Shown: one piece after another, positions 1 to 64,000 of the stretch | Layout of the letters: every line of letters starts with the position of its first letter | Position numbering within the stretch: position 1 is the stretch's first letter | Sequence record: PQ471516.1 | DNA: 64,000 nt | Reading direction: 5' to 3' (one strand) | The notes under the pieces: generated by a model | What the model saw: the letters and a program-made list of their open reading frames with translations, nothing else | What the model was told of the DNA's origin: nothing | The model's database searches: none | Translations under genes and position numbers: made by a program

Positions 1-282
1 CCATTCCTAAGCACTCTAAGTGAAGAAGAATTAGACGCTCTAAGCACCGAAGATCTTAAAACTGCAAAAGCAGCAGAGATCATCAAAGACCTAATCAACA
101 ATTCACTAAAAGGTGACGGTACTAATTCAATTGAGAATGAAGAAATCACTGTACAGAAAACTGTTCAACGTGTTAATAACGCATTGGATCGTACCAATGT
201 TGACTTCGTTGAACTACAGAACGTGTATCTAAACGTTCCTTCTGTTACTGATGCAAGTACTGTAGCTTACATCAAACTATAA
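1..282 (+). CDS. 5'-truncated hypothetical protein
   Basis: Frame 1 open from window start (PFLSTLSEEELDALS...) to TAA at 280-282. Confidence 0.7.
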   Translation, partial: PFLSTLSEEELDALSTEDLKTAKAAEIIKDLINNSLKGDGTNSIENEEITVQKTVQRVNNALDRTNVDFVELQNVYLNVPSVTDASTVAYIKL

Positions 283-305
283 TTTTTTTACATGGAGTTC
301 TTGAC

Positions 306-500
306 ATGACTGACAAAACCTTTTATGATCGTATTATTGAAGACAAGGGTGTGTTTGATAAAGTAATCTATGATTTAGAACTAATGATCAAAGATTCCCC
401 TAACCCACGAATGCGTACACAGGCTGAGTTTGCAAAAACTTACTTGGTTCAAGTTCAAGCAATTTGTGAAGCGATTAAAAAACATAACGATGGTGCTTGA
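306..500 (+). CDS. hypothetical protein
   Basis: 64-aa ORF with GGAG SD upstream. Confidence 0.7.
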   Translation: MTDKTFYDRIIEDKGVFDKVIYDLELMIKDSPNPRMRTQAEFAKTYLVQVQAICEAIKKHNDGA

Positions 501-525
501 CATTACCACCATCAAAATATATAAT
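497..525 (+). promoter_or_regulatory. sigma70 promoter
   Basis: TTGACA-17 nt-TATAAT. Confidence 0.8.
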
Positions 526-569
526 TATTACCGTAACGAACATTATAAAACATTGGAGCTTTTTATTAC

Positions 570-1629
<1,060 letters not shown>

Positions 1630-1642
1630 AAAATAATTTACT

Positions 1643-3808
<2,166 letters not shown>

Positions 3809-3809
<1 letters not shown>

Positions 3810-4597
3810 TGCCAAGTAAGAGCAAAAGTCAAGCTAAATTCATGGCGGCAGCCGCCCACAATCCTGAGTTTGCAAAGAAAGCTGGGATTTCCCAGGATGC
3901 AGCAAAGGAGTGGAACAATGCCGACGAGAAAGAAGGTAATTTGAAGAAAGGTTCTAAGTTGCCTAACAAGGTAAAAGAATCCAGTATGCGTGGTTTGGTT
4001 GATATCATCCAAGATGCAGAAATTTCTCAAGACATTGAAGAAACCTGTGATACAATGGTTGAACCTGAAGATAAAGAAACATTAGAAGAAATGCCACAAC
4101 GTTTTGATAGTTTCCAAGGACAAGACCGTGATGAGTTCGTTGATAAAACTGCTGAACTCACTGGTAAACACAACATGGTTCCATTTGCAAAGCATAAAGA
4201 TTTTGATGTTATGATGAGTAAAAATGGAACAGGCTTTATTGCTTATGATAAGCAAGGTAAGCAGTTGGGTATTGTTAGTGGTCATCTATCTAATGATGCA
4301 GTGGTTGGTGTTCAACAAGTGTTTGAGATTGCAGCAACAGCATCTAAAACAGGAACAAAAGGTATCATCTACAATATCTTTATGGATATGGTAGCAAATG
4401 GTATTGCAGTACTAAGCGACAGCTTACATACTGATGACGCAATTAAATTCTGGACACGTCTAATCGGGTCACATCAGGTTTATATTGTGGGTGGTGGTGA
4501 AGTCCTCGCCAAAGCAACTCCAGAGAAAGTACACAAGTACTGGAGTGATGATGAAAACAGCCCAAGTGCTGAACTACAATTACTATTAGTAAAATAA
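3809..4597 (+). CDS. hypothetical protein, possible C-terminal GNAT-like domain
   Basis: N-terminal MPSKSKSQAKFMAAAAHNP module; C-terminal GIIYNIF...VLSDSLHTDDAIKFW. Confidence 0.4.
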
Positions 4598-4600
4598 ATT

Positions 4601-4633
4601 ATATCGGGGTATTATATGCCTCGATATTTTTTT
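4601..4633 (+). terminator. rho-independent terminator
   Basis: ATATCGGGG/CCTCGATAT stem plus T tract. Confidence 0.7.
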
Positions 4634-4698
4634 GGAACAATAAAAACGTCAATGATATAATTTGATGAGACAAAGAGACATTGAAAAAAGGAATTATA

Positions 4699-6663
4699 AT
4701 GGCTAAGAAAGAAAGTGCAGTTCTTCAAGAACATGACGTACAACGATTGAATGACTACCAACATGCTCGACTACGTACAGAGATGTATCTTGGCTCTCGC
4801 TCTATCCACGAAAGTCAAGTACTGATTTTTGGTGAAAACGGATATGCTGTTAAAAACGTAGAATGGGTTCCTGCTATTCTTACTGCAACACGTGAAATCA
4901 TTGATAATAGCCTTGACGAATTCAAGAAAGCTGGTACTAAAGAACCAGTTCTTCGTGTCGAGTTTGATGAAGAAAACCTGTCATTCGAAATTAGTGATAA
5001 TGGTCGTGGTATTCCTATTGACTACGTTCCTGAGTATCAGAAAAACCTTTGCACGATGGTAATGACTGAAACGAAAACTGGTCGTAACTTTGACGATTCT
5101 AAGCGTGATGAAACTATCGGGCAGAACGGTCTAGGTGGTTCAGTTGCGATGATTGTAAGTTCTAAAGCTGAACTGGAAATTCATCGTCAGGGTCGCCCTT
5201 ATAAAACACAGACCAGCAATGACCAATATGATGGTTTCTATAAGTACAACCAGAAGTTTGAAGAAGGAACTATTATGTTCCCTGAGCTTCATGTACATGA
5301 ACCAACCATTCGTAAGGTACAAACTGACAAAACTGGTACTACTATTCGATTCACTCTAAGTACTGAAGTATTCCCGAATCGTGTATTACCAACAGAATTA
5401 CTTTTTAGTATTCTAAAAGAAATGGCAGCAGCTAACCCTACATACAAGATTTTCCTTAATGGTAAACGTATGACTATCAAGGGTAGTACTGAAAAAGCAC
5501 TGTTCAACGCATCTAAGCTAATGACCCTTAATGTTAAGGATGAGTCATTCAACTTTAACAGTACTTTCTACATTGTACCGAATGCTGTTTCCGACATGAA
5601 CACAAACTTCCATATGCATGGTCTTGTGAACAACGCCCCTGCATTTGATGGTGGTACACATCTTGACACGTTCAAGAAGTTCTTCTCGTTGGGTGTTGGT
5701 TCTGCTCTAGAGAAAGAAGCCAAGAAGCGTCGTATGAAGCCTAACCGTTCTGACATTGAAGAAGGTTTGCTAATCTATAACGTAACAACAATGAAAGCAC
5801 CATCATTCAACTCACAGATTAAATCTAAACTAACAAACGAAAACGTTATTCGTCCAATTCAACAAGCGATGAGTACTGAATGGTTTGATGAATTAGTTAA
5901 GAAGAACAAAGAATGGGTTGATGAAATCTTTGAACGTTGTGCAGCCCGTACCAACAAGAAAGATGCAGAAGAAGATCGCCGTCTTGCCAAGAAACTACTA
6001 AAAGGTAAAGTTGCAAAACTACTTGATAGTACTGGTGTTGACCGTAGTACCTGTATTCTGTTGATCGCTGAGGGTGATTCTGCTATTTCAAACATGGCAA
6101 GTGCTCGTGATCCTAAAGTTCATGGTATTCTACCTTTGCGTGGTAAAATCATGAACGTAAGTGGTTCTGAGAAAACTAAAGAACTTATGGATTCTATGGC
6201 ATTGCATGATATAATGGCGAGCATCAACTTGATCCCTGGTGTGAAAGCTGAACGTGCAGACCTTAACTACGGTAAGCTTTATATCTGTGCGGACGAAGAT
6301 GAGGATGGTAAAAACATTGGTGCATTGGTTTGTAACTTCCTATATAAGTTCTGGCCTGAACTGTTCCAAGATCCAGAGAACCCATTTGTTTATGTGTTCA
6401 AAACACCATTCATCATTCTAGAGAAAGGTAAAGAATCCAAGTACTTCTATGGTCATGATGTTGACCAGTACAATCCAGATGACTGGAAAGGCTGGAAAGC
6501 AACGCGTGCGAAAGGTCTTGGAACACTAGAGAAAGCAAACTTCCGTGATGCTTTCACAAACAGTGTTGCTGTAGCAATCACCGATGATGGACGCTTAGGT
6601 GAAACACTGGATTTGATTTTCAACAAGAAACGTGCAGACGACCGCAAATCTTGGATGGAATAA
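4699..6663 (+). CDS. DNA topoisomerase II large subunit (GyrB/ParE-like, gp39+gp60 fused)
   Basis: EIIDNSLDE, DNGRGIP, GQNGLGG, TOPRIM AEGDSA, PLRGKIMN, DEDEDG; ATG 4699 chosen. Confidence 0.95.
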   Translation: MAKKESAVLQEHDVQRLNDYQHARLRTEMYLGSRSIHESQVLIFGENGYAVKNVEWVPAILTATREIIDNSLDEFKKAGTKEPVLRVEFDEENLSFEISDNGRGIPIDYVPEYQKNLCTMVMTETKTGRNFDDSKRDETIGQNGLGGSVAMIVSSKAELEIHRQGRPYKTQTSNDQYDGFYKYNQKFEEGTIMFPELHVHEPTIRKVQTDKTGTTIRFTLSTEVFPNRVLPTELLFSILKEMAAANPTYKIFLNGKRMTIKGSTEKALFNASKLMTLNVKDESFNFNSTFYIVPNAVSDMNTNFHMHGLVNNAPAFDGGTHLDTFKKFFSLGVGSALEKEAKKRRMKPNRSDIEEGLLIYNVTTMKAPSFNSQIKSKLTNENVIRPIQQAMSTEWFDELVKKNKEWVDEIFERCAARTNKKDAEEDRRLAKKLLKGKVAKLLDSTGVDRSTCILLIAEGDSAISNMASARDPKVHGILPLRGKIMNVSGSEKTKELMDSMALHDIMASINLIPGVKAERADLNYGKLYICADEDEDGKNIGALVCNFLYKFWPELFQDPENPFVYVFKTPFIILEKGKESKYFYGHDVDQYNPDDWKGWKATRAKGLGTLEKANFRDAFTNSVAVAITDDGRLGETLDLIFNKKRADDRKSWME

Positions 6664-6716
6664 TATAGATTTTAGGGAGTGCATTGTGTACTCCCTCATT
6701 ACAAAGAGACAATGGA

Positions 6717-8129
6717 ATGGCTAAAAGTAAAAAGACCGACGATCAACAAATTGTAAACACTAATCTAACACTACTAGACTATAATAGTTCAGACTATGTA
6801 AACACTACATCTCTTGAGTACTCAATGTACACATTAGACCGTGCAATCCCTGGTATTGATGGCCTTAAAAGTTCTCAACGTAAAGCAATCTTTACTTTAT
6901 CTAAGGTCAGTGGTGAAATCAAAACCGTATCCTGTGCTGGTAAGATGATTAGTGATGGTATCTATCTACATGGTGATACTTCCGCATCTGGTACATTACA
7001 GAACCTAGCATCACCTGTAGCAAACAACTACCCTCTCATTGGGAAACGTGGTGGCTTTGGCACTCAAGTTAACAGTACTCCTGCATCTGCTCGTTATACC
7101 TATGTGAAAAAGAATAAAAGTACTGAAATGCTTGTTCTCCGTGATATGGATATTATTCCTATGAAAGAGAACTATGACGGTACAACAATGGAACCTATGT
7201 ATTTCCTACCAATCATCCCACTATCTTTATTTGGTAACGATAGTATGTCAGTAGGTTATAAGAGTACAATTATGCCTCATAAGATTGAGGATGTAATTGA
7301 TAACTGTATCCGTGCTATTGAGAAGAAGAAACTTAAAGAGATGACTCCTTATTATGTTTCTTGTGGAGCAAGTGATATCGTAACTAAGCTAGATGAGAAC
7401 AAATATGAGTTCTATGGAAAAGCTGAAATCATTGATGCAAGCACAGTAAAAGTAACAGGTCTACCACCAAACTACGGAATTGAGAAGTTCATTGAGAAAC
7501 TAATCAAGATGAGCGATGATGGTGATATCCGTGATTATGACAATGACAGTACTGATGTTATTGACATTACAATCAAGCTACCACGTGGTACATCGCAGAA
7601 GTGGGTTGAAAAGGATGCTATTGAGTATTTTGGATTGCACAAGAAACTAACCCAGCACTTAACCGTACTAGGTGAAAATGGTAAAGTTAAGGTGTATGAT
7701 GATACATTGGAGTTGATTAAAGACTTCGTAAACTTCCGTTTCCAGTACTACGTTAAGCGTTATGAGCGTAAACTACAGGAATGTGACGCTGAAGTTCGTT
7801 ATAAAATCCTTATCAAAGAGTGTTTTGATAATGATATGATTGGTAAAGTTAAATCCTTTGCTAACAGAGCCGAGATGGTAAACTTTGTTACATCAATGAA
7901 TGGTGAAATTGAAGCAACTCCTGAAAACATTCAGAGTATTGTGAACTTCCCATCGTATCGTTGGACACAGGACAACTACGCAGCAGTACTGGAAGATATC
8001 CAAACCAATCTAGATCTCATGGATAAGTACAATGCTCTATTGGCTAATCATGATGCCATCTGGGATATCTATAAAGAAGAGTTAAAAGAACTACGTAAAG
8101 TCGATTTCACTCCTAAATCAGACGGTTAA
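6717..8129 (+). CDS. DNA topoisomerase II medium subunit (GyrA/ParC-like, gp52)
   Basis: RAIPGIDGLKSSQRK, YLHGDTS, ASARYT catalytic Tyr; ATG 6717 chosen. Confidence 0.95.
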   Translation: MAKSKKTDDQQIVNTNLTLLDYNSSDYVNTTSLEYSMYTLDRAIPGIDGLKSSQRKAIFTLSKVSGEIKTVSCAGKMISDGIYLHGDTSASGTLQNLASPVANNYPLIGKRGGFGTQVNSTPASARYTYVKKNKSTEMLVLRDMDIIPMKENYDGTTMEPMYFLPIIPLSLFGNDSMSVGYKSTIMPHKIEDVIDNCIRAIEKKKLKEMTPYYVSCGASDIVTKLDENKYEFYGKAEIIDASTVKVTGLPPNYGIEKFIEKLIKMSDDGDIRDYDNDSTDVIDITIKLPRGTSQKWVEKDAIEYFGLHKKLTQHLTVLGENGKVKVYDDTLELIKDFVNFRFQYYVKRYERKLQECDAEVRYKILIKECFDNDMIGKVKSFANRAEMVNFVTSMNGEIEATPENIQSIVNFPSYRWTQDNYAAVLEDIQTNLDLMDKYNALLANHDAIWDIYKEELKELRKVDFTPKSDG

Positions 8130-8141
8130 CATATAATAGCG

Positions 8142-8170
8142 AGAAGACCTTATGGGTCTTCTTGTTTCTT
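8142..8170 (+). terminator. rho-independent terminator
   Basis: AGAAGACC/GGTCTTCT stem, T-rich tail. Confidence 0.6.
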
Positions 8171-8172
8171 TA

Positions 8173-8180
8173 TATAAATA
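8173..8180 (+). promoter_or_regulatory. T4-type late promoter
   Basis: TATAAATA ~38 nt upstream of a structural gene. Confidence 0.7.
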
Positions 8181-8217
8181 ATCTATAGATAATCGTAGCG
8201 AGCTATGGAGAAATGAA

Positions 8218-10611
8218 ATGGCAATTTTTACCCCTCAATGGGATATAAAAGCTGATGCACGATACATACAAGAAGGACAGGATATTCTTGTACGCCTAAG
8301 TATCAATAAAGAAAGCACAACTAATGATAGCTATACTCTAAATGCTGATGAATACTTAGAAATGATTCTGAATATTCAATGCTTAGATAGTTCAGGTGCA
8401 GTATTTTCAGCGGAATCACATTATACTATTAATGTTGGTGATGATTTAAACAATTTACAACCTTTATCAACTGGTATCACAGGGAACAAACTAATCAATG
8501 GTAAACATAAATGTAAGATTGCCAAGACTAGTTTTGAACTATCCAGTACAGAACAATCACAAGATGTATATTACATAAAACTACACTGTATTGATGATGG
8601 TACATTTAACAGTACTGAACAAATAAACTTCTTTTTACAATCAGTGAATGTAATGTATTTTGGTAATATTTCACCTAGTGGTGAATTGCGTAATACAGAA
8701 GTAACAGTTACATATGATAGTCAAGAAGTATGGGTAACACCAGGTGTAGAGATTGGTGATGACAAGCAGCTATATTGCATTGGGGATGTTGAATACGGCT
8801 CTAACAGTACTTTATTCGTTCAGGGCTTTGGACGCCGCAGACCGTTTATTATCGGAACTGACACAAGTGATGACATTACCCCTAGAGTGTATTTTCCTGC
8901 ATATCGTTTATTGGATATGGATATTTCTGAAGTTCCATCAAGACACATTACTAATGATTATGCTATATTGCGACCATTACCTGCCACATGGCCTTTGAAT
9001 GGTATCAATAAAGAAGTTAAAGTTAATATCGAAGACAAACAACGTAATGTTACAAACACTGGGATGGTCTTTAACCCGAATGGTCAATTCCTACAAACTT
9101 TCTTGTATGAATCTGATGCATGTGACTTGTACTTTAAAGTTGAAATCGTAGATATTCTTTCTATGTACACTGATGATAGTGAACGATTTGCAATTAACCA
9201 ACGTTATAAAGCCTATCAGATGTGGGTATGTCCAGAAGACATTGATGGTATATATGCAACTTCTGATAAACCATTACCGAATCATTTGTACCAATTAAAA
9301 GATAACGTAGTTTATCCATACGTAATCGTCGGTGAATATGACCTTGGTGAAACTAAACCAGTCTTTAATAGTTCTGACTGGAATGACTTAGGGTACTATG
9401 ATGCAACATTAGGTGAAAATATTATTGGTGAAACCAAAATGTTCAGAGTACTAATGAACGCAGAAGAAGGAAGTACAATCAACTTCATTACTGATAGTGA
9501 TTTAGGTACAGTTCACGTTGGTGAATACTTTGGTCATACAAACGTTGCACAAATTCAAACTAACAGTACTAATCAGGTGTCTTATATACTTGATGGTGGT
9601 GATAGTATTCAGAAGTATGGTTTATATCTAACTCCTGATGGTTATATAGCAGGCACAGCTTATGCTAAGAGTATGGACTTTAGTGCAAATGATGATATAA
9701 AATTAGAATTCAAAGTGAAAGCATATGACACCACTGGTGCATCAGCTACACAAACATTCAAGCTGTCAATCGTTCGTGGTTTTGGTCAGAACTATATAAG
9801 TGCACATATTGTTCCTTCAGTATCTTTGGAACGAGATTGGTTTAAATGTATCAGTACTGCATCGTTTACTAACCAAGCGTACCATCGTCAATCGGATGAT
9901 AGATATGGGTTACAGAAAGTGCCTCGTATGCTATTGAAAGAAAACTTCTTAAACCAGAACTATATCTATACAACATTAGGTAATCTAAAGAAAGTTCTAA
10001 GAGATAATATTGTAAATCCTGATGGTTCAACTATCCCTGATGGGAAGTTCAAGATGGTTTTAGGTAACTACAAAATCATGTCAGCACTTGACAACCAAGG
10101 TAACTTACAGTATGATTTATTATATCGTGAAGTGTTACCAGAAGGTTCATTAGTTTCTGTGTCTAGAAAGCCACGCTCTTATACCGATATACCTAACGGT
10201 TCATTGGGTGAGTTGTTTGGATTGAGACAGAACATATATGATGTTATTGGTGAAGATACTACAAACTTACTGAAAGACCCAACGGATCTCCAAAACCGTG
10301 GTTTGTATGTAGATGCTATATCTGGGTTAAGTGAAGAAATGTTGGATACTGTACCACGCTTCATGAATCACCCATACCAAGAAGATGGTATTGTTAAACG
10401 CTTTATGCCTATAATTCCAGTAGCGTACTGTGCACCTGGGAAGGCAGAAGCATTCTTTAACACTTTACTTATGAACAATGAACATGCTAACATGGTCGGT
10501 GTGGAATTTGAAATTACCTCTGTTGAGTTCGGATACTGGACTAATGACGACAATAATTATCTACATGATACATTCTTGATATCATTACAAAACAACAATT
10601 TAGGAGGCTAA
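8218..10611 (+). CDS. structural protein, putative baseplate/tail component with Ig-like repeat
   Basis: 797 aa, beta-rich; GLYLTPDGYIAGT...FKVKAYD...TQTFKLSI Ig-like pattern; late promoter. Confidence 0.55.
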   Translation: MAIFTPQWDIKADARYIQEGQDILVRLSINKESTTNDSYTLNADEYLEMILNIQCLDSSGAVFSAESHYTINVGDDLNNLQPLSTGITGNKLINGKHKCKIAKTSFELSSTEQSQDVYYIKLHCIDDGTFNSTEQINFFLQSVNVMYFGNISPSGELRNTEVTVTYDSQEVWVTPGVEIGDDKQLYCIGDVEYGSNSTLFVQGFGRRRPFIIGTDTSDDITPRVYFPAYRLLDMDISEVPSRHITNDYAILRPLPATWPLNGINKEVKVNIEDKQRNVTNTGMVFNPNGQFLQTFLYESDACDLYFKVEIVDILSMYTDDSERFAINQRYKAYQMWVCPEDIDGIYATSDKPLPNHLYQLKDNVVYPYVIVGEYDLGETKPVFNSSDWNDLGYYDATLGENIIGETKMFRVLMNAEEGSTINFITDSDLGTVHVGEYFGHTNVAQIQTNSTNQVSYILDGGDSIQKYGLYLTPDGYIAGTAYAKSMDFSANDDIKLEFKVKAYDTTGASATQTFKLSIVRGFGQNYISAHIVPSVSLERDWFKCISTASFTNQAYHRQSDDRYGLQKVPRMLLKENFLNQNYIYTTLGNLKKVLRDNIVNPDGSTIPDGKFKMVLGNYKIMSALDNQGNLQYDLLYREVLPEGSLVSVSRKPRSYTDIPNGSLGELFGLRQNIYDVIGEDTTNLLKDPTDLQNRGLYVDAISGLSEEMLDTVPRFMNHPYQEDGIVKRFMPIIPVAYCAPGKAEAFFNTLLMNNEHANMVGVEFEITSVEFGYWTNDDNNYLHDTFLISLQNNNLGG

Positions 10612-10612
10612 T

Positions 10613-10924
10613 ATGTTCAATCCATTTTTTGACCCATCAACCTTTACTGACAAAGAACTTCAGTTGAAGATTAACGAACAATCTATGCGTATTGCATCAG
10701 CCAGAGCAGCAGGGATGGGTGATGCTATTGTATCTAATATGCAAGTAGTACTAAATCAGTGCTATGATGAAATTGAACTACGTCAAGGTACTAAAGAGAA
10801 AAGTACATATGATGACGCAGATCCTTGTGTGTTTGATATGGAATCGTACTTAACTGATAACGATGAGGATAGTAAGAAGAAAAATGAAAGTTCAAGGAAA
10901 CAGATTTATAAGTCCCAATGGTGA
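10613..10924 (+). CDS. hypothetical protein
   Basis: ORF with GGAGG SD. Confidence 0.75.
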   Translation: MFNPFFDPSTFTDKELQLKINEQSMRIASARAAGMGDAIVSNMQVVLNQCYDEIELRQGTKEKSTYDDADPCVFDMESYLTDNDEDSKKKNESSRKQIYKSQW

Positions 10925-11402
10925 TGTAAAATGTAACCTTAACTCTGTTGTGTATGCAATCAACTGTGGTGCTGATATTCAGTACTTGCAGTTGGTTGAC
11001 ATTGATGAACCAGAACGACAGAAATTCAATGATAACTGTAGAAAATTCGGGTTAGAGCAGCGTATGCTGGATTACGAAATTGAGCATGATAAGAATCATG
11101 AACTTTGGCGTTATGATGCGGTATACGATAAGATTAACCTACGTGATTTTTTCCTGGAAAAGTGTACATCTGACGCAGCACGTGAACGTGTTATGTATGA
11201 AATTGATTTATTCGAACACTACAATATGACCAAATTATTGCGTTGTATGATTTGGCTAGTGGACTACATGGAAGAACATGAAATCTTCTGGGGCTTAGGT
11301 CGTGGTAGTTCAGTAGCTTCATATTGTTTGTTCCTGATTGATTTGCATATGGTTGACTCATTGAAGTATAACCTAGATGTGAATGAATTTTTGAAATGGT
11401 AG
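10884..11402 (+). CDS. DNA polymerase III alpha (DnaE) internal-fragment homolog
   Basis: RERVMYEI..F....L....LVD......WGLGRGSSVAS..LFLI....VD..KYNL...EFL. Confidence 0.8.
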   Translation: MKVQGNRFISPNGDVKCNLNSVVYAINCGADIQYLQLVDIDEPERQKFNDNCRKFGLEQRMLDYEIEHDKNHELWRYDAVYDKINLRDFFLEKCTSDAARERVMYEIDLFEHYNMTKLLRCMIWLVDYMEEHEIFWGLGRGSSVASYCLFLIDLHMVDSLKYNLDVNEFLKW

Positions 11403-11462
11403 AGAAACATGTGATATAATGTTCGATGTGATGTTATATCTCAATTAAAAAAGGATTTTTAT

Positions 11463-11807
11463 ATGTCTAAACATACAACTTATCGCGGTACTATTATTGA
11501 TATGGATATGCTTAAGTATCAGAACCAACATCAAGTTGCATTAGGTAATGCAAACCTAAATGCTCGTGGTGATAAAATCGGTTCTGGTGGTACAGTGATT
11601 AAAACACGTGAAGAACTCATTCAAGAGAAAGAACGTGAAATGCAAATTCCTGACTTTGTTCCTGAGCACCAACTTCACAGTACTGAAATCGGTACAGACG
11701 ATGGTTGGGATGATTCTAGCTTTGAAGTAGAACCATACGAACAGGTAGAACAAGTTTCTGAAGAGAAAAAAGCACCACGTCGTGCAAAAACTAAAGATCA
11801 GGAGTAA
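11463..11807 (+). CDS. hypothetical protein (AxGNxxxNARGD motif)
   Basis: ORF with SD; acidic C-terminus. Confidence 0.75.
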   Translation: MSKHTTYRGTIIDMDMLKYQNQHQVALGNANLNARGDKIGSGGTVIKTREELIQEKEREMQIPDFVPEHQLHSTEIGTDDGWDDSSFEVEPYEQVEQVSEEKKAPRRAKTKDQE

Positions 11808-11810
11808 TCA

Positions 11811-12137
11811 ATGGCTGATAAAGTTATGGTAGCATGTAAAGGTAAAGTACTGGTTACTGAGCTTGAGCATGGTGAACGTAAAACTGCTGGCGGCATTGTA
11901 CTAACCAGTGATGATGGTAAAATTCGCGGCATCCGTTGTCGTTGGGCGAAAGTCTATTCTGTTGGTGAAGACATTACTGACATTAAAGAAGGTCAATGGA
12001 TTCTAATTGACCACGGTCGTTGGTCACGTACAATTGAGATTGATGGTATTCAACTAAACCTAGTTGATTATCCAGCAGCAGTAAGCCTGGTATCTGATGA
12101 AGACCCACGTACCAAAGCACAAACCTTTGGTCGTTAA
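11811..12137 (+). CDS. groES: co-chaperonin GroES
   Basis: KVLV....E.KTAGGIVL.....V.SVG......IKEG..IL. Confidence 0.85.
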   Translation: MADKVMVACKGKVLVTELEHGERKTAGGIVLTSDDGKIRGIRCRWAKVYSVGEDITDIKEGQWILIDHGRWSRTIEIDGIQLNLVDYPAAVSLVSDEDPRTKAQTFGR

Positions 12138-12151
12138 TACAATATAAAGAT

Positions 12152-12178
12152 AGCTCTGAACTATGTTCAGGGCTTTTT
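12152..12178 (+). terminator. rho-independent terminator
   Basis: AGCTCTGAAC/GTTCAGGGCT plus T tract. Confidence 0.75.
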
Positions 12179-12193
12179 ATTTGAGGTGTAAAA

Positions 12194-12463
12194 ATGATAA
12201 CAGATGATGATAAATTCAGTTTCTGTGATGTGCAGTTAGTATCCAAAACTGGACGATTTATGTTCGAAGACCGAAAGAACAATAAGTATGTTTATGAAGT
12301 TTCACATGATATGTTTCGTGCATTATTAGTGATTGCAGCAAATTCACAAGCTACTGGACACAAGACCAAATACAATTCGTTTGATTTTCTTTTTAATCAA
12401 CTAGAAATAACTGAAGATTTGTTTACTGCCCTTCTTTATGACCATAAAGATTGGGTTCAATAA
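12194..12463 (+). CDS. hypothetical protein
   Basis: ORF with GAGGT SD. Confidence 0.7.
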   Translation: MITDDDKFSFCDVQLVSKTGRFMFEDRKNNKYVYEVSHDMFRALLVIAANSQATGHKTKYNSFDFLFNQLEITEDLFTALLYDHKDWVQ

Positions 12464-12492
12464 CCTGTTTATATACAAAAAGGAAAAACACT

Positions 12493-13446
12493 ATGACTAC
12501 ATTATGGACTGAAAAATACCGCCCAGCTACAATGGAAGATTACGTATCCAAGAATGATGCTCTACGTCAAAAACTAGAAGAGTGGATTCGCACTGGTGAT
12601 ATTCCACACATTGGGTTCTTTGGTCCCGCTGGTACTGGTAAAACCTCTGCTATTAAGGTTCTACTAAATGGTCTAGAAGCAAATGGTCATCTTGATCCAA
12701 GTGACGTTACTATCCTGAACATGTCCGATGAAGGTATCGATGCAGTTCGTGATAAAATCGATGCAGCAGCAAAACTGTCATGTTTCGGTCGTTACCGTAT
12801 CTTCGTACTAGAAGAAATGGAGCAGATGAACCACAAAGCACAAGGTAGCTTGAAACGTGTAATGGAAGATTATCATGAGAATGCTCGCTTTATTCTTACT
12901 TCCAATGAACCACATAAAATCCAAAAACCTATCATTTCTCGTGTACAGGTAATTACCATTGAGAAACATGATATGGAACAGTTCATGACTCGTATCATCA
13001 ATATTTTGCTTGCTGAAGGTGTTGACCTGAGTTCCGAAGAAAGTATTGACCAAGTTCAACAGTACATCAACGCTTCATATCCAGACTTCCGTAAAACACT
13101 AAACGTATTGCAGAGTTCGGTAGTTGATGGTAAACTTGTAAAACTTGAAGACAGTATTGAAAACTCTGCTGGTTATCGTACTGCAATTGTAGATGCACTA
13201 AAAGCTGGTAACATTCGTCAGATGCGTGAACAAATCGTTCAGAACATCCCTGATGATGATATGGATGCGTTTTTCTCTTATCTATATCGTAATGCAGAAA
13301 TGTTCAGTACTGATGAAATTACCCTGATGAAAATCAAGGTTAAGATTCGTGATGCAGTAGTTAAGCAAGCAACAGTATCTGACCGTGAGATGAACCTTAG
13401 TGCATTGCTGTGTGAAATTGACCTAATCTGTTCAGGGAACATGTAA
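12493..13446 (+). CDS. sliding clamp loader AAA+ subunit (gp44/RFC-like)
   Basis: LWTEKYRP, GPAGTGKTS, Walker B LEEMEQ, SRV, PDFRK. Confidence 0.92.
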   Translation: MTTLWTEKYRPATMEDYVSKNDALRQKLEEWIRTGDIPHIGFFGPAGTGKTSAIKVLLNGLEANGHLDPSDVTILNMSDEGIDAVRDKIDAAAKLSCFGRYRIFVLEEMEQMNHKAQGSLKRVMEDYHENARFILTSNEPHKIQKPIISRVQVITIEKHDMEQFMTRIINILLAEGVDLSSEESIDQVQQYINASYPDFRKTLNVLQSSVVDGKLVKLEDSIENSAGYRTAIVDALKAGNIRQMREQIVQNIPDDDMDAFFSYLYRNAEMFSTDEITLMKIKVKIRDAVVKQATVSDREMNLSALLCEIDLICSGNM

Positions 13447-14063
13447 TGAAAAAGAAATGTGCCGTTTGGGATTGTGACGAAGTATTACTTGACCATATCG
13501 GTGGGTTGTATTGGTTTGTTAAAGACCATTATGATATTCACCCAACTTCACAATATCCCGTTAGTTACGATTTGCGAGCGTGGTTAGGTGGTATTACATC
13601 TGCTGAAGTGCAAGAGATTATCAAGCACTTCAATCAAAACTCATATGAGTTTGGACTGCTTGAACCGTTAGAGCACAATACGGTTCAAATTATGCAAGAA
13701 TTACGTGATAAGTTTCCTGATGTTCATTTTGTAGTACTGACTAAATCGGGAACACGTGGTCATGGTGAGGTTCTTCGCAAAGTAAACCTAATGAATACCT
13801 TTGGTAGTTTGTTTGATGATATTATCATCGTTGAAATGCAAGAATCCAAGAAAGCTGCTTTACAGAAACTACAGAACCAGTACGATGTAAAATTCCTTGT
13901 GGATGATTACATTAAGAATATTGAAACTGCGATGGATTTGGATATTCCTGCCGTTATGATGCGTTCAAGTCATAACTTGGATTATAAAAACAATCACGAA
14001 GGCTTCAAATATTGCAATAACTGGGCTGACTTACGTCTAGAAATTTATTCAATGATGAAGTAA
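13446..14063 (+). CDS. HAD-family 5'(3')-deoxyribonucleotidase-like
   Basis: WDCDEVLLD motif I, LTKS, LVDD motif IV. Confidence 0.75.
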   Translation: MKKKCAVWDCDEVLLDHIGGLYWFVKDHYDIHPTSQYPVSYDLRAWLGGITSAEVQEIIKHFNQNSYEFGLLEPLEHNTVQIMQELRDKFPDVHFVVLTKSGTRGHGEVLRKVNLMNTFGSLFDDIIIVEMQESKKAALQKLQNQYDVKFLVDDYIKNIETAMDLDIPAVMMRSSHNLDYKNNHEGFKYCNNWADLRLEIYSMMK

Positions 14064-14067
14064 GAAT

Positions 14068-14113
14068 AAGGGGAACTATGTTCCCCTTTCATTGTTTTTT
14101 AAAGTAGTAAATA
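14068..14113 (+). terminator. terminator followed by late-promoter-like TAAATA (14108-14113)
   Basis: AAGGGGAAC/GTTCCCCTT stem. Confidence 0.65.
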
Positions 14114-14150
14114 GTATTATATGTGCTAGTTTTTAAGGATAATATAAAAC

Positions 14151-14726
14151 ATGGATGATTTAAATTATACAGATAATGCAATCCAACAGCTATATGATAA
14201 CACTGGTATGTTAGATATACTATTGGCTGTAGAGAAATACTTTGATGATAATGATTTGTATGCATATCATGGAATCATTGAAGGTGAATTAGTTGAGGGT
14301 CCGATTGTAAGTAAGTACTGGTGTACTGTTACTTTCAAATACTACAGAGAGAATTTCCCTGATCCAACTGCTTTCTCAATTTTGGAAAAGCACGGAACAA
14401 AAGTCTACGTTAAAGCAGACTATGAAATCACTCCTATTAAAGCACCTAACCGTCAGCAAGATATGGAAAGTGTACCTACACAATCTGGTAGTGTTCGTAT
14501 TCCAAAGAACGAAAGAATCCCTGTACTATTAGTTCGTGTACAAATTCCACGTAACCTAATAAATCCAGAAAGTTTTGATGAATATAAATTGATGGCTGCT
14601 GAATTCAATAGCAATCCAATGAATGCACCAGAGCCGGATGTTACTGCTGATGGTGGTGAAGACATTGATTTAGATGTTGATGTACAAGAGCAGGAACAGC
14701 CAAATCAACAAGAGGGTAATATGTAA
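14151..14726 (+). CDS. hypothetical (probably late) protein
   Basis: ORF with SD, downstream of TAAATA. Confidence 0.75.
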   Translation: MDDLNYTDNAIQQLYDNTGMLDILLAVEKYFDDNDLYAYHGIIEGELVEGPIVSKYWCTVTFKYYRENFPDPTAFSILEKHGTKVYVKADYEITPIKAPNRQQDMESVPTQSGSVRIPKNERIPVLLVRVQIPRNLINPESFDEYKLMAAEFNSNPMNAPEPDVTADGGEDIDLDVDVQEQEQPNQQEGNM

Positions 14727-15406
14727 TGAAAAAGAAACTAAATGAACAGGGTCTACGCCCTAAAGTACTTAAAGACTTAATTCATCCTATTATCAGTGTT
14801 GATGAGTATACACCTAAGATTGAAGATGCAAACATTGTTGTTATGTTTCAAGTATTGAATAACTTCGATGCTGCATATGATTTATCCTCCTTTATTGAGA
14901 AGTCACCAATCGACGCAGTGGATACTGAAGCTTCTGAAACTCCAAACCTTGATGGTCGTTATCAGGTGTTTGTTGAGATGGAACGCAGTGGTGAGTTTCC
15001 AGAAAAACTTCTAACATTAATTAAGACAATTGAAAACATTTGTCCAGACCCAGGCTGGAAGATTCAATTATACGGTGTAAACGATCCTATTGATGTAGAC
15101 TTTGATGAAGTTCAGGAACGTATCGATTTGGGTATGCCTGAAAAGATTAGCGAGTTCTTAGACTTTGCTGGTGTATCAGTAATCAAAGAAGGTTCTATGA
15201 TAACACTACAAACCGCGTATGGTGATTTACATTATAGTACTGGTAGTGGTTTCGTAAGTGAATCTTATGTACAATCAAAACTAGCTCAAGATACTAAAGT
15301 GGATACATCCCGTCTAAGTTCTATCTTAGGTGAAAGCTATAGTGTTCTTCGTAGTGGTAATCAATACATTGTTGGTAAAGAAGGGAAATACTTGGTGCTG
15401 CGATGA
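14726..15406 (+). CDS. hypothetical protein
   Basis: Translationally coupled ORF. Confidence 0.75.
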   Translation: MKKKLNEQGLRPKVLKDLIHPIISVDEYTPKIEDANIVVMFQVLNNFDAAYDLSSFIEKSPIDAVDTEASETPNLDGRYQVFVEMERSGEFPEKLLTLIKTIENICPDPGWKIQLYGVNDPIDVDFDEVQERIDLGMPEKISEFLDFAGVSVIKEGSMITLQTAYGDLHYSTGSGFVSESYVQSKLAQDTKVDTSRLSSILGESYSVLRSGNQYIVGKEGKYLVLR

Positions 15407-16221
15407 GAATTTTAAACATGTTAAAATCTCTTCACGAAAGTACCAAACTTCACCAGGATGAGAAGTACAGAAGAAGTACTACAAAAGATTTAGCATGTAG
15501 GATGTATATGCGTAGATTTGAAATATCCAGAATTGGGAAGGGATGGGATGACATAAAGCGTGAAGACATAGATCCAGATGCCATATTCAAAGCTTATATG
15601 GCACGAAAGGTTTTCATAAACGAAAAGACATTTTATATTGACAGTGATAAAGAACTTGAGATAAAATTCACTAAAGGGCTATGGAAGATTTGGAGTTTGG
15701 AGACATTTGGGGAATTGCTCCCTGAACCACCAATCCCTGAAACTTACAGAGAACTGAAAAATATATTTGACAATGGACACATCCATAGTACATACTCTCT
15801 ATATGACACGGTTTCTGAAGCTGTGTTTCATGGAGAGTTGAATGGACATAACCAGTACTTTAAGAGTATGGTTGAATTTGATTTATTCTGTCACTTGCCA
15901 GGTATCTCCAGTTGGACTTCTGACCAGTACAGAGCCAGTAAAATAGACAAGCGTAAGTTCTCTGCACAGCGTTTTATGCAAGCTGCAATGGGTATGTATA
16001 AGCTAGACTATTTGGGCTGTAGTGAGCCATACAAGCACTTCTGGAAGGAACGTGCACAACAGTGTTTGAACTATTGTATAGTACGACTCATGGATGCTTA
16101 CATCCTTAAGTTCAGAAACGCAACAGTGTATGACATGTCTGAGCCACCAAAGAATGAAAAGTACCCTCCTGTGAAGAATTTCGCATGGTACAAGGAAAAG
16201 AGTAACAAAAGGACGCACTAA
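15403..16221 (+). CDS. hypothetical protein
   Basis: Coupled ORF (ATGA overlap). Confidence 0.7.
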   Translation: MRILNMLKSLHESTKLHQDEKYRRSTTKDLACRMYMRRFEISRIGKGWDDIKREDIDPDAIFKAYMARKVFINEKTFYIDSDKELEIKFTKGLWKIWSLETFGELLPEPPIPETYRELKNIFDNGHIHSTYSLYDTVSEAVFHGELNGHNQYFKSMVEFDLFCHLPGISSWTSDQYRASKIDKRKFSAQRFMQAAMGMYKLDYLGCSEPYKHFWKERAQQCLNYCIVRLMDAYILKFRNATVYDMSEPPKNEKYPPVKNFAWYKEKSNKRTH

Positions 16222-16275
16222 TGTGCGTCTTTTTTTCATTTCAGGGTTGACATACAAATGAGTAGTATGTATACT
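16211..16275 (+). promoter_or_regulatory. terminator plus sigma70 promoter
   Basis: GGACGCAC/GTGCGTCT plus T tract; TTGACA (16247)-17 nt-TATACT. Confidence 0.75.
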
Positions 16276-16313
16276 CTTTTATATCGAAAAACATTTAATC
16301 TATAAGAGGTCTG

Positions 16314-17438
16314 GTGATGAAAGGTAAATTCTTCTTCATTGAAAATGGCAGAGAAATTGAGATTCAAGAGTTTGATTATGACTATGTTCTGAATAGCTTA
16401 CTTGCTAATTATAAATGGTCAGGTACTAATACTTACACTTATAATGTAATTGTAAGTCGTACCTATGATTCATTGGGTAATCCACATTATGATACAAGGA
16501 ATCTCCCGTTAAATCAGATTTACTTTAACAATCGCAATCTATCTATTTTTGATATTATGCGAGATGAAATCCATTTCAAAAAACTTACAATTCGCAATCT
16601 CCCTTTACCGCCACTAGAGAAAGAATATCGTGAGTGGAAAGAAGGTCGTATTGTAAGGAAAAAAGTGGACAACACTCAAGTGGCTGTACCTGCACCTGTA
16701 GTGTTACAGAAAAAGAAATTAGATCCTGCTGACCCACGCCTTGCGGATATTGATTCTTGGATTAACTATCCAGATTCAGTGAAGCCGGATTCTACCAAAG
16801 TACTGGACTGGTTTGTAAACCTACCAGTGTGTGCACAAGAAGTTGGTACAAAGATTCAAAAACTGTCAGAACGCCAGATGGATTTGAACTCTGCATTGCA
16901 TCAACACAGTGATTATATTCGTTTACTCATGAATAACCTCACTACTGCACTGGAGAAGTTGTTCCCATTGAAGCCGTCTTTCACCCAAAAGCTTTTTGGT
17001 AAAACGGATATCAAAGTATCATCCGACGATCTACCAAAAGTTATGAAAGCACTAAACGAAGCAGTGAAGTACGATACTAATAAGTTTAGTGGTTTAGAAA
17101 AGCTGTTCGATGAAATTAAAACTGAAGCAGCAAGTGTTAAAGAAGAACTGGAATATGGTAAACTCGGATGTGAGTATGCTTTGCGTCGTGTTGACGACCC
17201 ATTCGAGTATGAATTAACACAAGAACGAATCATGAAGATGAGCATCATCTCGTCCATGACAGAAACGAGTATCCTTACTGATAGTAAACAATATCAGATT
17301 GATATGAACCGTATGATTGATATTCAAACGACCACAATTCCTTTGATTATCATGCGTTTACGTTCACAGTTAGGCAAAGCAGTAGATGAGAATACTGCTG
17401 ATATTATTCGTAACTTAGCTTACGGTAATAAAGAATAA
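16314..17438 (+). CDS. coiled-coil protein, possible TelA-like paralog
   Basis: Helical C-terminal half with FTQKLFG motif; adjacent to telA. Confidence 0.4.
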   Translation: MMKGKFFFIENGREIEIQEFDYDYVLNSLLANYKWSGTNTYTYNVIVSRTYDSLGNPHYDTRNLPLNQIYFNNRNLSIFDIMRDEIHFKKLTIRNLPLPPLEKEYREWKEGRIVRKKVDNTQVAVPAPVVLQKKKLDPADPRLADIDSWINYPDSVKPDSTKVLDWFVNLPVCAQEVGTKIQKLSERQMDLNSALHQHSDYIRLLMNNLTTALEKLFPLKPSFTQKLFGKTDIKVSSDDLPKVMKALNEAVKYDTNKFSGLEKLFDEIKTEAASVKEELEYGKLGCEYALRRVDDPFEYELTQERIMKMSIISSMTETSILTDSKQYQIDMNRMIDIQTTTIPLIIMRLRSQLGKAVDENTADIIRNLAYGNKE

Positions 17439-17446
17439 AATAACTG

Positions 17447-17475
17447 TTGACAACCCTAGGTGCTGTGCGTATAAT
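17447..17475 (+). promoter_or_regulatory. sigma70 promoter
   Basis: TTGACA-17 nt-TATAAT. Confidence 0.8.
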
Positions 17476-17522
17476 GTTTATCACTGAGCAGCACTTATCT
17501 TAACTTAAATGAGGAATACATA

Positions 17523-18656
17523 ATGTCCGAGAAAGAAATCAACCCTAAAAAATCAACTGCTAAAGCCGCTAAAACTGTACGTCGCACGACCAAAGCAAAA
17601 GGTAATACTTTTGATTCGAGTGATATCTTTGAACAGACAACTAAATCTCTACCAGTACTGAAAGATGCCAAAGGCAACAGCATGTCTCTTACCGTTGAGA
17701 ACATCAATACCATCGGTACTTCTGCTGGTGCAAACGTTGGTCGCTTGGCAGACCAGATTATGTCTAAAGTGAACGTAACTGATGACAACTCTGAGTTTGG
17801 TCAGTCCATTACTACTATTCTGTCTCTGACCCGTGCTGTTGATATTGACAGTCTTCAGGATGATAAGTCCATCGTTGGTTGGGTACGTAAACTCTTTGTT
17901 AATGCTAAACAGAAAGTTGGCGACCAGTACAAAAACAGTAAAGAGCAGATTGATGAAATCATGAACACTCTCCAGACTGGCATTAACCGTCAACATGGTG
18001 AATGTGAGTGGCTTGATACTGCTTACAATGAAAACAAAAACTACCTTTTCGAACTGCGTGATACCTTAGCAGAACTGGAAGTAGTAACCAAGTCACAAGA
18101 TGAACGACTAACTGAAATGCAAGCAGATAGCGAAACTGATACCTTCGCAATCCAAGAGCAGAAGATGATCTGTGAAGCACTGTCTAAGCAGGAAGATAAG
18201 ATTCGTCGTCTGATTATCATGTGTGAGCTAAGTGCTCCACGTCTGATGAGCATGAAGAAAGTAAACCTGAACACTGTTTCTAAGTTTGAAGATCTGAAAT
18301 CTGTTGTTATTCCAGCATGGAAATCCCAACTGGCAGAGCAGTTGATTTCTGAACGTCAACGTAAAGACAATGAATTGGGTAATTTGATTGATAACGAAAC
18401 TAACCGTTTGTTGGAAGTCAACTCTAAGATGGTAGCAACTAACATGCTAGATGCTGCTAAAGCAAATAACCGTGGTATTGTGGATATCAAAACATTGCGT
18501 AACGTACATAAAACTACAATCGACGGCATCGAAGCTGTACTGATTGAAGAGAAGAAAGGCAAAGAAGAACGTGAGCGTGCTAAAGTTGAGCTACTACAGC
18601 TTTCTCATGACCTCGAAAACACTCTGCGTGAAATTGCAGATAAATCTAACAAATAA
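17523..18656 (+). CDS. telA: toxic anion (tellurite) resistance protein TelA family
   Basis: WVRKLF....KV..QY.....QID.I...L, VIPAWKSQL, NRGIVDIKTL. Confidence 0.8.
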   Translation: MSEKEINPKKSTAKAAKTVRRTTKAKGNTFDSSDIFEQTTKSLPVLKDAKGNSMSLTVENINTIGTSAGANVGRLADQIMSKVNVTDDNSEFGQSITTILSLTRAVDIDSLQDDKSIVGWVRKLFVNAKQKVGDQYKNSKEQIDEIMNTLQTGINRQHGECEWLDTAYNENKNYLFELRDTLAELEVVTKSQDERLTEMQADSETDTFAIQEQKMICEALSKQEDKIRRLIIMCELSAPRLMSMKKVNLNTVSKFEDLKSVVIPAWKSQLAEQLISERQRKDNELGNLIDNETNRLLEVNSKMVATNMLDAAKANNRGIVDIKTLRNVHKTTIDGIEAVLIEEKKGKEERERAKVELLQLSHDLENTLREIADKSNK

Positions 18657-18659
18657 TAG

Positions 18660-18716
18660 TTGACACTAAGGTGCGTTTCAAATATAATACTCTTATTGAA
18701 ACGCACCTTCTTTTTT
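18660..18716 (+). promoter_or_regulatory. sigma70 promoter inside a 14-bp inverted repeat/terminator
   Basis: TTGACA-17 nt-TATAAT; AAGGTGCGTTTCAA/TTGAAACGCACCTT then T tract. Confidence 0.8.
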
Positions 18717-18738
18717 AAATTAATGAAAGGATAAAATA

Positions 18739-19425
18739 ATGAAACGTCGTCATGTTGCAGTTGATATCGAATGTTTAGGCACACCAGAAAACTCCGGTTA
18801 TGACATTATTATTCCTAACTATGCAGTTGTTATGGTTCCATCCAAACCAACTCACAACATCACTAATTTTTTCTATGTTAAACAGCCTTACCACGCACAG
18901 GTAAATGCTGGTTTGAAATCCGATGCTTCCGCTATGAGCTTTTGGATGAACAAATGTGCTAAAGAGTATCCAGGTGCTTATGAAGAAGTAGCCAGTACTA
19001 TGGATTTGGCAACTGCTGAAATCTACACCTCAAATGGTAAAGCGAAGAAAATCTTTCCAAATGATTTGATTGCAGAATTTTGGGATGAATTGCGTTATCA
19101 TTATGGTGAAGAAGTTCCACATTCGGTATGGGGTAATGGTTGCCACTTCGATTGTAGTATCCTTGAAGCTAACCATCGCAAACTGTACGGCAAAACCGGA
19201 ATGTGGAGTTACGATGCACCAGATAATGCTCGCACTATTAAACGCTTACTGAATGATGCAGCACGTCAGGAAATGGATGAAATTGTGGCAGTACAGTTAC
19301 CTAAATTTGTACAGTTCGCAGAATCCTGTGATGTTAAGGGTTTAGAGCTACATCATCCACTGTTTGATGCTGCACGTGAAGCAATTCAGATTTCTTACTG
19401 TCTCAATAAATTGAAATTGGATTAA
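18739..19425 (+). CDS. DEDDh 3'-5' exonuclease
   Basis: VDIECLG, WGNGCHFDCSIL, HHPLFDA. Confidence 0.8.
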   Translation: MKRRHVAVDIECLGTPENSGYDIIIPNYAVVMVPSKPTHNITNFFYVKQPYHAQVNAGLKSDASAMSFWMNKCAKEYPGAYEEVASTMDLATAEIYTSNGKAKKIFPNDLIAEFWDELRYHYGEEVPHSVWGNGCHFDCSILEANHRKLYGKTGMWSYDAPDNARTIKRLLNDAARQEMDEIVAVQLPKFVQFAESCDVKGLELHHPLFDAAREAIQISYCLNKLKLD

Positions 19426-19429
19426 TACG

Positions 19430-20524
19430 ATGAATTTTGTTATCTTACTGATTCCGTCTTTGATTGTTGTTCTGGTTATGAAGTACATGTACGACCACAC
19501 TATCAGTACTAAAGAGTTTTTCATTCATCTTGGTTCTTGTGTCGTGGGTGCATTATTGGTTCTTTGTGTTTCATATGCCATCAACTACAGTCAGCTTCAT
19601 GATGTTGAAATCCTTAATGGACATGTAACATCAAAATACAACCACACTGAGTTCTGCACACCTAGTAGTTCATGTAAGCACTATACTTGGCATAAGAAGT
19701 GTCATACCAGTTATGATAGTAAGGGTAGAACACATCGTGAGTGTGAATCATATAAGGTCTTTGATTATTCATACGAAGTTGATTGGTACGTTGACAGTAC
19801 TGTAGGTAAGTTTGAAATTGAACGCGTGAACCGTCAAGGAACAATGACTCCACCAAGATGGAGTGTAGTTAAGATTGGTGATTATGCCGCCGCAGAGCAT
19901 AACTACATCAACTATCTATTTGCTGATGAGCATTCATTGTTTAGCGAAAAACAAATTACTGAAGTATACGACCCTGAATACTTAGAACGTATTCCGACCT
20001 ATCCATCGATTAGTAATTATTATAAAACATACCATGTTATTAATAAAACTAATTATGATGTATCTGGTTTGAATGAGTATTTGATTGAAGAACTCAAAAC
20101 AATGGGGGAACGTAAACAAGTAAACATTCAAGTACTAGTGTATCCTTACCTTGATGTGAACTTTGTTGATGCTACATTATCTGCATGGCGTGGTGGTAAG
20201 AAGAACGATGTGATTATGTTCTTTGGTATTGATGGTGATGGTACAGTGAAGAAATTTGATAGTACTTCATTCGCTAAAGGTATGAATAACGAAGACCTGC
20301 ATTCTCAAATGCGTATGGATTCGTTAAATGAGAAATTATCGCTTGACTTGTTGAAGGTTCAGGTGCATAATATTGATACAAAGTTCCAGAGACTATCCAA
20401 TCAAGAATTTGAATATCTCTCTGTAAAAATGGAACCACGTAAGGATGTTATGATTATCGCTTCATTCATCCTAATGCTACTGTCAATCGTAATTGGTAAT
20501 TACATGAGGAAAGTTGATTTATGA
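19430..20524 (+). CDS. membrane protein (2 N-terminal and 1 C-terminal TM)
   Basis: Hydrophobic segments; AWRGGKKNDVI motif. Confidence 0.7.
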   Translation: MNFVILLIPSLIVVLVMKYMYDHTISTKEFFIHLGSCVVGALLVLCVSYAINYSQLHDVEILNGHVTSKYNHTEFCTPSSSCKHYTWHKKCHTSYDSKGRTHRECESYKVFDYSYEVDWYVDSTVGKFEIERVNRQGTMTPPRWSVVKIGDYAAAEHNYINYLFADEHSLFSEKQITEVYDPEYLERIPTYPSISNYYKTYHVINKTNYDVSGLNEYLIEELKTMGERKQVNIQVLVYPYLDVNFVDATLSAWRGGKKNDVIMFFGIDGDGTVKKFDSTSFAKGMNNEDLHSQMRMDSLNEKLSLDLLKVQVHNIDTKFQRLSNQEFEYLSVKMEPRKDVMIIASFILMLLSIVIGNYMRKVDL

Positions 20525-21075
20525 ATACTAAAGTAATGGTACTGCTGGGCTTCTTGGTTGTTGTTATGATTGGTTGTTTTGGCGTAGTAAGTATGTTTAC
20601 TGGTGCTCATGACCGTGCCGTTGAGTTTGAAGGAAACATTAAGAAATACTATGATGCTTCCGAAAGTCAACTAAGTAATTACACACTGAAAATCCAAGAG
20701 AAAAACCAAATTGCTGATAAGTACAAAAACGCACTAAAAGATACTATTGAAGCATATTTCCGTGGACGTGAAGGTGTTGACCAGAAATTTGTAATGTCAC
20801 AGATTCAGCAACAGATTCCAAATCTTGATCCTAAGATTTATCAAGAAATGATGGTTACAATTGATGCAGGTCGTGATAAATTCAACAACCTCCAGAAAAT
20901 GAAAATTGACCAGTGTACCGATTATGAAAAATTCCGTAAAGGGTTCTGGAACTCCAAACTTCTAGATACCGCTGTGTTCCCTGGAAAAGACATTGAGCAT
21001 CTATGTACTGTAGTTTCTGATGTACGAACTAAGAAAGCAATGCAAACTGGTATTCAAGAAGTAATTAAACTGTAA
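20521..21075 (+). CDS. membrane-anchored coiled-coil protein (LemA-like architecture)
   Basis: N-terminal TM then helical domain; coupled to the previous gene. Confidence 0.55.
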   Translation: MNTKVMVLLGFLVVVMIGCFGVVSMFTGAHDRAVEFEGNIKKYYDASESQLSNYTLKIQEKNQIADKYKNALKDTIEAYFRGREGVDQKFVMSQIQQQIPNLDPKIYQEMMVTIDAGRDKFNNLQKMKIDQCTDYEKFRKGFWNSKLLDTAVFPGKDIEHLCTVVSDVRTKKAMQTGIQEVIKL

Positions 21076-21083
21076 CTAATGTT

Positions 21084-21108
21084 GGGAGTTCATTGTGAAC
21101 TCCCTTTA
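21084..21108 (+). terminator. rho-independent terminator
   Basis: GGGAGTTCA/TGAACTCCC. Confidence 0.65.
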
Positions 21109-21122
21109 CTATAGGTGAATGT

Positions 21123-21716
21123 ATGTTTTTTAAAGAAACTCTAGAAGTGTTTGATATTGTCAAAGCATTGTATTACAGTAATAATATGGTAGAATGTATC
21201 TTACCATATGAATATAGTAATGATGCTGGACACAGTTTACGCATTGAATCGGTTAATGGTTTTCACGGATACTATCAGTTTACCAAAAAACTTTCAGTAC
21301 CGGAACATACCGTTCAAAAGCCACTAGGCCAGCATGTACACTCTATTCCCAATCCAATTACCAATACCAATAACATATCAATATCAGGTGGAATCGCGTT
21401 TAATACAGTGACTACACCACAACGCTATACTATTAAAGTTAAAGTTGATAGAAATTTACGAACTTTATTAAGTGTTGATTGGTATGAATTAAAAGGTACG
21501 GGTTATTATATTAATAGTAATGGAACGGCTGTTGCAACTGATGGTAACTTAATCGCATCTGCATTATATCTAGGTGAATCAACTATAGTTGATGGTGTAT
21601 TATATGGTAATGATTCAGCCGAAGCATTTTTGAAAGATGTAGCCAGTGATGATAAAATAAGTATTCTTTCACTTATTAATCTACGTAAGGATGCAGATGA
21701 AATATTTAAAAAATGA
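21123..21716 (+). CDS. hypothetical protein
   Basis: ORF with SD. Confidence 0.7.
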   Translation: MFFKETLEVFDIVKALYYSNNMVECILPYEYSNDAGHSLRIESVNGFHGYYQFTKKLSVPEHTVQKPLGQHVHSIPNPITNTNNISISGGIAFNTVTTPQRYTIKVKVDRNLRTLLSVDWYELKGTGYYINSNGTAVATDGNLIASALYLGESTIVDGVLYGNDSAEAFLKDVASDDKISILSLINLRKDADEIFKK

Positions 21717-22296
21717 ATATAAGCATCAAGAAATACTAAAAACAGTAGAACAACAAGTTAATGCGGATTTAATGAAACTTAGTAATTTTGATCTTACTAT
21801 ATTTCATTATCTTGAATTGGAAAATCAGTACGATTCATTTAATATTACCGTACATCCTAATAAGATTGTTGCAAAAAGCAAATTATATTACCCAGTAAAA
21901 GTTACTGAACTGAAATATAATAGTCCTTATATTAATCATATAGGTGCTATTGCTAATGCAAAATCTTATAATACTAATTCTTGGATATCCAACACAATAC
22001 AACAATCAATGCAATCTAAAAGCCAACAGACTTTCGATACAACTGTAAAAATAAAATACGAATACATTTTTGATACAGATGGTGTTTTTATGGGGTATAG
22101 TGTATTTGAAAATGTCGATGAGATGATACACCAGATCGTACTTGGTAAACATAAAGTTTTCGTAGATGCAGAGTGGTATCAGTACGAGGATTTCCGAGCA
22201 GTTGCATTTCAGAAAACATTAGTGCAAGATGAAGCATTCTCTCTATTATTTGTTTGTGATATTATTTCCACACTAAGAGGTGACTTATGTATTTGA
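21697..22296 (+). CDS. hypothetical protein (possible diverged EExFFQxS member)
   Basis: AFQKTLVQDE near the C-terminus. Confidence 0.6.
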   Translation: MKYLKNEYKHQEILKTVEQQVNADLMKLSNFDLTIFHYLELENQYDSFNITVHPNKIVAKSKLYYPVKVTELKYNSPYINHIGAIANAKSYNTNSWISNTIQQSMQSKSQQTFDTTVKIKYEYIFDTDGVFMGYSVFENVDEMIHQIVLGKHKVFVDAEWYQYEDFRAVAFQKTLVQDEAFSLLFVCDIISTLRGDLCI

Positions 22297-22634
22297 TTGT
22301 TGTAGGAATTTTTTTAGTACTTTCTATCATTGCAGTTAAATTGGCTGCTGTAGTTCGTTCTAAGTTAGTTGTAGGTGAAGATGGTTCAGTACTGGATTTT
22401 GTTATGGACTATCCAAAAACGTGTGCTATAATTGTACTTGTATTCCAGTTGTTTGGTGCATTTACAGTACGCCATCATCTATACAATTTATATGATTGTA
22501 GTGTTCGCTCTGCATCACAAGGTGTAGAAACAGATTACAGTTGGTACTATGAGAAGTGCCGATTCAAAAACCAACATGGTATTTGGGTTGACTTTGATAA
22601 ATTACGAGGAACACCATCTGGTGAAGAAGAATAA
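22287..22634 (+). CDS. membrane protein
   Basis: Two hydrophobic helices. Confidence 0.7.
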   Translation: MYLIVVGIFLVLSIIAVKLAAVVRSKLVVGEDGSVLDFVMDYPKTCAIIVLVFQLFGAFTVRHHLYNLYDCSVRSASQGVETDYSWYYEKCRFKNQHGIWVDFDKLRGTPSGEEE

Positions 22635-23116
22635 TGTTTGAATTCCCTGAAGAAGAAAAGAATTACATCGATGCTACTGATGACGGTTATCGTCACATTA
22701 ACATCTATAGTAAAGCGAAAACTAAACTTGGAAGGGATCTATCAAACTTTTCTAATCATAGCTTTAGACTAGAACCTTATGGTTGGTTCCCTTCAGTAGA
22801 GACATTCTACTTCTGGTTCTTAACAGGACAGAAGCATGATGACCTACGTAAAGTATCAGGAGCATCGGCAAAAGCTGCTGCTAACAAGTACATGCATGAC
22901 CGCATTGAGATGACAGATGAATGTATATCTATCATCCAGGATGCTATTTGTGCAAAGATAATGCAAAATCCAGAATTAGCTGAACGCTTAAGTAAGAGTA
23001 AATTACCATTTTGTCATTACTATGTGTACGCTGGGAAAGTTGTAGATGTTTCTGGTGAGCACTCATGGTTTGTTCAGACGTTCGAAGACATTAGAACCGC
23101 ATTGAGGGAATTATGA
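22634..23116 (+). CDS. NADAR-like protein
   Basis: LSNFS....F......FPSVETFY...D+R..SG..AK pattern resembles NADAR. Confidence 0.5.
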   Translation: MFEFPEEEKNYIDATDDGYRHINIYSKAKTKLGRDLSNFSNHSFRLEPYGWFPSVETFYFWFLTGQKHDDLRKVSGASAKAAANKYMHDRIEMTDECISIIQDAICAKIMQNPELAERLSKSKLPFCHYYVYAGKVVDVSGEHSWFVQTFEDIRTALREL

Positions 23117-23382
23117 GTAAATTATTCAGTAAACGAGGATGCTGGTGTTGTTATGCATCCGATGTTCACTATGAAATTGTCTTAGAAGTTATTAAGAGAA
23201 ATGTATACATTGCGACGAACAAGAGACTCTTATTTCCTGTATTAAAATACCAATGTTTATGTGAGGAATGTTTTGCTGATGGGGTCATGAATGAAGTTGT
23301 AAGTATTACTAATGAATGGGTTGACGTTTACTTTGAAGATTATCTATCAGATATCCACGATTATATTTTAAGGAACAAGTGA
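23113..23382 (+). CDS. hypothetical protein (CxxC pairs)
   Basis: CWCC and CEEC. Confidence 0.65.
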   Translation: MSKLFSKRGCWCCYASDVHYEIVLEVIKRNVYIATNKRLLFPVLKYQCLCEECFADGVMNEVVSITNEWVDVYFEDYLSDIHDYILRNK

Positions 23383-23621
23383 TGCCAGAAAAACTATTCA
23401 ACACTTACGACTATGAAAACCTACTGAATCCAAGCAATGACAGTACTGTTAAGATGAACATGTATTGGATTGTTAAAAATGGAAAAGTATTTCAGCACAA
23501 GATTACCAAAGTATGGCAATGTAATGCCAATAAAATTATTGTGCAATGCATTTCTAATGAATTCCCAGGCACTGAAGTGGTTTTCATGCCGTATGCATAT
23601 GTACCAAAGGAAAAATTATGA
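23379..23621 (+). CDS. hypothetical protein
   Basis: Coupled ORF. Confidence 0.65.
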   Translation: MMPEKLFNTYDYENLLNPSNDSTVKMNMYWIVKNGKVFQHKITKVWQCNANKIIVQCISNEFPGTEVVFMPYAYVPKEKL

Positions 23622-23776
23622 AAACGATGTTGACATTATTCTTATTACCACTTATAATGATTGTATTGGCGATTGGTGTTCCACAAACGTATGTGGTACA
23701 ATTAAATATAATTGAGATTATATTGTTCGTGGTGCATTGTTTATTATGCCGTAGTTATGTCAAGAAGAGGGCTTAA
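23618..23776 (+). CDS. 52-aa two-TM microprotein (not in ORF track)
   Basis: MKTMLTLFLLPLIMIVLAIG...; ATGA and TAATG coupling on both sides. Confidence 0.65.
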   Translation: MKTMLTLFLLPLIMIVLAIGVPQTYVVQLNIIEIILFVVHCLLCRSYVKKRA

Positions 23777-24198
23777 TGAAATACTTTAAAACACAATTGG
23801 TTGTCAGTTCAGGAAAATCGCCGTGGGAGTTCTATGAAGTTCCAGACGATTGGGACGAAGAATATTTAAAAGATTATGTACTTGAAGTAAATCAATGGGT
23901 TTACAACGCTGAATGTTTCACGTATAATGCAGTTGAAATCACAGAAACAGATTATCGTTTCGGTGTACAGGCGATACAGTACTACGCTTCTGATAGCAAG
24001 ATGCTACAAGAGAACGTATTCCCTGTAAGAGAATGGGCGATTCTGCTTGCAAATCCGAATAAACCTGTTAGAATAGGTTATCCAAATATGCATCAGGTAT
24101 ATCGTATGAATGACAAACGTGAATTAAGTTATCAGTACGATTACAATGCTGCTAAATTTGGAATTCTTAAACAATTTCAAAAGGCATACCCAGTATGA
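23776..24198 (+). CDS. hypothetical protein
   Basis: Coupled ORF with SD. Confidence 0.7.
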   Translation: MKYFKTQLVVSSGKSPWEFYEVPDDWDEEYLKDYVLEVNQWVYNAECFTYNAVEITETDYRFGVQAIQYYASDSKMLQENVFPVREWAILLANPNKPVRIGYPNMHQVYRMNDKRELSYQYDYNAAKFGILKQFQKAYPV

Positions 24199-24533
24199 AA
24201 GAAGTAGAAAGTAAAGAGTGGATTGTTCGTTGCCACTGCCATGACAAATCTGACCATGTTATTCATATTGCACAATATGACTTGACAGATGAGCACGGTG
24301 ATGATAAAATGGGTCAATGTGTTATCACAACTCGTTTAGACCCACGAGCAGGATTATTTAAAAGAGCATGGATTGCGTTGAAGTATATGTTTGGTGTTGG
24401 GTGTTATCAGTACGTTGAAACAATAATTGATGTTGACATTCTGAAAGAAGTCGTGTTACAATTAGAAGATAAACGAACTGATGACGAAAAAAAGGATGAC
24501 CGCAGTTGTCGAACTGAAGTGAAAGTTTTATGA
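24195..24533 (+). CDS. hypothetical protein
   Basis: Coupled ORF. Confidence 0.7.
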   Translation: MKEVESKEWIVRCHCHDKSDHVIHIAQYDLTDEHGDDKMGQCVITTRLDPRAGLFKRAWIALKYMFGVGCYQYVETIIDVDILKEVVLQLEDKRTDDEKKDDRSCRTEVKVL

Positions 24534-24724
24534 GTACTGAACTTTATGAAAAAAAGTACTGTACAAGTTGTCTAACAGAGTATACAATACAAGGTATGGT
24601 GATTTGCACAAAGTGTCAGTCATCAAAATCATCAACGTTTTTAGTCGATGACCGATTTAGTGATTTGAAACAGTTCAAAGCAAATCGTGTTCTTCGTGAA
24701 TTTAGCAAACTAAATAAGGAATAA
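24530..24724 (+). CDS. small zinc-ribbon protein
   Basis: CTSC...CTKC. Confidence 0.6.
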   Translation: MSTELYEKKYCTSCLTEYTIQGMVICTKCQSSKSSTFLVDDRFSDLKQFKANRVLREFSKLNKE

Positions 24725-24727
24725 TCA

Positions 24728-25156
24728 ATGAATATCGAACAAGTAATCCGCTCTAACGCTTTCTTCTCTGCTGAATCTGGTCGTGTTATCGAAGATATCA
24801 AAATCGAAGAACTGATGATCAACGTTAAGTACAAAGAACAGAACGAAGAAATGTCCAGCAGCATCTGTGCTCTACGTGCTCCATTCCGTAGTGAAAAAGC
24901 TAAGAAGCCAGCATATGTTCTAGCGATTGCTCTTGGTTGTGTAGTGAAGAAAGCTATTGACTCCAACCAACTAAATATCAAAGTTGCTCCAATGAACGAT
25001 GAAGAGAACATCAACCTGGACTTCGACGGTCAACTGTCTGAAGAAGAATTCTTCCAGCTTTCTCTGATTCATGACTTCCGTAGCATCAACTTTGACCACA
25101 TTCACTTCATCGACGAAATGGTTGAATTGGTTTCTCAGTACGAAGCTGAACTGTAA
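24728..25156 (+). CDS. EExFFQxS-motif family protein
   Basis: LSEEEFFQLSLIHDF. Confidence 0.8.
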   Translation: MNIEQVIRSNAFFSAESGRVIEDIKIEELMINVKYKEQNEEMSSSICALRAPFRSEKAKKPAYVLAIALGCVVKKAIDSNQLNIKVAPMNDEENINLDFDGQLSEEEFFQLSLIHDFRSINFDHIHFIDEMVELVSQYEAEL

Positions 25157-25169
25157 TAAGTAATAAAAC

Positions 25170-25193
25170 AAGCCTCCTTGAAAGGAGGCTTTT
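25170..25193 (+). terminator. rho-independent terminator
   Basis: AAGCCTCCT/AGGAGGCTT plus T. Confidence 0.75.
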
Positions 25194-25210
25194 GTCATAA
25201 GGATATGTAA

Positions 25211-25768
25211 ATGAAGTTAATAGAACAAATTCAAACCCTATCTAATCAGATTGCAGAGTTCTTGTCTGATAAAGAAGGATTTAAAGTAGAAATCACCCAT
25301 CACGGCGTAGGTATTGTCGTAACTTACCCAAGTGGTGATACAATGGATTATGATGTGTATGAGCTATTGTTATACACCCTAGCAGTACGTAAGCTCGGTA
25401 GTGATATCGAACTTAAAATCAACAAAGATGAAAATGGTAATGAAGTTTTTGCAGTAAACACTGATGCTAAACTTGACATTCCTGCTGGATTCACTAAAAT
25501 CAATGAATCATTTATTGGTTTTAAACATGATTCTATTCAGAGTGTTTTTATTGGTCGTCAGATTGCAAACACCCAATTCCCATATACTGTCATGACATTG
25601 TATAAAAATGGTAACTGGATGCGTCAGGATTTGGTAATGGCTGAAGTACTGTATGCACTAACCCATGACCTAAGCCTTGAACTCGTTGATAGTGCATTCT
25701 GCTTTAAACGTATTCGCAAACTATCTGCTGACATTCAAGCAGAACTAAAAGAACTAAATGATAAATAA
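25211..25768 (+). CDS. hypothetical protein
   Basis: ORF with SD. Confidence 0.75.
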   Translation: MKLIEQIQTLSNQIAEFLSDKEGFKVEITHHGVGIVVTYPSGDTMDYDVYELLLYTLAVRKLGSDIELKINKDENGNEVFAVNTDAKLDIPAGFTKINESFIGFKHDSIQSVFIGRQIANTQFPYTVMTLYKNGNWMRQDLVMAEVLYALTHDLSLELVDSAFCFKRIRKLSADIQAELKELNDK

Positions 25769-25884
25769 ATGTACCAGAAATGGTTAACATAATCATGTTA
25801 CTTTCCTCCCTTATACAATAATGATTTGTTATTCCGCATTTTATTTTTTCATTTCTCTTTTTTCGTACAAATTCTTTTTCGTAC

Positions 25885-25953
25885 TGCCCCTACTTAGGGG
25901 CATTTTTATTGCCTAAAATAAAGTTTTGACATTTGATGATTAGGTGATATAAT
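25885..25953 (+). promoter_or_regulatory. terminator plus sigma70 promoter
   Basis: TGCCCCTA/TAGGGGCA plus T; TTGACA (25926)-16 nt-TATAAT with extended -10 TG. Confidence 0.75.
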
Positions 25954-25980
25954 GTTCATATACATCTTAGAGGATACATT

Positions 25981-26409
25981 ATGATTATCGATTTGCATTC
26001 ATTTTTTAATAAATTCAACGAAGCGGATATCCCTACGTGGGACGTGAAAATCAACCACACTAATAAATCATTGTGGCTACATAAAGGTAATGAATCAATC
26101 CAGATGATGATTAATGATGATTATGATATCACCCGCTTCTACCACATGGAAGAAAACAAAACCTTCGTTAAGGTTGCTTTCGACATATCTGATGATAATC
26201 TGTTCATCAACGTTCTGTCAGAAGGTTCTCATGTCCTGGTTGATGCTAAAATCAAAGAGATTAGTACTATCAAAAGTGAGGAAGGATTGTTTCAACGTTC
26301 AGTTATTGAAGACCTGTACAATGTAGAATACTCTGATCTTGTGAAGCTGAAGACAATCGTAGATAGTCTTAAAGCAAAAGCAAAAGAACTCATCAAAGAG
26401 GTATACTAA
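25981..26409 (+). CDS. EExFFQxS-motif family protein
   Basis: KSEEGLFQRSVIEDL. Confidence 0.8.
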   Translation: MIIDLHSFFNKFNEADIPTWDVKINHTNKSLWLHKGNESIQMMINDDYDITRFYHMEENKTFVKVAFDISDDNLFINVLSEGSHVLVDAKIKEISTIKSEEGLFQRSVIEDLYNVEYSDLVKLKTIVDSLKAKAKELIKEVY

Positions 26410-26873
26410 TGAAAAGCATTATTCAAAACTGGAATCCAGACACAATCAGTACTGAAAGTAAATTGTCTTTTGCGTTCTCTATTATTAACATTGACGTTAT
26501 AGATTATCTATCTATTGATTCGATGGACGCAAAGGAATGCACACATCGTGTGTGGTATGATTATGACCAAGGTGTAGAACTGACACTTACGTATAACACA
26601 GAAGATTTGGTTCAAAGTGAACAATACAGTGTGTGCCTTGATGGTACTATTGGTATTCGAAAGCATTACTTAGATGATGGGAAAGTTATTTCCGAAACAA
26701 TCAATATCACAGATCATGGTTTTAATGAAGAATCTTTCTTCATGGAAAGTACTATGCAGAATTTTGGTACAATGACTTTTGAAGAGTATGTACATCTTAA
26801 AATTCTATATCGCAAAGTACTGGAAGTTGTTACCGAACTGGAAAAGGTGAACCAAAATGATCAACATTCATAA
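26409..26873 (+). CDS. EExFFQxS-motif family protein
   Basis: FNEESFFMESTMQNF. Confidence 0.8.
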   Translation: MKSIIQNWNPDTISTESKLSFAFSIINIDVIDYLSIDSMDAKECTHRVWYDYDQGVELTLTYNTEDLVQSEQYSVCLDGTIGIRKHYLDDGKVISETINITDHGFNEESFFMESTMQNFGTMTFEEYVHLKILYRKVLEVVTELEKVNQNDQHS

Positions 26874-27234
26874 AGAATTGGCATTATTAAAAAAAGATTT
26901 CGATGAAAATACATTAACACTATCATTAAATGCTGGTGTAATTAAAGTTGGTGTTTCCACGTCATACCTTGTTTACCGTAAGAACAGTAAAGAGGTCTTA
27001 TATCATAATGAATCTGGTATAATTTGGGTGTATGATATGGAAAAGAATGTCATCAATTACGTTACTGATTTTTATGCACATAAAACAGTTAATTTTGATG
27101 TTACTGAAGAGGAACTATTCCAGCAATCTCTGATAGAAGCTGATGTACTAATGCCAGAGGAAATTAAAATAATCACAGATGCGGTGCAGTATGTATTTGA
27201 TAGTGTTCAAGAACATGAAGGTACTGAAGGATAG
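26857..27234 (+). CDS. EExFFQxS-motif family protein
   Basis: VTEEELFQQSLIEAD. Confidence 0.8.
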   Translation: MINIHKELALLKKDFDENTLTLSLNAGVIKVGVSTSYLVYRKNSKEVLYHNESGIIWVYDMEKNVINYVTDFYAHKTVNFDVTEEELFQQSLIEADVLMPEEIKIITDAVQYVFDSVQEHEGTEG

Positions 27235-27237
27235 TCC

Positions 27238-27693
27238 ATGAATAAATTACAGGTTTTTGAATATCTAACACGTACATCAATGATGGATTTACCAGAAGTA
27301 ACATGTAAGAACCCAAAAGAATTAATCCGAATCTATCATATTGTTGAGGATTTACAATACAGAATCAATACTGAATATGATTATGTTACCGTGTCTGTAC
27401 AAAACTTAAACTGGAGTGGTTCAGCAGCGGAAATGTTCAACATTTCATACGATACAGCTAATGATTGTTTAAGGGTATTCATTCGAGAAAGTTCTTATTC
27501 CCATATGGATTTTACTGAAGTTCGTGAGGTTAGTAATTGCCTAACTGAAGAAGGGTTTTTCCAAGAATCATTGGTACAGAATTTAGTGTTCACTCAAGAT
27601 GAATTAAAATCTGTTATTGATATTTTGGAGTATATACAGCTAAAAGCCAGAGCGAAATACAAAATAACAGAACAGATTCCGAGAGGTATATAA
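27238..27693 (+). CDS. EExFFQxS-motif family protein
   Basis: LTEEGFFQESLVQNL. Confidence 0.8.
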   Translation: MNKLQVFEYLTRTSMMDLPEVTCKNPKELIRIYHIVEDLQYRINTEYDYVTVSVQNLNWSGSAAEMFNISYDTANDCLRVFIRESSYSHMDFTEVREVSNCLTEEGFFQESLVQNLVFTQDELKSVIDILEYIQLKARAKYKITEQIPRGI

Positions 27694-28140
27694 ATGTTTT
27701 TTAATCCAGTACCTTTTTTTAATTTGTTAAGTGTAACATCAATCCCCGATTTAAAGATTGGTGAAGATTATTCTAATAATTACATACTTGCCCTGGAAAT
27801 TGAATCGGATGATTTCAACTGCTATGTAACATACGATGCAAATGAACATTCTGTAGCTGAACTGGTATTTGTATACATATATAACGTTTATTGTGGTGAT
27901 GGTACAGGGGTTAAATCAGTTGAGGTTGAAACATTTGGCATCAAAGGTTCATTGGTATTGAATGAAAACAACGTAGAATTCAACCTAGATGATTACAGTA
28001 CTGAAGAAGCATTGTTTCAACTTAGTACTATTCAAGATTGCTGCTTAACTTTGAAAGATATAAAAGAATTCAAAGAACAGGTTGACAGTGTGTATGAGAT
28101 GTTATACAATGCTTATCCTGAATTTGAGATTAGAAGATAA
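27694..28140 (+). CDS. EExFFQxS-motif family protein
   Basis: STEEALFQLSTIQDC. Confidence 0.8.
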   Translation: MFFNPVPFFNLLSVTSIPDLKIGEDYSNNYILALEIESDDFNCYVTYDANEHSVAELVFVYIYNVYCGDGTGVKSVEVETFGIKGSLVLNENNVEFNLDDYSTEEALFQLSTIQDCCLTLKDIKEFKEQVDSVYEMLYNAYPEFEIRR

Positions 28141-28149
28141 GGTATAAAA

Positions 28150-28410
28150 ATGACTAAAGTAGTTCGCAAACGCCACATGATGAACATGGATGAATTTCGT
28201 ACTTTTGACAAATATCGTACAATGTTCCGTATGCTGTCTAAGGGACACCCTATTGTTATTGTAACTGAAAGTTACATGTCACCAGAGATGATGTTTGGGA
28301 ACTATGAAAAGGTCTTTATGCTTTATGTGAAACGTGAACTGCTAACTATTAAAACATTAGCAGAAGCCACTGATGAAGATATGGATGGTGATAATACATT
28401 CACCATGTGA
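28150..28410 (+). CDS. hypothetical protein
   Basis: ORF with SD. Confidence 0.7.
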   Translation: MTKVVRKRHMMNMDEFRTFDKYRTMFRMLSKGHPIVIVTESYMSPEMMFGNYEKVFMLYVKRELLTIKTLAEATDEDMDGDNTFTM

Positions 28411-28417
28411 GGATGTT

Positions 28418-28495
28418 ATGCAAGATAAACCGAAAGAACCACTTGACCGTGACGATGATTTCTATGATGAACGATACGGAGAGAAAGATGAATGA
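28418..28495 (+). CDS. 25-aa acidic microprotein (not in ORF track)
   Basis: MQDKPKEPLDRDDDFYDERYGEKDE; GAGGA SD. Confidence 0.5.
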   Translation: MQDKPKEPLDRDDDFYDERYGEKDE

Positions 28496-28745
28496 ACATA
28501 ATGCAGTACTGAAAAAGATTATGTCAGAACTTGGCAGTGAGCTTGCTGTAACCGAAGAAGAATACCAATCATGGAAGAACGATTTCGAACAACTTCCTGA
28601 ACATGATAAAGTGTTTAATCTTCTTGGTGTAATCAGCCAGTACTTGCTAAGTGCAGGTGAAAGTAAAGCAGCATCTTCAATCCTTGCATCTGCAATCATT
28701 TGTACTTCACGTTGGTGTGACGAAAAATCTCTGGATGATTTCTAA
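28488..28745 (+). CDS. hypothetical protein
   Basis: Start moved to ATG 28488 (GGAGAG SD). Confidence 0.65.
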   Translation: MNEHNAVLKKIMSELGSELAVTEEEYQSWKNDFEQLPEHDKVFNLLGVISQYLLSAGESKAASSILASAIICTSRWCDEKSLDDF

Positions 28746-28795
28746 ATACTGTGCTATAATGAATTTATAGTACAACAATATAAAAAGGATTTTAT

Positions 28796-29656
28796 ATGAA
28801 ACCAATCAGAGTACTGTCACTTTTTAATGGAATGAGTGTGGGATACATGGCACTACAAGATGCTGGTATCCCAGTTGAAACGTATTACTCTTCCGAAATT
28901 GATAAGTATGCTATTGCCGAATCCCAAGAGAATTTCCCTGATATTATCCAACTAGGTGACGTTACCAAGTGGAAGGATTGGGATATTGAATGGGATAAGA
29001 TTGACCTCCTTATGGGAGGGTTTCCATGTCAAGCATGGAGCGTAGCAGGTAAACAAGGCGGTTTAAATGACATTCGTGGACAACTGTTCCTTGTTATGGT
29101 TGATATTTTCGAACACATTAAAAGTCTAAATCCAGACTTGAAAGTACTGTTCGAGAATGTTAAAATGAAAGACGATTTCAAGCAATACATCAACAGTATT
29201 CTTGATATGACACCAGTACTGATAAATTCCCATAATTACACGCCTCACTTCAGGCAACGTTATTATTGGTACAGTTCTGATAAATTACTAACTCCACCTG
29301 CATTAATGAATGCACCTGTGCTTCAGGACATTCTGGATGATGGTTGGTATACTGACCGTACCGCTTCGTACTGTATAGATGCCAACTACTTCAAGGGTGG
29401 TGATTGTAATCAATACTTCAATAAGTCCAGGCGTCAATTGGTGTTCAAGAACCCTGATATCAATCGTCAGTACTTACTTGAGAATGGTAAAAGAAACATT
29501 GACTACCGTCACTTAAGTGTAGTAGAATGTTGTAAATTGCAAGGCGTACCAACTGATTATTTCAAGTTATCTAGTAATACACAGGCATATAAAATGCTAG
29601 GAAACGGTTGGACAATGCCAGTCATTTCACATTTGCTTAAAGAGATATTCTTTTAA
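28796..29656 (+). CDS. C5-cytosine DNA methyltransferase
   Basis: VLSLFNG (I), GGFPCQ (IV), ENV (VI), RQRYYW (VIII), KMLGNGW (X). Confidence 0.92.
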   Translation: MKPIRVLSLFNGMSVGYMALQDAGIPVETYYSSEIDKYAIAESQENFPDIIQLGDVTKWKDWDIEWDKIDLLMGGFPCQAWSVAGKQGGLNDIRGQLFLVMVDIFEHIKSLNPDLKVLFENVKMKDDFKQYINSILDMTPVLINSHNYTPHFRQRYYWYSSDKLLTPPALMNAPVLQDILDDGWYTDRTASYCIDANYFKGGDCNQYFNKSRRQLVFKNPDINRQYLLENGKRNIDYRHLSVVECCKLQGVPTDYFKLSSNTQAYKMLGNGWTMPVISHLLKEIFF

Positions 29657-29657
29657 T

Positions 29658-30137
29658 ATGAACTATTTCCAAGACCGTAATAAAATACAAATTGCTCGTA
29701 ATCACAGAGCGAAGAAGGAGACTTTACGTTTCAATACACATTACCCTTTCGTCGGTGACACAGTACTGTATGAATGTTATACAAAAAAGAAAGTATTTGT
29801 TGGCTCTGGTATTGGTACGGTCTTGGATATTAAACAATATTATTCGGATAAGATGCGTGTCAAATACACCGTACAGGATAATACAACAAACGAAGTATAC
29901 GAGGTTATGTACAACGTTCATGTTTATCCATTGGATACGGTTGTTCTACTTACAAGAAGAGAAAAAACTATGTTTTACAGTGGCTATGATAAACTAACTA
30001 ATCAAATAGTTCCTAATACTTTAGGAAAATTTAAAACTGACACAGAACAAGCACTTGTTAGTAAACTGGGTGTGGACTGGAAAAAAGAAAATTCTTTTAT
30101 TGAAATTCGTCTAGTTGAAGTTACACTAAAAGACTGA
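29658..30137 (+). CDS. hypothetical protein
   Basis: ORF following the MTase. Confidence 0.7.
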   Translation: MNYFQDRNKIQIARNHRAKKETLRFNTHYPFVGDTVLYECYTKKKVFVGSGIGTVLDIKQYYSDKMRVKYTVQDNTTNEVYEVMYNVHVYPLDTVVLLTRREKTMFYSGYDKLTNQIVPNTLGKFKTDTEQALVSKLGVDWKKENSFIEIRLVEVTLKD

Positions 30138-30199
30138 TATAATACTATCCACGTATACAATGCGTGGATTTTTTATACCCCCAAAAAAGGTCAAATTAA

Positions 30200-30652
30200 A
30201 TGAAAATTGATGAGTTGGTACATTTGCTTCCAAATGTTTACAAAAATGTTTTATTCACTAAAGAACTACATAAGCAAGGTTTCTCTGTTCGCCCAGCATT
30301 ACTTGCATCATCGTATCAATATGTAACAACATATGGAACGAAAGAATTAATTTCATATGACTATGAATCAGACCCAGACTGTTATACATTATCTATTAGT
30401 ATATACAGTGATGAGGAAGAACCTGGTCATGATATTAAAAATATTTCATATGATACAGATGGTCAGTTCAGTATTGAGTACTGTGATGATAGTATAGAAG
30501 AATTCTATTTAGAAGATGTAAATCGTTTGTGTGATGATGATTTTGTGTTCCAACAGTCAACACTAACACCATTGGGTAATACAAATGGTAAATCATGGGA
30601 AACGTGTTTATATTATATGCAAGCAATTTGCACAGCTTTTAAGGGGATTTAA
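30200..30652 (+). CDS. EExFFQxS-motif family protein
   Basis: CDDDFVFQQSTLTPL. Confidence 0.7.
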   Translation: MKIDELVHLLPNVYKNVLFTKELHKQGFSVRPALLASSYQYVTTYGTKELISYDYESDPDCYTLSISIYSDEEEPGHDIKNISYDTDGQFSIEYCDDSIEEFYLEDVNRLCDDDFVFQQSTLTPLGNTNGKSWETCLYYMQAICTAFKGI

Positions 30653-31054
30653 ATGAGTAAGTATACAATAAAAGTAATCTATGAGACGGGTGATACCAGC
30701 AGCAGTAGCATTATCGAAGAAAACATTGACTTACAATGGGAAACCATTGAAGGTGCACGTAATGCATTGCAGGTTCTTAAAGAACACTGGGAATACACTA
30801 TTAGACGAGATAAGTGCCGTACTCGTGATGAAGTCACTGGCCTTGATAGTGAGATGCATACCAAGACTTGGTACTCACCAAGTGGAGGTGAATATCTTTT
30901 TCGAGTGGATGTGAATGGTACAATGTGTGCATGTCATGCACCCTGGGTTGGGTACTTTGAAGTATTGAATAGTGCCGAAGTGGTTCCGGTCGTTGAAGAA
31001 GTAGAGAATCCCGATAAGATCAATTTTGATGCTCTGCGTTGGAATATAAAATGA
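30653..31054 (+). CDS. hypothetical protein
   Basis: ORF with SD. Confidence 0.7.
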   Translation: MSKYTIKVIYETGDTSSSSIIEENIDLQWETIEGARNALQVLKEHWEYTIRRDKCRTRDEVTGLDSEMHTKTWYSPSGGEYLFRVDVNGTMCACHAPWVGYFEVLNSAEVVPVVEEVENPDKINFDALRWNIK

Positions 31055-31479
31055 CAGTACTGAAAAATCTTGCTAAAATAAAGCACCCTGTTGTCTATGG
31101 ATTGTGGAAAAAAGTAGCAACTGATGTTCCAGACAAAACTTGGCGTGGATTAAGTCGTGTTTTAAGTAATGTTAATGACATGACATATTCAACAAAAGAT
31201 GAACTAGTCATTGACATGCGTTTCCACCCAAAACCCAAACTGAGAATCAAGTACATAATCAAGATTCGTGCAACTTCGTTTGACATTAGTATTGAAAAGT
31301 ATTATGATGGCAATTGGTGGGATGACCCAGTTACAGTAATGTCTATGCTTGAAATGAAGTATGAAAATTTCGAAGAAATGATCTTTCAGCACTTGACAAC
31401 CCAACAATATATGGGTATGATAGGTACTCAAGAGTTAGAGATGATTAACGAAATTCGTGACATTTACTTCAAGGAGTAA
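31051..31479 (+). CDS. EExFFQxS-motif family protein
   Basis: NFEEMIFQHLTTQQY; ATGA-coupled start. Confidence 0.7.
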   Translation: MTVLKNLAKIKHPVVYGLWKKVATDVPDKTWRGLSRVLSNVNDMTYSTKDELVIDMRFHPKPKLRIKYIIKIRATSFDISIEKYYDGNWWDDPVTVMSMLEMKYENFEEMIFQHLTTQQYMGMIGTQELEMINEIRDIYFKE

Positions 31480-31481
31480 TA

Positions 31482-31625
31482 ATGCCAATACGTAACAGTA
31501 CTTCACGATTTACACTACAACAGAAAGCAGATCTTCTGAATATGGTAAACAAAGACTCCGACTATCATTATCTGGTAATTGGTGGACGTGTTGAGAAGAT
31601 CAATCTTAAAGAATGTTTAAAGTAA
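31482..31625 (+). CDS. 47-aa microprotein (not in ORF track)
   Basis: MPIRNSTSRFTLQQK...; AGGAG SD. Confidence 0.7.
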   Translation: MPIRNSTSRFTLQQKADLLNMVNKDSDYHYLVIGGRVEKINLKECLK

Positions 31626-31635
31626 GGGGTTAACA

Positions 31636-31809
31636 ATGAGCTTGTCTGAATCATGGAATCAATTTAAAGAAGAAATCGGTTATTCACCAGTTAAGATTGA
31701 AGAAATCAATCGTACTGAAAGTATCAAAGCAAGTACTAATGGTACTACGTATGACCGTTATGACCCAAAATATGGTCTTCATGAAGAAATCACCAAGGAC
31801 AAAAACTAA
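31636..31809 (+). CDS. 57-aa microprotein (not in ORF track)
   Basis: MSLSESWNQF...KASTNGTTY; GGGG SD. Confidence 0.7.
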   Translation: MSLSESWNQFKEEIGYSPVKIEEINRTESIKASTNGTTYDRYDPKYGLHEEITKDKN

Positions 31810-31952
31810 TGGTTTACACTAACATCTTTAGTGGTTTAAAACGTAAATTCGAAAATGGTGTTGGTTATGCTTCAAGTGATGGTGGTGTAACCTGGGTTAA
31901 GAACAATACACCTGAAGGTCTGATTAAGAATCTTCCTTACTATAAAGCTTGA
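31809..31952 (+). CDS. 47-aa microprotein with Asp-box motif (not in ORF track)
   Basis: SSDGGVTW; TAATG coupling. Confidence 0.7.
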   Translation: MVYTNIFSGLKRKFENGVGYASSDGGVTWVKNNTPEGLIKNLPYYKA

Positions 31953-31983
31953 CATGTAAATCGGGAGTCCGTATAATACTCCC
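31949..31983 (+). promoter_or_regulatory. sigma70 promoter with -10 in a hairpin loop
   Basis: TTGACA-17 nt-TATAAT; GGGAGT/ACTCCC. Confidence 0.8.
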
Positions 31984-32009
31984 ATATTAATCCAAATGAG
32001 GTATATAGA

Positions 32010-32567
32010 ATGGCTGGTATCGATAAAATTTGTGAATTCAGTGGTGATTATGAACCAATGGAAATGTACGAAGCAAAGCGTAACCATATTCAAGTACTGT
32101 CAAAGTACCGCAAAGAATTTCGTGGAGCAGAAGCTACTCTGTACATTTTTGAAGGTGATTTACATGAGGTAAGTTCGGGCGGTTCATATTGGAAAGCTGA
32201 ACTGGATTCTATCGTTTCGCAACCAACCGAAGCGGATTGGGATAGTGGCAACGGATACCGTTATGGTCTTTATGAATATGGTCGCCGTAACATTTATCAG
32301 GTATTCTTCGATAACTTAGCTGGATATAAGAAATTTGCTAAAAAACAACGCAATTTGCGTGTTATTCCAGAATACACATATGTTCTATCCGTTCCGTCAG
32401 TCCCTGGTAAAGTGGGTGGTATTTATATTAACAATACCTTTGCAATTAGCGATGTTAAACGCCGAATGAAACGCTTAATCGGCAAAAAATTGAAGATTAA
32501 AAAAGTACAAGGTGATGCATACGATTATGCACGTAACTATCTCCAACATGTTATGGTAACAGAATGA
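32010..32567 (+). CDS. hypothetical protein
   Basis: ORF with GAGG SD. Confidence 0.8.
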   Translation: MAGIDKICEFSGDYEPMEMYEAKRNHIQVLSKYRKEFRGAEATLYIFEGDLHEVSSGGSYWKAELDSIVSQPTEADWDSGNGYRYGLYEYGRRNIYQVFFDNLAGYKKFAKKQRNLRVIPEYTYVLSVPSVPGKVGGIYINNTFAISDVKRRMKRLIGKKLKIKKVQGDAYDYARNYLQHVMVTE

Positions 32568-32758
32568 ATACACTAATCTTTATTAAAGATGTAGTACTTG
32601 CATTTTTGTTAGCAATCGGTCTAGTTTTGATTGGTCTTATTCCACTGATTGTATATCTATTGATGGGTGGTACAGATCCAGTAATTGATTACGGTATGCG
32701 AATTTTAGGATTTCTTATCTGTGTTTTATTGGTTAGTTACGTGTGTAACAGGAAATAA
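32564..32758 (+). CDS. two-TM membrane protein
   Basis: Hydrophobic helices. Confidence 0.7.
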   Translation: MNTLIFIKDVVLAFLLAIGLVLIGLIPLIVYLLMGGTDPVIDYGMRILGFLICVLLVSYVCNRK

Positions 32759-32759
32759 T

Positions 32760-33566
32760 ATGGATATAGAAGAACTAGTTCTCAGTGAGTTCCGAAAATA
32801 CATTGCATCTTGTGACCGAAGTGTGATTCGTTCATTCAACGAATACTTATTAAAATACAATGTATTAATGTTTGTTCCTATGTTTTTAGATGACAAAAGT
32901 ACAGAGGAAGATGTTCCAAAGACTTTGTATATAGCCTTCTGTCATCGTAAATTGAATATGGATGAGTACGAGCACGCCGACATATGGACGGAAACAGATG
33001 CGAACGAAACGAATACATTTTATTTGTATTCACCTTTAGCGAATATTGTATACACTACTGAAACAAAGGCACTCTTTATCGAATCATCTAAGATAGAACC
33101 CGTTTATCTTGAGCCAGTACCATTCAGTACTGTTGATAAGTTTCCTAAAGTGGGTGAATCACCAGACGGCTTAATGGAGTATCTAGTACTGGATTATATG
33201 GAGTGCGATAGTATAACTTCAGAAGTAGAGGGACTAATTACATCTGCCATTAATGTATTAATGACTAAATCATTAGAAGTGTATGATATATATCAAGATA
33301 TTCATGTAACATCAAAATGTATACCTACAGGTGAATGTACATCAGTGATTAAGTTCAATGCAGAGATCTTAGGATTCGTTCGATGTAAAGGTTATGATTT
33401 GTACAATCGTGAAATCTATGTCTTTGATAAGACTAAATGGAATGATTTGATGCAATTAATTGTAGACAACAGTGGTGTACGTGATATAATTCATTCATCA
33501 GTTAATGTAATAGATGTTACTAAAGACTGTGATGTATATTTCAAAATCCCACTTTCAAAGAAATAG
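32760..33566 (+). CDS. hypothetical protein
   Basis: Start moved to ATG 32760. Confidence 0.7.
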   Translation: MDIEELVLSEFRKYIASCDRSVIRSFNEYLLKYNVLMFVPMFLDDKSTEEDVPKTLYIAFCHRKLNMDEYEHADIWTETDANETNTFYLYSPLANIVYTTETKALFIESSKIEPVYLEPVPFSTVDKFPKVGESPDGLMEYLVLDYMECDSITSEVEGLITSAINVLMTKSLEVYDIYQDIHVTSKCIPTGECTSVIKFNAEILGFVRCKGYDLYNREIYVFDKTKWNDLMQLIVDNSGVRDIIHSSVNVIDVTKDCDVYFKIPLSKK

Positions 33567-33574
33567 GCAAACAT

Positions 33575-33847
33575 ATGAAGATTCTTGAAGTTTTACATAC
33601 TTACATGGCACAGAGTACTCTTTACATTGGTAATGAGTTCAGTCCAGATCCACTTGACATGTTAGAACGTGTCAAAGCAATTTACCCTAAAATTGCGTTG
33701 AAAGAAGCATTCGAGCGTGAGATTGTACTGGAAACTGACAATAAGGCACTTGATGACCAAGTTCAACAAGATGTGATTAATCTCTTGACAAAGAACGGAT
33801 ATGTAGAGTATAATCCTTGTACTGTAATCATTGACTGTGAGTTATAA
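33575..33847 (+). CDS. hypothetical protein
   Basis: ORF with SD. Confidence 0.7.
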   Translation: MKILEVLHTYMAQSTLYIGNEFSPDPLDMLERVKAIYPKIALKEAFEREIVLETDNKALDDQVQQDVINLLTKNGYVEYNPCTVIIDCEL

Positions 33848-33848
33848 T

Positions 33849-34115
33849 ATGAGCACTAAAGCTGAAATGAAAGAACGTTTGGTTCAACTAAAAGAAGAAC
33901 GTCGCATTGTACGTCTGGATTGGGATATTCTCAATGCTAAAGATGATCAGTCCTATGCAACATGGAGCAATGAGAAGGTTCGTAACGAGCGTTCTAAAGA
34001 AGATAACAAACAGTTCATGGCATTGTCCAAACGTCTATCTTCATTGAACAGTGAGATTCGTGGCCTTCAGCGTAACATCATTGATATTCTTCTAGATGAA
34101 ATGAGGGATCTCTAA
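33849..34115 (+). CDS. coiled-coil hypothetical protein
   Basis: Start moved to ATG 33849. Confidence 0.7.
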   Translation: MSTKAEMKERLVQLKEERRIVRLDWDILNAKDDQSYATWSNEKVRNERSKEDNKQFMALSKRLSSLNSEIRGLQRNIIDILLDEMRDL

Positions 34116-34411
34116 TGAATAAACATGAAGTATTAGTACTGGATGGGACATTCTTTGTCCCTACCGAAAATGCACTGAACTGTTATGACCTAATCAATAA
34201 AATGATGGCAGCAACTAAAACGTGTTGCCGTCAGACACCAGGTGAATACGAGTTCAGTCAGATGAATGGTTTTATTCGTTACCAAGAAAAAGAACATTTT
34301 GAAATTGATAAGCAAAAAGTTATTGACATTCTGAAAAAGAACGGATATAATGAATGTATAAATAACGATACGGATTTACCAGTTGTTCGAGTTCTTTTGA
34401 AAAATACATAA
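34115..34411 (+). CDS. hypothetical protein
   Basis: Coupled ORF; VIDILKKNGY resembles 33575..33847. Confidence 0.7.
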   Translation: MNKHEVLVLDGTFFVPTENALNCYDLINKMMAATKTCCRQTPGEYEFSQMNGFIRYQEKEHFEIDKQKVIDILKKNGYNECINNDTDLPVVRVLLKNT

Positions 34412-34418
34412 AAAACTC

Positions 34419-34446
34419 TGGACAAAACCGTAAGTACTGATATAAT
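34419..34446 (+). promoter_or_regulatory. sigma70 promoter with AGTACT in the spacer
   Basis: TGGACA-16 nt-TATAAT, extended -10. Confidence 0.7.
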
Positions 34447-34530
34447 GTATGTCATCGGCAGATACAAAAATGCAATCCATTCCTCAATGATGAGGACTTT
34501 CATAAAAAAGAAATAAAAGGGTATTATAAA

Positions 34531-34734
34531 ATGGCTAAAGAAACTAACGCACAAGTACTAGACGTAACTGACTTCGACCGCACTGTGAACTACATCAAGT
34601 TCCAGATTTCTCAAGCTGAAGAAGCTCTGGCTGAATTCCACGGTACTGGTGCAAGGCCAATCCGCTTTGCTCATCTAATCTCTTGGAAAAAATCTCTCCA
34701 AGAAGAACTAAAACGCCTAACTCACGGCGAGTAA
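34531..34734 (+). CDS. small hypothetical protein, highly-expressed codon usage
   Basis: Own promoter and terminator. Confidence 0.8.
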   Translation: MAKETNAQVLDVTDFDRTVNYIKFQISQAEEALAEFHGTGARPIRFAHLISWKKSLQEELKRLTHGE

Positions 34735-34746
34735 GTATTAACCGTC

Positions 34747-34771
34747 GCCCTGTCATTTGACGGGGCTTTTT
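34747..34771 (+). terminator. rho-independent terminator
   Basis: GCCCTGTCA/TGACGGGGC plus T. Confidence 0.75.
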
Positions 34772-34802
34772 AATCACAATCAAATCCTAAAGGTAAAAAT
34801 CA

Positions 34803-35279
34803 ATGGGTATCGAATATATGTTTCTCTTCTTCTGCTTAGGTACACTGGCAGTGATTACATCAGGGTTGGTACTGAACACTTTAATCAGCGGTTCAAAGTA
34901 CTTTGTTACATTCCAATTGCTCATGTCTGCGACACAATATAACAAAACATCTGAAGAAACTATTTCTTTACTACTCGAAAAGGTTTCAGCAAATTTAGTG
35001 GTTGCGAGTTTGTCATCGACTGAATCCAGAATTGAGTTCATGGATATAAATACAAACGAAGTAGTTGCGGAGATTTTTATTGGTAACAAATATTATTTCT
35101 ATGGTACATTACAAAAATACTATGGAAAAACAATGACTGAATTATCAAGAAAACGTCCATCAATCAAAACGCTTAAACGCATTATCAAGTTGGAAAAACA
35201 ACTACTCGGTGACCGCACCGAAAATAAAGAACCACCAGTACAAAATAATAAAAAGAAAAATGTTGTGGAGCTACAATAA
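34803..35279 (+). CDS. membrane-anchored hypothetical protein
   Basis: N-terminal TM. Confidence 0.7.
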   Translation: MGIEYMFLFFCLGTLAVITSGLVLNTLISGSKYFVTFQLLMSATQYNKTSEETISLLLEKVSANLVVASLSSTESRIEFMDINTNEVVAEIFIGNKYYFYGTLQKYYGKTMTELSRKRPSIKTLKRIIKLEKQLLGDRTENKEPPVQNNKKKNVVELQ

Positions 35280-35572
35280 TGACACCAGAAGAATCCAAAC
35301 GAATATTGATTAATGTCCAAGAAGGTCTACTCAATATTATGGGATTAGTAAAAGATTTACCTCAAGGTTATCAGTTTAAAGTTCGTGAAATGTTATCATG
35401 TGCAGAGACAGTAGTTTCAATGTATAATGATATTCAGCATGGTACTATCCCTGATATCCTAACTGAAAAATCAGAGAAGATTGAAGTTTTAGAAGTACCC
35501 GCTGAAGTTAAACAAGAAGAACTACCACCACGAACCGTATTAAAAATCGAAGACTTCGATTTAGACGACTAA
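35279..35572 (+). CDS. hypothetical protein
   Basis: Coupled ORF. Confidence 0.7.
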   Translation: MTPEESKRILINVQEGLLNIMGLVKDLPQGYQFKVREMLSCAETVVSMYNDIQHGTIPDILTEKSEKIEVLEVPAEVKQEELPPRTVLKIEDFDLDD

Positions 35573-35583
35573 CAGGAGAAATA

Positions 35584-35727
35584 ATGAGTAATCAAACGTG
35601 TGATTTAGTACAAAAACTTTTAGATATTCAAGCACAAGGAAAGCAGCTTGACGAAAAACGAGCCAAGATGATTGATGACCTATGTGCTTCTATCCTAGCA
35701 GTATTTGCTGATAGCAAGAAAGATTAA
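35584..35727 (+). CDS. 47-aa microprotein (not in ORF track)
   Basis: MSNQTCDLVQKLLDIQ...; AGGAG SD. Confidence 0.7.
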   Translation: MSNQTCDLVQKLLDIQAQGKQLDEKRAKMIDDLCASILAVFADSKKD

Positions 35728-35742
35728 TCATTATTTTAAATA

Positions 35743-35770
35743 GCCCAGTCTTAGTACTGGGTATTTTTTT
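35743..35770 (+). terminator. rho-independent terminator
   Basis: GCCCAGT/ACTGGGT plus T tract. Confidence 0.7.
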
Positions 35771-35782
35771 AGGTAAATTATC

Positions 35783-36169
35783 ATGAACAAAGAAGAGATC
35801 ACGAACCTTATTAATTCAATATATGAAGAGGTACAGGACGCAAAGAATATTTGTCAACACAGAACAGGTTACTCAACTGTAGGTGAAGTAGAAACTTTGA
35901 AACTTGCGTTATGGACACCTGACCATCTTAACTACGTGGATTGTATAATCCATAGACAAGACACGGGTGGTTATTACTTTATATCCAATTATAACGCAGA
36001 CAAACAATCTCATTTTTATGTGGAGTTTTATCCACATGCGTTTCATATGGTACAATCCGAAGAGGATGAATTTCAAAAACTCACCACTATAGGAACTGAT
36101 GAGAAATGCATTCCCTTTGAACTCTATGAAAAGATGCAGTTCATTACTAGTGCCATGATGTCATATTGA
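35783..36169 (+). CDS. EExFFQxS-motif family protein
   Basis: QSEEDEFQKLTTIGT. Confidence 0.7.
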   Translation: MNKEEITNLINSIYEEVQDAKNICQHRTGYSTVGEVETLKLALWTPDHLNYVDCIIHRQDTGGYYFISNYNADKQSHFYVEFYPHAFHMVQSEEDEFQKLTTIGTDEKCIPFELYEKMQFITSAMMSY

Positions 36170-36215
36170 CTAGTACTGAAAACTGTGCTATTCTTGTGTT
36201 TTAAATAGGAGATAT

Positions 36216-36722
36216 TTGATGCTCATTACACATGTACCTGAAAGTATTACTGAAATTCTAAACAAAGTTAATGTTAATGAATTTGAACGAACGGTAAGAA
36301 AACAGGATACTTACCACTATAAGCACAAAGATGGCGATCACCAAATAAACATAGATCTTAGTTATCAAACACTAACAATTAAAATGGTAACACGTTGGGA
36401 CTTTGTTCGCAAAGACAGTATTATGCTTAATTTGGATAAAGGTATTATTAGAAAATTCTTCTCTGAATCAAATGGTATCTATCCAAACAATAATAGAATT
36501 TTAACATATCAGTACTTAACTGATGAAGCTGTACATTTCCAGGAGAGCTTAATTTGTGATAACAAGTACTTTCCTAGTATGTCTGATGTTTTGAAATTAA
36601 AAGAACTATATGACTATTACTATAATGATACTAACCTTTGGGATGATGAAATGGAAAAACGTCAAAGGGAACGTAACAAAAATAAAGTCTGGACTGGTTC
36701 ACATTGGATGACACGAAAATGA
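36216..36722 (+). CDS. EExFFQxS-motif family protein
   Basis: TDEAVHFQESLICDN. Confidence 0.75.
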   Translation: MMLITHVPESITEILNKVNVNEFERTVRKQDTYHYKHKDGDHQINIDLSYQTLTIKMVTRWDFVRKDSIMLNLDKGIIRKFFSESNGIYPNNNRILTYQYLTDEAVHFQESLICDNKYFPSMSDVLKLKELYDYYYNDTNLWDDEMEKRQRERNKNKVWTGSHWMTRK

Positions 36723-37132
36723 ATCAATGCTACGAAATTGATGTAACAAAACCTGAAACAAGCACTTTGGAAGCGTTGGAAGACACATTAACAGTACTAC
36801 AATCTCCTGACAAAGAAACAACATTAGTAACCATTGAATACAAGGATTGTACTGTTGATGCTGGAAAACATCCAGAGTGGAAAGCACACCAATATTACTC
36901 AATATACATTCGCTATGAAAATTTCATAACTGATATGGCCTACGCAGAGGACTATCTGTTACTGGAGAATCATTTTGTATTCAAACAAAAAGAATACATG
37001 TATTGTACTCCTGAATATCTCGAAGAAGAAGAATTTCAGTATTCTTTGGTACAGGATGAAGTTGAGTACAACAAAGTATTAGTACTGTCAAAAATACATA
37101 AAATACTAAAGGATAAATATGTCACACAGTGA
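36719..37132 (+). CDS. EExFFQxS-motif family protein
   Basis: LEEEEFQYSLVQDE. Confidence 0.75.
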   Translation: MNQCYEIDVTKPETSTLEALEDTLTVLQSPDKETTLVTIEYKDCTVDAGKHPEWKAHQYYSIYIRYENFITDMAYAEDYLLLENHFVFKQKEYMYCTPEYLEEEEFQYSLVQDEVEYNKVLVLSKIHKILKDKYVTQ

Positions 37133-37289
37133 ATGGATGTACTTTATGAAACAAAAATATGCACCTCCTTTAAACGAAAGTATTAGCTACATTCACTGGA
37201 ATGTAATCAAAAACCCTTCGTTATATAAACGATATTTCGTAGAACCAAATACTGGTTGGTTTTTAATGGAACTTATTTTTAGGGATTAA
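37119..37289 (+). CDS. MTHEEW-family microprotein 1 (56 aa)
   Basis: MSHSEWMYFMKQKY...WFLMELIFRD. Confidence 0.75.
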   Translation: MSHSEWMYFMKQKYAPPLNESISYIHWNVIKNPSLYKRYFVEPNTGWFLMELIFRD

Positions 37290-37291
37290 TC

Positions 37292-37453
37292 ATGACACAT
37301 GAAATTTGGTTAAACTTAATGGCACACGATTTAAAACGAAGTATTAAACACTGGGATCTATATCTGATGATGACTATCAATTCACCTGTGTACTATAAAT
37401 CAGTACTAGATGCTTCGGCCCTTACTTTCATTGCAATTTCTATGAGTAGATAA
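37292..37453 (+). CDS. MTHEEW-family microprotein 2 (53 aa)
   Basis: MTHEIWLNLMAHDL... Confidence 0.75.
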   Translation: MTHEIWLNLMAHDLKRSIKHWDLYLMMTINSPVYYKSVLDASALTFIAISMSR

Positions 37454-37454
37454 T

Positions 37455-37619
37455 ATGTCATACGATGAATGGTTTGGTATGTGTCTCAAGAGATATTACG
37501 GAGACATATACTATTTTGAGAATTTCATTTATAATTGTTTACGCAATAAAGATGAATACTATTCTAATATAGTTGTAAATGACGATTTCAGTACTTACAT
37601 AGGTATATGTTTATCATGA
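37455..37619 (+). CDS. MTHEEW-family microprotein 3 (54 aa)
   Basis: MSYDEWFGMCLKRYY... Confidence 0.75.
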   Translation: MSYDEWFGMCLKRYYGDIYYFENFIYNCLRNKDEYYSNIVVNDDFSTYIGICLS

Positions 37620-37627
37620 GGTAACTA

Positions 37628-37813
37628 ATGACATATCTAGACTGGGTTGAACGCATGGATAGAATATTTGCCAATGACGTTTTTTATTTCAGAACAGGGG
37701 GTCTGGATAAAAGCATCAAAGACGATACTCTGTTTACCAGATGTATCATTGACTATCTGAATTGTTATGGTACAATGTATGGAATAGCCCGTACTACGGA
37801 TAAAGATGAATGA
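37628..37813 (+). CDS. MTHEEW-family microprotein 4 (61 aa)
   Basis: MTYLDWVERMDRIF... Confidence 0.75.
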   Translation: MTYLDWVERMDRIFANDVFYFRTGGLDKSIKDDTLFTRCIIDYLNCYGTMYGIARTTDKDE

Positions 37814-37983
37814 CACATAACGAATGGTTGGTACAAACTGAACACTCGGTTATTCCAGGTATGAAATTTTGGAATGAACAGTTGATGCACTTCGTAAGTA
37901 ATAAAGTGTATTATGATGCATTCTTTGGAAAACATGCTACAATTGAGGTTCATGTGTATTATGCTATTGCATTTGGTGATTAA
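37810..37983 (+). CDS. MTHEEW-family microprotein 5 (57 aa)
   Basis: MTHNEWLVQTEHSV... Confidence 0.75.
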   Translation: MTHNEWLVQTEHSVIPGMKFWNEQLMHFVSNKVYYDAFFGKHATIEVHVYYAIAFGD

Positions 37984-37986
37984 TTT

Positions 37987-38151
37987 ATGAAATATGACCA
38001 TTTAAAATACTATGCTGATAGAATAAATTATTATCCCTTTTATATAAGAAGCTTAGATGCATTAATATCAAAAAAAGTTGTATATAAACGATCTCAAGCT
38101 GATCTAACCAATATAGCATTCATTCTTGCAGTACTGTCTAAAATGGGATAA
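37987..38151 (+). CDS. MTHEEW-family microprotein 6 (54 aa, diverged)
   Basis: MKYDHLKYYADRI...FILAVLSKMG. Confidence 0.6.
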   Translation: MKYDHLKYYADRINYYPFYIRSLDALISKKVVYKRSQADLTNIAFILAVLSKMG

Positions 38152-38176
38152 TGTTAAATTAGGATGAATACAAAAT

Positions 38177-38368
38177 ATGACACATGAACAATGGATGAAA
38201 CAATTCAGTGAGGATTATAAAGCTGCCATATCCTTTTATGGAAAAAGATTCAACTATCTTTTTTGTAGTGAATATCATTATAGAAGTATAGTTCTTTATG
38301 AACAAATGGACGGTGAAAAACCTGCTGCTCATTGGGTTGTAATGTACATACTTGCTATGTCAAAATAA
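38177..38368 (+). CDS. MTHEEW-family microprotein 7 (63 aa)
   Basis: MTHEQWMKQFSEDY... Confidence 0.8.
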   Translation: MTHEQWMKQFSEDYKAAISFYGKRFNYLFCSEYHYRSIVLYEQMDGEKPAAHWVVMYILAMSK

Positions 38369-38393
38369 CACAAAAAATATTTTAATAAATATA

Positions 38394-38421
38394 TAGACAA
38401 CAACGTTATGTGTGATATAAT
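38394..38421 (+). promoter_or_regulatory. sigma70 promoter of the tRNA cluster
   Basis: TAGACA-16 nt-TATAAT with extended -10. Confidence 0.7.
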
Positions 38422-38479
38422 GTTTGTCCTGAAGGAGAAAAGCATGAACGATGAATTCGACGGCTTTTAAATAATACAT

Positions 38480-38643
<164 letters not shown>

Positions 38644-38658
38644 ATAAAGGTTTATTTT

Positions 38659-39048
38659 ATGCATAGTACTGATGTGATATTACACGGAGTGAGATGTACA
38701 AATTTACTTTTGGTATCATATATACCAGCACGTGTAAATCGTCAAGACATGGTATATCCAACTTCTAATACAGCAGTGCTAAAAGATGATACACAACTCG
38801 CCTACCGTTATACATTCGCTTATTCACCATATAGTGCTTTGCATGTTATCTTCAAAGAAGATGGTACAGTACAAGTGAAATATGTTGATAATGATAAGTT
38901 TAACGATGCTATCATCTCCAACTTCACTATACATGATACTGAAGAAGAGTTATTCATGAAAAGTACTATACAAAATGATTTCGGTATAGGCTCTAAAGAA
39001 ATTGAAACATTTCGCTTGATCTGGGATGAGTATTTTGGTACAATTTAG
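38659..39048 (+). CDS. EExFFQxS-motif family protein
   Basis: DTEEELFMKSTIQND; start moved to ATG 38659 (the track start lies in tRNA genes). Confidence 0.75.
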   Translation: MHSTDVILHGVRCTNLLLVSYIPARVNRQDMVYPTSNTAVLKDDTQLAYRYTFAYSPYSALHVIFKEDGTVQVKYVDNDKFNDAIISNFTIHDTEEELFMKSTIQNDFGIGSKEIETFRLIWDEYFGTI

Positions 39049-39080
39049 TACTGATAAATATTAATGAAAGGTATAGAGAA

Positions 39081-39278
39081 ATGACTAAATCCGAACTTCT
39101 GGCTTTATTAGAAAATTATCCAGATGATGCATGTATTGAAGTTGTGCATACTGCACAACATTTTGACATTGAAGATGTTGTACGATACAATGACAAAGGT
39201 GTGATGATTATGGAACTATGCATCGGTGCTTTGAAAACTGTACCAGAATCAACTAAACGAAACTCCCTAAAGGAATAA
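39081..39278 (+). CDS. hypothetical protein
   Basis: MTKSELLALLENYPDD... Confidence 0.75.
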   Translation: MTKSELLALLENYPDDACIEVVHTAQHFDIEDVVRYNDKGVMIMELCIGALKTVPESTKRNSLKE

Positions 39279-39284
39279 AATATT

Positions 39285-39518
39285 ATGGAAACTAATACAA
39301 TTTTAGATGTAGTAAACAGTGTTAATACTGGTGACTTTGTTCACATTCTTTTATCCAACATCCGTGTTAAGGGTATTGTTGAAAGTGTTGATTCTGAAGT
39401 TCTAACTATTGTTGAAGTTGATCCATACGACAATAATAAATCAGTTCGTCTGTGCATTGATGTTTCCAAAATTGTAGCACTCGGTACAGAAATTATTACT
39501 GAAGAAACTAATCTATAA
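39285..39518 (+). CDS. small beta-barrel (Sm/SH3-like pattern) protein
   Basis: VHILL..IRVKGIVESVDSEVLTI...LCIDVSKIVAL. Confidence 0.5.
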   Translation: METNTILDVVNSVNTGDFVHILLSNIRVKGIVESVDSEVLTIVEVDPYDNNKSVRLCIDVSKIVALGTEIITEETNL

Positions 39519-39527
39519 AACGACAAT

Positions 39528-39606
<79 letters not shown>

Positions 39607-39660
39607 CTTAAGAGGATTTAATATGTTTAAAGATGAACGTCCAGATTTGTAAAATAATCA

Positions 39661-39689
39661 TTGACTAAATAATCCAGTACTGATAAAAT
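39661..39689 (+). promoter_or_regulatory. sigma70 promoter with AGTACT in the spacer
   Basis: TTGACT-17 nt-TAAAAT. Confidence 0.75.
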
Positions 39690-39695
39690 AAATTT

Positions 39696-39785
<90 letters not shown>

Positions 39786-39789
39786 ATAT

Positions 39790-39871
<82 letters not shown>

Positions 39872-39892
39872 ATTTTAATTTAAGGTGTATCC

Positions 39893-40057
39893 ATGACGCA
39901 TGAAGAATGGATGAATGATATTAATTTTAGATATTCGGGTATCGGTAGTTGGCGAAAATATCATTGGGAAATTATATCAGACCCAGCAGAATACGATAAA
40001 CTTATAAACCATGAAGTATATCCGTGGTTCTTTATTGAAATAATGGTACGAATATGA
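39893..40057 (+). CDS. MTHEEW-family microprotein 8 (54 aa)
   Basis: MTHEEWMNDINFRYSGIGSW... Confidence 0.8.
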   Translation: MTHEEWMNDINFRYSGIGSWRKYHWEIISDPAEYDKLINHEVYPWFFIEIMVRI

Positions 40058-40218
40058 CGCATGAAGAATGGATGAATGATATTAATTTTAGATATTCGGG
40101 TTTCGGTAAATGGCTAAAGTATCATTGGGAATTTATTACTGATCCTCAAATGTACGATAAACTTATAAATGATCAAGCATATGAAATTTACTTATTTGAA
40201 ATACTGGTCAGAACATGA
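40054..40218 (+). CDS. MTHEEW-family microprotein 9 (54 aa)
   Basis: MTHEEWMNDINFRYSGFGKW...; ATGA coupled. Confidence 0.8.
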   Translation: MTHEEWMNDINFRYSGFGKWLKYHWEFITDPQMYDKLINDQAYEIYLFEILVRT

Positions 40219-40379
40219 CGCATGAAGAATGGATGAGAAAACAAAAGCTAACATGGAATCCTTATTGTTACCAGTTAGACCCAAGAATGTGGGATGTGAT
40301 ACGTATTAAATGTATGTACAAATCATTTCTTGGTGATATAATGGATGTTGAAGTACTGATGAATTTAGTACATCGATAA
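40215..40379 (+). CDS. MTHEEW-family microprotein 10 (54 aa)
   Basis: MTHEEWMRKQKLTW...; ATGA coupled. Confidence 0.8.
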   Translation: MTHEEWMRKQKLTWNPYCYQLDPRMWDVIRIKCMYKSFLGDIMDVEVLMNLVHR

Positions 40380-40409
40380 TAAAAATCTTATTTAAATGGG
40401 ATTGATATC

Positions 40410-41043
<634 letters not shown>

Positions 41044-41049
41044 CAAATC

Positions 41050-41354
41050 GGGCCATTAGCTCACGGTGGTTAGAGCAAACGACTCATCGACAATGGTGAC
41101 TTTCATCAGTAATGGTGATTGAAAAACTGGATGAATTCAGGGAAATCTTAACACGTAATGGTGATGACAATCCTGAGCCAAGCCCAATAAGCGTATTGGG
41201 AAGGTGCAGAGACTAGATGGTACAGTACGTTCTTACTGTGTAATACATCATTAGCGTCCGGCATCCCTATGGGATGATGATATAGTCCGTACTATTGTGA
41301 AAACTATAGATTATACGAATCGTTAGGTACTGTGTTCGACTCACAGATGGCTCA
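41050..41354 (+). tRNA. trnI: intron-containing tRNA-Ile2(CAU): exons 41050-41087 and 41318-41354
   Basis: Spliced cloverleaf GGGCCAT/ATGGCTC, GCTC/GAGC, AACGA-CTCATAA-TCGTT, CTGTG-TTCGACT-CACAG; C4-G69 and C5-G68 as in Ile2. Confidence 0.9.
41088..41317 (+). mobile_element. group I self-splicing intron (230 nt, no ORF)
   Basis: P AATTCAGGGAAA, Q AATCCTGAGC, R GTGCAGAGACTAGA, S ATGATATAGTCC; P1 U-G at the 5' splice site; terminal G41317. Confidence 0.92.
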
Positions 41355-41373
41355 CAAACTTTGAAATAAAATA

Positions 41374-42078
41374 ATGAAAATAAAATTAGAATATCCATAC
41401 AGTAATGATTGGAAGAATGGGTATATACAGATAAACCCTGAAGGTAGAAGAACTGTAATACTTTATAATTCTCCAACTGATAGAAGCAGTACTCAATATG
41501 CTAGATATCTATTAGCAGTAAAAGAAGGTAGATATTTAACTGAGTCTGAAGAAGCAGACCACATTGATAATGATTTCACAAATGATGATTTGTCTAATTT
41601 ACAAATACTTCATGTTGATGAACATCGTTATAAAACACATAAGAATGGAGTACAAGCACGATATGATTCATTTGTATGTGCTTGTTGTAATACGGAATTT
41701 TCCCGTAGACATACTAAAGTGAAATCATATACAAAATATTGTAGTGTTGAGTGTTCACAAAAAATGGTCAAGCCTCCGTCAAATACAAAGGGTGGTGAAA
41801 CATCAGTTGATTATGAAAAGGTAAAAGAATATATTAACCAAGGTTTGTTAGATACTGAAATTGCTAAAATAATGAATATTAGCAAAGGTTCCGTACTAAA
41901 TTATAGAACCAAAAATAATATACCATCAAAACATTTTGAGAAAGTAAGGATATTAGAAGATAATATTACTGAGATCAGAAAACGTTTGACAGATGGTGAG
42001 AAGAAGGTTAAGATATATGAAAGTTATGGTGTTTCGAAGAATGTATTTGCTAGGTTTTTAAAACGCCATAATATGTAA
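41374..42078 (+). CDS. free-standing HNH homing endonuclease
   Basis: ADHIDNDFTNDDLSNLQIL..H; CxxC...YCSxxC zinc module; two C-terminal HTH-like repeats. Confidence 0.85.
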   Translation: MKIKLEYPYSNDWKNGYIQINPEGRRTVILYNSPTDRSSTQYARYLLAVKEGRYLTESEEADHIDNDFTNDDLSNLQILHVDEHRYKTHKNGVQARYDSFVCACCNTEFSRRHTKVKSYTKYCSVECSQKMVKPPSNTKGGETSVDYEKVKEYINQGLLDTEIAKIMNISKGSVLNYRTKNNIPSKHFEKVRILEDNITEIRKRLTDGEKKVKIYESYGVSKNVFARFLKRHNM

Positions 42079-42085
42079 TAAATAA

Positions 42086-42159
42086 GACTCTGTAGCACAA
42101 TTCGGTGGTGCGAACGACTGTTAATCGTTAGGTTGGGGATTCGAGTTCCTCCAGAGTCG
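42086..42159 (+). tRNA. trnN: tRNA-Asn(GUU)
   Basis: GACTCTG/CAGAGTC, AACGA-CTGTTAA-TCGTT, G73. Confidence 0.92.
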
Positions 42160-42165
42160 CAAATC

Positions 42166-42294
42166 ATTGGACACATTAATCTTCGATGGTAATGCTGGTT
42201 AATATCTTACGGCTGTAAAATGCAATACATTACATATTGCTTCAGGTACAGAGATATAAAGATTAATTAATAAGGTATCCTTATTTTGTCCAAT
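42166..42294 (+). ncRNA. putative pseudoknotted structured RNA
   Basis: Six perfect helices plus a 6-bp pseudoknot (see findings). Confidence 0.65.
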
Positions 42295-42323
42295 CCTTAA
42301 TAACTAGAAATGGTGGAACAAAA

Positions 42324-42770
42324 ATGAAAGGTGTTTCAATTTTTTACGATTACCATGAACAAGGTTTACCACATCAGATTGCTGGAATCTATTCTACGTC
42401 TGATAAAACAGAAGAAGAGATGCGTACTGAATTATTGTCTCTAATCGGTTCTCAAAGTTTCCATGAACGTGATCAACCAATTTTCATTAACCACACACAT
42501 TTGTATGCAAAAAGTTTGCTAGGTGAAGAACTTGATAAAAAGGTGGAATACACGTTAAAACAGTTCTTCCCATTTGCACTTGATTTAGTTGGCTTCCAGT
42601 CATCCGAATTCAAGTTCATGTACTATGATGGTGATGCATATGAGTTTATTTGGAACAATCGTTATCATAAACAATTGCACCAACATCGTTTAGATCTTCA
42701 ACACGAAGCGGCTGAAGCATATAAAGCAAAACGAGAAGCACAGAGGCGTGAAGGTAAAGTACAGAAATGA
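42324..42770 (+). CDS. hypothetical protein
   Basis: ORF with GGTGG SD. Confidence 0.75.
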   Translation: MKGVSIFYDYHEQGLPHQIAGIYSTSDKTEEEMRTELLSLIGSQSFHERDQPIFINHTHLYAKSLLGEELDKKVEYTLKQFFPFALDLVGFQSSEFKFMYYDGDAYEFIWNNRYHKQLHQHRLDLQHEAAEAYKAKREAQRREGKVQK

Positions 42771-43069
42771 TAGAATCTATCTTATGTGTACTGTTGCCAA
42801 TTTTAGTAGTTGCTTTGATATGTCTTTATTATGGTTACAGTACTGTAATTGATAAAAAGCAAGTTTACGTCATTACATTCAGTACTACGCATATTGAGTT
42901 TGGTAATGTACACCCTGGTATCAGTTATATTGCATATCGTTGTAAGTACTTCCATAAGTTCAAATCTTATGATATGATCTATTACTGTGATGAATCCAAC
43001 GTGAATCGTTATATTGACATAAACGATGAATCGAAAAAATCGTTTTATAGTTTTAAAGAATTAAAATAA
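42767..43069 (+). CDS. membrane-anchored hypothetical protein
   Basis: N-terminal TM. Confidence 0.7.
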   Translation: MIESILCVLLPILVVALICLYYGYSTVIDKKQVYVITFSTTHIEFGNVHPGISYIAYRCKYFHKFKSYDMIYYCDESNVNRYIDINDESKKSFYSFKELK

Positions 43070-43081
43070 ATGGAGACGGAT

Positions 43082-43330
<249 letters not shown>

Positions 43331-43409
43331 TTTTTAATTGACACAACTTTGAATGAGGTGTATTATGTTCCAAGAAGAAAACTGGGGTTTTTAACATAAA
43401 GGGGAATGT

Positions 43410-43517
<108 letters not shown>

Positions 43518-43600
43518 AAATGATAAATAATACAGTAAGATGACCTCCCCTCAATACGAAAGAGTATGGAGACTTGTTGGTTATCTTACTTCTTAAATTA

Positions 43601-43673
43601 GCCTTCTTAACTCAGTTGGTAGAGTAATCGCCTTGTAAGCGATAAGTCATCCGTTCAAGTCGGATAGAGGGCA
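43601..43673 (+). tRNA. trnT: tRNA-Thr(UGU) copy 1
   Basis: GCCTTCT/AGAGGGC, ATCGC-CTTGTAA-GCGAT. Confidence 0.92.
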
Positions 43674-43675
43674 CA

Positions 43676-43757
<82 letters not shown>

Positions 43758-43769
43758 TAAAGGTGAACA

Positions 43770-44210
43770 ATGAAAATGAACATTGTAAAATTTGTTGATT
43801 ATGTATTACAAAACAAAACATGGTCACTACACGATGTACAAGTAGAAGACGTTGGTGAAGTGCGTGTTTTTTGCTATGATCCAGAATTAGAAGAAACCAC
43901 TGATTTGAGTAAATGTTTTAATATTTTTATGGCTTATGAACTCAATAAGAAGTTTTATTCAATTGATATGTATTTGGAACGTTTTACATTTAGAATTTCT
44001 GAATATGATAATTTTAATGATAATTTTAATGATAATTATTACGATATCAGCATTGAATTTAATGTAGATGATATAAACACTGAAGAAAAATTCTTTCAGT
44101 ACTCACTAGTTAATGACACATTGGGCTTGACATTTGATGACGTTAAAGCTATACTTAAAGTTCAGAAATTGATTCCTGAAGATGTGCAAAATCCCTTACG
44201 TGAAGAATAA
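43770..44210 (+). CDS. EExFFQxS-motif family protein
   Basis: NTEEKFFQYSLVNDT. Confidence 0.8.
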   Translation: MKMNIVKFVDYVLQNKTWSLHDVQVEDVGEVRVFCYDPELEETTDLSKCFNIFMAYELNKKFYSIDMYLERFTFRISEYDNFNDNFNDNYYDISIEFNVDDINTEEKFFQYSLVNDTLGLTFDDVKAILKVQKLIPEDVQNPLREE

Positions 44211-44223
44211 TCTGGAGATATAA

Positions 44224-44418
44224 ATGTTTTTGAATTTACTAACTGTGTTTGGACGTACCTTACTATTAGCAGTAATTCATACACCTGGTATCACGAAGTT
44301 AGTTTCTTATAAGTTCAAAGAAGATTTACATAATGGTACTGAAAAGTATCTTCGTAAATTGAATAAAGATTTAGGTGTTAAAGAAACAACACCATTCAAG
44401 AAGTATAGTGACGATTAA
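44224..44418 (+). CDS. hypothetical protein
   Basis: GGAG SD. Confidence 0.7.
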   Translation: MFLNLLTVFGRTLLLAVIHTPGITKLVSYKFKEDLHNGTEKYLRKLNKDLGVKETTPFKKYSDD

Positions 44419-44457
44419 AATATATTACCGAATAATTCAGTACTGGATATGCTGTAC

Positions 44458-44589
44458 TGATAGCTTCTAGCCAGTACTGGATTCCTCCTTTTTCACTAGA
44501 AGCTGTCACTTATTCATACGTTTGTTACCCTCATAGCACTCGTTGTTTCAAAAGGTATCTTATTACCCCCCTCTCGTAAGATACTTGAA
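44458..44589 (+). ncRNA. putative sRNA with three C-rich hairpin loops
   Basis: Promoter-like TTACCG-17 nt-TATGCT (44425-44453), three hairpins, no ORF. Confidence 0.6.
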
Positions 44590-44597
44590 TTTAGTAG

Positions 44598-44627
44598 TTG
44601 ACTTTTCAACTTCTTATATGTTATACT
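44598..44627 (+). promoter_or_regulatory. sigma70 promoter
   Basis: TTGACT-18 nt-TATACT with extended -10. Confidence 0.65.
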
Positions 44628-44676
44628 TAGGCTGAATCAAATGATTCGGCCTTTTTCTTTTTTAGGAGTGCTTTTA

Positions 44677-45099
44677 ATGAATTTCAGTACTACAAAAGAA
44701 GCGATAGCACATGCAACAGTTTCTATGTGTAAAGCCATTGAGGATGGAAATTTTAACAAGGATATATACTACCAATTAAACGAACAGCAAGTTGATATTA
44801 ATTGTTATAATGAAAACGGTATGTGTACTTCATACGATAAAGCCAGTAATATCTTCTTTATGATCCGAGAGCTACCAAATGAACAATTATGTAAGTTCTA
44901 TGCCGAAATTGATATGTATAAGAACTATATTAATTTCCAATTCTTGGATATAGATCTATTTCGATTTGACATTACTTCTGATATGTTAAACCTAACAGAA
45001 GAAATGTTTTTCCAAATGAGCTTAGTTTTCGATTTTAAGTACTTCGAATATGAAACATTACGTAAGATATTTCACGTAGCGGGGACTCTACATGAATAA
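44677..45099 (+). CDS. EExFFQxS-motif family protein
   Basis: LTEEMFFQMSLVFDF; ATG 44677 with AGGAG SD. Confidence 0.8.
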   Translation: MNFSTTKEAIAHATVSMCKAIEDGNFNKDIYYQLNEQQVDINCYNENGMCTSYDKASNIFFMIRELPNEQLCKFYAEIDMYKNYINFQFLDIDLFRFDITSDMLNLTEEMFFQMSLVFDFKYFEYETLRKIFHVAGTLHE

Positions 45100-45511
45100 T
45101 AAGATTCTCAAGAAAATTTTAGATAGGACTGATATCTTCATTAAAGGTAGTGATGAAAATTACAACGTTCTGCATGATGGTGATATCGATACTCACATCT
45201 CATCTTATCTAAACAACTACCGTTGTAGTGTAAGTCATTGCAATAATATAGTTTTCGTAACATCATCTGAAACATTAGGATCTGTTGGTTGGATTGACAT
45301 TTTGGAGGATGGATTCACTTATGAAAATGAAGTTCGAGATTACACACTTGAATTTTACGACATTCAGGACTATAATTTAACAGAAGATGTGTACTTCCAG
45401 ATGAGTACTGTCTATGATTTTGATATCATCGAATTTGAAGATTTGAAGAGAATCTTTAAGATTTGTGATTTTTTAAAAGGGAACCGAAATGAATCGACAA
45501 TCTTTGCCTAA
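45092..45511 (+). CDS. EExFFQxS-motif family protein
   Basis: LTEDVYFQMSTVYDF. Confidence 0.8.
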   Translation: MNNKILKKILDRTDIFIKGSDENYNVLHDGDIDTHISSYLNNYRCSVSHCNNIVFVTSSETLGSVGWIDILEDGFTYENEVRDYTLEFYDIQDYNLTEDVYFQMSTVYDFDIIEFEDLKRIFKICDFLKGNRNESTIFA

Positions 45512-45932
45512 AGAGCATGAGGACAACATCCTAAAGCGTTTGGATGAAATCACCAACACCCCATTAAGTGTTCTGGAAGCTAACTACGATGCCAAATTCA
45601 AGCAGTTCTTGGTCAACAATAGTGAATGGTGGTACAGTACTCCAGCATTGGTTTGTGCTGTTAATGTAGGCGTAGGTGATTATGAGTATGCTATTCACTA
45701 TAACCAGAAGAATATAAGCATCATTGTTGATGAAATTGCAGAGTCTGATAAATGGCGAGATGATAACAGTATCTTAAGTATGGCATTGAATTACAAAAAT
45801 GATTCTGAATACTTTCAAGATAGTACTATCAAAGAGATTGAAGTATCTTATAAAGTAATAGAAAAGATGCGTGAATTTTGTTTGTACATACTAAAAGTGA
45901 CAGAGGATCTCCAATGCAAGCATCCGAGATGA
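45489..45932 (+). CDS. EExFFQxS-motif family protein
   Basis: KNDSEYFQDSTIKEI. Confidence 0.75.
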   Translation: MNRQSLPKEHEDNILKRLDEITNTPLSVLEANYDAKFKQFLVNNSEWWYSTPALVCAVNVGVGDYEYAIHYNQKNISIIVDEIAESDKWRDDNSILSMALNYKNDSEYFQDSTIKEIEVSYKVIEKMREFCLYILKVTEDLQCKHPR

Positions 45933-46348
45933 GAAAACTGATTGAGAAAGAACATGGTAGTGTTGATAATTTGGCTACAAAGATCATTGAAAGCCTTAAA
46001 TTTGATGAATACCATAAGAGACTTGCACACAATGTTATTGGTGTTTCAAAAAGAGCCACCATTCTATATTTTCCTCGTTTACAAGAATATAACTTAGAAT
46101 CAAACACAGATGGAACATTCTTTCAGGTGTACCGAAAAGAAGGTGAAGACCGTGTAAGAATGTCATTACAACTTCCCGCCTCTTACACATACAGAGTTAA
46201 TGATATTGAAGAGTCATACAAGACTGAAGAAGAATTCTTTCAGGTTAGTTTGTTTCATGACTTGATCTTTTCTTATGAGTTCTTTAAAGAAGTCGAGTAC
46301 TTGTTTAACTTGGCTGCCGAAAAACTGAAAAAAGATATGGAAAATTGA
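45914..46348 (+). CDS. EExFFQxS-motif family protein
   Basis: KTEEEFFQVSLFHDL; ATG 45914 with GAGGA SD. Confidence 0.8.
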   Translation: MQASEMRKLIEKEHGSVDNLATKIIESLKFDEYHKRLAHNVIGVSKRATILYFPRLQEYNLESNTDGTFFQVYRKEGEDRVRMSLQLPASYTYRVNDIEESYKTEEEFFQVSLFHDLIFSYEFFKEVEYLFNLAAEKLKKDMEN

Positions 46349-46349
46349 G

Positions 46350-46757
46350 ATGTTTTGTCTAACTGATGATATAATTAAAGAAGTTGTAGATATACTGAAG
46401 AACCCTGGTACATTCACTAAATCCACTGAATTGATTACTGAATTTCGTGATGGGTGCTCTTATTACACAAACAATAACAGTACATGCGTGAGTCTTAACC
46501 TATCGGATGGTACTGGAGCGTTAATGCACCGTTACAGTACTCCGTTAGATGGTGTACAATTTTCTTTTTCATTGATTGATAAAGAGTACAGTCTATTCTG
46601 TGATGATTATGAGAGTCTCAATGACCTGTATCTTGATTCTAAAATGTACTTCTCCGAAGAAGAACACTTCATGGATAGTACAGTAGAAAATCTAACAATT
46701 CCTTACACTATTATGGAAGAATTCAATACATTTTGCAGGAACTACGCAAATGCATGA
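46350..46757 (+). CDS. EExFFQxS-motif family protein
   Basis: FSEEEHFMDSTVENL. Confidence 0.8.
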   Translation: MFCLTDDIIKEVVDILKNPGTFTKSTELITEFRDGCSYYTNNNSTCVSLNLSDGTGALMHRYSTPLDGVQFSFSLIDKEYSLFCDDYESLNDLYLDSKMYFSEEEHFMDSTVENLTIPYTIMEEFNTFCRNYANA

Positions 46758-47217
46758 TTTATATGAAGATATTAATGATGTTATTGATGTAGCACTATGG
46801 ACTGTTTTCGAATACAGAACAGAAAACAAACACTGGTCTAATTGGTATACTAATGATAACCAAAAACTACTGCTAGGTCATGGTAATACCGTTGAGTGTC
46901 TTGCATTCACTCGTCATGGGGCAAGTGATGATATAAGGGATTGTTTTAATATACAAATATCACTACTTGGTCAAGGTGTGTTGTATAAGATTGATGTTTA
47001 TCATGATCGTTTATTTGTAGTGTCTGGTAGTGCTACCCGCATTGTATTAGGTTATGACATGAACCCAAGTGAAGCGGATTTGTTTATTGGTGATTTCGAT
47101 AAAGACATTGATTGTGCAAGATACTTTCAATTAAGTACTTTGTATAGTTTATGTAATATTAGTCATCGTGGATTAAAGAAGTTACAGAGTATTGCACGAA
47201 ATTTAAATTCTGAATAA
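46750..47217 (+). CDS. EExFFQxS-motif family protein
   Basis: DCARYFQLSTLYSL. Confidence 0.7.
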   Translation: MHDLYEDINDVIDVALWTVFEYRTENKHWSNWYTNDNQKLLLGHGNTVECLAFTRHGASDDIRDCFNIQISLLGQGVLYKIDVYHDRLFVVSGSATRIVLGYDMNPSEADLFIGDFDKDIDCARYFQLSTLYSLCNISHRGLKKLQSIARNLNSE

Positions 47218-47229
47218 CAGGAGAATATT

Positions 47230-47676
47230 ATGAGTTTTAATGGTAACATTGCAAAAGTACTTATTGTGTTTGAAAACTGTGAGTCCTTTTATGTTGAACA
47301 AAAAGACATTCTATGGATGCACATTGGTGATATTAAAACTAAAGTGTTTCGCTATTCTAATGTACTTAGTATCGAAAATGTAGCTGGACAGTTTGGAATT
47401 GCACTACGCAAAGAAATTGAAACCGAATTTTGGGGAAATCAAACATTACTTAATCGTTTGGATATGCGTGATGTTACTAACATTACTCTATATGACGTTA
47501 ACAATGAGAGCGTCTCTTATGTTGTTGAATGGGCTGATTATAGCGATCAACAAACGTCAATCAATCAACGTACTTTCGTGACCCCCGCTGGTAATGTTGT
47601 ATTCGTCAGTACTACATCTTCTTTAGTGGATGTTGATGTTGAACATATTGATTTAAACGCTAAGTACATGTCTTGA
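47230..47676 (+). CDS. hypothetical protein
   Basis: AGGAG SD. Confidence 0.75.
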   Translation: MSFNGNIAKVLIVFENCESFYVEQKDILWMHIGDIKTKVFRYSNVLSIENVAGQFGIALRKEIETEFWGNQTLLNRLDMRDVTNITLYDVNNESVSYVVEWADYSDQQTSINQRTFVTPAGNVVFVSTTSSLVDVDVEHIDLNAKYMS

Positions 47677-47712
47677 CAACAGTATGTGCACGCTGTATAA
47701 TGTGCACATATT
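47673..47712 (+). promoter_or_regulatory. sigma70 promoter with -10 in a hairpin loop
   Basis: TTGACA-17 nt-TATAAT; AGTATGTGCAC/GTGCACATATT. Confidence 0.8.
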
Positions 47713-47732
47713 AACTTAATGGGTATTTAAAA

Positions 47733-48161
47733 ATGAGTACAGTAAAAATCAATGTACACTTTCTTGATTCATGGAAAGATGTTTGTACTGGTGTTAGTGA
47801 AGTAGAATACAGTACTGAAACTATCCACGCCGAAGATACATGGCAAGCTGAATCACAGTTAGAAAAACTCAAAGAAACAGTAGGAACATCAGTTTCTGCT
47901 GGTACTGAACATACGCGTAAAATCATTGGTATTGATGAAATTGCACAGGTTCAGGTATTCTTGACGAACGAACAAATGATGAAGTTCATTCTTGACAACA
48001 ATGTGGAACTTGCATTGGATGGTTCAGTATGGCAGAAAACTGACGGTACAAAAGTACGAGTGAAGTACCGTGTTACCATCAATGGGACTGCGATGTGTGG
48101 CATGGATTTGGAAGATGCAATCAATTACTACGTAAACAACATAAGAGGGAAAAAATGCTAA
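47733..48161 (+). CDS. hypothetical protein
   Basis: ORF after promoter. Confidence 0.75.
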   Translation: MSTVKINVHFLDSWKDVCTGVSEVEYSTETIHAEDTWQAESQLEKLKETVGTSVSAGTEHTRKIIGIDEIAQVQVFLTNEQMMKFILDNNVELALDGSVWQKTDGTKVRVKYRVTINGTAMCGMDLEDAINYYVNNIRGKKC

Positions 48162-48517
48162 CAGTTATATTGTGTACCTTGATGTGTTGTGTTACAATTA
48201 TCATATGCCGATTGATCAATAACGCCTCTTTGGAAAAAGCATTTGAGCATGAGAGAAATCTTAAAGAGTTGGAGAATCCAACACCATTTAAGAAACAAAA
48301 GTCTCCATATTCATTACGTAGGGTGTTGCATTCCAAATCAAAAAAATGGGGATATTGTCTTTTGGAGGGTGGTGGCATCTACACATCAGTTGATGGATAC
48401 TACGAAGTGAATTATGATATCAAAGACGCAATTGAGCTTTTGTGGACTATGGAGGATTTAGGTAATTATGAGCGTACTAAGTTTGAATTCTTACAAGATG
48501 ATCCAGGAACTTCATGA
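48155..48517 (+). CDS. membrane-anchored hypothetical protein
   Basis: Start moved to ATG 48155 (GAGGG SD); N-terminal TM. Confidence 0.7.
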   Translation: MLTVILCTLMCCVTIIICRLINNASLEKAFEHERNLKELENPTPFKKQKSPYSLRRVLHSKSKKWGYCLLEGGGIYTSVDGYYEVNYDIKDAIELLWTMEDLGNYERTKFEFLQDDPGTS

Positions 48518-48668
48518 AAAACATGCTATAATTGTAGATGTAGAAAAGCAGGAAGTTGTGATGAAGAAGCAAGCCTATCAGATTCTGGATAACTTCCGCT
48601 CTAAAGCATTCATCATGAAGTTGTGTGCTGACGAGCATTTAGTAGGAAGATTTTTATACAAGGAGTAA
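48468..48668 (+). CDS. hypothetical protein
   Basis: Small ORF, start uncertain. Confidence 0.55.
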   Translation: MSVLSLNSYKMIQELHEKHAIIVDVEKQEVVMKKQAYQILDNFRSKAFIMKLCADEHLVGRFLYKE

Positions 48669-48674
48669 CACAAC

Positions 48675-49016
48675 ATGAACATGAGTAAAACTATTCAGTT
48701 CTTGAGTTCAAATTTCAGCAAAATTATCACCAGAGGTGGAATGATTGTCCACCCTGAAACTGATGAAATGTATATTATCCGTTTTGATGCAAGTTCTTAT
48801 GATCAAGTACTTGTGGTTTCTAAGATGGTAGGGTATAATGAAGTCATTCAATTCTGTTGTACAGAATTTGGAATCTACATTAAAGATTCGGATACTAACA
48901 CAATTTCACATTATTTTTATCACACGTTGATGGGTACTAAAGACTTTGGTCTTAAATTCGATGATTTAGTACAATGTCACTATATGTTCAAAACCTACCC
49001 AGCATCTGGGAACTAA
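48675..49016 (+). CDS. hypothetical protein (possible diverged EExFFQxS member)
   Basis: C-terminal DFGLKFDDL resembles the family tail DTLGLTFDDV. Confidence 0.6.
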   Translation: MNMSKTIQFLSSNFSKIITRGGMIVHPETDEMYIIRFDASSYDQVLVVSKMVGYNEVIQFCCTEFGIYIKDSDTNTISHYFYHTLMGTKDFGLKFDDLVQCHYMFKTYPASGN

Positions 49017-49028
49017 GGAGTTACAAAT

Positions 49029-49877
49029 ATGTCTAACATTTTCTTCAAATCCGTTTCTTTCAATAAAGCTGCTTACTCTTACTCTTATGTAGAAGGACGA
49101 GTACTGAACATTGTTGTTGATGGTGTACCACTATCTGTCCATTTTCAATCAAACGCTGAAGCCATTGACGGACTAAAAGAACTTACTGACCTTTTGAATG
49201 GCGAACGTGCGACCAATCAAGACACAGTGAAAACAAATCCACTTGACGACCTCGTTAACAAAATGAAAAGTGGTAAAGTACTGAATATCTTGAACGAATG
49301 CAATGAAAAACTAAGCGGTGTTCTGGAACGTACAAAAGACACTGTAAGTGATAAAGTAAGTGATGCAGCTTACCGTCACATTACCAGTGCAATTGAAGAA
49401 CGTGCACGTCAACTATTCACTGACGTTGAAGACCGTCTTAAAGATTTAAAAGATAATCTACCTGATATTGAAGACGTTCTTAACCAGGCATTCAGCACTG
49501 AAGAACAACCAAAACAAGAGCAGGAACAACCTAAACCAAAACCAACTGTTAAGACTAAACGTAGCTTCGGTACAGTTGAAGATGTATTTGGTTTTGAAGT
49601 AACTTCAACTAAAGAAGTTAAGAAAGAAGCAGTAGATACTTCTGAAGTTCTAATTGGTGATATGCGTCCATCTGAACTACGTGCAGCAATCGATGTATTT
49701 GTAAATGATATTACCAGTACTGAACGTGCACAATCCATGTTCAATAGTATCATTTCTAACTTCGATAAAGAAACTGCCGATGAAGCGATGCAAGCATTCA
49801 AAGAACTAATCTACAATGTTGCAATCCAACATGAAGATAAAACACTAGAACAAGTTCTACGTGAAAACTTCCAATAA
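49029..49877 (+). CDS. hypothetical helical protein
   Basis: AGGAG SD; 282 aa. Confidence 0.8.
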   Translation: MSNIFFKSVSFNKAAYSYSYVEGRVLNIVVDGVPLSVHFQSNAEAIDGLKELTDLLNGERATNQDTVKTNPLDDLVNKMKSGKVLNILNECNEKLSGVLERTKDTVSDKVSDAAYRHITSAIEERARQLFTDVEDRLKDLKDNLPDIEDVLNQAFSTEEQPKQEQEQPKPKPTVKTKRSFGTVEDVFGFEVTSTKEVKKEAVDTSEVLIGDMRPSELRAAIDVFVNDITSTERAQSMFNSIISNFDKETADEAMQAFKELIYNVAIQHEDKTLEQVLRENFQ

Positions 49878-49886
49878 TTGAAAAAG

Positions 49887-49914
49887 AAAAAGCCTCCATA
49901 TGGAGGCTTTTTTA
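49887..49914. terminator. bidirectional terminator
   Basis: AAAAAGCCTCCA/TGGAGGCTTTTT between convergent genes. Confidence 0.8.
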
Positions 49915-51072
49915 TTATGCAGTATAACCAACAATGACGATGGATGAATCAAACGGCTCTACAGATCGTACTGTAACGTTGTCATCAGCATCTAGTTCAA
50001 TCTCACATAGTACTGTATGATTCATATCATCATATACTTGTACTTGTGGATATAACTTACCATGTGTTGCTTTAGGTACACTTAGTGTGTACATCATTTC
50101 AGAATCAACTACCCAATCACTTGAAAGTATTTCATCGAAGTAAGGTGTAGTCTGGATTGTTTTACCAATTACGCTCAACGAGATTGGTTCATTATCACTT
50201 TGATATACAGTGATATTACCACTTGCATCTACATTGATATCAACACCAATGAGAAAATCATTTGCGTTGTAAGCTTGTAGTACTAGATGATCCCCACGGT
50301 CATGAACGACTTCAGGTAGTACCGCTTTATATAGCCCGTCACTTACGAAATCAAACTGTGAAAGTGCGATATTCGTCACAAATCCAATATCCTCACCTGA
50401 TTCCAACACGTCAAACTCAACTGTTTTAGTATTGTATATATCGGAAGTAAGTATTACAGTTCCCTTACCTTGTTGTGTAATAGCATCAACCGGAATGCTA
50501 AACACGTCATCGATAATTTCAGTAGTAAAGTATTCAGTACCGTCAGGTAGGATTACTGTGATTTTCATACCAGTAGTATCAATCACTTCACCTGCGTTAA
50601 ACAAGCGACCACCAACCAAATCGTCACCAACAAACACTGGGAACATAATAATGTTATCAATGTCATGGTCTACAATCCCACATTCAGGGACGTACATATC
50701 ATAAAGAGTGGTTGAGCTACCTAGAATTGTTTTATGTAAGAGGAACTTATACACGAACCCGTTTGGGTCAGTACTAAGATTTTGTTCAGTATGGCCTCGA
50801 ATGAAGAAAGAGTTTTTCTTAATTTCACTGAGTAGTTGATCATTGGTTTTATTGTAGTTAAGCTGATACCCATTCGTATCAGTTGTTGTTAGTTGTACTT
50901 TGCGATAGATAACGTTAGTTTTTGGATCTAGAATATCGTATAGTCTGTGGCTTCGTTGACGATAGATTCTCATGTTCTTGAGCTTCGTACCATCTTGTAA
51001 ATACACACCATCAACAATATACCCACATTCACCAAACTTATAACGTCCAGCAGCAGCAATTGACCTTGACAT
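49915..51072 (-). CDS. putative structural/tail-associated protein (minus strand)
   Basis: The track translation matches the reverse complement (TTA at 49915-49917, CAT at 51070-51072, GGAG SD); two C-terminal HG..L.VQVYD beta repeats; TAAATA on the minus strand at 51104-51109. Confidence 0.75.
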   Translation of the reverse strand: MSRSIAAAGRYKFGECGYIVDGVYLQDGTKLKNMRIYRQRSHRLYDILDPKTNVIYRKVQLTTTDTNGYQLNYNKTNDQLLSEIKKNSFFIRGHTEQNLSTDPNGFVYKFLLHKTILGSSTTLYDMYVPECGIVDHDIDNIIMFPVFVGDDLVGGRLFNAGEVIDTTGMKITVILPDGTEYFTTEIIDDVFSIPVDAITQQGKGTVILTSDIYNTKTVEFDVLESGEDIGFVTNIALSQFDFVSDGLYKAVLPEVVHDRGDHLVLQAYNANDFLIGVDINVDASGNITVYQSDNEPISLSVIGKTIQTTPYFDEILSSDWVVDSEMMYTLSVPKATHGKLYPQVQVYDDMNHTVLCEIELDADDNVTVRSVEPFDSSIVIVGYTA

Positions 51073-51188
51073 TACTCCCTCCATTGGTATAATAATTATA
51101 ACGTATTTATTCCAGTTCATAAAAAATAGCACTTGACCACTAGTGATATTTGTTGTATTATTACGTGGAATATTGATAAGGGGATACC

Positions 51189-51773
51189 ATGAGTGTTTTA
51201 GAAAAACGTCTAGTAATCAGAGACAACAAAATGATTGTTAAGCTAAACAAAGATGAGGCTGATTCTTTTCTGGCTAAGGCCATTGAGAAATCAGAGAGAT
51301 ACAAAGTACTAGCACCGGATAACAAATCTCCATATGGTTTTAACCACATACATGGTCACTTTGTTGGTATGGTATGTGAGCACGCGTCATTCGTTCTTTT
51401 TAATGAAATCGAAAATTCAACGGGTATCAAACTCAACATTGACCCTGCATTCCAAAGTGATGGTCGTGATGGTGAATGTGATATTCTTGTTAACAACCTA
51501 CGTATTGAAGTAAAAGGTATTAAGTACAAATCATGGAAAGACTTCGGTCCATGTGTTAGTACTCGACAATTGAAAAATATTCAGAAAAAAGCTGACGTGG
51601 TTCTATGGGTATTGTATAATGAGAAAAAGCAGGAGTTCTCATTTGAAGGGTTCAACTACGTCAAGGACATTAGTTCAGTACCCGTAGTATTGACAGGTGC
51701 ACCAGGCCGTGTTATGATTGAGAACCATCCAGTACTAAGTATCATTAAACCATTACAGGAGCTACCACTATGA
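51189..51773 (+). CDS. PD-(D/E)XK-like nuclease
   Basis: G..CEHA...CDIL...IEVKG. Confidence 0.55.
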   Translation: MSVLEKRLVIRDNKMIVKLNKDEADSFLAKAIEKSERYKVLAPDNKSPYGFNHIHGHFVGMVCEHASFVLFNEIENSTGIKLNIDPAFQSDGRDGECDILVNNLRIEVKGIKYKSWKDFGPCVSTRQLKNIQKKADVVLWVLYNEKKQEFSFEGFNYVKDISSVPVVLTGAPGRVMIENHPVLSIIKPLQELPL

Positions 51774-52000
51774 TTTGTGCAAACGTTTTTCAGGATACTG
51801 GTGACGAGTACAATACTAAACTTGGGTTTTTATCGTTCCCTGTTCTACCACCCATCGGTGCAACATTAAATCTCACGATTAACGGACATGAAACTTATTT
51901 TAAAGTTATTGATATTGAGTACTGTGCTAAGTTGTACGAACGTATTCACGAATTGGCAATCCCAGTAGATATTGATATCATTGTTAAAGAGGATATTTAA
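51770..52000 (+). CDS. hypothetical protein
   Basis: GGAG SD. Confidence 0.7.
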   Translation: MICANVFQDTGDEYNTKLGFLSFPVLPPIGATLNLTINGHETYFKVIDIEYCAKLYERIHELAIPVDIDIIVKEDI

Positions 52001-52510
52001 ATGTTTAAAAACTTTCTAGCTATTGCAGCAGTTGTTTTTCTGGTGAGTGCAGTTAGTAATCCTGTTTATGCTTCAGTTACTGAAGACACTACACCTACGC
52101 AGAAGATTAAAACTATCGGTACTGGAAAACAGCCACCTAAACGCAGTGCTGATGAGTATATCCCTGAGATGAGGGAGAACGCCAGACAGACTCGTGCTTT
52201 GCGTCAGAGCCGCGAAGATGCGTTATTCAGCCCTGAACAGCAACGTCTTCGTAAAAGCAAAGGTCATAAGTGGGATGTTGTGAAATCTCCATCATTCTGT
52301 GCGGGATATGCAAAAGTGAAGATGGAACAACACAATAACCAGTACTACCAGGATATGATTACATTCTATGATTCACGTATCTCTGATACAGATATGATGT
52401 CGGGGACTGTAGATCGTGAAGAGTTCCTTGCTGGCTATGACATGATTGATGATAACAAAATCATGGAATGCGTTGAAGTATATGAGAAGTACAGAGGATT
52501 TGACGAATGA
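52001..52510 (+). CDS. secreted hypothetical protein
   Basis: Signal peptide ending VYA. Confidence 0.7.
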   Translation: MFKNFLAIAAVVFLVSAVSNPVYASVTEDTTPTQKIKTIGTGKQPPKRSADEYIPEMRENARQTRALRQSREDALFSPEQQRLRKSKGHKWDVVKSPSFCAGYAKVKMEQHNNQYYQDMITFYDSRISDTDMMSGTVDREEFLAGYDMIDDNKIMECVEVYEKYRGFDE

Positions 52511-52971
52511 TTTATCTCGTATTACTATTTTCACCTTTAATATTCTTTGTTGTGTACAATATTATTATTGACACACGAAACTTCAAGTACACAGTAATTA
52601 TCTGTAAGAATGAGGGATGGTCTAACTTCCTTAGAGTTCTTTGGGAATCTTACTTCATTGATAAAAGATTCGTGAGGTGTCCTGAATTTGACAAGTGGGA
52701 GTATAGTAACGCTAAACTATCATCTATTGAGTACATACTTAGACATTACTTGAGTTCAACTAAAGGTGTTACATTCGAGAAAGCATACCCTTATGATAGG
52801 TCGTATGTAAAATATCGTTTGGAATATCAAGATAAACTTGTTAAACTAGAGATGTACCACAAGGGTGTGTTTTGCTATGTATTTGACTATCTGGTGATCC
52901 CACCTTACCATGCACGATTGATTGAAGCAGCAATTAAAAAGAATGATAAAAATATTCTTGACATACTTTGA
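52507..52971 (+). CDS. membrane-anchored hypothetical protein
   Basis: N-terminal TM. Confidence 0.7.
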   Translation: MIYLVLLFSPLIFFVVYNIIIDTRNFKYTVIICKNEGWSNFLRVLWESYFIDKRFVRCPEFDKWEYSNAKLSSIEYILRHYLSSTKGVTFEKAYPYDRSYVKYRLEYQDKLVKLEMYHKGVFCYVFDYLVIPPYHARLIEAAIKKNDKNILDIL

Positions 52972-53019
52972 ATAACCCAGTATACTAATCTCATAACGTA
53001 ATCACTAGAGGATATAAAG

Positions 53020-53511
53020 ATGGACGTATTAGCTACCCAATTCAAACGTAATGCAGAACTTCGTGAAGGTTACATGAGTATTAGTGAAGTTGTTGAGAAC
53101 AATTTTAAACAATACATCTTTAACTCGGCTATCAAGATTAAGCCTACTAAAGAATCACCAGACCGTAGCTTTACCAAATGGATCGCTTACTGGGAAGAAT
53201 CCCCGATTGCAATCGAGATGACTGTAATTACTACAGTACTAGAAACTGGTTACGTTAAAGCAACCATCGTTGATAAGAAGGTGCGTACATTAGAAGAAGT
53301 GGGTGAGTATCCTGCACGTAACTCTAAAGTATTTGGCTATCTGATTGATTCTAAGTTTAAACTAGAAAAAGATGCCCGTGCATATGTGATGGATAAAGTA
53401 CAGCAACTTTCTGAAACACAACAACAACAATCACCTGCACCTGTTTCAAAAAGCGAAGCTGTGGACCAAGCAGCGATTGAACAAATCAAAAAGGCATGGG
53501 GTCTGAAATAA
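53020..53511 (+). CDS. hypothetical protein
   Basis: Promoter TTGACA...TATACT upstream; GAGGA SD. Confidence 0.8.
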   Translation: MDVLATQFKRNAELREGYMSISEVVENNFKQYIFNSAIKIKPTKESPDRSFTKWIAYWEESPIAIEMTVITTVLETGYVKATIVDKKVRTLEEVGEYPARNSKVFGYLIDSKFKLEKDARAYVMDKVQQLSETQQQQSPAPVSKSEAVDQAAIEQIKKAWGLK

Positions 53512-53921
53512 TGTTCAGTTCACAAAACATTAAGTACATCTTCTTGTTTGGTATTCTGTCATGGGTTATTCTTCCAGTACTAGATGTACTGGGAGTACCA
53601 TCCGATAATAAAATTAATGAAATTTTAGGTTTATCATCTGCGTTTTTTGCCTTCGGTGTATTAGGTCTTGGTATATATATGGTTTTTGAGGGTTATGGTG
53701 ATAAAGATGATCGCCGCCGATTTTTCATGTTCATGTTTGGTAAGATGCATTATAATTTCATCTTTACATTTAGTCTGATTCCGTGTATCATATATGCAGT
53801 GTGTTATGAATACTACGACTACGCAGGTTGGGGTCTTGAAGTGTTCTTGATTTTAGAATACATCAGGACTAAACAAAATGAATATGCATATTTGTATGCT
53901 ATGATGAAAGTGAAGGAATGA
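53511..53921 (+). CDS. multi-TM membrane protein
   Basis: About 4 TM; TAATG coupling. Confidence 0.7.
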   Translation: MFSSQNIKYIFLFGILSWVILPVLDVLGVPSDNKINEILGLSSAFFAFGVLGLGIYMVFEGYGDKDDRRRFFMFMFGKMHYNFIFTFSLIPCIIYAVCYEYYDYAGWGLEVFLILEYIRTKQNEYAYLYAMMKVKE

Positions 53922-53925
53922 TAAA

Positions 53926-54369
53926 ATGTATTCAAAAAATAAAACATTGTTTATTGTTTATATTATTATTATCATTGATGCAATTAGTAATTACCTCACA
54001 CTCAATAACATTGAAACATTTATAAATCCGATATGGTTCTGTATCAATCTTGGAGCACTTGCAGTATTCTCAGCGATTGCATTACTGGGATTGATTGCAG
54101 TGTATCTGATTGGTTTAAACGAAAATGACAGAGTTGATTTTGTTAAGGAATACGGAACAAAATCATTATCAAAATTCGTTTGGGTTCTTCCATTATGTTT
54201 GCTTATAGTGTATGATGTTCAAATGCATTTATATGAATCAGCCGTAATTTTAACACCTATCATGCTTATATATAACGCTTTCGTTAATGAGCACAGGTTA
54301 GCCATTAAAGAACACTTTATACGAATGGCTAAGATGGGAACCACTCAATTGAATGAACAAGAGGATTGA
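53926..54369 (+). CDS. multi-TM membrane protein (probable paralog of previous)
   Basis: About 4 TM, similar layout. Confidence 0.7.
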   Translation: MYSKNKTLFIVYIIIIIDAISNYLTLNNIETFINPIWFCINLGALAVFSAIALLGLIAVYLIGLNENDRVDFVKEYGTKSLSKFVWVLPLCLLIVYDVQMHLYESAVILTPIMLIYNAFVNEHRLAIKEHFIRMAKMGTTQLNEQED

Positions 54370-54373
54370 ACTA

Positions 54374-54625
54374 ATGAACGTTGAACGTGTCCAAGAATTA
54401 GCAGCAGCATTACAGGCTAACGAAAACCAATGTCAAGAACTTCGTGATACTATTAAAGTCGAGTACGCACGCTTACAAGGTCTTCTCCAGGAATCTAACT
54501 GGGTAGTAACCAAAGGTATCGAAGCAATCTATAAAGATATTGAATCCCTTTTCAACAAGAAGTCTAAGTTTGAATCCGATTCTTACAACAAACGCAAAGA
54601 ACTAAATTCAGTACTAGGTGTCTAA
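54374..54625 (+). CDS. coiled-coil hypothetical protein
   Basis: ATG 54374 with GAGGA SD. Confidence 0.7.
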   Translation: MNVERVQELAAALQANENQCQELRDTIKVEYARLQGLLQESNWVVTKGIEAIYKDIESLFNKKSKFESDSYNKRKELNSVLGV

Positions 54626-54632
54626 AAAGTAC

Positions 54633-54668
54633 TTGACCAATTGAATATCATGGAGTACAATGTGCTCC
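54633..54668 (+). promoter_or_regulatory. sigma70 promoter with -10 in a hairpin
   Basis: TTGACC-17 nt-TACAAT; GGAGTAC/GTGCTCC. Confidence 0.7.
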
Positions 54669-54698
54669 TACTTTAATGAAAAGCCAAAAGGAAATAAA

Positions 54699-54959
54699 AT
54701 GAAATCTATTCTCGTTGCAGTTAACCTGGTTGCTTCCCCATCTTTCAACTTCAAAAAAGTTGTTGCTGACAATCTGAAGAACATCTGCCCTAATGCTGAA
54801 TTGACTTTCTGTGTATTCGATTCCGAGAAACTAACAACTGTTGATCTAAACTATCTCTTGAACGATGTACAAAGTATTTCTGGTGAAAGTAACTTCAATG
54901 TAGTTCAGGAAGTTGCAGACGAGTATGATGATACTTTGGTTATCTCGGAGAAATTCTAA
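54699..54959 (+). CDS. hypothetical protein
   Basis: ATG 54699 with AAGGA SD. Confidence 0.75.
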   Translation: MKSILVAVNLVASPSFNFKKVVADNLKNICPNAELTFCVFDSEKLTTVDLNYLLNDVQSISGESNFNVVQEVADEYDDTLVISEKF

Positions 54960-54964
54960 ATCCA

Positions 54965-55384
54965 ATGCGAAGAATCATACAGTACTTAATCAGGAAATTA
55001 TTTCGTTATGAAACGATAGAATATAAAGCTAATCTTGCATACCAAATTTACATAGCATTGTGTACTGGTGATTACGCTGTGTTGAATAAGTACTGTACTT
55101 CTAAAGCAACTATTGATATAATGGCACTTCGTCTGTACGAGTGCCAGTTCTTTAGATACAATCATTATCAGTACAGATATGATGAAAAAGATTTCAATAG
55201 CATTGATATGCTAACGAAATTATGTAATAATAAAAAGAATATTCACATATCAGAATTCACCGCATTGTATTTTTATCTCAAGAGTTCATTGTATATTAAC
55301 TCTATGAAGAGATTCGATACTCGTGTTAATGCATTTGAAGGTAAAGAATTTGAGATATATGATAAATTTTTAGATAAGGTGTAA
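54965..55384 (+). CDS. hypothetical protein
   Basis: ORF. Confidence 0.65.
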   Translation: MRRIIQYLIRKLFRYETIEYKANLAYQIYIALCTGDYAVLNKYCTSKATIDIMALRLYECQFFRYNHYQYRYDEKDFNSIDMLTKLCNNKKNIHISEFTALYFYLKSSLYINSMKRFDTRVNAFEGKEFEIYDKFLDKV

Positions 55385-55385
55385 T

Positions 55386-55883
55386 ATGACTACTGTTTAT
55401 ATTGATAAGCGTTTAGGCGTATTAATGACTGATTCAAGGGTGACTAGTACTCGCCCACGAAGTTTTTTGGGTATCTTCCCATTAAAAGAAAAAACCCACT
55501 ACGGTGTTGTTTCACAGAAAACCTTGTATGTTCATGACCGTCTCTTCAGTGCAGCAGGATCAGTTTCTGAAATTGATAAAGTACTGAATTATTTAATTAC
55601 TGGTGAAAAGCTAATTCCTTCCAAAAAGCTATCGTGCCATTGTGTGTTGTTATCTAAGGACTATTGTATTCATTTTGTCCTAGTAGACGGTAAGTTCGTT
55701 AAGAAGTTAGTTTTTCTACACAAGGACTACACGTTTTTTATGGGTAGTGGTGGTGAATATATGATTGACGCAGCTTGTCATGAGGACTATAGTACTCTCC
55801 AAGCTAAAGTACTGGATACTTTTATGAAAGTAAAAAATCATGATTGTTTCAGTGATGATAATATTAATGTATATCGTTTTTGA
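55386..55883 (+). CDS. Ntn-hydrolase / HslV-like protein
   Basis: MTT start, DSRVT, AGS, MGSGG. Confidence 0.65.
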   Translation: MTTVYIDKRLGVLMTDSRVTSTRPRSFLGIFPLKEKTHYGVVSQKTLYVHDRLFSAAGSVSEIDKVLNYLITGEKLIPSKKLSCHCVLLSKDYCIHFVLVDGKFVKKLVFLHKDYTFFMGSGGEYMIDAACHEDYSTLQAKVLDTFMKVKNHDCFSDDNINVYRF

Positions 55884-55904
55884 TTTTTTCATTAGGAGCC
55901 GTAA

Positions 55905-56867
55905 TTGAAAAAGCTAGATCTAAATGCAATTGCTGATGAAGTACTGGATGAATGTTTTGCTAGTGAAGAAGTCAACGTATTAGAGGCAATTGATGCCGTT
56001 GAAGAAGAACATGATGACCACAAGTTCGAGAAGCCTAACACTGGTATCAGTTTAACTCGTCCTAAAGGTGTAACGAATGAAATGCTCATCCAGGAAGTAC
56101 GTGATGGCATTAACGTTGAAAAGAACATTGACCTTCTAGTACGTTACAACTACCCAATGATTGTTAGTACTGCTCGTAAATGTACATGTTTCATCCCATT
56201 TGAAGATAAGATTTCATATGGTGTTGAAGGTTTAATGCGAGCGATTCATACATTTGATCCTACTAAGAACGTTAAGTTCATTACCTATGCAACATCAACT
56301 GTGTATATGACAATCTATAACGAAAGTGCAGACGCTAACTACTTAGTGCACTTCCCACGTTATATGAGTGTTAACAACATTTATGTGAAACGTTGTGTAG
56401 AAGCGTACCAAAAGAAATATGGTAGGTTCCCAACTCCAGAGATGGTCGCTGAAGAGACTGGTATTGAGATTCAACACGTTAAGAATTGTCTAACCTACAC
56501 CAATACTTATATGGCATTGGATATGAAATTGAGTACTGATTCAGAAAGTACCTTGTCTGACATTGTTACTACAGTTGATCCTGATTACAACTTAGGTGCA
56601 GAAACTATCAGTATTCCACTGGTACAAAGTATTGCAGATATGATGCATAATCTATCTGAAAAAGACCGTGAGTTGATTGAACGTGTACATGGTATTGGTT
56701 CTTGTGCTGAACCAGAAACGCTACGAGAAATCATTGAGAGCGGTTTTGAAGATGAGAAGGGTAAAGTCATTACTGCTCGTTCTTCCTTGCACCGTAAGTA
56801 CTCTGATGCAATGGAACGCCTACGTAAGATGGTTAAGTCCAGAGGTTATGAGTTCGAAGATTTTTAA
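55905..56867 (+). CDS. sigma70-family RNA polymerase sigma factor
   Basis: Region 2 (D.I..G..GL.RAI..FDP.K..KF.TYA), region 3 PTPE.VA, region 4 TL.EI. Confidence 0.9.
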   Translation: MKKLDLNAIADEVLDECFASEEVNVLEAIDAVEEEHDDHKFEKPNTGISLTRPKGVTNEMLIQEVRDGINVEKNIDLLVRYNYPMIVSTARKCTCFIPFEDKISYGVEGLMRAIHTFDPTKNVKFITYATSTVYMTIYNESADANYLVHFPRYMSVNNIYVKRCVEAYQKKYGRFPTPEMVAEETGIEIQHVKNCLTYTNTYMALDMKLSTDSESTLSDIVTTVDPDYNLGAETISIPLVQSIADMMHNLSEKDRELIERVHGIGSCAEPETLREIIESGFEDEKGKVITARSSLHRKYSDAMERLRKMVKSRGYEFEDF

Positions 56868-56871
56868 GATT

Positions 56872-56931
56872 AAAGGGTTGACTACGGTCAACCCTTTTTT
56901 TATGGGACAAATTCGTAAATGGTGATACAAT
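56872..56931 (+). promoter_or_regulatory. terminator plus promoter of the putative ncRNA
   Basis: AAAGGGTTGAC/GTCAACCCTTT plus T; GGGACA-16 nt-TACAAT with extended -10. Confidence 0.65.
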
Positions 56932-56937
56932 GATCTA

Positions 56938-57400
56938 TGCACAACCACAATGACAGTACTTGTACTGATAATCTTCCCTAATTCACTTGAAAACGTAAAG
57001 GATAGATGAGCTTTTCATTGTAGCGAACAGCAAAAGAAACCCGTTAGATGTGGGCATAGTTTGAACCCCTCACGGCAATGCGGCTGTATAAAGAACCACG
57101 TTAGGATGGCTGGTGGTTCCTCGATAGACATATAAGGATAACACCTTACGAATTATCTAAGGGAGAGTTATCAGATTTTGTACAATATAGTTGCGTCCAA
57201 AATTTGAGTACTCACATTAAGTATTTGATTGCATAGATACTTAATGAAGATACACTATGTTTAAAAGTGTAGACCGTCATATGAAACTGAAGTAGAGAGA
57301 ACCAGGATGACCCGCTTTCGTGCTCTTTAAGAGTAATCTTCAATGCAATAGCTCTGATACCATCAGCGTCAAATTCCCCTCGGTGTGGGGGGGGGAAGAA
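56938..57400 (+). ncRNA. putative large structured ncRNA (~460 nt)
   Basis: No ORF; at least 10 helices (see findings). Confidence 0.6.
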
Positions 57401-57437
57401 AAATCACCTCAACAAATCCCGTCAATATTAAAAGTCC

Positions 57438-57466
57438 TTGACAGTTATTATACATTCGCGTAAGAT
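57438..57466 (+). promoter_or_regulatory. sigma70 promoter
   Basis: TTGACA-17 nt-TAAGAT. Confidence 0.7.
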
Positions 57467-57529
57467 ACGTAGTATCAGAAGCGAACAGACATCTCGAAGA
57501 GATGGATGATTAACATTAAGGAACATCTA

Positions 57530-57739
57530 ATGAATTCAACAATCTTCTTAGTAGCAGCTCTTTCAATGCAAAGCGGTGTACAAATCACTCCAATGAATTC
57601 CATGAATCAATGTATTTCTGTTCGTGATAGTACCTACGAACAGGTCAATAAAAATATCTGGATGTCTATTGACAAAGAACAGATGTGGTGTTATAACAGT
57701 AATACAAAAGTTAAACTGTTTGTTGGTGAGAAAGAATAA
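57530..57739 (+). CDS. small exported protein
   Basis: Hydrophobic N-terminus, two Cys; ATG 57530 with AAGGA SD. Confidence 0.65.
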   Translation: MNSTIFLVAALSMQSGVQITPMNSMNQCISVRDSTYEQVNKNIWMSIDKEQMWCYNSNTKVKLFVGEKE

Positions 57740-57821
57740 TAGTTGACACGTAAGAAGTTCTAGAGTATAATTTCTACATTGAGTACTGAACTAAATCATT
57801 AATTAATCAAGAGGGTTTATC

Positions 57822-57998
57822 ATGCAAGTTATCGTTCTTATTGTTGGTATCGTACTGGGTGTTTATGGTCATTCCTGGATGCAGGAGAAGTTTCCTAATA
57901 CTCGTCCAGACTTCTGTAGCACTACTGTTAGTTCTGAACTATCTAAAGATAGCATTGGAACTAAACTGGATAAAGTACTGAACGTAATTAACGAGTGA
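57822..57998 (+). CDS. 58-aa membrane microprotein (not in ORF track)
   Basis: MQVIVLIVGIVLGVYG...; GAGGG SD; own promoter. Confidence 0.7.
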   Translation: MQVIVLIVGIVLGVYGHSWMQEKFPNTRPDFCSTTVSSELSKDSIGTKLDKVLNVINE

Positions 57999-58009
57999 GG
58001 TAAGTTATA

Positions 58010-58297
58010 ATGTTTATTCCTAATAATTCTAAAATTGGAACACAAGTACAACTTCTAGAAGATGTAAGTACTTGCAGTGGCACTTTCACTAAAGGTCACA
58101 TCTTAACTATCACAGGTGAAACCGAGCGTGGTTATGATTTGGAAGATGCTGATGGTAATCGTATCTTAGAAGCAGGGTTTAGTCGTTTTGTTGAAGTGGA
58201 TAGTACTGACCAGAAAGAAACAGAAGGTCATTGTTTTGATTACCAAGAAGTTAACTCAAAATGTATCTGTGGTGAAATTTATAGTAAATGGGATTGA
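58010..58297 (+). CDS. hypothetical protein
   Basis: GAGG SD. Confidence 0.7.
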   Translation: MFIPNNSKIGTQVQLLEDVSTCSGTFTKGHILTITGETERGYDLEDADGNRILEAGFSRFVEVDSTDQKETEGHCFDYQEVNSKCICGEIYSKWD

Positions 58298-58414
58298 CAT
58301 AGTATAGAAATACTATATAATGTTTATATCAAAGGGAATGCAGTGAAAGGAAAGACAGCATAATCGTACTCGTCACTGCGTTTCCACCCTTTTAAATTAA
58401 ATGAGGAATTAATT

Positions 58415-58723
58415 ATGTTTCAAACTAACACTCAAGGTTTTGTAATCATCGATCTGAATAAAAACAGCGGTCATTGGATGAAACCTACTGACGCATGTAT
58501 GCAGTTTGATTTCTTAGGTTATAAAATCAGTGTAAGCACTGGTGGTTCAGTACTGCGTGGTGGTTGTATCGTTGAACATCTCGTCACTGATCCTGAAGGC
58601 CGCGAATACGAAATCGCAGGTTCAGTACAAGATGCTATCATGTTCGTGTGTCAGCGTGAAATGAATGGCAGTAACAGCAACGCACTGACAAACGCATTAT
58701 CACAAGAAGTGGAGGTTCGTTAA
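58415..58723 (+). CDS. hypothetical protein
   Basis: GAGGA SD. Confidence 0.75.
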   Translation: MFQTNTQGFVIIDLNKNSGHWMKPTDACMQFDFLGYKISVSTGGSVLRGGCIVEHLVTDPEGREYEIAGSVQDAIMFVCQREMNGSNSNALTNALSQEVEVR

Positions 58724-58968
58724 TGAAATATATTGTTTTAGTAGTAATGGCGTTTTTACTGAGTGCTTGTGATGCAAGTACGAAAGACCGAACCAGTGAA
58801 TTCCTTCTTCCTACTGAGTTAAAGGATGCTGGGTGTAAGATTTACCGTATGCGTCAGGAAGGTGATGGTGCAACTTTGTACACAGTTTACTGCCCTCATG
58901 CTAATACCAGTACATCTTTCCGTACAGGAAAGACAACCGTACATGCATCTGTCATCAATGGTGAATAA
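58723..58968 (+). CDS. lipoprotein
   Basis: Lipobox LSAC. Confidence 0.75.
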   Translation: MKYIVLVVMAFLLSACDASTKDRTSEFLLPTELKDAGCKIYRMRQEGDGATLYTVYCPHANTSTSFRTGKTTVHASVINGE

Positions 58969-58969
58969 C

Positions 58970-59335
58970 ATGGGATTGGACACAACTAAAGCCCAAGAAC
59001 TACATAGGCGAGCAATGAATGAAGAGTTTTTAGCAAACATTCGCTATAAGATGGAGAAGCTATATCGTAGTGCTGAAATCTTAGAAGACAAAAAACCTTC
59101 CATGACTACAAAATATTTCAATATCACTAACGACATTTGTTATAGTCCAGGTGAAATTTGGATTGAGTGGGAGTCTTGGACAGGGGATATTCTTCGTGTA
59201 CAAGGTTACTGTGTTCAATACGCTTTCGACGGTAATTCTAAATCACTGAAGGTACTATGTACTAATACGAATGATGTAGTGGATGTCAACTTACATTGTA
59301 TTAAATGGGTTGACTTTGGAGATGTAGATGAATAA
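58970..59335 (+). CDS. hypothetical protein
   Basis: Start moved to ATG 58970. Confidence 0.65.
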   Translation: MGLDTTKAQELHRRAMNEEFLANIRYKMEKLYRSAEILEDKKPSMTTKYFNITNDICYSPGEIWIEWESWTGDILRVQGYCVQYAFDGNSKSLKVLCTNTNDVVDVNLHCIKWVDFGDVDE

Positions 59336-59588
59336 AATTAAATTCATTGTACTTATGGTTCTCATGTGTTTTTCACTCACTGGGTGTGATGAAGACCTTT
59401 CAGCTAAAACATTAGCTCGCTGGAACTGTAAGATGACTGGTGAGAAGTTCAAAACAGTCGAAAGTGTTTGTGTTGGTGAAGGTAGAAGCCGTTGTGATAA
59501 AATGGTTGACCACGAAGTGGAATTGTTTGTATATGATTGTCCAACAAAGGGTCGAGTACTGAGTAAAAGTGAGTTAATTTATAATTGA
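59328..59588 (+). CDS. lipoprotein
   Basis: Lipobox LTGC. Confidence 0.75.
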   Translation: MNKIKFIVLMVLMCFSLTGCDEDLSAKTLARWNCKMTGEKFKTVESVCVGEGRSRCDKMVDHEVELFVYDCPTKGRVLSKSELIYN

Positions 59589-59621
59589 CAGTACACCACA
59601 AAAGGGATACAATGTATCCCT
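59585..59621 (+). promoter_or_regulatory. sigma70 promoter with -10 in a hairpin
   Basis: TTGACA-17 nt-TACAAT; AGGGATAC/GTATCCCT. Confidence 0.75.
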
Positions 59622-59644
59622 ACTTTAATCGAAGAGGCAAATAA

Positions 59645-59854
59645 ATGACTACTAATGAAATGCTGAAAGCAATCTGGGATAAAGGTTATGAACTGAAAGT
59701 AACCAGTACTGAGATTCGTGTATTCAAGACTGAGTACTGTGAATATCTGGATTTAGATACTTATAACAGTATTGTCGTTGAGCAGCACAAAGGTAATGTT
59801 ACTGAAAGTATTGATTCAGTACTTAAACGTTCTTTAGCGATCATTGGTGCTTAA
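59645..59854 (+). CDS. hypothetical protein
   Basis: GAGG SD. Confidence 0.75.
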   Translation: MTTNEMLKAIWDKGYELKVTSTEIRVFKTEYCEYLDLDTYNSIVVEQHKGNVTESIDSVLKRSLAIIGA

Positions 59855-59961
59855 AATGAATTCAGATTTACAGAAGATGATTGGATTTGGTATTTCTGTG
59901 TTTTTTGTTGTGATTTCTTTTGCAATTTTCATCCCTAAACTATTTCATTAAGAGGTGTATT

Positions 59962-60156
59962 ATGATTTCTTTATATGTTGCTGTTATGCTCACTCATGGA
60001 CAAATCGACCGCACCGTAGGTAAAGGTGTTTACACTACAGCAGATGAATGTTACACTGCTACTGCTTGGCCTCAAGATGAAGGTTCAAGTAATGAATTCA
60101 AATGTCTCAAAGTTAAAGGTGACTTTGTTAATCTAAAGGTTGTTGAGGTTAAATAA
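59962..60156 (+). CDS. small exported protein
   Basis: ATG 59962 with GAGGTG SD; two Cys. Confidence 0.65.
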   Translation: MISLYVAVMLTHGQIDRTVGKGVYTTADECYTATAWPQDEGSSNEFKCLKVKGDFVNLKVVEVK

Positions 60157-60640
60157 TGGACATAAACAGATTACTATCGATCATTTCCAGTAAATGTAGT
60201 AACTCCTTTAATTATATGAACAAGGTTCAAGTAGTCTCCGAGGAATGTTATGGAGTAACAACTATACAGTTTTTGGATCTCGATAGTAATAGTTTATGTT
60301 ATATATACTTGACAACCCGTAGTGATGAACTTAAAAAACCGAAATTGTATTATTTGGCAAACAGTGTTCAGACACGCGTGATATTGAGATACTTTATTAT
60401 CCTGGAAAATCTACACGCGAAATTGTTTATGACATGTACGCACTAGATGATAACTTTGTTATTGATTACAGTACTGAAGAAAAGGTTTTTCAACAAAGTT
60501 TAGTGCACAACTTTGTGTTGGGTGATCCTGGCATTCCAAAGATTTTTAAAATTCTAGATTCAATTACAGTGGATTTTGAATTTCATATGTGCATACGTTC
60601 TGAATACTTGGATGATTTTGTGGAGATTTTTGGTTTATGA
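60156..60640 (+). pseudogene. frameshifted EExFFQxS-motif family gene
   Basis: ORFs 60156..60446 and 60434..60640 join at the A6 run 60333-60338; STEEKVFQQSLVHNF in the second frame. Confidence 0.65.
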
Positions 60641-60858
60641 AACGATTTTACATCAACTACGTATGTGTATCCGAATTCTGTAACGTAAGAGGTCACACAA
60701 TCGAAAAGCAAGCTATGGATGTGTATGTTCGTGCTGAAAGTCCTACACATGCATTGTTTAAACTTATCAGTGAAGTTACAAAGTACAATACACCCAAAAC
60801 CCAACGCTACATTGGTGCTTTGTATGATATCAATGAAGTTCCAGGGTGTGATATATAA
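60637..60858 (+). CDS. hypothetical protein
   Basis: ATGA coupled. Confidence 0.7.
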   Translation: MKRFYINYVCVSEFCNVRGHTIEKQAMDVYVRAESPTHALFKLISEVTKYNTPKTQRYIGALYDINEVPGCDI

Positions 60859-60926
60859 AAAATACTTGACTTGGATTAGAAATCTATATATAATGTATAC
60901 ATATTAATCGCAATGGAAAACAAATC

Positions 60927-61601
60927 ATGTTGGCTAATCTTAAGTACTTTGTAACTTCTCCGTGGGATGAACGTGGTGTTGAACTGAACCACAAAGAAAC
61001 AAGTTTTGATGACATTGGTGTAGGTACATACATCTCTGCTAATTTTGATCGTAACCATCCATTTTGGGAAAAGTTTAAAGATAATGAAAGTAATCGTGTT
61101 ATGTCATTATTTCAACTTAAACAACCAGGGATTGTAGCTGGTTATAATGAAGAAGACATGATCAATACATTCACTAACTATAAGGTAGTTGAAGAATTCC
61201 CGTGGATTAATAAAAACAACGGCAATGCTTATAGTTCAGAGGATTATCGTGAAATGGTCACAAATGATGATGTAATTACGTTACCAAGTGGACGTCCAAT
61301 GCCATCATCAACAAATTGTATGTCTTCTTATGGTACGGCTGATAATCTTCAGCAAATCCTGAAGAAGTATAAGCGTGTTCTGGATTCAGAAGACGAGTTA
61401 GTACTGTGTATTCATCCTGTGTACAAATCCGACCAACCAGAAAGTGGTGGCTGGCGTTGGCATAAGAATGGTACATATATTGGCAACAAACGAAGTAAAC
61501 GTGGATATGAATACCTGGCTGATGAACCTGATATTGATGTAGTAATCGGCTTTAAATTTATTAAAGTACAGAGGAAAGACAATGCTTTATCTAATTCTTA
61601 G
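60927..61601 (+). CDS. conserved phage hypothetical protein (GGWRWHKxG motif)
   Basis: YG.ADN..Q...K.Q...GGWRWHK.G.YIG...YEYL..E. Confidence 0.75.
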   Translation: MLANLKYFVTSPWDERGVELNHKETSFDDIGVGTYISANFDRNHPFWEKFKDNESNRVMSLFQLKQPGIVAGYNEEDMINTFTNYKVVEEFPWINKNNGNAYSSEDYREMVTNDDVITLPSGRPMPSSTNCMSSYGTADNLQQILKKYKRVLDSEDELVLCIHPVYKSDQPESGGWRWHKNGTYIGNKRSKRGYEYLADEPDIDVVIGFKFIKVQRKDNALSNS

Positions 61602-61824
61602 TTTTGTGGTTGCAATCGTTTTTATGTTTTACCCAACCTTCGTAGCACTGGTTGTACAGAAAAGCTACCGTACTATTGGCATCATCATGGTACTGAACAT
61701 TACACTTGCTCTAGTGTCTATGCTTGTAGTAGTATCATCTCTGGCGTGGATTGATATCATTACACTTTGGTTATTTGTGTTTTCTTATTTGATGATTGTT
61801 GAAGACAAACCTATTGACTTATAA
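61582..61824 (+). CDS. multi-TM protein (superinfection-immunity-like)
   Basis: FYPTFVA...I..LN..L pattern resembling the T4 Imm family; 3 TM. Confidence 0.5.
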   Translation: MLYLILSFVVAIVFMFYPTFVALVVQKSYRTIGIIMVLNITLALVSMLVVVSSLAWIDIITLWLFVFSYLMIVEDKPIDL

Positions 61825-61872
61825 GTTACTTATGATATAATAACTTTACATTAACTGATATGAGGTATTAAA

Positions 61873-62205
61873 ATGTTAGCACTTATTTCTTCTATTCCGG
61901 CTATGGTACTCGTTTGGATTATTGTTTTTTATATGTTTTCATCTGCTAAAACAAAAGAAAAGATGGAAGACTTGTTCTTGTTGGATACAACTGTAGTTGA
62001 AGTATTCTTCTGGGTAGTAGTCATCGGAACTGTTGTAATGATTCTGAACTTTGTATTACCACTTGGAATCGTTCACAACATTCTGTCACTTGTTGAATAT
62101 TTTATTGCAATCATTTGGTTCATGCAATGTCTGTTTGCTGGTAAGGTTGGAATCTGGATTACTTTGGTGAAAGAAAAGATTAGTACGCTTACTAAAACTA
62201 AGTAA
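61873..62205 (+). CDS. 3-TM membrane protein
   Basis: Own promoter TTGACT...TATAAT; GAGG SD. Confidence 0.75.
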   Translation: MLALISSIPAMVLVWIIVFYMFSSAKTKEKMEDLFLLDTTVVEVFFWVVVIGTVVMILNFVLPLGIVHNILSLVEYFIAIIWFMQCLFAGKVGIWITLVKEKISTLTKTK

Positions 62206-62277
62206 TATTCTCAAAAATGTTAAATACTTCTGTACAAAGTAATGTTCAGAAGTATTTTTACTTTTATTGAGGGTATC

Positions 62278-62640
62278 ATGAAATATGTAATAATAATTAT
62301 AACTTTTTTAATTGGATTGATTTCTAGTTCAGCCAATGCAGTAGTTGGTGAAGAACTAGATTGTATGGGGAATGATGGGATATGGCATGTACTTACAAAT
62401 GACCCACAAAATGGAACTAATATTGTAGTTGACGGTGATGTTTATAGGTTCAGAAACGAAAGTACAATAGGTAACAAAAAAGTCTCGACATATAAAAATG
62501 ATGCTGATATAATAGCTAACGTAATCTTGATTGTAGATCCAAAGACAAGGGATGGAGATATCTATATTGTAATATATAGAGATTCTTCGAATAAACGCGA
62601 TGAGGATATAGATAAGCTTAATCTACATTGCGAATTTTAA
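62278..62640 (+). CDS. secreted protein
   Basis: Signal peptide ending ANA; ATG 62278 with GAGGG SD. Confidence 0.7.
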   Translation: MKYVIIIITFLIGLISSSANAVVGEELDCMGNDGIWHVLTNDPQNGTNIVVDGDVYRFRNESTIGNKKVSTYKNDADIIANVILIVDPKTRDGDIYIVIYRDSSNKRDEDIDKLNLHCEF

Positions 62641-62651
62641 ACGAGGTTCTT

Positions 62652-63020
62652 ATGTTAAACACGGTTCTTCAGTACATCTTAAGCATTCCATTTATTCTTA
62701 GCAGTCTTGTATCTGTAGCATCAATACTTTTTAGTATCTTTTCAGTAATGTACTGTGTATATACTAAAAAATATACATTCATCAATAAAGTAAACTCCTT
62801 ATTTGAAACTGATAGTGTACCGTATTGTGTGTGGTCTTTTAGTGCAGCGGGAATTTTTGCAACATTCCTTCTTTACAACCTGGATATTATTGACAGAAGA
62901 TATGTTCTAATTAGCATTGGGGTAGGATTATATTCATCGTGTTGGTACTTGATCTATGTTGTAGACTCGTGGTATACTACATATCAACAGTACACGATTA
63001 ATAAACAATATTCCAAGTGA
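62652..63020 (+). CDS. multi-TM membrane protein
   Basis: ATG 62652 with GAGG SD. Confidence 0.7.
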   Translation: MLNTVLQYILSIPFILSSLVSVASILFSIFSVMYCVYTKKYTFINKVNSLFETDSVPYCVWSFSAAGIFATFLLYNLDIIDRRYVLISIGVGLYSSCWYLIYVVDSWYTTYQQYTINKQYSK

Positions 63021-63024
63021 GGAT

Positions 63025-63384
63025 ATGACCATGAAAGTATTTTTATTCTTTATCTGTATGATTTTTTGTGCTGTACAAGCTCATGCAGAACCACTGGCAA
63101 AGATGTTTTGTTCAGAGGGTGAAGTGCAACACGTTTATCAAGGTGATTCGGATGACCACGATATCATTTACATTGATGGATCGATTTATAACTTTGTAAA
63201 AGAACATACAGTTGGCGATGTAAGTTTTACAGAGTACGCATCAAATGTAGATAAGAATGAGTTAGCGTTTATCCAGGTTAACTTAGAAGAAGATGCTGAT
63301 GAAGTACAAGATGTTAAATTGGTTCTAATGCGTAAAGGTGCAGGTACTACAGAGTTTGGTGGCTCCTGTGTTTTTGATGGATAG
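63025..63384 (+). CDS. secreted protein (probable paralog of 62278..62640)
   Basis: Signal peptide ending AHA; IDGSIYNF versus VDGDVYRF. Confidence 0.7.
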   Translation: MTMKVFLFFICMIFCAVQAHAEPLAKMFCSEGEVQHVYQGDSDDHDIIYIDGSIYNFVKEHTVGDVSFTEYASNVDKNELAFIQVNLEEDADEVQDVKLVLMRKGAGTTEFGGSCVFDG

Positions 63385-63398
63385 TCTGGAGATAAAAT

Positions 63399-63590
63399 AT
63401 GTTGATTTATCAAGGTGATGGTATTCGTGTATTGCAGCATCCATTCCTTCAAGTCTTTGATGTACAGAAGTTTCAAGAAGGTGATGATCCAAGAACATAT
63501 GGACGTAAACATGATTACTTCACTGTAAAGCAATGTACAAGTATTGAAGAAGTTCGTTCATTGGTGAAAGAACTAGAAAATAATGGTTGA
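63399..63590 (+). CDS. hypothetical protein
   Basis: GGAG SD. Confidence 0.75.
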   Translation: MLIYQGDGIRVLQHPFLQVFDVQKFQEGDDPRTYGRKHDYFTVKQCTSIEEVRSLVKELENNG

Positions 63591-63609
63591 CTTCGGTCAA
63601 CCTTTTTTT
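63585..63609 (+). terminator. rho-independent terminator
   Basis: GGTTGAC-TTCG-GTCAACC plus T7. Confidence 0.8.
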
Positions 63610-63646
63610 GTATACTTAATTCATATTAATTGATGAGGGTATTGTG

Positions 63647-64000
63647 ATGCTGGTATATCGTTTTGAATTAGGCTTCAGTTATGTAGAAGAAAACTTATAT
63701 CCAGTGAGATCAATTGGGCCGTTCGCCCGTTACTATTCACGATACAGTACTGACAACGGGTTTGATCGTTTGCGTTTAGGTACACCACATGACTTACAAC
63801 CTGAACCAGAAAAGGATGGAATCCATTGCATCAAGCACGGTTGGTCTTTTGGCTGTGCATCAATTAAAGACCTTATTCGTTTCTTCGCTAATGACTTAGG
63901 TCGTTTGCATCGTTCTGGCTTTCAGGTTTTTGTATATGAAGTTCCTGATAATCATGTTGATGTTGGTGGACACCAGGTTCAGTACTACATAGGTAGTGCT
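63647..64000 (+). CDS. 3'-truncated phage hypothetical protein
   Basis: MLVYRFELG...FGCASIKDL..FF...GFQVFVYEV open to the window end; GAGGG SD. Confidence 0.7.
   Translation, partial: MLVYRFELGFSYVEENLYPVRSIGPFARYYSRYSTDNGFDRLRLGTPHDLQPEPEKDGIHCIKHGWSFGCASIKDLIRFFANDLGRLHRSGFQVFVYEVPDNHVDVGGHQVQYYIGSA

What the first reader, a model, noticed from the sequence alone, without database searches (positions are those of the whole stretch)
44458..44589. sRNA candidate displaying three anti-Shine-Dalgarno loops
Seen: after a promoter-like TTACCG-17-TATGCT come three hairpins: a 13-bp stem with loop ...GGATTCCTCCTTTTTCA (compare the 16S 3' end GGATCACCTCCTTA), GTTA-CCCTCA-TAGC, and a 10-bp stem with loop TTACCCCCCTCTCG. 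G-U pairs favour the + strand. The loops complement AGGAGGA, TGAGGG and GAGAGGGG; GAGGG-type SDs are used by genes in this window (57822, 62278, 63647). Established: C-rich loops of S. aureus RNAIII pair with SD sequences. Inference: a multi-target translational repressor or 16S-tail mimic for host shutoff or temporal control.
Basis: partly seen in the sequence, partly recalled or inferred. Interest (0 to 1): 0.72.

Follow-up and report, generated by a model that had tools for sequence, protein, structure and literature searches.

The report
Conserved phage RNA with anti-Shine-Dalgarno loops
Between two early genes of a giant E. coli phage lies a conserved, non-coding stretch that folds on the sense strand into hairpins whose exposed loops carry the ribosome's own mRNA-docking motif; this makes it a credible new phage regulatory RNA, but whether it is expressed and what it binds have not been shown.

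Summary
The window is Escherichia jumbo phage Turkey5 (Asteriusvirus group). The three hairpins are real. The + strand fold of 44455-44590 is -35.6 kcal/mol with z -5.0, against z -2.0 for the minus strand. Their loops carry CCUCC, CCCUC and CCCCCCUCUC and are predicted to be unpaired.

The 258-nt intergenic block is single-copy, has no Rfam match and has no conserved ORF. It is shared by about 36 Asteriusvirus genomes, although the neighbouring genes differ.

Relatives have four hairpins, each with a CCUC loop. Stems change while the loops persist: hairpin 4 in Turkey5 versus phage A4 has 5 of 11 pairs changed on both sides. All one-sided stem changes give G-U pairs on the + strand.

The proposed promoter is weak (7 of 12) and is not conserved. 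The RNA is more likely the 3' end of the upstream early transcript, stopped by a conserved intrinsic terminator (44629-44664) that overlaps a strong promoter for the next gene.

No specific target was found, and no transcriptome exists for this genus. Two relatives lack the hairpins.

Verdict: a real, probably functional structured RNA. SD-pairing repression is the best reading but is untested. A protein decoy, a cis-acting 3'-UTR role and a DNA-level role remain open.

The parts
44127..44155 (+). Strong sigma-70-type promoter (TTGACA-17-TATACT, 11 of 12) inside the upstream gene. It is the likely source of the transcript that carries gene 44224-44418 and the hairpin region as its 3' end.
   Evidence: The link to the element is inferred.
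44224..44418 (+). Upstream 64-aa gene of unknown function (phrog_28948). Its stop codon precedes the element.
44425..44453 (+). It is weak (7 of 12) and not conserved in relatives. Its spacer holds palindrome copy 1, in the same position as in two tRNA-Ser promoters of the window.
   Evidence: (not listed).
44437..44448 (.). Palindrome copy 1 (core CAGTACTG 44438-44445). It marks the 5' edge of the block conserved in relatives. It is complementary to copy 2, so a pseudoknot is possible. It is also a member of a motif that is over-represented genome-wide.
44458..44508 (+). Hairpin H1: 13-bp stem (one U-G pair) and a 25-nt loop. The loop holds palindrome copy 2 (44472-44479) and UUCCUCCUU (CCUCC at 44484-44488).
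   Evidence: The stem is conserved in 10 phage variants. A4 has one compensatory pair.
44523..44538 (+). Hairpin H2: 5-bp stem closing the hexaloop CCCUCA (44528-44533). The same loop is closed by different stems in relatives.
   Evidence: (column pair 108/117: C-G versus U-A).
44554..44585 (+). Hairpin H4: 10-11-bp stem and 12-nt loop UACCCCCCUCUC.
   Evidence: Against phage A4: same stem and loop lengths, 5 pairs changed on both sides.
44593..44614 (+). Hairpin or inverted repeat H5, enclosing the -35 hexamer of the downstream promoter.
44598..44627 (+). Sigma-70-type promoter TTGACT-18-TATACT with TG before the -10 hexamer. It is conserved in all relatives. The predicted start lies inside the 5' arm of the terminator, so its own transcripts should escape termination.
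   Evidence: The start-site position is inferred.
44629..44664 (+). Intrinsic terminator: 10-bp stem 44629-44652 followed by a T-run. It is the likely 3' end of the structured RNA.
   Evidence: It is annotated as a terminator in G17 and UE-S1.
44665..45099 (+). SD AGGAG (44665-44669) and the downstream 140-aa gene (ATG at 44677). The gene is found only in Turkey5 and JNE01.

Best explanation
The block at about 44437-44664 is a conserved, non-coding, + strand structured RNA. It is most likely the 3' end of the upstream early transcript. It may be released by processing, and in Turkey5 a weak promoter of its own may add to it. It ends at the intrinsic terminator 44629-44664.

The RNA has three hairpins in this phage and four in most relatives. 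Each holds a pyrimidine loop with CCUC or CCUCC, the anti-SD core, single-stranded.

The most likely mode of action is base pairing of these loops with purine-rich, SD-type sequences (GGAGG, GAGGG(U)A) at the ribosome-binding sites of phage or host mRNAs. This would block initiation, in a multi-seed, loop-to-SD logic like that of C-rich-loop sRNAs.

Shown: the structure, strand, conservation, exposed motifs and terminator.
Inferred: transcription, release as a discrete RNA, pairing with SDs and repression.
For: - Fold: z -5.0 on the + strand against -2.0 on the minus strand. With the terminator included, z -6.5 against -3.5.
- No Rfam family matches. There is no ATG-started ORF of 30 aa or more in the region. 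Small-ORF annotation is inconsistent among relatives.
- The block is about 70-74% identical in about 36 Asteriusvirus records. Yet the downstream gene is unique to Turkey5/JNE01, and the gene immediately upstream differs between this phage and its relatives.
- Turkey5 and JNE01 show no differences across 44187-44740, against 2-3.5% in the flanks.
- RNAalifold recovers H1, H2, H4, H5 and the terminator. 95.6% of cells are paired.
- Every one-sided stem change gives a G-U pair on the + strand.
- Compensatory changes: H2 U-A versus C-G; H1 A-U to G-C in A4; H4 with 5 of 11 pairs changed on both sides between Turkey5 and A4, with equal stem and loop lengths.
- CCUC motifs are predicted unpaired with P = 0.9-1.0 in H2-H4 and 0.4-0.7 in H1. 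The mean over the RNA is 0.46.
- Motif turnover with the number kept up: UE-S1 lost CCUC from two loops but carries a new CCCUC just 5' of H1.
- GAGGG and GGAG SDs are used in the window, and all three GAGGGTA sites are SDs.
- The H1 loop shares CCUCCUU with the host 16S 3' end, read from NC_000913.3.
- The terminator and surrounding genes are all on the + strand.
Against: - There are no expression data for any Asteriusvirus.
- No conserved promoter sits directly upstream.
- Duplex scans of the 64-kb window found no target better than shuffled loops gave. Pairing would therefore rest on generic 5-8-nt matches, and complementarity of a CCUC loop to an SD is true by definition.
- Formal covariation in the 9-sequence alignment is weak: 2 pairs with double changes, and a covariation term of +0.82.
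- Diversity is low. IMG/VR, metagenome and GTDB scans added nothing new.
- ph0011 has lost H1-H4 and EJP2 lacks the element at this locus. It is therefore dispensable for at least some isolates.
- The two CAGTACTG copies belong to a genome-wide DNA motif.
Confidence: 0.4

Rival explanations
1. Protein decoy or sponge. The RNA is made as above, but its repeated CCUC loops act as multivalent binding sites for an RNA-binding protein of the host or phage. Candidates are a factor that normally recognises the pyrimidine-rich 16S 3' tail, or ribosomal protein S1. The architecture would resemble CsrB/RsmZ-type sponges, with a different motif.
For: There are 3-4 exposed copies of one short motif on separate hairpins, and the number is maintained despite turnover. 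No specific RNA target was found. The H1 loop shares CCUCCUU with the 16S tail.
Against: No candidate protein was identified. The flanking genes have no known domains. The similarity to 16S beyond the heptamer is not conserved. This is pure inference.
Confidence: 0.15
2. A purely cis-acting 3'-UTR element. The hairpins protect the upstream mRNA from 3' exonucleases. Alternatively, the C-rich, G-poor stretch helps Rho stop read-through ahead of the intrinsic terminator. Either way it insulates the upstream unit from the promoter at 44598-44627, and no trans target exists.
For: The element sits between a stop codon and a conserved terminator that overlaps a promoter. The stretch 44506-44585 is among the eight most C-over-G 80-nt windows of the + strand. 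In ph0011 the promoter and terminator survive without H1-H4.
Against: Stabilising hairpins do not need conserved loop motifs, yet the loops are conserved while the stems change. Rho loading sites are typically unstructured, whereas this region folds strongly. A strong intrinsic terminator already follows it.
Confidence: 0.2
3. A DNA-level element. The inverted repeats and the two CAGTACTG palindromes are binding sites for a phage DNA-binding protein (an operator or architectural site) that controls the adjacent promoters. RNA structure would be incidental.
For: CAGTACTG is about 50-fold over-represented genome-wide. It lies in the spacer of two tRNA promoters and of the weak promoter here. Both copies and the H1 stem sequence are nearly invariant. 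H5 is an inverted repeat around a -35 hexamer.
Against: The H2 and H4 stems change sequence but keep pairing. The wobble changes are tolerated only as + strand RNA. The loop motifs are strand-specific and exposed. A DNA site would conserve sequence, not pairing.
Confidence: 0.12
4. A minus-strand RNA with purine-rich GGA loops that sponges CsrA.
For: On the minus strand the H1 loop reads AAGGAGGAA, which contains two GGA. In relatives the H4 loop also contains GGA.
Against: The minus-strand loops of H2 and H4 in the window contain no GGA. The scan found no minus-strand promoter or terminator between 44400 and 44700. The minus-strand fold has z of only -2.0. Every wobble pair would become an A-C mismatch. 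All neighbouring genes are on the + strand.
Confidence: 0.03

Closest known systems
Staphylococcus aureus RNAIII and other sRNAs with C-rich loops, such as RsaE/RoxS (own knowledge of the literature; not homologues)
   Same: Several hairpins present C-rich single-stranded loops complementary to SD sequences. They are multi-seed and end in an intrinsic terminator.
   Different: There is no sequence or covariance-model similarity. This one is encoded by a virulent jumbo coliphage. It probably lies in a 3' UTR rather than being a separate gene. No target pairing has been shown.
CsrB/RsmZ-type multi-hairpin protein sponges
   Same: The architecture is similar: a short motif repeated in the loops of successive hairpins, with the copy number maintained.
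   Different: The motif is CCUC on the transcribed strand, not GGA. There is no Rfam hit, and no partner protein is known.
3'-UTR-derived enterobacterial sRNAs of the CpxQ/SroC/DapZ type (own knowledge)
   Same: The element sits between the stop codon and the intrinsic terminator of an mRNA. It has a conserved seed-like region and a terminator with a U-tail.
   Different: Processing and chaperone binding are untested. It carries several seeds in loops instead of one linear seed.
Small stable RNAs next to the phage T4 tRNA cluster, and sRNAs reported from other virulent phages, e.g. phiKZ (PMC8244752)
   Same: It is a non-coding RNA of a large virulent phage, located just downstream of the phage tRNA cluster (tRNAs at 38480-43754).
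   Different: There is no detectable homology. The T4 RNAs have no assigned function. The anti-SD loop motif has not been described for them, to my knowledge.
Promoter/stem-loop cassettes that flank variable early genes in T4-type phages (own knowledge)
   Same: A conserved terminator-plus-early-promoter module (44598-44664) sits between genes that differ among relatives.
   Different: It is single-copy in the window and in each record. The H1-H4 hairpins with CCUC loops are not part of that concept.

Membership tests
Any curated Rfam family (including RNAIII and CsrB/RsmZ) | Covariance-model match at or near the gathering score | tested here: not met
   One search found no hit in the region. 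One search found only weak matches (10-24 bits, against thresholds of 39-111), mostly on the terminator.
Base-pairing sRNA with SD-binding C-rich loops (functional class) | Single-stranded C-rich loops complementary to SD sequences | tested here: met
   (P unpaired 0.9-1.0 for H2 and H4). SD types GGAG and GAGGG are used in the window.
Base-pairing sRNA with SD-binding C-rich loops (functional class) | Discrete transcript with its own promoter or a defined processing site | tested here: inconclusive
   The promoter-like site matches 7 of 12 positions, is not listed and is not conserved. Processing cannot be tested here.
Base-pairing sRNA with SD-binding C-rich loops (functional class) | Intrinsic terminator at the 3' end | tested here: met
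   (44629-44652 plus T-run). It is conserved in all relatives.
Base-pairing sRNA with SD-binding C-rich loops (functional class) | Identifiable targets with pairing beyond chance | tested here: not met
   the best duplexes in the window are no better than those of shuffled loops. Host mRNAs were not scanned.
CsrA/RsmA sponge | Multiple GGA motifs in hairpin loops of the transcribed strand | tested here: not met
   The + strand loops have none. On the minus strand only H1 has GGA in the window. The minus strand lacks promoter and terminator signals.
3'-UTR-derived sRNA | Located between a stop codon and the intrinsic terminator of the same transcription unit | tested here: met
   stop at 44418, terminator at 44629-44664, upstream promoter at 44127-44155.
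3'-UTR-derived sRNA | Accumulates as a processed stable RNA and binds a chaperone | not testable with these tools
   No transcriptome was found for this genus.
Rho utilisation site | C-rich, G-poor RNA | tested here: met
   44506-44585 has C 22 and G 9, among the top eight 80-nt windows.
Rho utilisation site | Largely unstructured RNA | tested here: not met
   strongly folded, z -5.0.
Repeated extragenic cassettes (REP-like, or promoter/stem-loop cassettes) | Many copies per genome | tested here: not met
   The self-comparison of the window found only the short palindrome elsewhere. There is one place per record.
Small protein-coding gene | ORF conserved in frame among relatives | tested here: not met
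   No ATG-started ORF of 30 aa or more lies in 44419-44640. Single-base indels separate the lineages. Annotated mini-ORFs differ in position and strand between 121Q, G17 and SD-1_S14, and are absent in the others.

The most novel reading that the evidence does not exclude
The RNA is a multivalent mimic of the ribosome's anti-SD tail. It is made early by a virulent jumbo phage. It either competes with 16S rRNA for SD sequences on a broad set of mRNAs, preferring GAGGGUA-type sites that pair better with the loops than with 16S, or it sequesters a factor that normally binds the 16S 3' end. Either way it would reprogram translation initiation during infection.
Probability: 0.1. Interest if true: 0.85.

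Novelty: new member of a known kind. Interest (0 to 1): 0.55.

Why it matters
Regulatory RNAs of virulent phages are barely charted, and none has been described for the Asteriusvirus jumbo coliphages. This is a conserved RNA that displays several copies of the anti-SD core. If it is expressed, it would be a clean system for asking how a phage tunes or hijacks translation initiation with RNA instead of protein. It would also add a new family to RNA databases. Even if it acts only in cis, the compact unit of hairpins, promoter and overlapping terminator shows how early transcription units are insulated in these 350-kb genomes.

Tried and rejected
- Rfam, at gathering and permissive thresholds: no family.
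- tRNA/tmRNA scan: nothing in the region.
- A search for more diverse homologues found only 121Q itself and one G17-like contig. The searches were two DNA patterns in IMG/VR, one each in metagenomes and GTDB genomes, and a protein-anchored IMG/VR scan. A rigorous covariation test was therefore not possible.
- tblastn with both flanking proteins: the upstream protein is confined to Asteriusvirus and the downstream one to Turkey5/JNE01.
- Duplex scan of the loops against the whole + strand of the window: no target beyond what shuffled loops gave. The top H1 hits were just other copies of the palindrome.
- Self-comparison for further copies of the element in the window: none.
- Literature on Asteriusvirus, phAPEC6, fEgEco12 and Sharanji: no transcriptome, promoter map or ncRNA is described. 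Searches for the palindrome and for phage anti-SD sRNAs returned nothing relevant.
- Pfam and PHROG searches on the neighbouring proteins: function unknown.
- Rejected readings: small ORF, minus-strand CsrA sponge, repeated cassette, cis RNA thermometer (the anti-SD motifs are unpaired, not sequestering an SD).

These included the E. coli 16S 3' tail, and consensus boxes of model coliphages and of E. coli. None was used as tool input. The 16S letters used in this report were read from NC_000913.3.

Full report
**Identity of the window.** The region 43800-45200 is 100% identical to Escherichia phage Turkey5 (PQ471516.1, 351 kb) and 97.4% identical to vB_EcoM_JNE01. More distant matches are all Asteriusvirus jumbo coliphages (121Q, PBECO4, G17 and others). 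The finding lies just downstream of the phage tRNA cluster (seven tRNAs at 38480-43754). It sits in the gap between a 64-aa gene (44224-44418) and a 140-aa gene whose real start is the ATG at 44677, preceded by AGGAG. The intergenic region is therefore 44419-44676, 258 nt. All neighbouring genes are on the + strand.

**Checking the observation.**
- The hairpins are as described. H1 has arms 44458-44470 and 44496-44508 (13 bp, one U-G) and a 25-nt loop containing UUCCUCCUU. H2 is 44523-44538, 5 bp around CCCUCA. The third hairpin (my H4) is 44554-44585, 10-11 bp around UACCCCCCUCUC.
- The + strand of 44455-44590 folds to -35.6 kcal/mol (z -5.0; 0 of 200 shuffles as good). The minus strand gives -31.8 (z -2.0; 8 of 200).
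- CCTC occurs 48 times in 64 kb. Three copies in 132 nt, all in loops, is about 30 times the expectation.
- Partition-function folding puts the CCUC motifs at P(unpaired) 0.99-1.0 in H2 and H4 and about 0.4-0.6 in H1. The mean over the RNA is 0.46.
- The SD claims hold. About 10 of the 20 GAGGG sites in the window sit 4-7 nt before an ATG, including 57811, 62269 and 63635.
- The weak point is the promoter. TTACCG-17-TATGCT (44425-44453) matches the consensus at 7 of 12 positions and is below the scan's threshold.

**What else is in the gap.** Downstream of H4 there is a fifth hairpin or inverted repeat (44593-44614). It encloses the -35 hexamer of a strong promoter, TTGACT-18-TATACT (44598-44627, with TG before the -10). 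An intrinsic terminator follows immediately (stem 44629-44652, T-run to 44664). The predicted start of that promoter falls inside the 5' arm of the terminator. Its own transcripts should therefore lack a complete terminator hairpin, while read-through from upstream is stopped (inference). A strong promoter at 44127-44155 (11 of 12) lies upstream. The simplest reading is that H1-H5 form the 3' end of the upstream early transcript.

**Comparative evidence.**
- A sensitive blastn search finds the block at 70-74% identity in about 36 Asteriusvirus records, one place per genome. I fetched and aligned 121Q, G17, CMSTMSU, Turkey3, WPEC3, SD-1_S14, EC.P1, A4, UE-S1, ph0011, EJP2 and JNE01.
- Conservation begins at a palindrome (core CAGTACTG, 44438-44445) and runs to the terminator.
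- The neighbours are less constant. The downstream protein exists only in Turkey5/JNE01. The gene immediately upstream is a 64-aa gene here but a 94-aa gene in most relatives.
- Turkey5 and JNE01 have no differences across 44187-44740, while flanking coding DNA differs by 2-3.5%.
- Most relatives have four hairpins, with loops UUCCUCCUU (H1), ACCCUCA (H2), CCCUC (H3) and UUCCUCUU (H4). Turkey5 has lost H3.

**Structure versus sequence conservation.**
- RNAalifold on nine sequences recovers H1, H2, H4, H5 and the terminator. 95.6% of pair cells are standard pairs, against 34-47% when the partners are slid.
- Formal covariation in that set is weak, with two pairs showing double changes, because the sequences are few and close.
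- The more divergent variants are informative. H2's CCCUCA loop is closed by AUU/AAU in 121Q, AUCA/UGGU in the CMSTMSU group and GUUA/UAGC in Turkey5.
- In A4, H1 has an A-U to G-C exchange.
- H4 of Turkey5 and A4 both have 11 bp and a 12-nt loop (UACCCCCCUCUC versus ACCCUCCCUCUA). Five of the 11 pairs differ on both sides and two more by wobble-compatible single changes.
- Every one-sided stem change seen gives G-U on the + strand, which would be A-C on the minus strand. These are in Turkey5 H1 and H4, UE-S1 H1, 121Q/G17 H4, CMSTMSU H2 and A4 H1.
- This argues for selection on + strand RNA structure and for keeping the loop motif.
- UE-S1 lost CCUC from the H2 and H4 loops but has a new CCCUC immediately 5' of H1. 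The number of motifs seems to matter more than their exact place.
- Counter-examples exist. ph0011 has lost most of H1-H4 while keeping the promoter and terminator, and EJP2 has other DNA at this locus.

**What it is not.**
- It is not in any Rfam family.
- It is not a tRNA or tmRNA.
- It is not a repeated cassette.
- It does not encode a conserved small protein. There is no ATG-started ORF of 30 aa or more, the lineages differ by single-base indels, and annotators placed mini-ORFs at different positions and strands in different genomes.
- The minus-strand CsrA-sponge idea fails on several counts. Only the H1 loop carries GGA in this phage. The scan found no minus-strand promoter or terminator between 44400 and 44700. 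The minus-strand fold is weak.

**Mechanism.** The loops are complementary to the SD types used by this phage. The H1 loop shares the heptamer CCUCCUU with the 3' end of host 16S rRNA, which I read from NC_000913.3 rather than from memory. The flanking GGAU that makes the Turkey5 loop look more 16S-like is not conserved. It is the edge of the palindrome.

All three GAGGGTA sites of the window are SDs (14712, 62269, 63635). They could pair over 7-8 nt with the UUACCCUC-type loops. However, the counts do not depart from expectation. A duplex scan of the whole + strand found nothing better than shuffled loops gave.

My best explanation is a multi-seed RNA that pairs with SD-type sequences. It rests on architecture and conservation, not on any identified target, and I give it 0.4.

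The rivals are:
- a protein decoy using the repeated loops (0.15);
- a cis-only 3'-UTR role, either stabilisation or help for Rho; the stretch 44506-44585 is among the most C-over-G windows, but it is highly structured (0.2);
- a DNA-level operator role tied to the palindromes (0.12).

That the region is a functional + strand RNA structure of some kind I would put near 0.8.

**The palindrome.** CAGTACTG occurs 33 times in the window, against about 0.7 expected. AGTACT occurs 160 times against 21. The sites are evenly spread, fall in all three reading frames and in intergenic DNA, and are equally enriched in relatives. Two copies lie in the element, one at its 5' edge and one in the H1 loop.

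The two copies are mutually complementary over 10 nt. They could form an H-type pseudoknot, which would leave UUCCUCCUU in a connecting loop. The A-to-G change in the CMSTMSU group and the flank changes in Turkey5 keep that pairing (my reading of the sequences). But the same changes also keep DNA symmetry, and the motif is clearly a genome-wide DNA-level signal. I cannot tell which constraint applies here.

**Comparison with known systems.**
- In logic it resembles C-rich-loop sRNAs such as RNAIII or RsaE.
- In layout it resembles 3'-UTR-derived enterobacterial sRNAs.
- In multivalency it resembles CsrB-type sponges.
- It is a member of none of them by sequence or covariance model.

I found no paper describing it or any Asteriusvirus transcriptome. 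I rate it a new member of a known kind (phage-encoded structured or regulatory RNA) and of moderate interest. Interest would rise sharply if expression and loop-SD or loop-protein contacts were shown.

Noticed in passing
whole window; e.g. 43084-43097, 43205-43218, 39675-39682, 40786-40793, 44438-44445, 44472-44479: The palindrome AGTACT/CAGTACTG is strongly over-represented: AGTACT 160 against 21 expected, CAGTACTG 33 against 0.7. It is evenly spread, falls in all three reading frames and in intergenic DNA, and is equally enriched in relatives. It forms perfect 14-bp palindromes at 43084 and 43205. It lies in the spacer of two tRNA-Ser promoters. This is a frame-independent, genus-wide DNA signal of unknown function, and I found no literature on it.
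   Followed up: partly
window 40996-42078: There is a group I intron (Rfam RF00028, 95 bits, 40996-41309), followed by an ORF annotated as an HNH homing endonuclease (41374-42078). It sits between tRNA-Ser(GCU) and tRNA-Asn. I did not determine which host gene, if any, the intron interrupts.
   Followed up: no
window 39790-39868: A weak tRNA-model hit (33 bits, gathering score 29) lies directly after tRNA-Ser(UGA). ARAGORN did not call it. It may be a degenerate or unusual tRNA.
   Followed up: no
window 43070-43600, especially 43534-43590: This is a second structured intergenic stretch upstream of the two tRNA-Thr genes. A 12-bp hairpin (z -4.0) carries CCUCCCCUC in its interior. There are also two perfect 14-bp palindromes. 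The region is nearly identical between Turkey5 and JNE01 (2 differences in 600 nt). It may hold further non-coding RNAs.
   Followed up: partly
window 56926-57505: This 580-nt gap has no ORF of 55 aa or more. It contains a G8 run next to CCCCUC (57376-57395) and has no Rfam match. The best, though not significant, duplex partner of the H4 loop lies here.
   Followed up: no
window 25795-25915: Another intergenic pyrimidine-rich stretch (UUUCCUCCCUU at about 25800) lies ahead of a terminator-like hairpin and a strong promoter. The layout is similar to the finding (C-rich RNA, terminator, promoter), but there is no sequence similarity.
   Followed up: no
window 44598-44664 and homologous sites in L002-L011: An early promoter is fused to an intrinsic terminator so that the predicted transcription start lies inside the terminator's 5' arm. 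The module is conserved in all relatives examined that retain this locus, even where the adjacent genes differ (it is absent, with the rest of the element, from EJP2). It looks like a compact insulator between transcription units.
   Followed up: partly
window 43770-45511: The genes flanking the element (43770-44210, 44677-45099, 45092-45511) are distant paralogues of one family of unknown function (phrog_17453/phrog_35192), within a run of ORFs of about 140 aa.
   Followed up: partly
L011 1400-1580 (phage ph0011); L015 100-900 (phage EJP2): Two sequenced isolates lack the hairpin cluster. ph0011 keeps the 5' palindrome, promoter and terminator but has lost most of H1-H4. EJP2 has unrelated DNA at this locus.
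   Followed up: yes

What the first reader, a model, noticed from the sequence alone, without database searches (positions are those of the whole stretch)
56938..57400. Large (~460 nt) ornate ncRNA candidate with its own promoter
Seen: an ORF-free unit between a terminator/promoter (56872-56931) and the next promoter (57438). Helices: CTGATAA/TTATCAG with TCCCT/AGGGA and AATTC/GAATT closing a ~210-nt domain; GAACCAC/GTGGTTC; TAAGG/CCTTA; ATTTTG/CAAAAT; CATTAAGTAT/ATACTTAATG; TGAAGAT/ATCTTCA; TACACT/AGTGTA; GTCAT/ATGAC; CTGAT/ATCAG; TTCCCCTC paired to a G9 run. A possible long-range pair joins loop ATTGCA (57228-57233) and TGCAAT (57344-57349). I see no group I/II, RNase P or tmRNA signatures. 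Established: large phage ncRNAs (GOLLD, ROOL) exist with unknown roles. Inference: a new large RNA class, possibly linked to the upstream sigma factor (6S-like or scaffold).
Basis: partly seen in the sequence, partly recalled or inferred. Interest (0 to 1): 0.75.

Follow-up and report, generated by a model that had tools for sequence, protein, structure and literature searches.

The report
New large structured RNA of jumbo phages
The flagged stretch is a real gene for a roughly 490-base, intricately folded non-coding RNA of a family I could not find described, present in several copies in every Rak2-like jumbo phage and occasionally in mobile islands of enterobacterial chromosomes; what it does is unknown.

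Summary
Window 56939-57430 (+) is an ORF-free transcription unit with its own promoter. The window is Escherichia phage Turkey5 (Asteriusvirus), which has four dispersed copies.

Homologues occur 2-5 times per genome in all 72 Rak2-like jumbo-phage records, and once each in integrase-bearing islands of E. coli, Serratia, Enterobacter, Buttiauxella and Silvania.

On 51 distinct copies, 89 proposed pairs are 94% paired, against 33-42% in slid controls. The covariation score is 0.55 against 0.10 or less. On 17 held-out copies the figures are 87% and 0.46.

The fold has about 15 helices and four long-range pairings. G.U outnumbers A.C 191 to 14, so the + strand RNA is what is selected.

There is no match in Rfam (4227 families) or ARAGORN, and no paper describing it was found. 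No specific tie to the sigma factor and no 6S-like features were found.

It is most likely a trans-acting folded RNA (scaffold, RNP or ribozyme), descriptively like GOLLD/ROOL. An origin-primer role is the main rival.

The parts
56872..56897 (+). Intrinsic terminator of the upstream sigma-factor gene. It marks the 5' boundary and is not part of the RNA.
   Evidence: 11-bp stem followed by a T run.
56904..56931 (+). Promoter of the RNA gene: GGGACA, 16 nt, TG-extended -10 (TGaTACAAT). The start site is inferred at about 56938.
   Evidence: Found by the scan. A TGnTATAAT-type extended -10 lies upstream of 46 of 51 copies against 4% of shuffles, preceded by GRGACA or TGAAAC/TGGAAC.
56939..57430 (+). 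The whole conserved RNA unit (copy 'A' of phage Turkey5).
   Evidence: nhmmer envelope 56939-57447, E = 1.5e-112, and the only copy in the window. Aligned with 50 other copies.
56947..57024 (+). 5' pseudoknot. H1 (56947-53 with 57015-21) pairs the 5' end with the loop of hairpin H1b (57010-12 with 57022-24). It encloses variable hairpin H2 (56954-67) and hairpin H3 (56978-88 with 56998-57005, loop GAAAAYGUA).
   Evidence: H1b 100% paired with 3 pair types. H3 87-97% paired. Outer H1 pairs 91% paired. H2 is too variable in length to score on the alignment.
57027..57087 (+). H4 (57027-31 with 57083-87) enclosing H5 (57041-44 with 57072-75) and hairpin H6 (57047-71). Contains the near-invariant block CACGGCAAUGCGGC.
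   Evidence: H4 99-100% paired with double changes at 3-4 of 5 pairs. H5 97-100% paired. H6 is replaced by a longer insert in some copies.
57078..57131 (+). Tertiary pairing PK3: 57078-80 (AUG) with 57129-31 (CAU).
   Evidence: G80-C129 changes to A-U in 11 copies. 97-100% paired.
57093..57158 (+). Hairpin H7 (57093-99 with 57113-19). Its loop (57104-07) pairs with 57155-58 (PK2). The region encloses hairpin H8 (57133-37 with 57144-48) and the invariant GAUAGACAUAUAAG.
   Evidence: H7 has 7 of 7 pairs with double changes. PK2 is 79-83% paired with double changes at 3 of 4 pairs. H8 is 88-95% paired.
57158..57165 (+). Near-invariant UAAGGGAG, unpaired in the model.
   Evidence: AAGGGA is identical in all 51 copies; the flanking U and G vary in a few copies.
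57165..57213 (+). Helix Hx (57165-67 with 57211-13) carrying an optional ~30-nt module (57175-57205: AUUUUG-UACAAUAUAGUUGCGUC-CAAAAU).
   Evidence: Hx 98% paired with 3-5 pair types per pair. The module is missing in some copies and sits on helix Hf in others.
57215..57246 (+). Long hairpin H9. Its loop 57228-34 (AUUGCAU) is the 5' strand of the long-range contact.
   Evidence: 12 of 12 pairs have double changes; 93-94% paired.
57343..57349 (+). 3' strand (AUGCAAU) of the long-range (kissing) contact with 57228-34.
   Evidence: 99.4% paired, with double changes at 7 of 7 pairs in 51 copies. 98.4% paired in 17 held-out copies.
57251..57271 (+). Hairpin H10 (UACAC/GUGUA).
   Evidence: 92% paired with 5 of 5 pairs showing double changes. 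It scores low only because the window row carries an 8-nt insert there.
57276..57342 (+). Core of the 3' domain. A three-way junction of Hd (57288-92 with 57338-42), He (57295-99 with 57315-19) and Hf (57322-26 with 57330-34). An H-type pseudoknot, PKc (57276-80 with 57307-11, in the loop of He), crosses it. Contains invariant GACCGU and ACCCGC.
   Evidence: PKc 100%, Hd 97-99.6% and He 100% paired, each with several compensatory changes.
57362..57372 (+). Direct repeat R1 (AUCAGCGUCAA).
   Evidence: Changes in parallel with R2 within each molecule.
57374..57397 (+). C-run/G-run hairpin (UUCCCCUC ... GGGGGGAA within the G9 run).
   Evidence: Present in all copies. Many U.G pairs, which points to selection on the + strand RNA.
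57416..57425 (+). Direct repeat R2 (AUCCCGUCAA), the last conserved block.
   Evidence: The motif is not otherwise enriched in the window.

Best explanation
Shown. This is one of four dispersed gene copies in phage Turkey5 for a non-coding RNA of about 490 nt. It is transcribed on the + strand from its own promoter. The RNA is selected for a compact two-domain fold of about 15 helices held together by four long-range pairings.

Shown. The family is present in all Rak2-like jumbo phages and has been exchanged with integrase-bearing islands of Enterobacterales.

Inferred. It works as a folded RNA in trans. The several copies would supply dosage. The many invariant unpaired blocks would form a binding or active surface. 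Examples are CACGGCAAUGCGGC, GAUAGACAUAUAAG, UAAGGGAG, GACCGU and AACCCGC.

Inferred. No protein gene travels with it, so it probably acts alone or on something common to enterobacterial cells and these phages.

My most likely specific guess, at about 0.25, is a self-contained RNA particle or RNP scaffold of the GOLLD/ROOL kind. The 7-bp loop contact might then be intra- or inter-molecular. A ribozyme is the next guess. The biological role is not established.
For: Structure:
- 94.0% of 4389 cells are paired, against 33-42% when partners are slid.
- The covariation score is 0.551 against 0.096 or less.
- 902 cells have changes on both sides, against 129 or fewer in slid controls. 0 of 500 shuffles reach the observed values on those measures.
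- On 17 copies not used to derive the structure, 86.9% are paired against 34-41%, and covariation is 0.458 against 0.095 or less.
- Nearly all of the top mutual-information pairs fall in the model.

Strand and molecule: G.U 191 against A.C 14 in supported helices.

Own transcription unit:
- A conserved TG-extended -10 lies upstream of 46 of 51 copies, against 4% of shuffles.
- Copy C of the same genome sits on the + strand between minus-strand genes. It has its own predicted promoter and terminator (the same layout in GAP32).

Not coding: the short ORFs are broken in paralogues.

Multi-copy and widespread:
- 72 phage records with 2-5 places each.
- All 51 IMG/VR pattern hits lie on contigs that are known Rak2-like genomes, jumbo-sized contigs or their fragments (those listed were confirmed by nhmmer).
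- 72 of 82 metagenome loci are confirmed.

No dedicated partner: the neighbours differ among the four phage contexts and three island types.

Exchange: the E. coli island copy nests inside an Eneladusvirus clade with 96/96 support.
Against: - No transcript data exist for any Rak2-like phage, so expression, ends and abundance are all inferred.
- Action in trans is an inference from copy number and the lack of a fixed neighbour.
- Dispersed copies at syntenic sites would equally fit a cis-acting element such as an origin.
- In C/D-type copies a terminator-like hairpin lies inside the conserved unit, upstream of the conserved C/G hairpin and R2. A simple single-transcript picture does not explain this.
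- The parallel co-variation of the two direct repeats has no explanation in this model.
- The structure was chosen on the same kind of alignment that scores it, although the held-out test reduces that concern.
Confidence: 0.6

Rival explanations
1. Replication-origin primer RNA acting in cis. Each copy would be an origin. The transcript from the phage promoter would fold and then form a persistent RNA-DNA hybrid that primes leading-strand synthesis. The models are T4 oriF/oriG and ColE1 RNA II. Islands carrying a copy would borrow the phage replisome.
For: - There are 4-5 dispersed copies at syntenic positions in T4-related phages of about 350 kb.
- The copies are driven by the TGAAAC/GRGACA plus extended -10 promoter class. 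In CBB this class clusters upstream of DNA-synthesis genes (PMC5259590).
- A conserved G run follows a C run near the 3' end.
- Single copies sit in integrative islands, one of them with iteron-like repeats nearby.
- From my own knowledge, T4 oriF and oriG combine a middle-mode promoter with a transcript that forms an R-loop.
Against: - Priming would not need about 15 covarying helices and four tertiary pairings spread over 490 nt.
- The U.G pairs in the C/G hairpin show that it folds as RNA rather than staying hybridised.
- Cumulative GC skew shows no inflection at the element. This is weak evidence, because skew in these phages follows transcription.
Confidence: 0.15
2. Self-processing ribozyme or mobile RNA element. 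The conserved core would be catalytic. The two identical direct repeats R1 and R2 would be its two processing sites, read by one internal guide.
For: - Size, pseudoknots and many invariant unpaired nucleotides are typical of ribozymes.
- R1 and R2 must stay identical within each molecule, with at least four parallel changes.
- The element has spread among phages and islands without a partner gene.
Against: - No covarying guide complementary to R1/R2 was found.
- No match to any ribozyme family in Rfam, although the group I model does find the true intron at 40996-41309 in the same window.
- Copies are syntenic across genera, so there is little sign of recent mobility within phages.
Confidence: 0.1
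3. Counter-defence or defence RNA. The phage would make it to sequester or mimic a host immune component. Islands would carry it as a decoy, sensor or counter-measure of their own.
For: - Island copies sit beside integrases. In E. coli the copy is in an island with DuOB, DUF488-N3 and mSLOG-DUF4326 genes, which I take from my own knowledge to be conflict-system domains.
- The island copy keeps the phage-type promoter.
- Transfer between phage and island has been repeated.
Against: - This is purely contextual. No known defence protein is consistently adjacent.
- It is rare in E. coli, at 2 of 5426 complete genomes.
- It describes a role rather than a mechanism and overlaps the best explanation.
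Confidence: 0.1
4. 6S-like RNA that binds RNA polymerase or the phage sigma factor.
For: Copy A lies directly behind a sigma-factor gene here and in RaK2.
Against: - The other three copies are elsewhere, and the island copies have no sigma gene in the fetched stretches.
- No 6S model hit at E <= 10.
- The architecture is not an extended hairpin with a central bubble.
Confidence: 0.04
5. Cis-regulatory leader for the downstream genes, acting as an antiterminator or attenuator.
For: Copies A, B and D point the same way as the downstream genes. Terminator-like hairpins occur at the edges.
Against: - Copy C is convergent with its downstream genes in Turkey5 and GAP32.
- A separate promoter follows the element here.
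- The downstream genes are unrelated among copies.
Confidence: 0.02

Closest known systems
GOLLD (RF01998) and ROOL (RF03087) large ornate RNAs
   Same: Several hundred nucleotides long, with many covarying helices, long-range loop contacts and conserved unpaired blocks. No ORF. Carried by phages and mobile elements. Function unknown. In GOLLD and ROOL the assembly is held together by intermolecular contacts seen by cryo-EM (PMC12286853).
   Different: No sequence or structure homology (no Rfam hit). This RNA is found in virulent Rak2-like jumbo phages of Enterobacterales and relatives, in 2-5 paralogous copies per genome, not next to tRNA genes. It carries a tail with two co-varying direct repeats. 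Oligomerisation is untested.
lncRNAs of jumbo phage PA5oct (ncRNA001-004; PMC7318152)
   Same: A related jumbo phage has four ORF-free transcribed regions of 236-619 nt. Two of them each reach about 5% of phage reads. Their number and size resemble this family.
   Different: ncRNA002 shows no similarity to the family profile. The other three were not tested. No conserved structure has been reported for them.
Origin transcripts: T4 oriF/oriG RNA and ColE1 RNA II
   Same: A promoter-driven, non-coding transcript of a few hundred nucleotides, with several copies per T4-type genome. RNA II needs a defined fold and a G-rich/C-rich interaction (my own knowledge).
   Different: Those RNAs are not known to have a conserved multi-pseudoknot tertiary fold. 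No origin activity has been shown here, and there is no GC-skew signal.
6S RNA
   Same: A non-coding RNA, here lying next to a sigma-factor gene.
   Different: About 180 nt, a single bubbled hairpin and one copy per genome. No model match.
Group I introns of T4-like phages
   Same: A structured RNA of a few hundred nucleotides with pseudoknots, present in multiple copies in T4-type phages. One true intron lies in this window at 40996-41309.
   Different: No exons: the flanks are a terminator and a promoter. No RF00028 hit even at E <= 10. The R/S-like sequence I noticed lies in an optional module that is absent from some copies.

Membership tests
Large ornate structured ncRNA (descriptive kind) | Longer than 400 nt, with no conserved ORF. 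| tested here: met
   The conserved unit is about 490 nt. The short ORFs are broken in paralogues.
Large ornate structured ncRNA (descriptive kind) | Many helices kept by compensatory changes, plus conserved unpaired nucleotides. | tested here: met
   73 of 89 pairs have changes on both sides and 94% of cells are paired. The held-out set gives 87%. 65 columns are invariant.
ROOL / GOLLD | Match to the family covariance model. | tested here: not met
   No hit at gathering score or at E <= 10 in the window. No hit at E <= 1 in seven divergent copies.
ROOL / GOLLD | Homo-oligomeric RNA-only assembly. | not testable with these tools
   Needs size-exclusion chromatography, native gels or cryo-EM of transcripts.
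6S RNA | Match to 6S models, and a long hairpin with a central open-promoter-like bubble. | tested here: not met
   No Rfam hit. The covariation-supported fold is multi-domain and pseudoknotted.
6S RNA | Binds the RNA polymerase holoenzyme. | not testable with these tools
   Needs pull-down or gel shift.
Group I intron | Match to RF00028, and flanking exons that are joined. | tested here: not met
   RF00028 finds the intron at 40996-41309 (95 bits) but nothing here. The flanks are a terminator and promoters.
RNase P RNA / tmRNA | Match to the Rfam models or to ARAGORN. | tested here: not met
   A short resemblance to the RNase P CR-V/P4 region that I recalled fails in 13 copies, where G57080 becomes A opposite an unchanged C.
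Origin primer RNA (T4 oriF/G, ColE1 RNA II type) | Promoter plus a non-coding transcript at several genome sites. | tested here: met
Origin primer RNA (T4 oriF/G, ColE1 RNA II type) | Replication starts there, with a persistent RNA-DNA hybrid. | tested here: inconclusive
   No GC-skew inflection, but skew is uninformative in these phages. Needs origin mapping.
PA5oct lncRNAs | Sequence homology. | tested here: not met
   nhmmer run without filters finds nothing in ncRNA002. The other three were not fetched.

The most novel reading that the evidence does not exclude
A new class of functional RNA machine carried by jumbo phages and mobile islands. It would be either a new ribozyme, with the two co-varying repeats as substrates read by one guide, or a self-assembling RNA particle. 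Phages would use it during takeover of the host, and islands would have captured it for conflict between phage and host.
Probability: 0.3. Interest if true: 0.95.

Novelty: new variant of a known kind. Interest (0 to 1): 0.8.

Why it matters
Few bacterial or phage RNAs of this size and complexity are known. Those whose functions have been solved turned out to be ribozymes, guide RNAs or unexpected RNA-only assemblies.

This family has unusually clean comparative support, with about 15 helices and four long-range pairings. It also has a tractable host: Asteriusvirus phages grow on laboratory E. coli (the phage Sharanji record lists K-12 MG1655 as host).

It comes with natural experiments: 2-5 paralogues per genome, an optional module that sits on different helices, and copies captured by bacterial islands.

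It also means that about 650-bp "empty" gaps in 72 deposited jumbo-phage genomes are in fact genes. Several records annotate spurious hypothetical proteins across them.

Tried and rejected
- **Single-sequence folding.** Not informative: z = -1.4 on the + strand and -2.6 on the - strand.
- **Rfam and ARAGORN.** Rfam at gathering score and at permissive E-values on the window, and at permissive E-values on seven divergent copies. Only terminator-like noise outside the element. ARAGORN found nothing.
- **Group I intron idea.** I noticed R/S-like sequence, but it lies in a module that some copies lack.
- **RNase P P4/CR-V-like pairing** (AA-U-GCGG with CCGCUU). Mostly invariant, and contradicted by G-to-A at 57080 in 13 copies. 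That base instead covaries with C57129.
- **Hammerhead-like CAGAUGAG.** The A varies to U in some copies.
- **CsrA-type GGA motifs and the anti-Shine-Dalgarno-like AUCACCUC.** Neither is conserved across copies.
- **Small ORFs,** including AUG after the G run and a mini-ORF in the module. Frames and starts are not conserved.
- **boxA-like UGCUCUUUAA at 57321-30.** It is simply this copy's version of the variable hairpin Hf.
- **A third strand complementary to R1/R2.** None covaries. The motif is not a general genomic signal.
- **Homology between proteins next to the island copy and those next to phage copy B.** None. PHROGs and Pfam on island neighbours show no shared family.
- **IMG/VR contig L112 as a possible satellite.** It is a fragment of a T4-like phage.
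- **PA5oct ncRNA002.** Not homologous.
- **GC skew.** No inflection.
- **Literature.** No description of this RNA, and its conserved blocks appear in no held paper.
- **Covariance model.** I did not build one. The unit exceeds the 400-column limit, and nhmmer already separated true from chance matches cleanly.
Full report
**Where the window comes from**

The region is 100% identical to Escherichia phage Turkey5 (PQ471516.1, 351 kb, Asteriusvirus, a Rak2-like jumbo phage). Window position equals record position minus 248000.

The finding lies in a 640-nt gap. Upstream are the sigma-factor gene (55905-56867) and its terminator (56872-56897). Downstream is a small ORF that starts at 57506/57530.

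**Checking the observation**

The gap has only three short ORFs of 38-47 aa. None survives in the paralogues, where they carry stops and frameshifts.

The scan finds a TG-extended -10 promoter at 56904-56931 and the next promoter at 57438-57466.

Folding the single sequence does not beat shuffles. The z-score is -1.43 on the + strand and -2.61 on the - strand.

**The element is a multi-copy family**

blastn against 50,697 phage records finds the region only in Rak2-like jumbo phages. Their hosts are Escherichia, Salmonella, Klebsiella, Erwinia, Yersinia, Pectobacterium, Cronobacter, Serratia and Xanthomonas. There are 61-72 records, depending on which paralogue is used as the query. Most have 4-5 places per record; the RaK2/K64-1 group has 2.

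Every copy examined sits in an ORF-free gap of about 650-700 nt.

Turkey5 has four copies:

| Copy | Record position | Context |
|---|---|---|
| A | 304,939-305,447 (this window) | behind the sigma-factor gene |
| B | about 53,994-54,534 | before a gene cluster that holds a DNA methyltransferase in related phages |
| D | about 108,778-109,352 | among hypothetical genes |
| C | about 192,059-192,578 | after the gp47/gp46/EndoVII genes |

Copy C is on the + strand between minus-strand genes. It has its own predicted promoter (TG plus TATAAT) and an intrinsic terminator. GAP32 has the same layout. The element is therefore an independent transcription unit and not a leader.

**Promoter**

A TGnTATAAT-type extended -10 lies 30-70 nt upstream of the first helix in 46 of 51 distinct copies. 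In shuffled flanks it occurs in 4%.

About 17 nt further upstream lies GRGACA (Asteriusvirus and the Kae01 group) or TGAAAC/TGGAAC (Mimasvirus and Eneladusvirus). The latter is the "divergent RpoD-like" promoter described for phage CBB, where it clusters upstream of DNA-synthesis genes (PMC5259590).

**Structure**

I collected 51 distinct full-length copies and aligned them. I first scanned all column pairs for stacked, compatible, variable pairs. I then scored an explicit model.

It gave 84.3% paired cells against about 40% when partners are slid.

After removing what failed and adding two contacts found by mutual information, the model has 89 pairs in 17 helices:
- 94.0% of cells are paired, against 33-42% in slid controls.
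- The covariation score is 0.551, against 0.096 or less.
- 902 cells have changes on both sides, against 129 or fewer in slid controls.
- No shuffle of 500 reaches the observed values on four of five measures, and 1 of 500 on the fifth.

That model was derived from the same sequences that scored it. I therefore tested it on 17 copies from metagenomes and bacterial genomes. These have no long megablast match of 92% identity or more to any training copy. Result: 86.9% paired against 34-41%, and covariation 0.458 against 0.095 or less. Two helices score low there only because the window row is shifted in that alignment.

**The fold, in window coordinates**

The 5' domain:
- H1 (56947-53 with 57015-21) pairs the 5' end with the loop of H1b (57010-12 with 57022-24), which makes a pseudoknot.
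- H2 (56954-67) is a variable hairpin.
- H3 is 56978-88 with 56998-57005.
- H4 (57027-31 with 57083-87) encloses H5 (57041-44 with 57072-75) and H6.
- H7 is 57093-99 with 57113-19.
- H8 is 57133-37 with 57144-48.
- Two tertiary pairings tie the domain together: 57078-80 with 57129-31, and the H7 loop 57104-07 with 57155-58.

The hinge:
- Hx (57165-67 with 57211-13) carries an optional module.

The 3' domain:
- H9 is 57215-26 with 57235-46.
- The H9 loop 57228-34 pairs with 57343-49.
- H10 is 57251-55 with 57267-71.
- A three-way junction is formed by Hd (57288-92 with 57338-42), He (57295-99 with 57315-19) and Hf (57322-26 with 57330-34).
- The loop of He (57307-11) pairs back to 57276-80 (PKc).

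It is 99.4% paired, with double changes at all seven pairs and at least seven different complementary sequence pairs.

In the supported helices G.U occurs 191 times and A.C 14 times. Selection therefore acts on the + strand RNA, and not on duplex DNA or the opposite strand.

Between the helices lie blocks that are invariant or nearly so in all copies: GAAACCCGU, CACGGCAAUGCGGC, GAUAGACAUAUAAG, UAAGGGAG, GACCGU, AUAGNGAGAA and AACCCGC.

Supported:
- GAACCAC/GTGGTTC
- TAAGG/CCTTA
- CATTAAGTAT/ATACTTAATG
- TACAC/GTGTA
- GTCAT/ATGAC
- the C-run/G-run hairpin
- the long-range pair.

Partly supported:
- ATTTTG/CAAAAT, at 77%, in the optional module.

Not conserved:
- CTGATAA/TTATCAG, 45%
- AATTC/GAATT, 44%
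- TCCCT/AGGGA
- TGAAGAT/ATCTTCA, 37%; its 3' strand pairs with 57288-92 instead
- CTGAT/ATCAG, 30%.

The proposed closed "210-nt domain" therefore does not exist as drawn.

**Peculiar features that I cannot explain**

1. *Co-varying direct repeats.* The tail holds two direct repeats that flank the C/G hairpin. R1 is 57362-72 (AUCAGCGUCAA) and R2 is 57416-25 (AUCCCGUCAA). They change in parallel:
   - U/U in 39 copies or C/C in 12 at one position, with none mixed.
   - A/A in 18 or G/G in 32 at another position, with one mixed.
   - CUUCAAG in both repeats in RaK2.

   They also differ between paralogues of one genome. The coupling is therefore within the molecule. I found no complementary third strand, and the motif is not a general genomic signal.
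2. *Internal terminator-like hairpin.* C/D-type copies carry a terminator-like hairpin with a U run between R1 and the C/G hairpin. The downstream part is nevertheless conserved and shows RNA-type U.G pairs.
3. *A module that sits on different helices.* A ~30-nt module (GUACAAUAUAGNUNCGUCCAAAAUUUG) sits on Hx in most copies. It is missing in some. In others it sits on the tip of Hf, or on both helices. Large ribozymes show the same behaviour in their peripheral elements (my own knowledge).
4. *Concerted evolution?* Asteriusvirus paralogues cluster together in the tree although their positions are syntenic with other genera. This suggests concerted evolution.

**Distribution beyond phages**

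I scanned for a pattern from the 3' core (GACCGT..ATAR..GAA..ACCCGC):
- IMG/VR: 51 loci, all on contigs that are known Rak2-like genomes, jumbo-sized contigs or their fragments (those listed were confirmed by nhmmer).
- Metagenomes: 82 loci, of which 72 are confirmed by the family profile.
- One genome per bacterial species: 25 loci, about the number expected by chance. Eight of them are true full-length copies.

Seven of the eight are in Enterobacterales assemblies. They are the Serratia fonticola chromosome, Serratia sp. 2723, Enterobacter chinensis, Silvania hatchlandensis, strain RIT714, a Buttiauxella MAG and an Enterobacteriaceae MAG. The eighth is a 2.8-kb contig binned as Clostridium that is about 93-95% identical to the Buttiauxella and RIT714 loci.

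Two of 5426 complete E. coli genomes also carry a copy.

The contexts are mobile:
- In S. fonticola the copy lies at the edge of an insert with a large serine recombinase and two ParB-like genes, next to rof and tilS.
- In Buttiauxella it lies between a tyrosine integrase and a CI-type repressor.
- In E. coli LR-29-1 it lies in an island of about 10 kb next to ffs. That island has an integrase, DuOB, DUF488-N3 and mSLOG-DUF4326 genes and a resolvase.

No protein family is shared by these contexts or by the phage contexts.

In the tree the E. coli island copy nests within an Eneladusvirus clade (96/96 support). The other enterobacterial copies group with Xanthomonas phage XaC1 copies and one phage fragment. 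The Serratia copies form their own branch. There has therefore been repeated exchange between phages and islands.

**What it is not**

- Rfam 15 (4227 families) gives nothing here at gathering score or at E <= 10. It gives nothing at E <= 1 in seven divergent copies. It does find a group I intron and eight tRNAs elsewhere in the window.
- ARAGORN finds nothing.
- Resemblances I recalled to RNase P, group I introns, the hammerhead, boxA and CsrA sites all failed against the alignment (see the field on things tried and rejected).
- The four RNA-seq-defined lncRNAs of the related phage PA5oct are a suggestive parallel (PMC7318152). However, ncRNA002 is not homologous.
- I found no paper that describes this RNA or contains its conserved blocks.

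**How it most likely works**

Shown: it is an RNA gene with its own promoter. The + strand fold is under strong selection. It is multi-copy, and it moves between genomes without a partner gene.

Inferred:
- It acts in trans as a folded particle.
- The several copies provide dosage.
- The invariant unpaired blocks form a binding or catalytic surface.
- Its target is something common to enterobacterial cells or to these phages.

The closest known things in kind are GOLLD and ROOL, whose assemblies are held together by intermolecular contacts (PMC12286853). Whether the 7-bp contact here is intra- or inter-molecular is open.

The main rival is an origin-primer RNA. That would explain the dispersed syntenic copies, the promoter class, the G run and capture by islands. 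It would not explain a 490-nt multi-pseudoknot fold. The GC skew is flat across the element, which is weak evidence.

A self-processing ribozyme that uses R1 and R2 as twin sites is attractive because of the parallel co-variation, but no guide was found.

**Verdict**

This is a real and well-supported RNA family that I could not find described. It is of high interest and its function is open.

Noticed in passing
window 40996-41309 (+): Group I intron (Rfam RF00028, 95 bits, full-length model) inside the tRNA gene cluster at 38480-43753, which holds eight tRNA hits. Its host gene was not examined.
   Followed up: no
window 57743-57771 and 58294-58321 (+): Two perfect sigma-70 consensus promoters (TTGACA, 16-17 nt, TATAAT; 12 of 12) just downstream, in a run of very small ORFs. 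This looks like an early, host-polymerase-read region.
   Followed up: no
upstream of the RNA copies, e.g. window 56904-56931; L251:4020-4047: A phage-specific promoter class: GRGACA or TGAAAC/TGGAAC about 17 nt before a TG-extended -10. It is present at 46 of 51 RNA copies. The E. coli island copy keeps it, so that copy could be switched on by an infecting phage.
   Followed up: partly
window 57362-57372 and 57416-57425: Two direct repeats that change in parallel within each molecule, at four or more positions across the family. No complementary partner was found.
   Followed up: partly
L249 (E. coli LR-29-1, NZ_AP027515.1, 3470260-3488515): An island of about 10 kb next to ffs. It carries the RNA, a split integrase, DuOB, DUF488-N3 and mSLOG-DUF4326 genes and a resolvase. 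ATCGATCGTT-type repeats lie several hundred nt (about 800) downstream of the RNA.
   Followed up: partly
L002:2404-2500; L004:1397-1470; L006:1423-1490 (type B copies): In type B copies the promoter is followed at once by a terminator-like hairpin with a U run, before the first helix of the RNA. This could be a 5' protective hairpin or an attenuator.
   Followed up: no
many phage records, e.g. OR699181.1, PV611058.1, PP886230.1: Several deposited genomes annotate three to five 'hypothetical proteins' across these RNA genes. These are almost certainly false gene calls.
   Followed up: no
L104 and L105 (RaK2, NC_019526.1 about 279.7-280.2 kb and 191.3-191.8 kb): The two RaK2 copies have a shortened, divergent 5' domain but near-identical 3' halves. 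This suggests recent conversion between them.
   Followed up: no
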